A stretch of 20,000 bases of DNA from IMG/VR virus record IMGVR_UViG_3300032323_002498. One strand, written 5' to 3'. The stretch is from an uncultured virus (IMG/VR IMGVR_UViG_3300032323_002498) (taxonomy: Duplodnaviria; Heunggongvirae; Uroviricota; Caudoviricetes). Within the stretch, counting starts at the first letter, position 1, and every line of letters begins with the position of its first letter. This document shows positions 1 through 20,000 of this stretch, in pieces. The notes below the pieces were generated by a model. It saw only the letters and a program-made list of their open reading frames with translations, did not search any database and was not told the origin of the DNA. The translations under genes and the position numbers were made by a program.

Positions 1-333
1 GAGCGCCTGCGCCCTGTGATCGGCATCATCCCCAACGCCACTCTGGACCCCGATGCATACGGTACAAAACTCATTGCGCTGGGCGGCACTCTGCGCAGCA
101 TGATTGAAGAGTACCAAGAGCAGGGCAAGGAGACCTCAGGGCTGACTCCTGCTGCCAAGGGTTTGGCGCGGCAACGTGCCTCGGCCCTTCAGCAGCAATA
201 CAATAACTTGGGTCTTCCTCCAGTTGTGATGACTCAGGAAGAGATCAAGAACTACCCCCCTGGCACGGAAGTCCTGTGGCAGGGTACTCGGCTCTACCGA
301 GTTGCTGACAGGCCAAGAGGCGGAAACAATTAA
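1..333 (+). CDS. 3' part of a phage protein, probably virion-associated; truncated by the window start
   Basis: Frame +1 is open from base 1 (ERLRPVIGIIP...) to TAA 331-333. It lies directly upstream of the large virion-type ORF, and its stop overlaps that gene's AAGGAG RBS. Confidence 0.6.
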   Translation, partial: ERLRPVIGIIPNATLDPDAYGTKLIALGGTLRSMIEEYQEQGKETSGLTPAAKGLARQRASALQQQYNNLGLPPVVMTQEEIKNYPPGTEVLWQGTRLYRVADRPRGGNN

Positions 334-342
334 GGAGCTTGC

Positions 343-3300
343 ATGTCCAAAGAAGATTCGATCCCTGCGGGCCTGGAGGAAGTAACACGTCCTCGCGCGA
401 GGATGTTTGGGGAAACTGCAAGTGACGTGCCAGAAGGCCTTGTAGAAGCTACCCCAAGCACGATGGATCGCCTGAGCCAGTACGCTCAGGGCGCAGGGCA
501 AGGACTTCTCACGGCCACTCCGACTGTGACCGGGGCCGTGGCCGGACTGAAGCTGGGCCTTCCCCTTGGCCCAGTCGGAGCCGTTGGCGGCATGGTGGCG
601 GGCGGCGTTGGCGGCTTCTACGCTGGACAGAGCGCGGAAGAGGCCTACAAAGGGTTCTTTCCAGAGCCTGCTGACCCTACGGCAAAGGTCTATCGGGAGG
701 CAGGCAAGACATTCGGCGGCAGTCTGCCGTTCATGGCAGCCGTCCCCTATCTGCCTACGATGACCGGCAACCGCGTCAGCAGATTTGTCACAAGCATTCG
801 CGACGCAGCTGTGCGCAATCCCAAGACGTTCAAGACCAGCGAGGTCATGGGGGCTCTTGGTGCAAGTCTCGGGGCCGGAATAGCGGAGAGCGAGGACCCC
901 GGAGCACCCGGCACGCGCCTTGCCGGAGAGGTCGTTGGCGGTGTCCTGTTCCCAGGCCGCTTTTTGATCAACCAGACAGGAACCGTGATGGATGGCCTGT
1001 CGAAGATCGCGACCAACTTCAATGCAGGTTCGCGTGAAGCGCGGGCCGCGAACCGCCTGTATACGATTCTGGAAGAGTTTGGCGAGGACATCCCAACTCT
1101 GATTCGTCGCCTTGAAGCCGACATGCCGATTGACCAGCTGTCCATGCCCGGTGGAAAACGCATCACGCCCACCTCTGCACAAAAGACTGACAGCCTGGGC
1201 CTTACGGCACTGGAGTCAGCGTTGGGCCAGACCAACAAGAAGTTCCTGGGCGAAGCTCGGGAGCAAGGACGACAGGCTGCCCAGGCTTACCAACTGCTGA
1301 CAGACAGGCTCAAAAACATTGGCACTCAAGATGCCTTGTTCCTGGCCGCGCAGCTGCAGGAGGCACGCTTTACCTCCATGCTTGACGGCCGTCTGCAAGA
1401 CGCCGACAGGATCGCGGCGCTGAAGGTTTCCAAGCTCACGAAGGACACGCCTGAGGCAAGAAAGGCCATTGGAGCCACGATCAAGGAGCAGACCGAGCTC
1501 GCGCTGCGCGATGCGCGCGACTACGAGAGCAGTCTTTGGAAGGGCGCTTTGGACTCCCTGACCAAGCCTGACCTTAAGGCTTCCAGAAAGCGAACTGTAG
1601 TAGGGCAAGACCCGCAGACAGGAAAAGACATTGTTCGATATATTCCTGCCGCCCCTTCAATAGACCCTACCAACACCGCCAACAGTTTTGCCGAGCGGGC
1701 AGCCAGTGTAGGTCAGGCCTTGTATGACACTGCCATCCCGAAACCTGTTCGTGACATCATGGACGCCATGGGGGTCAACCAAGACTCTGTAAAGAAGTTT
1801 CGAGAGGGTCGACGCACAAGGCAGTACCTGGAAACAGGTCAGGTTCCTCAGAGTTTCTTGCCCAAGACAAAGCCTATAAGCATTGACGAGCTGGTGAACT
1901 ACCGTTCCACGCTGCTCAAGATGTCCCGCGAAGCCGCCGGGAAGGGCGACGTCAACAACGCAAACTTCTACGGCACGATGGCCGAGGGCATGCTGCAGGA
2001 CCTCAACTCGCTCAAGAACCCTGAGTTTGAAGAGGCGCGTCAGTTCTCCAAGTCCTTGAACGACGTCTTCACCCGCACCTTTGCCAAGACTGCCTCCGAA
2101 ACCGGGGACGTGGCAGGAAGCGGAGCAGAGCGCTTGCCAGCGGAGATTTTGGTGACGCGTGCCTTCGGCTCCAACGCCGACGTGACTGCCATGCGCATGA
2201 ACGAGATCGAGGGCGCGGTGAAGTTCATGTCCAAGCGCTACGACGACGCAGTGCGTGCCTTCGGTGCAGACAGCCCCCAGGCCATTGCGCTCAAGCCGGC
2301 CGCTGACGTCTCGCGCGCAGGAGCTGCATCGTTGGCTGATGCCCAGCAGCGCGTCCTGCGTATGGGCGCGTCGGCTGCCATCGACACTCGATTCGATCCG
2401 GCCACTGGCCGCGAGGTCACGCGCGTCAACACCAAAAAGCTGAACGACTTCGTCAAAGAAAACAAACCCATGCTGGACAAGCTGGGAATGACAGCGGACC
2501 TGACCGATGTGGTGAAAGCAGAGAACGCTTTCCGCATGGTTCAGAATGAGAACAGCGCGCTCATGAAGCGGGCCGCTGACCAGTACGCCTTTGGCAATGT
2601 CCTCAAGGCCGGCGGAGAGCGCCCCAGCACTGCGCTGGGCACTATCCTGAGCGGCAACACGCCTGTTCGCGACATGCAGAACCTGGTCAAGATGGCCACG
2701 GAAGCAGAGAACAGCACAGCCGCCGTTCGAGGCCTGAAGTCGTCGCTGTACGACTACGCATATACCAAGGCCACAAGCCCCAATGGCAGTTTCAGCCCAC
2801 AGGCTTTTGAAGACGCCTTCTTCAAGCCCCTGGGGCCAAACCTGCCATCGGTTGCCAACATCATGCGCGCCAATGGCATCATGACCTTGAGCGAGATGAA
2901 GGGCCTCAAGCGCCTGACTGATCCGATGATCCGCATTGAAAGGTCCATGGCCAGCGGCCGCACGCTCGATGAGATCGTGCCAGGCAGCGATGCGGTGGAA
3001 GAGCTGGTGCAGCGAGTCATTGGTGCACGTATCGGTACCGCAGCAGCTCCTAGCGGGCCTGGTGTACTGATTGCTGCTTCGGCAGGTTCCAAGGCTGTGC
3101 GCTCTATTTTCGACAAGATGCCTGGTCTGAACACCGTGACCCTTTTGGAAAGAGCGGCTCAAGACCCTGCCTATGCGGCGCTGCTACTTAAAAAGGGCCG
3201 AACAGAGCGGGAGAAACTCCAAATTGCACGGCAGCTGCACGGTTACATGCTGAACTCAGGACTGACCTACGCCACCCTTGATGAGCCTGAGCCCGCTGCG

Positions 3301-3591
3301 GTCAATCAATCGCCTTTCACCCCACAGGGTCGGGCAGCGCAAGAGCTGCGTCAATTTAATGAGTCGTTGCGCCAAACAGAGGAACGCCAGCGCCAGCAGC
3401 GTCAGAGTCCTCCAGCGCCCAGCACCCGTGGCGTCCCTGGACTCAACCCCACGCCAAGCGCTCCCAGCCAGCCTGGTGCATCAAACGCCCCTGCCAACTC
3501 CAGCGCTCGCTCCATGATGCAGTCGCTGTTCCCGTTTGACACCATCAGCGGGATGGCGGCGCAGCAACAGCCGCCTGCTGCGCCAAGGTAA
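343..3591 (+). CDS. Large 1082-aa protein, probable internal virion/DNA ejection protein
   Basis: Long ORF with AAGGAG RBS at 332-337. It has Gly/Ala-rich hydrophobic N-terminal segments (GPVGAVGGMVAGGVGG; GALGASLGAG), an apparently helical body and a Pro/Gln/Ser-rich tail, and no catalytic motif was recognised. Function is inferred from composition and position. Confidence 0.6.
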   Translation: MSKEDSIPAGLEEVTRPRARMFGETASDVPEGLVEATPSTMDRLSQYAQGAGQGLLTATPTVTGAVAGLKLGLPLGPVGAVGGMVAGGVGGFYAGQSAEEAYKGFFPEPADPTAKVYREAGKTFGGSLPFMAAVPYLPTMTGNRVSRFVTSIRDAAVRNPKTFKTSEVMGALGASLGAGIAESEDPGAPGTRLAGEVVGGVLFPGRFLINQTGTVMDGLSKIATNFNAGSREARAANRLYTILEEFGEDIPTLIRRLEADMPIDQLSMPGGKRITPTSAQKTDSLGLTALESALGQTNKKFLGEAREQGRQAAQAYQLLTDRLKNIGTQDALFLAAQLQEARFTSMLDGRLQDADRIAALKVSKLTKDTPEARKAIGATIKEQTELALRDARDYESSLWKGALDSLTKPDLKASRKRTVVGQDPQTGKDIVRYIPAAPSIDPTNTANSFAERAASVGQALYDTAIPKPVRDIMDAMGVNQDSVKKFREGRRTRQYLETGQVPQSFLPKTKPISIDELVNYRSTLLKMSREAAGKGDVNNANFYGTMAEGMLQDLNSLKNPEFEEARQFSKSLNDVFTRTFAKTASETGDVAGSGAERLPAEILVTRAFGSNADVTAMRMNEIEGAVKFMSKRYDDAVRAFGADSPQAIALKPAADVSRAGAASLADAQQRVLRMGASAAIDTRFDPATGREVTRVNTKKLNDFVKENKPMLDKLGMTADLTDVVKAENAFRMVQNENSALMKRAADQYAFGNVLKAGGERPSTALGTILSGNTPVRDMQNLVKMATEAENSTAAVRGLKSSLYDYAYTKATSPNGSFSPQAFEDAFFKPLGPNLPSVANIMRANGIMTLSEMKGLKRLTDPMIRIERSMASGRTLDEIVPGSDAVEELVQRVIGARIGTAAAPSGPGVLIAASAGSKAVRSIFDKMPGLNTVTLLERAAQDPAYAALLLKKGRTEREKLQIARQLHGYMLNSGLTYATLDEPEPAAVNQSPFTPQGRAAQELRQFNESLRQTEERQRQQRQSPPAPSTRGVPGLNPTPSAPSQPGASNAPANSSARSMMQSLFPFDTISGMAAQQQPPAAPR

Positions 3592-4249
3592 GTCTCGCCA
3601 TCCACTGGGTCTTGAAGTTTCGCCACTCTCGACCCGTGGTGGTGAACTCCTGCGTTGTGCCGTCCTGCACTGCAATCAGCACCGCACCGAAGTCAATGTT
3701 GGTGCCGTACATCCAGTCGTGCGCCGTGGCATACGCTGCGAGCTGATGAAAGTAGTCGGTGATGTACTCGTGGCGCTTGGGCTTGACCGACTGTTTGAAG
3801 TCCACAATGGCCAGCTTGCCACGGTACGTGGCCACCAGGTCGGTGGAACCGGCGTACTGGTAGCCGTAGTGCAGTGACACTTCCGAGCCGTGAATCTCGG
3901 AGATCGCGCCAAAGTACTTGTTGGCCAGGCGAAAGGCCATCTCGTAGCCTCTCATGGCCAGCCAGTCAGGGCTCACGGCCCACGGCTCACCGCTCAGGAT
4001 GTGCTCAAGTGCCAGATGCATGTGCGTGCCCACCCATGAGGCCTCCGCTTTCTGGCGATCGGCATCGGCTTGGCCAACCCGATCGGCCCACTCCTTGAGC
4101 GCAGCCTTGTCCTTGGTGCGGTCCAGGATGGTTGTCACCGACGGGACATGTTCGTTATTTGGCAAAACGTAAACACGTCCGGCCGACGTGTCAATTCTTT
4201 CGAGTTTTTTGTACACGAAGCGGGTGGACCAGGGGATCAGATGAGCCAT
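3545..4249 (-). CDS. PD-(D/E)XK family exonuclease (phage exonuclease, MGME1/RecB-like fold)
   Basis: Motifs PSVTTIL, GTHMHLALE, E-x(n)-AGSTD-x(n)-IVDFKQS and QLAAYA. A GAGG RBS lies inside the 3' end of the upstream helicase gene. Confidence 0.9.
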   Translation of the reverse strand: MAHLIPWSTRFVYKKLERIDTSAGRVYVLPNNEHVPSVTTILDRTKDKAALKEWADRVGQADADRQKAEASWVGTHMHLALEHILSGEPWAVSPDWLAMRGYEMAFRLANKYFGAISEIHGSEVSLHYGYQYAGSTDLVATYRGKLAIVDFKQSVKPKRHEYITDYFHQLAAYATAHDWMYGTNIDFGAVLIAVQDGTTQEFTTTGREWRNFKTQWMARLTLAQQAAVAAPPSR

Positions 4250-5691
4250 GCTTTGATTTCCTCTCCCAGTACTTGGGTTGCGATGTCGATCTTTGAGCGC
4301 AGCGCCTTGACGATCTTCTCGTCCACGGTGCCCACGGCCATCAAGTCAATGTAGGTGACGTTCTTGGTTTGGCCAATGCGGTGTGCCCGATCCTCGGACT
4401 GCAGGCGTTTTTCCAGGTCAAAGCTGTTGCTGTAGTAGACCGTGGTGTGGGCCGCTGTCAGGGTCAGGCCGTAGCCGCCGGTGCTGGGGTTGGCGACGAA
4501 AAAGCGCAGCTCGCTGTCAGGGTCCTGAAAGTCGTTGACGATGCGCTGGCGCTCCTCCGATTCGGTGTCGCCGTAGTAGGTGGCCACGCTGTTCATGCCG
4601 TACTCTTTGGCCAGAGCGATCTTGATGGCCTCGATGTCGTGGCGATAGTTGGCCCAGATGATGATCTTGCCGTCCGTCTCCTCGACAATGGCCAAGAGCT
4701 CGTCCAGGCGCTTGTTGGGCAGCTCCACCACCGTGCCGTCATCCAATTTCACGTGGCCGCAGACGATCTGGTGCAGGCGCATGATCTGCGTGAGGGCGTT
4801 TACGGTGCTCACAATGCCGCCGTCAATCTGCGCCAGAGCCAGCGCCTTCATCTCGTTGTACGCCTTGATCTGCTCGGGCGTCAGGTCCACCTCTCGCTTG
4901 ATGTAGAGCTTGTCTGGCAAGTCCAGGCACTCTTCCTTTTTCACGCGGAAGGCAAAGCGGTCGAGCTTTTCTTTGAGCTCGTCCAGACGCCTGTAGCCCA
5001 CCACCTGCTTGAAGCTGTGGGTGTTGAGCTGGCGCTCGACGGTGACGCAGTAGCGGGCCTGGAAGACGTAGAAGCTGCTGACGTTCAGGCAGCCGTCGGA
5101 CAAGAAAGCACACTGCTGGTACAGGTCCATCGGGCTCTTGGTGACCGGGGAGCCCGTGAGGATGCGCCTGTACCGCGCGCCACGGCCCACCTTCTCAGTG
5201 TTCTTGCTGCGCGCAGAGGTGTGGGTCTTGATGGTGGTGCTCTCGTCGATCGCCATCATGGCGTTGTGCACCAGCAAAAAGCGCTTGGCGTAGGCCGTGC
5301 CCTTGGCCGTGCTGAAGGCCTCGACGTTCATGACCAGGATTTTGAGGTCTTCTGTGACGGTGAACAGGTCGTCCATCGCCTTTTGCTCGGCCTTGCGCGG
5401 GTTGGGTGACCAGATGGCCATGCGGTAGACGATGTGATCGGGTAAGTGCTTAGGGATTTCAGTGTCGTACCAGTTGCGGTAGACGCCTTTTGGCGCTACG
5501 ATCAAAAACCCGTTGATCTTGCCCCTGTCGTAGAGTATGGCCACGTTGTTGATCAGCATGAAGCTCTTGCCTGTGCCCATGTCGGCAAAAAGAGCTGCTA
5601 CCTGGAAGTCCCAGAAGCGCTGAAGGTAAGCCTGTTGATGGACAAACGGCTTATTCTTGAAGGGGTAGGTCGATAAAAATTGATCAGTCAT
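4237..5691 (-). CDS. SNF2-family (SF2) DNA helicase/translocase
   Basis: Motifs ADMGTGKS (I), IVAPK (Ia), IDESTTIK (II), LTGSP (III), GGYGLTLTAA (V) and QSEDRAHRIGQ (VI). Start placed at ATG 5691 (MTDQFL...), which follows AGAAAG, rather than at the ORF-track TTG 5718. Confidence 0.93.
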   Translation of the reverse strand: MTDQFLSTYPFKNKPFVHQQAYLQRFWDFQVAALFADMGTGKSFMLINNVAILYDRGKINGFLIVAPKGVYRNWYDTEIPKHLPDHIVYRMAIWSPNPRKAEQKAMDDLFTVTEDLKILVMNVEAFSTAKGTAYAKRFLLVHNAMMAIDESTTIKTHTSARSKNTEKVGRGARYRRILTGSPVTKSPMDLYQQCAFLSDGCLNVSSFYVFQARYCVTVERQLNTHSFKQVVGYRRLDELKEKLDRFAFRVKKEECLDLPDKLYIKREVDLTPEQIKAYNEMKALALAQIDGGIVSTVNALTQIMRLHQIVCGHVKLDDGTVVELPNKRLDELLAIVEETDGKIIIWANYRHDIEAIKIALAKEYGMNSVATYYGDTESEERQRIVNDFQDPDSELRFFVANPSTGGYGLTLTAAHTTVYYSNSFDLEKRLQSEDRAHRIGQTKNVTYIDLMAVGTVDEKIVKALRSKIDIATQVLGEEIKAWLI

Positions 5692-5712
5692 GTATATCTT
5701 TCTGGCAGGGGG

Positions 5713-5742
5713 TTGCAATGCCCTGAAAAGATAGTGTACACT
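5713..5742 (+). promoter_or_regulatory. sigma70-like promoter for the replication operon, in the divergent control region
   Basis: TTGCAA (5713-5718), 18-nt spacer, TACACT (5737-5742). The -10 lies in the palindrome AGTGTACACT (5733-5742), so TACACT is present on both strands. Confidence 0.6.
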
Positions 5743-5773
5743 GCCTGTTCGAATTCAGAAAGGAGAAATTCAC

Positions 5774-6118
5774 GTGCCCAAGGTTTACGTCGTCTCAGAG
5801 ACTACGCAACACAACATCGCAAGCGCTCTGGACTATGGCCAGATCGAAACTATTTTGCCGCCCAACGCGCAGATAGCATTCTCTGTTGTACCGACAGTCC
5901 GCCGCATTCAGCGCAAGCTGGAGAAATTTACTGACGAGGACTTCCTGCTCCTCATCGGTGACCCGTCTGCCATAGGTATCACCTGTGCAGTAGCGGCCGC
6001 AAAAAACAGCGGTCGTTTTAAGTGCCTCAAGTGGGACAAGCGCGAGCGCCGCTACATTCCGCTGGAGGTTGATTTGTTCAAGAAAGGAGAAAGTGATGAG
6101 TCTTACGAATTTATTTGA
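5774..6118 (+). CDS. Conserved phage hypothetical protein (114 aa, alpha/beta)
   Basis: GTG start after AGAAAGGAG. Motifs VYVV, FLLLIGDP and LKWDKR. First gene of the replication operon. Confidence 0.8.
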   Translation: MPKVYVVSETTQHNIASALDYGQIETILPPNAQIAFSVVPTVRRIQRKLEKFTDEDFLLLIGDPSAIGITCAVAAAKNSGRFKCLKWDKRERRYIPLEVDLFKKGESDESYEFI

Positions 6119-6650
6119 AGATGACGCCGGTGCGTTGAAGGTATCTGACGAGCAGGTAACTGGCATCGCTGGCCTGGCCAAGCGTGCCAAGATGCTCGAA
6201 AAAGAGATTGCAGAGATGGAGGAGACTCTGTCTGAGCGCAATGAGCAGTACCGCAAGCTCACCGAGCAGACTATCCCAGAGGCCATGGCCGAAACTGGGA
6301 TGAAGAAATTCGTCATGGAAGATGGCAGCAGTATCGACATCAAGCCGTTCTACGGAGCGAGCATTCCAAAGGCGCGCCAGTCCGAAGCCTACCAGTGGCT
6401 GCGCGACCACGGTTTTGACGACATCATTAAAAACACCATCAGCGTTCGCTTTGGACGCGGTGAAGACGAGCTCTCTGTTCGTCTACTGAATCTCCTGGGC
6501 GAGCAAGGCTACCCTGCCGAGCAAGCACAGAAGATAGAGCCCCAGACCCTCAAGGCCTGGGTCAAGGAACGTGTTGAGAAGGGCGAGCCCGTCGACACTG
6601 AGCTTTTTGGCGTATTCATTGGCCAAAAAGCTGTCATCAAATCAACTTGA
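6096..6650 (+). CDS. Conserved phage replication-module protein (184 aa, N-terminal coiled coil)
   Basis: ATG 6096 after AGAAAGGAG (6081-6089). Heptad-like N-terminus, then IPEAM, WLRDHGFDDIIKN and PQTLKAWVKE motifs of a type seen upstream of phage ssb genes. Confidence 0.75.
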   Translation: MSLTNLFEDDAGALKVSDEQVTGIAGLAKRAKMLEKEIAEMEETLSERNEQYRKLTEQTIPEAMAETGMKKFVMEDGSSIDIKPFYGASIPKARQSEAYQWLRDHGFDDIIKNTISVRFGRGEDELSVRLLNLLGEQGYPAEQAQKIEPQTLKAWVKERVEKGEPVDTELFGVFIGQKAVIKST

Positions 6651-6667
6651 AACAAGGAACACGAATC

Positions 6668-7441
6668 ATGGCTAAGAACGAAATCGCGGAAAAGACTGCC
6701 AGCACCGCACTGGCGATCATGAGCGACCTGGAACAGGACGCTGGAGCCGGCTTTGACGGCATGACGCAGGAAGACTATGCATTGCCTTTCCTGCGCCTGC
6801 TCACCAGCACCAGCCCTGAAGTTGGCGAAGTTGACGGTGCTCTTCCGGGCATGGTCCTTAACTCCGTCACGGGTGAGCTGTTTGACGGCAAGAAAGGTAT
6901 CACCGTTGTGCCGTGCGCCTATGTGCGCCAGTACATCGAGTGGGCCCCACGCGGTCAAGGCAGCGGTGCACCTGTGCATATCTATCCTGCAACCAGCGAC
7001 ATCCTGTCGCAGACTCACAAAGAGCCTGGCGACAACAAGGACTACCTGGACAATGGCAACTACATCGAGAACACGGCCAACTACTACGTGATGTTGGTCA
7101 GCCAGGACGGCGTGCCTGAGCCTGCTTTGATCACCATGAAGTCCACGCAGCTCAAGAAGAGCCGCAAGTGGAACTCCATGATGCAGTCAGTCAAGCTGCA
7201 GGGCAAGAACGGCCTGTTCACCCCTCCGATGTACAGCCAGCTTTACCAGCTCACCACCGTTGGCGAGTCCAACGACAAGGGCAAGTGGTTTGGCTGGGAG
7301 ATCGAGCGCCTCGGCCCTGTCGAGAGCAGCGACATTTACAATGCAGCCAAAGCATTCGCACAATCGGTCAGTGCGGGTGACGTGAAAGTGAAACACGAAA
7401 GCGAGTCTGGAGCATCCGGCAACGGTCCAGCACCATTCTGA
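6668..7441 (+). CDS. Putative single-stranded DNA-binding protein (257 aa)
   Basis: ATG 6668 after AAGGA. Beta-rich core (YIEWAPR, ALITMKSTQLKKSRKWNS, GKWFGWEI) with a flexible tail ending in PF. Located just before the primase. Confidence 0.6.
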   Translation: MAKNEIAEKTASTALAIMSDLEQDAGAGFDGMTQEDYALPFLRLLTSTSPEVGEVDGALPGMVLNSVTGELFDGKKGITVVPCAYVRQYIEWAPRGQGSGAPVHIYPATSDILSQTHKEPGDNKDYLDNGNYIENTANYYVMLVSQDGVPEPALITMKSTQLKKSRKWNSMMQSVKLQGKNGLFTPPMYSQLYQLTTVGESNDKGKWFGWEIERLGPVESSDIYNAAKAFAQSVSAGDVKVKHESESGASGNGPAPF

Positions 7442-7446
7442 TTTTC

Positions 7447-7541
7447 GGGGCCGAAAATGTTCGGGAGACTGATAGTTGTTGCACGCCAGGTAGCTCCTGG
7501 CTGGCAATCTTCGGGTACCCCTTCCGGCTTGAGTAGGCCCC
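7447..7541 (+). ncRNA. Candidate structured RNA / long imperfect hairpin in the ssb-primase intergenic region
   Basis: GGGGCC 7447-7452 pairs with GGCCCC 7536-7541. The adjacent GAA 7453-7455 and AGTA 7532-7535 form a loop-E signature. Inner stems are TTGC 7479-7482/GCAA 7504-7507 and GCCAGG 7485-7490/CCTGGC 7496-7501. Confidence 0.55.
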
Positions 7542-7560
7542 ACCTCACTAGAAAGAAGAA

Positions 7561-9093
7561 ATGACCGACATCACCAGGTTCAAAGCGATTTTTTCCGGCC
7601 TGGACATCGCCTATGGAACATACAAAATTGAATCCTCCCGAGGAGACGGGAAACAGGCAGGCAAGGCCGTCGTGGTGCGCAAGCCACCGACTGACGACTT
7701 GTGGACCAAACACCTTGAGGGCGTTGAGCCGAGTCTGGGAATTATCCCGATCCGGGCGGATAACTCCTGTATCTGGGGCTGTATTGACATTGACCAGTAT
7801 CCACTGGACCACGTTGGCCTCATCAAAAAGGTAAGGAGCCTCGAGCTCCCAGTGGTGGTGTGCCGCAGCAAGTCAGGTGGCGCGCATGTCTTCCTGTTCA
7901 CCCGAGAACCCATACCCGCTGCTGAGATGCAGCGGTTTCTCAAGGCTTGCGCTGCCCTGTTGGGCGAAGCAGGCCGCGAGATATTCCCCAAGCAAGCTGA
8001 AATCCTGGTTGACCGTGGCGACACGGGCAACTTCCTGAACCTGCCGTACTTCGGCGGGGACATGACCATGCGCTACGCCATCAAAGATGATGGCTCGGCT
8101 GCGACGCTCGAAGAGTTCTACGAGCTGTACGAGCAATGGGTCCAGGGCCCTGACCTCAAGTATCCAGAGGAGCCGAAGGAGCCTGATCACCCGATCAAGG
8201 ACGGCCCTCCCTGCCTGCAGGCGCTGTGCGCCCAAGGCGTACCCGAAGGCACGCGCAACAACGCCCTCTTCAACATCGGCATCTACCTCAAGAAAGTCAT
8301 CCCCATACACTGGGACGACGCCCTGGTAGAGCACAACCTCAAGTATGTCTCGCCGCCGCTGCCCAACAACGAAGTCCAGATTCTGGTCAAGCAGCTGCAC
8401 AAGAAAGACTATCGCTACAAGTGCAAGGACGCACCGCTCAACAGCTTTTGCAACAGCGGCCTTTGCAGGACACGCAAACACGGGATCGGGGCCCACGGGC
8501 CAGACTCCCCGCAGATGTCCTCGCTGTCCAAGTACAACTCCGAGCCGCCGCTGTGGTTCCTCGACATCAACGGCAAGCGCATCGAGCTCGACACCGAGAG
8601 CCTGTTTGCACAGGCCGCATTCCAGAAAGCCTGCGTCGAGAAGCTCAACCTCCTGCCGCCCACACTGCGTAAGCAAGACTGGGAGCAACTGCTCAATGCG
8701 CTGCTCAAAGAGATGGTGGAGACCGAGCAGATCACCGAGGCCAGCGAGGACACCAGTATCACCGGCCGCTTCAACGATCTGCTCGAAGAGTTCTGCACAC
8801 ACCTGCAGCAGGCAATGGACCGCGACGAAATACTCATGGGCCGTCCATGGACGGACGACGAAGAGGCCAAGACCTACTTCCGCATGAAGGACCTGGAGGC
8901 GCACCTGGTGCGCAACAACTTCAAGGGCATGACGCATCCAAAGATGGCCCAGCGCATTCGCGATCTGGGTGGCGAGCCCATCAGCCTCTTCCTCAAGAAC
9001 CGCGCAGCACGGTGCTGGCGCATCCCACGCTTCAGCCGCCAGGACGCGCCATTTGAGACACCAGAGCAGCGCACACAAAGGAGTCCCTTCTGA
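7561..9093 (+). CDS. DNA primase, archaeo-eukaryotic primase (AEP/prim-pol) type with PriCT-1-like domain
   Basis: Motifs WGCIDID (DxD), SKSGGAHVFLF (SxH) and GNFLNLPYF; PriCT-like GTRNNALFNIG...PPLPNNEV; Cys cluster PPCL...CK...C...C. No P-loop helicase domain was seen. Confidence 0.85.
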   Translation: MTDITRFKAIFSGLDIAYGTYKIESSRGDGKQAGKAVVVRKPPTDDLWTKHLEGVEPSLGIIPIRADNSCIWGCIDIDQYPLDHVGLIKKVRSLELPVVVCRSKSGGAHVFLFTREPIPAAEMQRFLKACAALLGEAGREIFPKQAEILVDRGDTGNFLNLPYFGGDMTMRYAIKDDGSAATLEEFYELYEQWVQGPDLKYPEEPKEPDHPIKDGPPCLQALCAQGVPEGTRNNALFNIGIYLKKVIPIHWDDALVEHNLKYVSPPLPNNEVQILVKQLHKKDYRYKCKDAPLNSFCNSGLCRTRKHGIGAHGPDSPQMSSLSKYNSEPPLWFLDINGKRIELDTESLFAQAAFQKACVEKLNLLPPTLRKQDWEQLLNALLKEMVETEQITEASEDTSITGRFNDLLEEFCTHLQQAMDRDEILMGRPWTDDEEAKTYFRMKDLEAHLVRNNFKGMTHPKMAQRIRDLGGEPISLFLKNRAARCWRIPRFSRQDAPFETPEQRTQRSPF

Positions 9094-9332
9094 TGTTGAA
9101 GATTGATGGACACGACGACGCGATCATCGGGCCTGCCCTGATATGGCGGAACAACACCATGGTGAGCGTCCTGGTGTACGACGCGGAAGTGATCCGCAAC
9201 ACGCTGGTGACACGTGACGCTATGGCCTTTGATGATGCACGTGAGTACATCGAGTTCAACATCGAGGGCGCATACATGGGGGAGCACACCCCCGTGCTGG
9301 TCTGGCCATACGACGAGTGGAGCGAGGAATGA
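9093..9332 (+). CDS. Small conserved phage hypothetical protein (79 aa)
   Basis: TGATG coupling to the primase stop and ATGA coupling to the helicase start. Motifs DGHDDAIIG and EYIEFNIEGAYMGEHTP. Confidence 0.8.
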   Translation: MLKIDGHDDAIIGPALIWRNNTMVSVLVYDAEVIRNTLVTRDAMAFDDAREYIEFNIEGAYMGEHTPVLVWPYDEWSEE

Positions 9333-10828
9333 ACATCACCAAAGTGTTCGGCCCGCCAGGGTCCGGCAAGACCACCTACCTGCTGAGCATCGTTGAGACC
9401 GAGCTGGCCAACAACGTGCATCCGATGAAGATCGGCTACTTTGCTTTCACCAAGAAGGCGGCTACTGAAGCGCGCGACAGGGCCATCCAGAAGTTCCCGC
9501 ACCTGCACCCCGAGACCGACTTCCCGTTCTTTCGCACGCTGCACAGCCTGGCCTACCGGTGCCTTGGCATCAGCACCAAGGACATGATGTCGCCAGAGCA
9601 CTACCGCGAGTTTGCCCAGGAGGCCGGCATTGAGCTGGCCATCGAAAACGGCGATGAAGAGTTCGCGGTCAAGGCCGACAACCCCATCCTCAACGAGATC
9701 AACATCGCCCGCATCCGGGGCGTGGACCTCAAGACCCACTACAACCAGTCCAAGATGGATATCGAGTGGTATCACTTCGAGTACGTCGAGCGGGCTTACC
9801 GGCACTACAAGGTGTCGCGCAACCTGCTGGACTTCACCGACCTCCTGGAGCACGTGCTGCTGGAGCCCGAGCGCCTGCCTAAGCTGGAGGCCCTGATCAT
9901 CGACGAGGCGCAAGACTTGTCACGTTTGCAATGGAGGCTGGTCGAGCAACTCGCGTTGCGAGCCCAGCGCGCCTTTCTGGCAGGAGACGACGACCAGGCT
10001 GTTTACACTTGGGCTGGAGCCGACGTCGCAAGTTTCCTGGGGTTTACAGGTGATGTCAAAGTCCTTGATCAGTCCTACCGAGTCCCCGCCAAAATCCACG
10101 CCTTAGCCAACAGGGTGGTCACCCGCATCAAGCACCGCCAGCCCAAGGTCTGGAAGGCACGCGAAGAGGTGGGCAGCATCAACTACTACAACGACTTCCA
10201 GCAGGTCGACATCAGCCACGGCAACTGGCTCATCCTGGCCAGCACCAACTACATGCTCACGGACATGCACGACTGGATCAAGAGCCAGGGCCTGCTGTTC
10301 GAGCGCCACGGACAACGCAGCGTCAGCGAGAACATCCTGATCGCGGTGCTGGGCTGGGAGAAGCTGCGCAAGGGCGGCGAGGTGCCGTTCCCCGTCGTCA
10401 AGCTGATCTACAAGTACCTGGATGGCGATTACATCAAGCACGGCCACAAGATGCTACGCACGGCCGACCCGAATAGTATGTACACACTCTTTCTGCTGAA
10501 AGAAAAGCACGGACTTCTTTCAGAGGAAATCTGGCACAAGGTGCTGACCAAGATCAGCGCGGACCGCCGGGACTACCTGGTCTCGCTCCTGCGCCGCAAC
10601 ACAAAGCTCACGGGCAACGTGCCCATCAAGTTGTCCACGATCCACGGAGCCAAGGGCGGCGAGGCGGACAACGTGCTGCTGCTGTCTGACCTGTCCACGC
10701 GCTTTGCGAAGGACTACGAAAAGAATTCAGACGACATCAATCGTCTGCTGTACGTGGGCATCACCCGCGCCAAACAATCGCTGCACATTGTGCTGCCAAA
10801 GAATGAACAGAAAGGCTTCCGACTATGA
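9329..10828 (+). CDS. UvrD/Rep-like superfamily 1 DNA helicase
   Basis: Motifs GPPGSGKT (Walker A), AFTKKAA (Ia), IIDEAQD (II), GDDDQAVY (III), QSYR (IV), TIHGAKGGEAD (V) and LYVGITRAK (VI). ATG 9329 follows GAGG. Confidence 0.95.
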   Translation: MNITKVFGPPGSGKTTYLLSIVETELANNVHPMKIGYFAFTKKAATEARDRAIQKFPHLHPETDFPFFRTLHSLAYRCLGISTKDMMSPEHYREFAQEAGIELAIENGDEEFAVKADNPILNEINIARIRGVDLKTHYNQSKMDIEWYHFEYVERAYRHYKVSRNLLDFTDLLEHVLLEPERLPKLEALIIDEAQDLSRLQWRLVEQLALRAQRAFLAGDDDQAVYTWAGADVASFLGFTGDVKVLDQSYRVPAKIHALANRVVTRIKHRQPKVWKAREEVGSINYYNDFQQVDISHGNWLILASTNYMLTDMHDWIKSQGLLFERHGQRSVSENILIAVLGWEKLRKGGEVPFPVVKLIYKYLDGDYIKHGHKMLRTADPNSMYTLFLLKEKHGLLSEEIWHKVLTKISADRRDYLVSLLRRNTKLTGNVPIKLSTIHGAKGGEADNVLLLSDLSTRFAKDYEKNSDDINRLLYVGITRAKQSLHIVLPKNEQKGFRL

Positions 10829-12702
10829 AGCGCGATACCAAGACCATGTCTATGTTCCCTCGGATTTCCGAGTGGCTGCCCCCACAGACATTCCCTAACC
10901 TGAGCGAAGCCAAGGAGATTGCAATTGACCTGGAAACCTGTGATCCGAACATGGAGTCGCTTGGTCCTGGCTGGCCTCGCAACGATGGTTTTATCGTCGG
11001 GTACGCAGTCGCCGTGGATGGGTGGGCTGGCTACTTTCCTGTTGCTCATGCTGGTGGTGGAAACCTGGATAAACGCCTGGTGGAACGATGGGTGGCGGAC
11101 GTTCTCCGTACCCCCGCCGACAAAATCATGCACAACGCCGCCTACGACCTCGGATGGCTGCGGGCCACGGGATTCGAAGTAAACGGCACGATCTACGACA
11201 CCATGCTGGCCGCGCCAGTGCTGGACGAAAACCGCTTTTCCTACAGCCTCAACAGCCTGGGCTTTGACTACCTCAAGGAAATCAAGTCTGAGCAGGGTCT
11301 CAAGGAGTCGGCGCAGGACTTTGGTGTGCACCCCAAAAAGGAGCTGTGGAAGCTGCCTGCCATGCATGTGGGCGACTACGCCGAGCAGGACGCGGCGCTG
11401 ACTCTGAAGCTGTGGCATCACTTCAAGGCGCTCATGCGCAACGACGAAGTGGAGTCGGTGTTCAAGCTCGAGACCGAGGTGCTGCCAGTGCTGGTGGACA
11501 TCACGCTCAAGGGCATCAACTTTGATCGCGCCAATTGCGAGCGCCACATGGCTGAGATGCGCAAGAAGGAGATCGCAATCCTGAAGTACCTGAAGGAGCA
11601 GGCCGGCATGCAGGTGGACATCTGGGCTGCGCAGTCCATTGCCACTGCGTTCGACCGTCTGGCCATCGAGTACCCCAAGACAGCTGCTGGCGCGCCGAGC
11701 TTCACCAAGAGCTTCCTGGACACCCATGAGCACCCCATGGCCAAGATGATCCTGGAGGCCCGGGAGCTGAACAAGACCCACGGCACGTTCTTGGAGCCGT
11801 ACCTCAAGCACAGCGCCAAGGACGGGCGCATCCACACCCACTTCAACCAGATGCGCAACGAAGACGGCGGCACGGTGACTGGGCGTCTGTCTGCGGCCAG
11901 CCCAAACCTCCAGCAAGTGCCCGCGCGCCACGAGATCATCGGCCCGATGGTGCGGGGCCTGTTCCTGCCCGAGGAGGGCCAGCTTTGGGCGGCGAACGAC
12001 TTCTCCTCGCAGGAGCCGCGCTTGTTGGTGCACTATGCCACACTCCTGGACCTGCCAGGCGCAGAAAAGATGGCGAGGGCTTACCGCGACGACCCGAACA
12101 CGGACTTCCACCAGATGGTCGCCGACATGGCCGGCATCAAACGCAAGGCTGCCAAGACGATCGGCCTGGGCCTGATGTACGGCATGGGCAAAGCCAAGCT
12201 GGCCAACAGCCTGGACCTGCCCATCGACGAGGCCAGCGAGCTGATCGCCACGTTCCACAGCAAGGTCCCGTTCCTCAAGGGCACGGTGGACGCCGTCATG
12301 AAGCGCATCGACCATCCGGCCTCTGGCGGCTCGATCCGCACGCTGCTGGGCCGCAAGTGTCGGTTCCCGCTTTGGGAGCCCGTGGAGTGGGGCGTGAACA
12401 AGGCGCTGCCGCGTGAGCAGGCCATCATTGAATACGGCTCACGGATCAAGCGCGCGGGCACCTACAAGGGCCTGAACCGCCTGATCCAGGGCTCGGCCGC
12501 AGACCAGACCAAAGCAGGCATGGTGGCGCTGAGCAAGGCAGGTTTTAATCTGCTGCTGCAGGTGCACGACGAGGTGGCGTTGTCTGTGCGCAACATCGAC
12601 GAGGCCCGCGAGGCCGCAGACATCATGGCCAAGGCCGTGACCCTGGAAGTCCCCTCCCGAGTGGATGTGGAGACTGGACCAAGCTGGGGCGAAGCCGCAT
12701 AA
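10825..12702 (+). CDS. polA: Family A DNA polymerase with 3'-5' exonuclease domain and no 5'-3' exonuclease; Leu762 type
   Basis: ExoI IDLET, ExoII HNAAYD, ExoIII YAEQD; TGRLS...PNLQQVP; motif A NDFSSQEPR; motif B RKAAKTIGLGLMYG; motif C QVHDEV. Confidence 0.97.
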   Translation: MKRDTKTMSMFPRISEWLPPQTFPNLSEAKEIAIDLETCDPNMESLGPGWPRNDGFIVGYAVAVDGWAGYFPVAHAGGGNLDKRLVERWVADVLRTPADKIMHNAAYDLGWLRATGFEVNGTIYDTMLAAPVLDENRFSYSLNSLGFDYLKEIKSEQGLKESAQDFGVHPKKELWKLPAMHVGDYAEQDAALTLKLWHHFKALMRNDEVESVFKLETEVLPVLVDITLKGINFDRANCERHMAEMRKKEIAILKYLKEQAGMQVDIWAAQSIATAFDRLAIEYPKTAAGAPSFTKSFLDTHEHPMAKMILEARELNKTHGTFLEPYLKHSAKDGRIHTHFNQMRNEDGGTVTGRLSAASPNLQQVPARHEIIGPMVRGLFLPEEGQLWAANDFSSQEPRLLVHYATLLDLPGAEKMARAYRDDPNTDFHQMVADMAGIKRKAAKTIGLGLMYGMGKAKLANSLDLPIDEASELIATFHSKVPFLKGTVDAVMKRIDHPASGGSIRTLLGRKCRFPLWEPVEWGVNKALPREQAIIEYGSRIKRAGTYKGLNRLIQGSAADQTKAGMVALSKAGFNLLLQVHDEVALSVRNIDEAREAADIMAKAVTLEVPSRVDVETGPSWGEAA

Positions 12703-12750
12703 TGAAGTCGGGGTGAACAGCAGTTGCCCCTTTCTTTGCGAGAACGACTT

Positions 12751-12782
12751 TGGGCCAGGGGATTGCCTCTGGCCCATTTTTT
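12751..12782 (+). terminator. Rho-independent terminator after polA
   Basis: 11-bp stem TGGGCCAGGGG 12751-12761 / CCTCTGGCCCA 12766-12776 with one G-U pair and an ATTG loop, followed by T6. Confidence 0.8.
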
Positions 12783-12792
12783 CCGATACACT
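12763..12792 (+). promoter_or_regulatory. sigma70-like promoter overlapping the terminator
   Basis: TTGCCT (12763-12768), 18 nt, TACACT (12787-12792). Same spacing and the same TACACTGC as the promoter at 5713-5742. Confidence 0.5.
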
Positions 12793-12819
12793 GCAAAGTC
12801 CACAAGAAAGGAGAATTAC

Positions 12820-13239
12820 ATGGTTGGAAGACCACCGAAGATCAGAGAACAAGTTGTGCCTGGTTATCCAGAGCCATATGCACGTCAATCGGTACGTGTG
12901 GCAGCCGCAAAGCGCAAGCGAGGTCGACCAAGGAAAAACGGTAGACCCAAAAAAGACAGGTACGACGCGGTTCGTGCATCTCCCTCTAAGCGTGAGGGTA
13001 AGCGCTGGATCAGTGTCTCTGTGCCTGAAGAGGCGTACTACATGCTCAAGGAAGTTGCAGCCTTCTACAAGGTCGGCATGGGCAACTATCTCTACAGCAT
13101 CATCCTCCCCGCGTTTGACCACGCCTACGAAGAGTCGCTCACGCTGCAGCGCATTGCTGCCAACAAAGAAAAAGCCAAACAGAAAGCCCAAGATGAAATA
13201 TCAAACCGAGATGACGTTCCCCGTAGAACTCACTTTTGA
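12820..13239 (+). CDS. Putative DNA-binding protein with AT-hook-like motifs and a ribbon-helix-helix-like domain (139 aa)
   Basis: ATG 12820 after AGAAAGGAG. Contains GRPPK, KRKRGRPRK and GRPKK, then WISVSVPEEAYYMLKEVAAFYKVGMGNYLYSII (strand-helix-helix pattern). Confidence 0.65.
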   Translation: MVGRPPKIREQVVPGYPEPYARQSVRVAAAKRKRGRPRKNGRPKKDRYDAVRASPSKREGKRWISVSVPEEAYYMLKEVAAFYKVGMGNYLYSIILPAFDHAYEESLTLQRIAANKEKAKQKAQDEISNRDDVPRRTHF

Positions 13240-13426
13240 AGTGCTGCCGGCCATGGTGGTAGAAGGCACGGAGTTGCCTGCACAGCTGGACATCACCAAG
13301 GTTCTGCTGACCATCGTCGGGCCGAGCGGAAAGCCGCGCCAGGTGGACATCACCAAGAGCTTCAGCGAAGAGCAAATCATGCTGCTCGAAGATGAAATCG
13401 TGGACCACTACTTCGAAGGCGATTGA
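13193..13426 (+). CDS. Hypothetical protein (about 77 aa, acidic)
   Basis: C-terminal part of ORF-track 12665..13426 with phage-like codon usage. Start is ATG 13193 or 13211, and the stop overlaps the next start (TTGA). Confidence 0.6.
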   Translation: MKYQTEMTFPVELTFEVLPAMVVEGTELPAQLDITKVLLTIVGPSGKPRQVDITKSFSEEQIMLLEDEIVDHYFEGD

Positions 13427-13641
13427 AGAAAATGAAGCTGACCGAAGAACTGCGCGCGATCAAGGATGTTTACCCCGCGATTGCAGAACTGCTTGAAGCA
13501 TCTGCACAGCGCCTTGAAGACCAGCGATTGTGGCGTGAAGCATGGTTAAATGCAGAAAAGAATGTTGAGTTGTTGACAAGTCATTTAGTTGTGCTAAGAT
13601 CAATTCGCAATCACAGAAAGGAGAAAGAGTGCAATGACTAA
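13423..13641 (+). CDS. Hypothetical protein (about 70 aa, helical)
   Basis: Coupled ORF starting at TTG 13423 or ATG 13432. Its 3' end runs through a promoter. Confidence 0.55.
   Translation: MKKMKLTEELRAIKDVYPAIAELLEASAQRLEDQRLWREAWLNAEKNVELLTSHLVVLRSIRNHRKEKECND
13573..13600 (+). promoter_or_regulatory. Strong sigma70 promoter with extended -10
   Basis: TTGACA (13573-13578), 16 nt, TAAGAT (13595-13600) preceded by TGn. Locally AT-rich and followed by the AGAAAGGAG RBS. Confidence 0.75.
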
Positions 13642-13888
13642 ATTACCCGACCCAAGGACCGATAAGGTCTTCAGAGAACTTGCCGCAAGCGGTAGGTACG
13701 TCAACACCGGCAAGGTGTTGATTGGCGTGTCTCACGTGCCACGGCCCATGGACATGTCCCAGGACGCAGAGCTTTTTCAAGGCGTCTTCCTGGGCACGCA
13801 TCGGCCAAGGTACAGCGTGGTAAGCGTCGCCTACGTGGTGGCGCTGGCTTTCGTGTTTGGGATTCTTGTTATCTCCAGCGCAACATGA
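13634..13888 (+). CDS. Hypothetical membrane-anchored protein (84 aa)
   Basis: RBS present. Motif YVNTGKVLIG and a C-terminal hydrophobic helix VVSVAYVVALAFVFGILVI. Confidence 0.75.
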   Translation: MTKLPDPRTDKVFRELAASGRYVNTGKVLIGVSHVPRPMDMSQDAELFQGVFLGTHRPRYSVVSVAYVVALAFVFGILVISSAT

Positions 13889-14370
13889 GAAAACGCAGTA
13901 AATACCGGCCACGCGCCGTGCTTCAAAGCCCTCTGGACTTTGTCCTGTCTGGCCTGAAGCCTGTGCGCGATATGCCGGGCATCTACCTGAGCGCCCAGCT
14001 CAAGAACCGCACTGCTCTCGAGCAGCTGCGCAAGGGCGAAGCGGTCAAGGAAGACATCGACACGTTGATCGGCGCATTCAACATCACTGAAGCGCTGGCC
14101 ATCATGGGCAAGGGCTCGGACTGGCTCGACGAGATCAAGCAGGGGCAAGACGCCCTGCTCGAGCTCTCGCGCCGGGGCGTGGCCAACAAGATGCGGTTCA
14201 TCATGACAGCCAAGCAGTGGGAACTGCTCAAGCTGGTGATGGACCTGCATGAGGAGCAGCTGGCGCAGGCCACTGTTCATGACATCGAGAAGGCACACGA
14301 CTACGTCTTGCGGATCATCCGCATGGGCAAGGCACGCGCCATTGTTCAAATCCAAAAGGAAACCACATGA
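13885..14370 (+). CDS. Conserved phage hypothetical protein (161 aa, basic N-terminus MRKRSKYRPR)
   Basis: ATGA overlaps at both ends and strong GC3 codon bias. Confidence 0.8.
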   Translation: MRKRSKYRPRAVLQSPLDFVLSGLKPVRDMPGIYLSAQLKNRTALEQLRKGEAVKEDIDTLIGAFNITEALAIMGKGSDWLDEIKQGQDALLELSRRGVANKMRFIMTAKQWELLKLVMDLHEEQLAQATVHDIEKAHDYVLRIIRMGKARAIVQIQKETT

Positions 14371-14516
14371 AAAAAGCTCTTATCGCCATCGGCCTGGCCG
14401 CAGCTGCAACCGCTGCCTGGGCCAGCTGCACAACCCACACCGTCATCCAAGGCGGGCGTATGGTCACCTGCACCACATGCTGCGTCGGTGGGCACTGTAC
14501 AACCACTTGTTTCTGA
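14367..14516 (+). CDS. Secreted cysteine-rich mini-protein (49 aa; not in the ORF track)
   Basis: Manual translation MKKALIAIGLAAAATAAWASCTTHTVIQGGRMVTCTTCCVGGHCTTTCF. AAGGA RBS, ATGA overlap, Sec signal peptide with an A-W-A cleavage site, and 6 Cys. Confidence 0.85.
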   Translation: MKKALIAIGLAAAATAAWASCTTHTVIQGGRMVTCTTCCVGGHCTTTCF

Positions 14517-14523
14517 GGTGCCT

Positions 14524-15099
14524 ATGACCAAGTCAGACAAAATCAGAGAGTATTTCCGCAAGCACCCCAATGCTGTAGTGGCCGATGTGGTCAAGAAGTT
14601 CGATGCATCGACTGGCATGACATACAAGCTGCGCAACCAGGTGCTGAGCAGCATGCACCGGGCCCCTGAAGTGGTGCCCGTGCCCGAACCCGACACAGGG
14701 CGCAAGGTCATTGTCTCTTCAGGGCAGCTGGCCATTGCAGCCAAGCTGGGTCTGAGCGCCCAGGACTTTGTCAAAGGAGGCATTGAGGGCGGCTTCTTGA
14801 AGTACGCAGACGAGCGCGAGCCAGAGACCGGGATCGACGAGACGCTGGACGAGCGGGCCCAGGACTACGGCAAGTTCAGGGACGGCGCTGCGCTGATGCA
14901 GGGCATCAAACGACTGCTCGCGGACCACGCGCGTGCGCATAACAAGACGTTCGCCGATGACCAGTGGGAAGCCCTGGAGATGATCGTCCACAAGATGGCC
15001 CGCATCGTCAACGGCAACCCCGACAAGGTGGACAGCTGGACAGACATCGCCGGCTACGCCAAGCTGGTGGCTGACCGCCTACAGGGAAATGTGCGATGA
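14524..15099 (+). CDS. DUF6378-like domain protein with an N-terminal putative HTH-like region (191 aa)
   Basis: ATG 14524 after GAGGTG. The C-terminal LDERAQDYG...HKMARIVNGNPDKVDSWTDIAGYA matches my recollection of the DUF6378 phage domain. Confidence 0.7.
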   Translation: MTKSDKIREYFRKHPNAVVADVVKKFDASTGMTYKLRNQVLSSMHRAPEVVPVPEPDTGRKVIVSSGQLAIAAKLGLSAQDFVKGGIEGGFLKYADEREPETGIDETLDERAQDYGKFRDGAALMQGIKRLLADHARAHNKTFADDQWEALEMIVHKMARIVNGNPDKVDSWTDIAGYAKLVADRLQGNVR

Positions 15100-15263
15100 G
15101 CGATTTACTCCCTATTTTTGTTGTTGGCTGGGTGGCGGCTGCGTGGCTCACCCACGTCATCACCTGCCTGACTGCTGCCAAGTGGGGGTTCCTTATCGCA
15201 GGAGCCATCTTCTTCCCCATCGGATGCGTGCACGGCACAGGCATCTGGTTCGGAGTGTTCTGA
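15096..15263 (+). CDS. Small membrane protein (55 aa; not in the ORF track)
   Basis: Manual translation MSDLLPIFVVGWVAAAWLTHVITCLTAAKWGFLIAGAIFFPIGCVHGTGIWFGVF. ATGA and TGATG coupling on either side, and two hydrophobic segments. Confidence 0.8.
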   Translation: MSDLLPIFVVGWVAAAWLTHVITCLTAAKWGFLIAGAIFFPIGCVHGTGIWFGVF

Positions 15264-15610
15264 TGTTCCACGTGCCTGAGAAATGCCGCGTCAAGCTCTC
15301 TGGTTATCCAGAGGGCGACGCCACCAACGGGGCCTTTGTGGTCAAGCTCAAGCAGTCCCAGACCGTGTTCGTCATCGCAAGTGACGGCGCAGGCTGGGAG
15401 CATGTGAGTGTCAGCCGCAAGGACCGCTGCCCGACCTGGGACGAAATGTGCCAGGTGAAGAACCTGTTCTGGGACGACGAGGACGTCGTCATGCAGTTCC
15501 ACGTGCCTGCAAAGGACCACGTCAACAATCATCCCTACTGCCTGCATCTGTGGCGTCCTAAGGGCGTCGATGTGCTGCGGCCTGAGTCCATCATGGTGGG
15601 CTTTAAGTGA
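15263..15610 (+). CDS. Conserved phage protein, His/Cys-rich (115 aa)
   Basis: ATG 15263 coupled to the previous stop. Motifs GWEHVSVS, PTWDEMC, QFH and VNNHPYCLHLW belong to a widespread phage family of unknown function. Confidence 0.8.
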   Translation: MFHVPEKCRVKLSGYPEGDATNGAFVVKLKQSQTVFVIASDGAGWEHVSVSRKDRCPTWDEMCQVKNLFWDDEDVVMQFHVPAKDHVNNHPYCLHLWRPKGVDVLRPESIMVGFK

Positions 15611-15624
15611 CCTAGGGAAAGTAC

Positions 15625-15654
15625 TAGACACAATTGGTACGGTACACGTATAAT
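15625..15654 (+). promoter_or_regulatory. sigma70 promoter for the distal small-gene cluster
   Basis: TAGACA (15625-15630), 18 nt, TATAAT (15649-15654), in the only sizeable intergenic gap of the accessory region. Confidence 0.75.
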
Positions 15655-15685
15655 TTAATCTCCAACCACAGAAAGAGAGAAAGCT

Positions 15686-15886
15686 ATGAGCGACAAAGAC
15701 ATCACGGTCACTGTGTACACAGAGACAGATTACCGCATCCACATTGACGAGTGGGACAGCGGTGGAGTCTGGTTATCTCTGCGCAACGATCGCGCAAGCA
15801 TCCACACCCCTCTGACACGCAAGGAAGCCCGGCAGATGCTGGGAGGCCTGCAGTCCATCCTGACCAAGGACGAGGTGGCAGCATGA
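15686..15886 (+). CDS. Hypothetical protein (66 aa)
   Basis: First ORF after the promoter, with a purine-rich leader AGAAAGAGAGAAAG and an ATGA overlap with the next gene. Confidence 0.75.
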   Translation: MSDKDITVTVYTETDYRIHIDEWDSGGVWLSLRNDRASIHTPLTRKEARQMLGGLQSILTKDEVAA

Positions 15887-16095
15887 GCAAAGAAGACGCC
15901 ATCAAACTCATCAAGCTGCTGTCCGCGCTGGAGTCGTGGTCGTTCAGCGCAAAGATAGACCTTCCCGAGTATCTGCACGAAGACCTAAACATCGCGCTGG
16001 AGAAGCTGGAGAAGATTGTTTTGGAGCAGCCACAAGAAAAGTACACATACGGCACGCCATTGCTGGACGCCTTTACCAAGGAGAAGCAATCATGA
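15883..16095 (+). CDS. Hypothetical protein (70 aa)
   Basis: ATG 15883 after GAGGTG, with ATGA overlaps at both ends (MSKEDAIKLIKLL...). Confidence 0.75.
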   Translation: MSKEDAIKLIKLLSALESWSFSAKIDLPEYLHEDLNIALEKLEKIVLEQPQEKYTYGTPLLDAFTKEKQS

Positions 16096-16298
16096 GAGCT
16101 GTCGGCCAATGCCTGGACTGCTGGTTCTGGTCCGACATGATTGCCAGGTGCGAGGGCTCCGGCCCCGTGCAGGCCATGTGCCTGAACCGCGAATCACGCA
16201 ACCACATGAAGTACACCGTGTCCCAGGTCACCTGCGACAAATGGGAAGACTCGCTGAACGGGTTCCGTGTGGACTCACCCGGGGAGGAGCAGGCATGA
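16092..16298 (+). CDS. Small Cys-rich, possibly metal-binding protein (68 aa)
   Basis: ATG 16092 after AAGGAG. Pattern CLDC...C...C...CDKW, with ATGA overlaps. Confidence 0.7.
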   Translation: MRAVGQCLDCWFWSDMIARCEGSGPVQAMCLNRESRNHMKYTVSQVTCDKWEDSLNGFRVDSPGEEQA

Positions 16299-16429
16299 CT
16301 GACGAACGGTTCCTTATTTTGTCGGCTTGCATTTGGCTTGCCCCACACGTTCCAAAGGGGATCGGTCTTATTAACGGCTGCGGCGCGCTGATGGTGGCTG
16401 TGGCAATTGGATTGGGGTGGATAACATGA
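16295..16429 (+). CDS. Small hydrophobic protein (44 aa)
   Basis: ATG 16295 after GGAGGAG. Translation MTDERFLILSACIWLAPHVPKGIGLINGCGALMVAVAIGLGWIT, with ATGA overlaps. Confidence 0.65.
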   Translation: MTDERFLILSACIWLAPHVPKGIGLINGCGALMVAVAIGLGWIT

Positions 16430-16527
16430 CCTGGCCATTTCCTCCCTTTCCACTGCCCCCGTATCACGGACCACGGGCCCCGAGCGGGCCGGTCTATCCA
16501 TCTGACGCAGAGGAGGCACCGCTGTGA
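16426..16527 (+). CDS. Proline-rich micropeptide (33 aa; not in the ORF track)
   Basis: Manual translation MTWPFPPFPLPPYHGPRAPSGPVYPSDAEEAPL. It exactly fills the gap, with ATGA and GTGA overlaps. Confidence 0.65.
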   Translation: MTWPFPPFPLPPYHGPRAPSGPVYPSDAEEAPL

Positions 16528-16844
16528 GCATGAACACCCCATTCCACCTGCGCCAGCGGGAGTTCAACAAATTCAACGCGGCCAACCCGGCTGTGTGGGA
16601 ATACTTTGAGCGCTTCACGCTGCAAGCCATCAACGCCGGTCACAGGAAGATCAGCCACTGGCTCATCATCAACCGCATCCGCTGGGAGGTGATGATCACA
16701 ACCACCGGCAGCGACTTCAAAATCTGCAACAACCATATTGCGTTCTACGCGCGCCTGTTCGTCAAGGTGCACCCGCAGTATCGGTTTATCTTTAACCTCA
16801 AGCGCATGGCTGACGAACCATGGCACGGGGACATGCCACTATGA
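16524..16844 (+). CDS. Conserved phage hypothetical protein (about 105 aa)
   Basis: GAGGAGG RBS; start GTG 16524 or ATG 16530. Motifs NPAVWEYF, INRIRWE and FKICNNHIAFYARLF. Confidence 0.8.
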   Translation: MSMNTPFHLRQREFNKFNAANPAVWEYFERFTLQAINAGHRKISHWLIINRIRWEVMITTTGSDFKICNNHIAFYARLFVKVHPQYRFIFNLKRMADEPWHGDMPL

Positions 16845-17062
16845 ACAGACATCTTCTTTCAACCACTGTCGAAGTGGACGTGGACATCAGCACCGATGAC
16901 CTGACAGACGATGACTTGCGCGAGCTGTGCAAGGAACGCGGCATCACTGTCGGCGAGCCGCTTGTCGAGGAGCTGCACAGGCTGTTCAAGCTCAAGCAGC
17001 ACGACGCCATCCTGGAGCGCATGCGCCTGTTCGTGCAGGATTCGAAGGGGGTGGTGCTGTGA
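16841..17062 (+). CDS. Hypothetical protein (73 aa)
   Basis: ATGA-coupled start at 16841. Acidic motif VEVDVDISTDDLTDDDLREL. Confidence 0.75.
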   Translation: MNRHLLSTTVEVDVDISTDDLTDDDLRELCKERGITVGEPLVEELHRLFKLKQHDAILERMRLFVQDSKGVVL

Positions 17063-17364
17063 GAGACACAATAGACATGGCCCGTGAGGCTGGCTCAGAA
17101 GAGTATGGGCCGCTTACGCGAAACTGGAGTTTTGAATTGACACAACTCAAAGCCTTTGAAGCCCTTGTCCGTGCTGATGAGCGTGAGGAATACCAGCGTT
17201 GGTTTGTCGGCGTGATAACGCAGCACAAGCAATTGATACTGGCCGAAAGAGAGGCGTGTGCAAAGGTGTGTGAAGAACTGCCTTTAGTTGAGGGGGCCAA
17301 GCAAATGCAGAGGGCAACGCTAAAGGATGCTGCCGCCGCCATCCGAGCAAGGGGGCAAGCATGA
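17059..17364 (+). CDS. Modular mini-protein, EREACAK/AAAIRARG family, copy 1 (101 aa)
   Basis: GTG 17059 (GTGA overlap). Paralog of 19027..19266 with shared DNA blocks. Confidence 0.8.
   Translation: MRDTIDMAREAGSEEYGPLTRNWSFELTQLKAFEALVRADEREEYQRWFVGVITQHKQLILAEREACAKVCEELPLVEGAKQMQRATLKDAAAAIRARGQA
17060..17351 (+). repeat. Interrupted direct repeat, family A, copy 1 (partner 19028-19250)
   Basis: 17060-17093 = 19028-19061 (33/34); 17147-17188 = 19118-19159 (42/42); 17251-17265 = 19156-19170 (15/15); 17332-17351 = 19231-19250 (20/20). Confidence 0.95.
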
Positions 17365-17618
17365 CAGAGTTTGCATCCCGCGTCTGCGGCATCCCCTGCA
17401 TCATCCGCGTGAAGTACTGGGAGGTTTACGTCCCCGCGCAGCGCTCAGGTCCACCAGAGCTTTGCTACCCCGAAGAGGGTGGCGAAGGCGAATGGGAAAT
17501 CCTCGACCGCAGGGGCAGACCAGCACCGTGGCTCGAGCGCAAGATGACCGAGAACGATCACGACCGGATGAGCCGGGAAATTTTTGAACACATGGAGAAG
17601 AGATATGTCCACTACTGA
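17361..17618 (+). CDS. Conserved phage hypothetical protein (85 aa)
   Basis: ATGA-coupled. Motifs RVCGIPC and EWEILDRRGRPAPWLERK. Confidence 0.8.
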   Translation: MTEFASRVCGIPCIIRVKYWEVYVPAQRSGPPELCYPEEGGEGEWEILDRRGRPAPWLERKMTENDHDRMSREIFEHMEKRYVHY

Positions 17619-17859
17619 AACCAAACGAGCGCGCCGGCGCACCTTCAAAGAGGTGGCCACCGCCGCACACGCCAGGGGCTTTGCCGAAGGCGTGGAGGCT
17701 GCCACCAATAACGCAAGAGAGGAGCTGGACCGCATGTCCGCTGCCAACGTCGAGCTGGGCCGCAGTGTGATGGCCCTGGAGACCAAGCTGGCCAACGTGT
17801 CACTGCGCAAGCTGGCCTGGTCACGGATCACGGGACTTTTTAAAAGGAGTAAGTCATGA
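17605..17859 (+). CDS. Hypothetical coiled-coil protein (84 aa)
   Basis: ATG 17605 after GGAG, and an ATGA overlap with the next gene. Confidence 0.7.
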   Translation: MSTTETKRARRRTFKEVATAAHARGFAEGVEAATNNAREELDRMSAANVELGRSVMALETKLANVSLRKLAWSRITGLFKRSKS

Positions 17860-18089
17860 ATGAAGATCACGATTACATTGTGAACATGCACAACCTGGGC
17901 GTGGACGCGCTGTATAAGAAGGTGGTGCCGCTGCTCGAAGAGGCAGGCCCTCCCGTTGCCATACACACCTTGATGATCCTGCTGGCCATGATCGGCCAGC
18001 AAGTGGACATGGAGCCCGAGCATTTCAAGGCCTTTGTGGTCACGGAACTGGACAGGCTGATGGCCATCGAGGAGAAGAGGGATGAGTGA
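17856..18089 (+). CDS. Hypothetical protein (77 aa)
   Basis: AAGGAG RBS and coupled start. Confidence 0.75.
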   Translation: MNEDHDYIVNMHNLGVDALYKKVVPLLEEAGPPVAIHTLMILLAMIGQQVDMEPEHFKAFVVTELDRLMAIEEKRDE

Positions 18090-18498
18090 CAAGCCCATGA
18101 TCGACCCCGCGCACCTGGAGCAATACCTCACTGAATCGTTGACCGAGAAGCTCAACGAGATCGAGTACAGCCTGGGCCTGGACTACACCAGCACTGAGGG
18201 CCACATCGTTGTCATGCGCCACCGCAAGGGCAGGCCAGATGTGGTGGTGCTCTCACAGTCGTTTCTTGTACCACGGCCCCCGGACATCGACGAGCTCGAG
18301 CAAGAGAACAAGCTGCTCCGAGCACGGAACGAGCGCCTGGAGCGCGAGGCCATTGAGAGTGCAGACGCCGCCTATGCCAGGGGCTGGAACAGCTCGCTGG
18401 AGCTGGCAGCGGTCAGGCTGAATGCGGACTTCAGGCAATCATTCGGTGCGGACACCTGCGCGAGCTGGGCAGCATGGCTGAGAGGGCACAAGGTATGA
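18082..18498 (+). CDS. Hypothetical protein (138 aa, central coiled coil)
   Basis: GAGG RBS, ELEQENKLLRARNERLE coiled coil, and an ATGA overlap at the end. Confidence 0.75.
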   Translation: MSDKPMIDPAHLEQYLTESLTEKLNEIEYSLGLDYTSTEGHIVVMRHRKGRPDVVVLSQSFLVPRPPDIDELEQENKLLRARNERLEREAIESADAAYARGWNSSLELAAVRLNADFRQSFGADTCASWAAWLRGHKV

Positions 18499-18815
18499 CA
18501 TTCACAGAATGGTGGTCCCAATTGACCAAAGCAGAACAGAAAGTCATTGGCGAACAAAACGCCAAGTACGTCTGGGAAGAATGCCAGAAGTACACCCTCA
18601 TGACCATCGAAGACGCCTGCAAGGCCAAGGTGGCCTACGACCAGGGGTTCAAGGACGGGCGCGAGCGCTTTGAAATCAACCTGGGAGGCTATGTCCTCAC
18701 CCCGGGCCTTGGACCGGGGATGATTTGGATTGAAGCAGCCAGTGGCGAAGGCGGGGACTTCCACATCGACGAACTGGCCGAGGTCATCGGCAAGTTTTAC
18801 AAGGAGAAGTTCTGA
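18495..18815 (+). CDS. Hypothetical protein (106 aa)
   Basis: ATGA-coupled start at 18495 (MTFTEWW...) and TGATG coupling at the end. Confidence 0.75.
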   Translation: MTFTEWWSQLTKAEQKVIGEQNAKYVWEECQKYTLMTIEDACKAKVAYDQGFKDGRERFEINLGGYVLTPGLGPGMIWIEAASGEGGDFHIDELAEVIGKFYKEKF

Positions 18816-19030
18816 TGGACAAAGACGGATACCACGGCGATGAACTGACCATTGCTTACATGAGTGGAGTCCAACGAGGGAAGGAACTCGCAGCACAGCG
18901 GCAATGGGTCGGGCTGACGGATGAAGAAATCGACAAGACACGATTTGCTATACAAACAAAGGCGATTACACAGCGCGACCACGAATTAAGCCGCGCCATC
19001 GAAGCCAAACTCAAGGAGAAGAACACATGA
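18815..19030 (+). CDS. Modular mini-protein, WVGLTD/EAKLKEKN family, copy 1 (71 aa)
   Basis: AAGGAG RBS. Shares two DNA blocks with 19475..19984. Confidence 0.8.
   Translation: MDKDGYHGDELTIAYMSGVQRGKELAAQRQWVGLTDEEIDKTRFAIQTKAITQRDHELSRAIEAKLKEKNT
18889..19024 (+). repeat. Interrupted direct repeat, family B, copy 1 (partner 19723-19870)
   Basis: 18889-18922 = 19723-19756 (33/34); 19001-19024 = 19847-19870 (24/24). Confidence 0.95.
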
Positions 19031-19266
19031 GAGACACGATAGACATGGCCCGTGAGGCTGGTGCAATACACATTCACGAGAGACCAAAAGAGTTTGCAAT
19101 TGTTGGCAACGACTCAATCAAAGCCTTTGAAGCCCTTGTCCGTGCTGATGAGCGTGAGGCGTGTGCAAAGTTTTGTGATGACCTTGCAGTTGATGCATAC
19201 AACAATCACGACATACTTTATGAAGAATGCGCCGCCGCCATCCGAGCAAGAGGAGAAACCGAATGA
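19027..19266 (+). CDS. Modular mini-protein, EREACAK/AAAIRARG family, copy 2 (79 aa)
   Basis: ATGA-coupled. The RBS is supplied by the upstream EAKLKEKN block (AAGGAG). Paralog of 17059..17364. Confidence 0.8.
   Translation: MRDTIDMAREAGAIHIHERPKEFAIVGNDSIKAFEALVRADEREACAKFCDDLAVDAYNNHDILYEECAAAIRARGETE
19028..19250 (+). repeat. Interrupted direct repeat, family A, copy 2
   Basis: See 17060-17351. Confidence 0.95.
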
Positions 19267-19478
19267 ACGCACTTGAACACTTCGACAAACTGTATGGACA
19301 CCTGCCACCCGATGACGATGCCATGTGGACATTCGTATCGGGCTGGAACAGTGCCATGTCTGAGGCCATGCAGCGCGTAAACGCCATGCCCTTTGGCAAC
19401 GATACCCGTGCATCGTTTGCGATCTATTTCCAGCAGATGATGCTCGTCAACCCTGATGATGTGAAGGAACAAAAATGA
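19263..19478 (+). CDS. Hypothetical protein (71 aa)
   Basis: ATG 19263 after AGGAG, with ATGA overlaps. Its C-terminal half resembles the end of 18082..18498 (GWNS...FGxDTxAS). Confidence 0.75.
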   Translation: MNALEHFDKLYGHLPPDDDAMWTFVSGWNSAMSEAMQRVNAMPFGNDTRASFAIYFQQMMLVNPDDVKEQK

Positions 19479-19984
19479 CCAAAGACGAAGCATTTCTTGA
19501 GTGGTACAACAACGCGCATTGGGGCAACGAAGACCTAAAAGAGTGTTGCCATAGATCGTGGAATGCCGCCATCAAGCAAGCCCGTTCAGCACCTGTGCAG
19601 GAGCCTGTGGCGACACTTTGGCAACATGGCGAGACCGGACGCACCCGCATCATTATGCCGGGCGATATTACGGACTGTGATGCCCGTTGGTTTAAAGCTG
19701 CTGACCTCTACACCACCCCACCCGCAGCACAGCGGCAATGGGTTGGGCTGACGGATAAAGATATCTCAGACACGGCAACCACGCACCCAATGACATGGGT
19801 GAACCTAAATGCCGTTGAGAATCGCACTCTTTTTGCGCGAATCCTTGAAGCCAAACTCAAGGAGAAGAACGGTTTGCATCGACAGTACGTGATAGACGGC
19901 TCTCCTTGTTGGTGTGAACCAGAAACCAGCTACACAGACCCAGAGACAGGTGCGTCTGTGGTTGTTCACAAGGAGCCGCAATGA
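19475..19984 (+). CDS. Modular protein, PVQEPVA/LYTTPP/WVGLTD/EAKLKEKN family, copy 2, with C-terminal extension (169 aa)
   Basis: AAGGA RBS and ATGA overlaps. Shares blocks with 18815..19030. Confidence 0.8.
   Translation: MTKDEAFLEWYNNAHWGNEDLKECCHRSWNAAIKQARSAPVQEPVATLWQHGETGRTRIIMPGDITDCDARWFKAADLYTTPPAAQRQWVGLTDKDISDTATTHPMTWVNLNAVENRTLFARILEAKLKEKNGLHRQYVIDGSPCWCEPETSYTDPETGASVVVHKEPQ
19723..19870 (+). repeat. Interrupted direct repeat, family B, copy 2
   Basis: See 18889-19024. Confidence 0.95.
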
Positions 19985-20000
19985 CAACACCAGAGCAACT
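19981..20000 (+). CDS. Start of the next small gene (MTTPEQ...), truncated by the window end
   Basis: ATGA overlap with the previous stop and an AAGGAG RBS at 19970-19975. Confidence 0.55.

Follow-up and report, generated by a model that had tools for sequence, protein, structure and literature searches.

A conserved folded RNA with a bulged-G-type base between an SSB-like gene and a primase gene in uncultured phages

Comparison among related phages shows a real, conserved folded RNA in the gap between a Pam3 gp34-like gene and a primase gene of the window, as we call the whole 20,000-nt stretch of uncultured phage DNA analysed here (IMG/VR IMGVR_UViG_3300032323_002498). Judged by its signature, this phage RNA is uncatalogued and makes use of a known three-dimensional motif. 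What is new here is that the base of the hairpin, a short stem of 3-8 bp with a bulged-G loop and two further pairs, is a self-standing module. The element probably helps to set the protein output of the genes on both sides of it.

Results

Locus and architecture of the element

The window carries gp32-, gp33- and gp34-like genes of the Pam3 type at 5774-7441, followed by an AEP primase, and the gap between the SSB-like gp34 gene and the primase, put at about 120 nt in a preliminary description of this DNA, measures 119 nt (7442-7560). The features of the locus are these:

6668..7441, + strand: upstream gene, Pam3 gp34-like (PF23977, E 3e-67)
7447..7541, + strand: the complete RNA structure, 95 nt, aligned without indels across 39 relatives
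7447..7452, + strand: 5' strand of basal stem P1, pairing with 7536-7541; 100% paired in 39 sequences
7453..7456, + strand: GAAA strand of the 4x5 bulged-G/loop-E-type internal loop; invariant, 40/40
7457..7467, + strand: 5' strand of helix P2, pairing with 7521-7530; register slips by one position between subclades
7469..7478, + strand: CNGAUAGYUG, one of two nearly invariant core strands in the top specific to this clade
7479..7507, + strand: apical hairpin with a short extension; strongest covariation
7512..7520, + strand: CGGGYRCCC, the other nearly invariant core strand of this top
7531..7535, + strand: RAGUA strand of the bulged-G loop (GAGUA in the window); AGUA invariant, 40/40
7536..7541, + strand: 3' strand of basal stem P1, pairing with 7447-7452
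7542..7560, + strand: unpaired tail, purine-rich, with a probable ribosome-binding stretch at 7550-7560 free of the fold
7561..9093, + strand: downstream gene, AEP-family primase (PF22548, phrog_21866)
9317-10828, + strand: UvrD helicase, 3' of the primase
10825-12702, + strand: family A polymerase, 3' of the UvrD helicase

The stem begins 5 nt past the TGA, and the 95-nt fold has a predicted energy of -40.2 kcal/mol. The outer parts of the rod that the preliminary description had drawn are borne out: the GGGGCC/GGCCCC basal stem is present and covaries across unrelated phages, the loop-E signature corresponds to GAAA opposite GAGUA in a 4x5 loop kept in 40/40 of the class (the consensus fold also contains this loop, with GAAA/RAGUA nearly invariant), and the apical GCCAGG/CCTGGC stem with its 5-nt loop (7485-7490/7496-7501) covaries strongly. 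The apical stem as a whole spans 7484-7490/7496-7502 and encloses a loop (7491-7495) in which U, G and C are invariant. The stems proposed in between are specific to the window, CTGA/TCGG being 68.6% paired, with its A-U pair in 1/39 sequences, and TTGC/GCAA having two of its pairs in 9/39, with a register shifted by one in most relatives. Helix P2 is 83.3% paired, with two-sided changes in 5/10 pairs and a second register in some relatives. A putative G-U-rich pairing of the core strands, 7469-7478 with 7512-7519, holds in 98.7% of cells and shows 0 two-sided changes. About 19 nearly invariant core bases and three invariant loop bases lie between freely covarying helices. The last 11 nt of the tail are invariant (25/25).

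Two alternative hairpins had also been proposed. The one at 7441-7458 would need a 2-nt loop to form its 8 pairs and has a pairing probability of 0.0 in context; the GNRA hairpin at 7461-7472 has a pairing probability of 0.05, and all four of its pairs are found in 22/40 sequences. A switch working through such mutually exclusive hairpins is improbable: they do not covary, and the tail with the ribosome-binding stretch is unpaired. No covariation indicative of a pseudoknot between a core strand and the tail or loop appeared in the mutual-information list.

The name ssb for the upstream gene was an assumption of the preliminary description. The family to which the protein belongs is the Pam3 gp34-like PF23977, and the resemblance of its predicted fold to OB-fold ssDNA-binding proteins gives the assumption some substance. 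The AlphaFold model (pLDDT 92) finds its best VIA-align match in a phiC31 RDF chain (Z 8.7, rmsd 4.0, 146 aligned), and other OB-fold chains align with it as well (BRCA2 OB, Z 6.3; T4 gp32, Z 5.5); Foldseek gave no match for the model at E<=0.001, and the protein has no match among PDB sequences. Because the model aligns best to OB-fold chains, the gp34-like protein is likely an SSB.

Evidence that the fold is real and lies on the mRNA strand

Single-sequence stability, for which comparison with shuffled controls had been suggested, is weak evidence, the fold being only slightly better than its shuffles (7441-7560, z -1.21; 7447-7541, z -1.97). The covariation sought in relatives was found, as two helices with compensatory changes and a GAAA/RAGUA loop kept across 39 sequences. 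In a gap-free alignment of these 39 distinct relatives, all of the window's 118-122 nt class, 91.1% of cells are paired, against 34-56% in slid controls, and two-sided changes occupy 97 cells against 29.9 in shuffles; 0/500 shuffles reach 97, a figure that is no probability because the 39 sequences are related. Covariation is strong in the apical helix, whose pairs show two-sided changes in 18, 15, 6, 5 and 19 of 39 sequences, and moderate in P2, where two registers occur. Within the clade the basal stem does not vary, which is uninformative by itself, and its covariation comes from the unrelated phages. Of the two strands, the + strand gives the better fold in 38/40 sequences, and variable helix positions hold G-U in 180 cells versus A-C in 4; both the strand preference and the G-U excess therefore place the structure on the mRNA strand.

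The element is without a family match in Rfam. Across the window, the covariance models of Rfam 15 gave 0 matches at the gathering threshold; at E<=10 the region 7300-7700 gave two chance matches only, and nothing relevant was found in 13 loci of other gap classes. By eye the apical loops recall the anticodon loops of tRNA-Ala, a similarity that is backed by no test and was set aside.

Gap classes and exchangeable tops at the gp34-primase locus

The survey started from the best 80 of 367 viral relatives of gp34. Its 80 gaps (79 loci and the window) comprise 41 of the window's 118-122 nt class, 24 shorter forms that share the base, 10 with an unrelated 151-152 nt RNA and 5 with a plain hairpin. 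After added pattern scans, gp34 was followed by the primase in 308/322 records, giving 95 distinct gaps, a set biased towards the pattern and with one gap (L279) cut at the wrong stop. The short relatives consist of the stem, the GAAA/RAGUA loop, two or three pairs and a 3-4 nt cap. Among 79 matching gaps the loop is GAAA/GAGUA in 53, GAAA/AAGUA in 9, GAAA/UAGUA in 5, GAAA/CGGUA in 5, AAAA or CAAA/GAGUA in 5 and of other types in 2; variants of the GAAA strand in short forms are AAAA, CAAA and GAAC. A signal for stop-codon readthrough or frameshifting was considered and rejected, neither the stop codon (TGA 81, TAA 11, TAG 2) nor the frame to the next gene (gap lengths spread 61/17/17 of 95 over all three frames) being fixed. 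In one locus (L257) an extra short ORF (506-781, - strand) follows the ssb gene and separates it from the hairpin, whose place next to the primase is unchanged. Plain hairpins occupy the orthologous position in phages DSL-LC04 and 023Pt_psg01, and HTVC023P has no gap there. Four of the plain GC hairpins (L047, L061, L062, L064) share an AUGG-containing loop.

The 151-152 nt RNA (L004:3293-3443 and seven distinct others, in L007, L014, L016, L022, L034, L041 and L043) has a long basal stem, a three-way junction, two hairpins and invariant loop letters, with two-sided changes in 6/37 predicted pairs and no match in Rfam; its 11 matches are confined to the gp34-primase locus. The window's top is likewise restricted to this locus, since 45/45 pattern matches belong to the window's class, and it is present as a single copy in each of two complete genomes. 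In DNA trees of gp34 (65 rows) and the primase (62 rows), which are approximate since these phages recombine, the gap classes are interleaved, and a single clade for the 151-nt class is rejected in both flanking gene trees (AU p 1.7e-6 and 6e-8). These comparisons indicate that the top is optional and is swapped between relatives. Other tops recur in unrelated gene contexts, namely a C-rich loop and a GCGGAUGC-type stem (L322, L342, L345, L395). The C-rich unpaired loop cap (L077:3290-3364, L322, L342, L323 and similar) occurs in gp34 and exonuclease contexts, and such caps could pair with G-rich targets. A second stem extension (L067:3293-3385, L027, L327, L345, L395) is common to unrelated phages and is found beside gp34, another SSB-like gene and RecT.

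The base recurs in unrelated phages

A pattern for the minimal hairpin matched 74 viral loci, 32 in gp34/primase context and 42 elsewhere. The sequence of the loop matters for this recurrence: a control pattern in which the stems were kept and the loop was scrambled gave 10 matches. In 21 of the 42 loci without gp34/primase, a set that includes near-duplicates, a frame of >=55 codons ends <=15 nt upstream, as against 6.5% at random positions; in the remaining 21 a long frame ending close upstream is absent. Outside the gp34/primase context the module often lies 5-12 nt past a stop codon, the genes that end there being unrelated ones for SSB, RecT, an exonuclease or a capsid protein. In 28 of the loci, which were annotated, the upstream genes include DUF669 SSBs (L347, L358, L365), an Enc34/gp2.5 SSB (L372), RecT (L395) and PD-(D/E)XK exonucleases (L322, L342). 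In several cases the gene upstream is a small ORF of no recognised family or lies 30-60 nt away, and at some annotated loci the upstream gene is unrecognisable. The genes downstream encode a polymerase, a helicase, RdgC, YqaJ or products without recognised function. Proximity to the stop codon is partly automatic, because phage intergenic gaps are short. At three loci (L334, L340, L382) the upstream ORFs encode cysteine-rich products of 60-80 aa with a signal-like start, have no Pfam or PHROG match and are followed by the module at 6 nt.

With two stem positions freed in the pattern, 28 loci were matched, and complementary stems were found in 18/21 distinct ones, with four different sequences, where about a quarter would be expected by chance; in two loci of this set (L491, L510) the hairpin follows a gene for a major head protein. 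In 30 selected minimal hairpins the stem pairs show two-sided changes in 3, 5 and 7 sequences. The invariance of the loop outside the clade is partly by design, because all distant matches were obtained with patterns that fix the loop. A model of the minimal hairpin, which misses the long form present in the window, never had more than one strong match in any of ten phage records.

In bacteria, the minimal-hairpin model matched 3/141 genomes of one phylum, and the long-form model 0/146 genomes among the candidates scored. An origin in the host was rejected, the seven pattern matches in genome contigs lying mostly inside long ORFs. A Sutterella match between infC and rpmI (L402) is attributed to chance, with 1/30 such gaps matching, and a looser pattern run on 151 genomes of the Sutterella order gave no excess over the reversed control. 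The tally of 151 genomes, and probably that of 146, includes one unpublished genome, on whose sequence no conclusion depends. In many Sutterella-order genomes the same infC-rpmI gap (L446-L475) has, ahead of rpmI, a conserved stem of leader type that resembles an L20-type ribosomal leader. Among cultured phages, blastn gave no real match to the element.

Discussion

Our preferred reading, to which we give a probability of about one half, is that of a cis-acting intercistronic mRNA element that would protect or delimit the upstream message and insulate the start of the primase. In many unrelated phages the module lies close behind a stop codon and close ahead of the ribosome-binding site of the next gene. 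It may mark the 3' boundary of the upstream message, either as a barrier to 3'-5' decay or as a leaky site of end formation; it could also stop terminating ribosomes from re-initiating on the downstream gene. By such means a stoichiometric, abundant protein (SSB, RecT, capsid) would be made in excess over the downstream primase, helicase or polymerase. A 3'-boundary element is suggested by the position after abundant genes, by the free ribosome-binding site and by the replacement of the module by plain or terminator-like hairpins, since plain GC hairpins, some with U-runs, at the orthologous position (5/80 close relatives, DSL-LC04, 023Pt_psg01) point to a job of the 3'-end type. Because unrelated phages share the bulged-G loop, it may serve as a handle for a host protein or complex. 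The tuning of SSB relative to primase suggested in the preliminary description is plausible in this general sense, but the module is specific to neither gene and follows many unrelated ones. A plain hairpin could do the work of a barrier, which leaves the invariant loop and the 19-nt core without explanation, and one strong copy per phage record searched is few for a general stabiliser and counts against the boundary role. Contigs of relatives assembled from RNA runs extend from the ssb stop into the element (7346-7580 and 7353-7514; two runs of one study), although these contigs are strandless, carry no information on ends or level and may derive from DNA.

REP-type intercistronic stabilisers and leaky terminators follow highly expressed phage genes. 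Our element resembles them in its site after abundant genes and in leaving the next start unoccluded, and differs in being single-copy per record searched, in having a conserved internal loop and no U-tract, and in its rarity in host genomes (3/141). In the ribosomal sarcin-ricin hairpin the strand polarity is the reverse of that seen here (GAA 5', AGUA 3'), so the element is not a copy of that loop; the substitutions of G by A or C at the sheared pair agree with tolerated pairs. GAA opposite AGUA is the sarcin-ricin/bulged-G (loop E, S-turn) motif, a site of RNA and protein recognition (PMC5737476), and our element shares with it the GAA/AGUA strands, the asymmetric loop and the two helices; here the motif, recognised by its sequence signature, stands in a phage mRNA gap. 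In a synthetic operon, translation of the next gene is insulated by hairpins that immediately follow a stop codon, and the element is, like the ribosome termination structure (RTS) of that work, a stable hairpin directly past a stop within an operon, but the RTS is defined by folding energy only, whereas here the sequence of the loop is fixed and the top is conserved (PMC7518266). Uncharacterised intergenic RNAs of phages, some beside SSB or primase genes, have likewise been found by covariation, by Fremin et al. in 2023 (PMC10690425) and by Weinberg et al. in 2017 (PMC5737381); from these candidates the element differs in its lack of an Rfam match; it may be among the 8,495 IMG/VR candidates of the former. 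The literature searched, with subscription papers mostly outside its coverage, contained no description of the element, and term searches of PMC13551039 returned no mention of it.

The invariant core of the top is unexplained by a boundary role, and this keeps small-RNA and ribozyme readings alive. A small RNA could be cut from the abundant ssb message, the bulged-G base serving as protein handle and the top as a decoy or antisense RNA against the host. Close phages exchange complex tops whose cores are invariant, as with the 151-nt RNA, which does not form one clade; the same tops recur in unrelated gene contexts (L322, L342, L345, L395), and exchange of top alleles would be typical of host-interaction loci. 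The minimal forms, however, are entirely topless; complementarity to 29 gene leaders of the window is not above background, five phage records have no common antisense site, and four RNA runs gave no high-depth stand-alone contig, a weak argument as such libraries lose short RNAs. On balance we think a small RNA unlikely. A composite of both ideas, in which the shared bulged-G handle would recruit a host factor to the ends of abundant messages while carrying, in this freshwater phage group, swappable payloads that are set free or displayed as decoys, antisense RNAs or catalysts (the 95-nt domain, the C-rich loop, a 91-nt form and the 151-nt RNA, exchanged like alleles of a host-interaction gene), is a tentative and rather unlikely possibility. 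A top that worked as a ligand-binding domain or as a small self-cleaving ribozyme, processing or regulating the polycistronic message, would agree with the invariance of some 19 core and three loop bases and with the absence of indels in 95 columns. We nevertheless consider this very doubtful, as no Rfam ribozyme or riboswitch matches even at E<=10, the core presumably does not fit the hammerhead consensus, the top is absent in relatives and no pseudoknot covaries.

That the element is a translational operator or switch to which the phage's primase or SSB binds, so controlling primase synthesis, is quite improbable: the element ends 19 nt 5' of the primase start and, despite the extra ORF of L257, its hairpin adjoins the primase, but many unrelated genes have the module in front of them, the fold leaves the ribosome-binding stretch unpaired and the alternative hairpins have pairing probabilities of 0.0 and 0.05. 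The autoregulation of T4 gp32 by way of an RNA structure (PMC10690425, section 2.6) speaks in favour of such an operator. For an RNase III processing site, as raised in the preliminary description, one can cite the long rod with its 4x5 loop between two genes. The R sites of T7 are long hairpins with an asymmetric internal loop, and RNase III needs roughly two helical turns. The long form is an interrupted rod, and the minimal members, in which no more than 2-3 pairs stand above the loop and 3-8 beneath it, are too short for the enzyme; the invariance of the loop sequence would also be unexpected, and RNase III is accordingly a poor candidate. A leaky intrinsic terminator has slightly poorer prospects still. 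Sister phages have a hairpin with a U-run at the same place (L047, 023Pt_psg01), and in the short forms the 8 nt that follow the stem contain a mean of 3.4 U, whereas the window's class has a mean of 2.0, no terminator-like site was found on the + strand in 5500-9400 and A-rich sequence follows many distant members; the absence of a U-tract had already been read as speaking against a plain terminator, and rightly so. We give least credence to a single-stranded DNA hairpin origin read by the AEP primase, also proposed earlier. The primase is adjacent, there is a near-palindrome at 7513-7520 and the + strand could be the lagging-strand template, but the predicted DNA fold lacks the basal stem (z -1.5 on both strands), G-U-rich helices and the bulged-G signature are features of RNA, a GC-skew switch is absent here, and the module follows capsid and other genes far from a primase, in loci that lack one.

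If the cis-acting reading is true, phages would set operon protein ratios by a shared, sequence-specific module of 25-30 nt rather than by any hairpin, which would point to a host reader; so short a part lends itself to testing. Should the tops prove to be functional payloads, the locus would be a hot spot of uncatalogued phage RNAs with at least two complex folds. The phages concerned are an abundant freshwater group related to HTVC023P-type pelagiphages. The nearest annotated record is phage DSL-LC04 (76% gp34 identity), Pelagibacter phage HTVC023P being far off (40%), and gene order is the same in both and in the window. A gp34 protein 89% identical to that of the window is labelled Limnohabitans sp. 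by its source, a hint only as to the host. Elsewhere in the window, an SNF2 helicase and a PD-(D/E)XK nuclease are oriented opposite to the replication genes, and 5718-5774, where this pair (- strand) and the replication operon (+ strand) diverge, is a likely promoter region, in which a search for a sigma-70 match gave none. At 343-3591 (+ strand) lies an ORF of 1082 aa with no match in Pfam or PHROG; the DSL-LC04 gene at its position is annotated as a DNA transfer protein.
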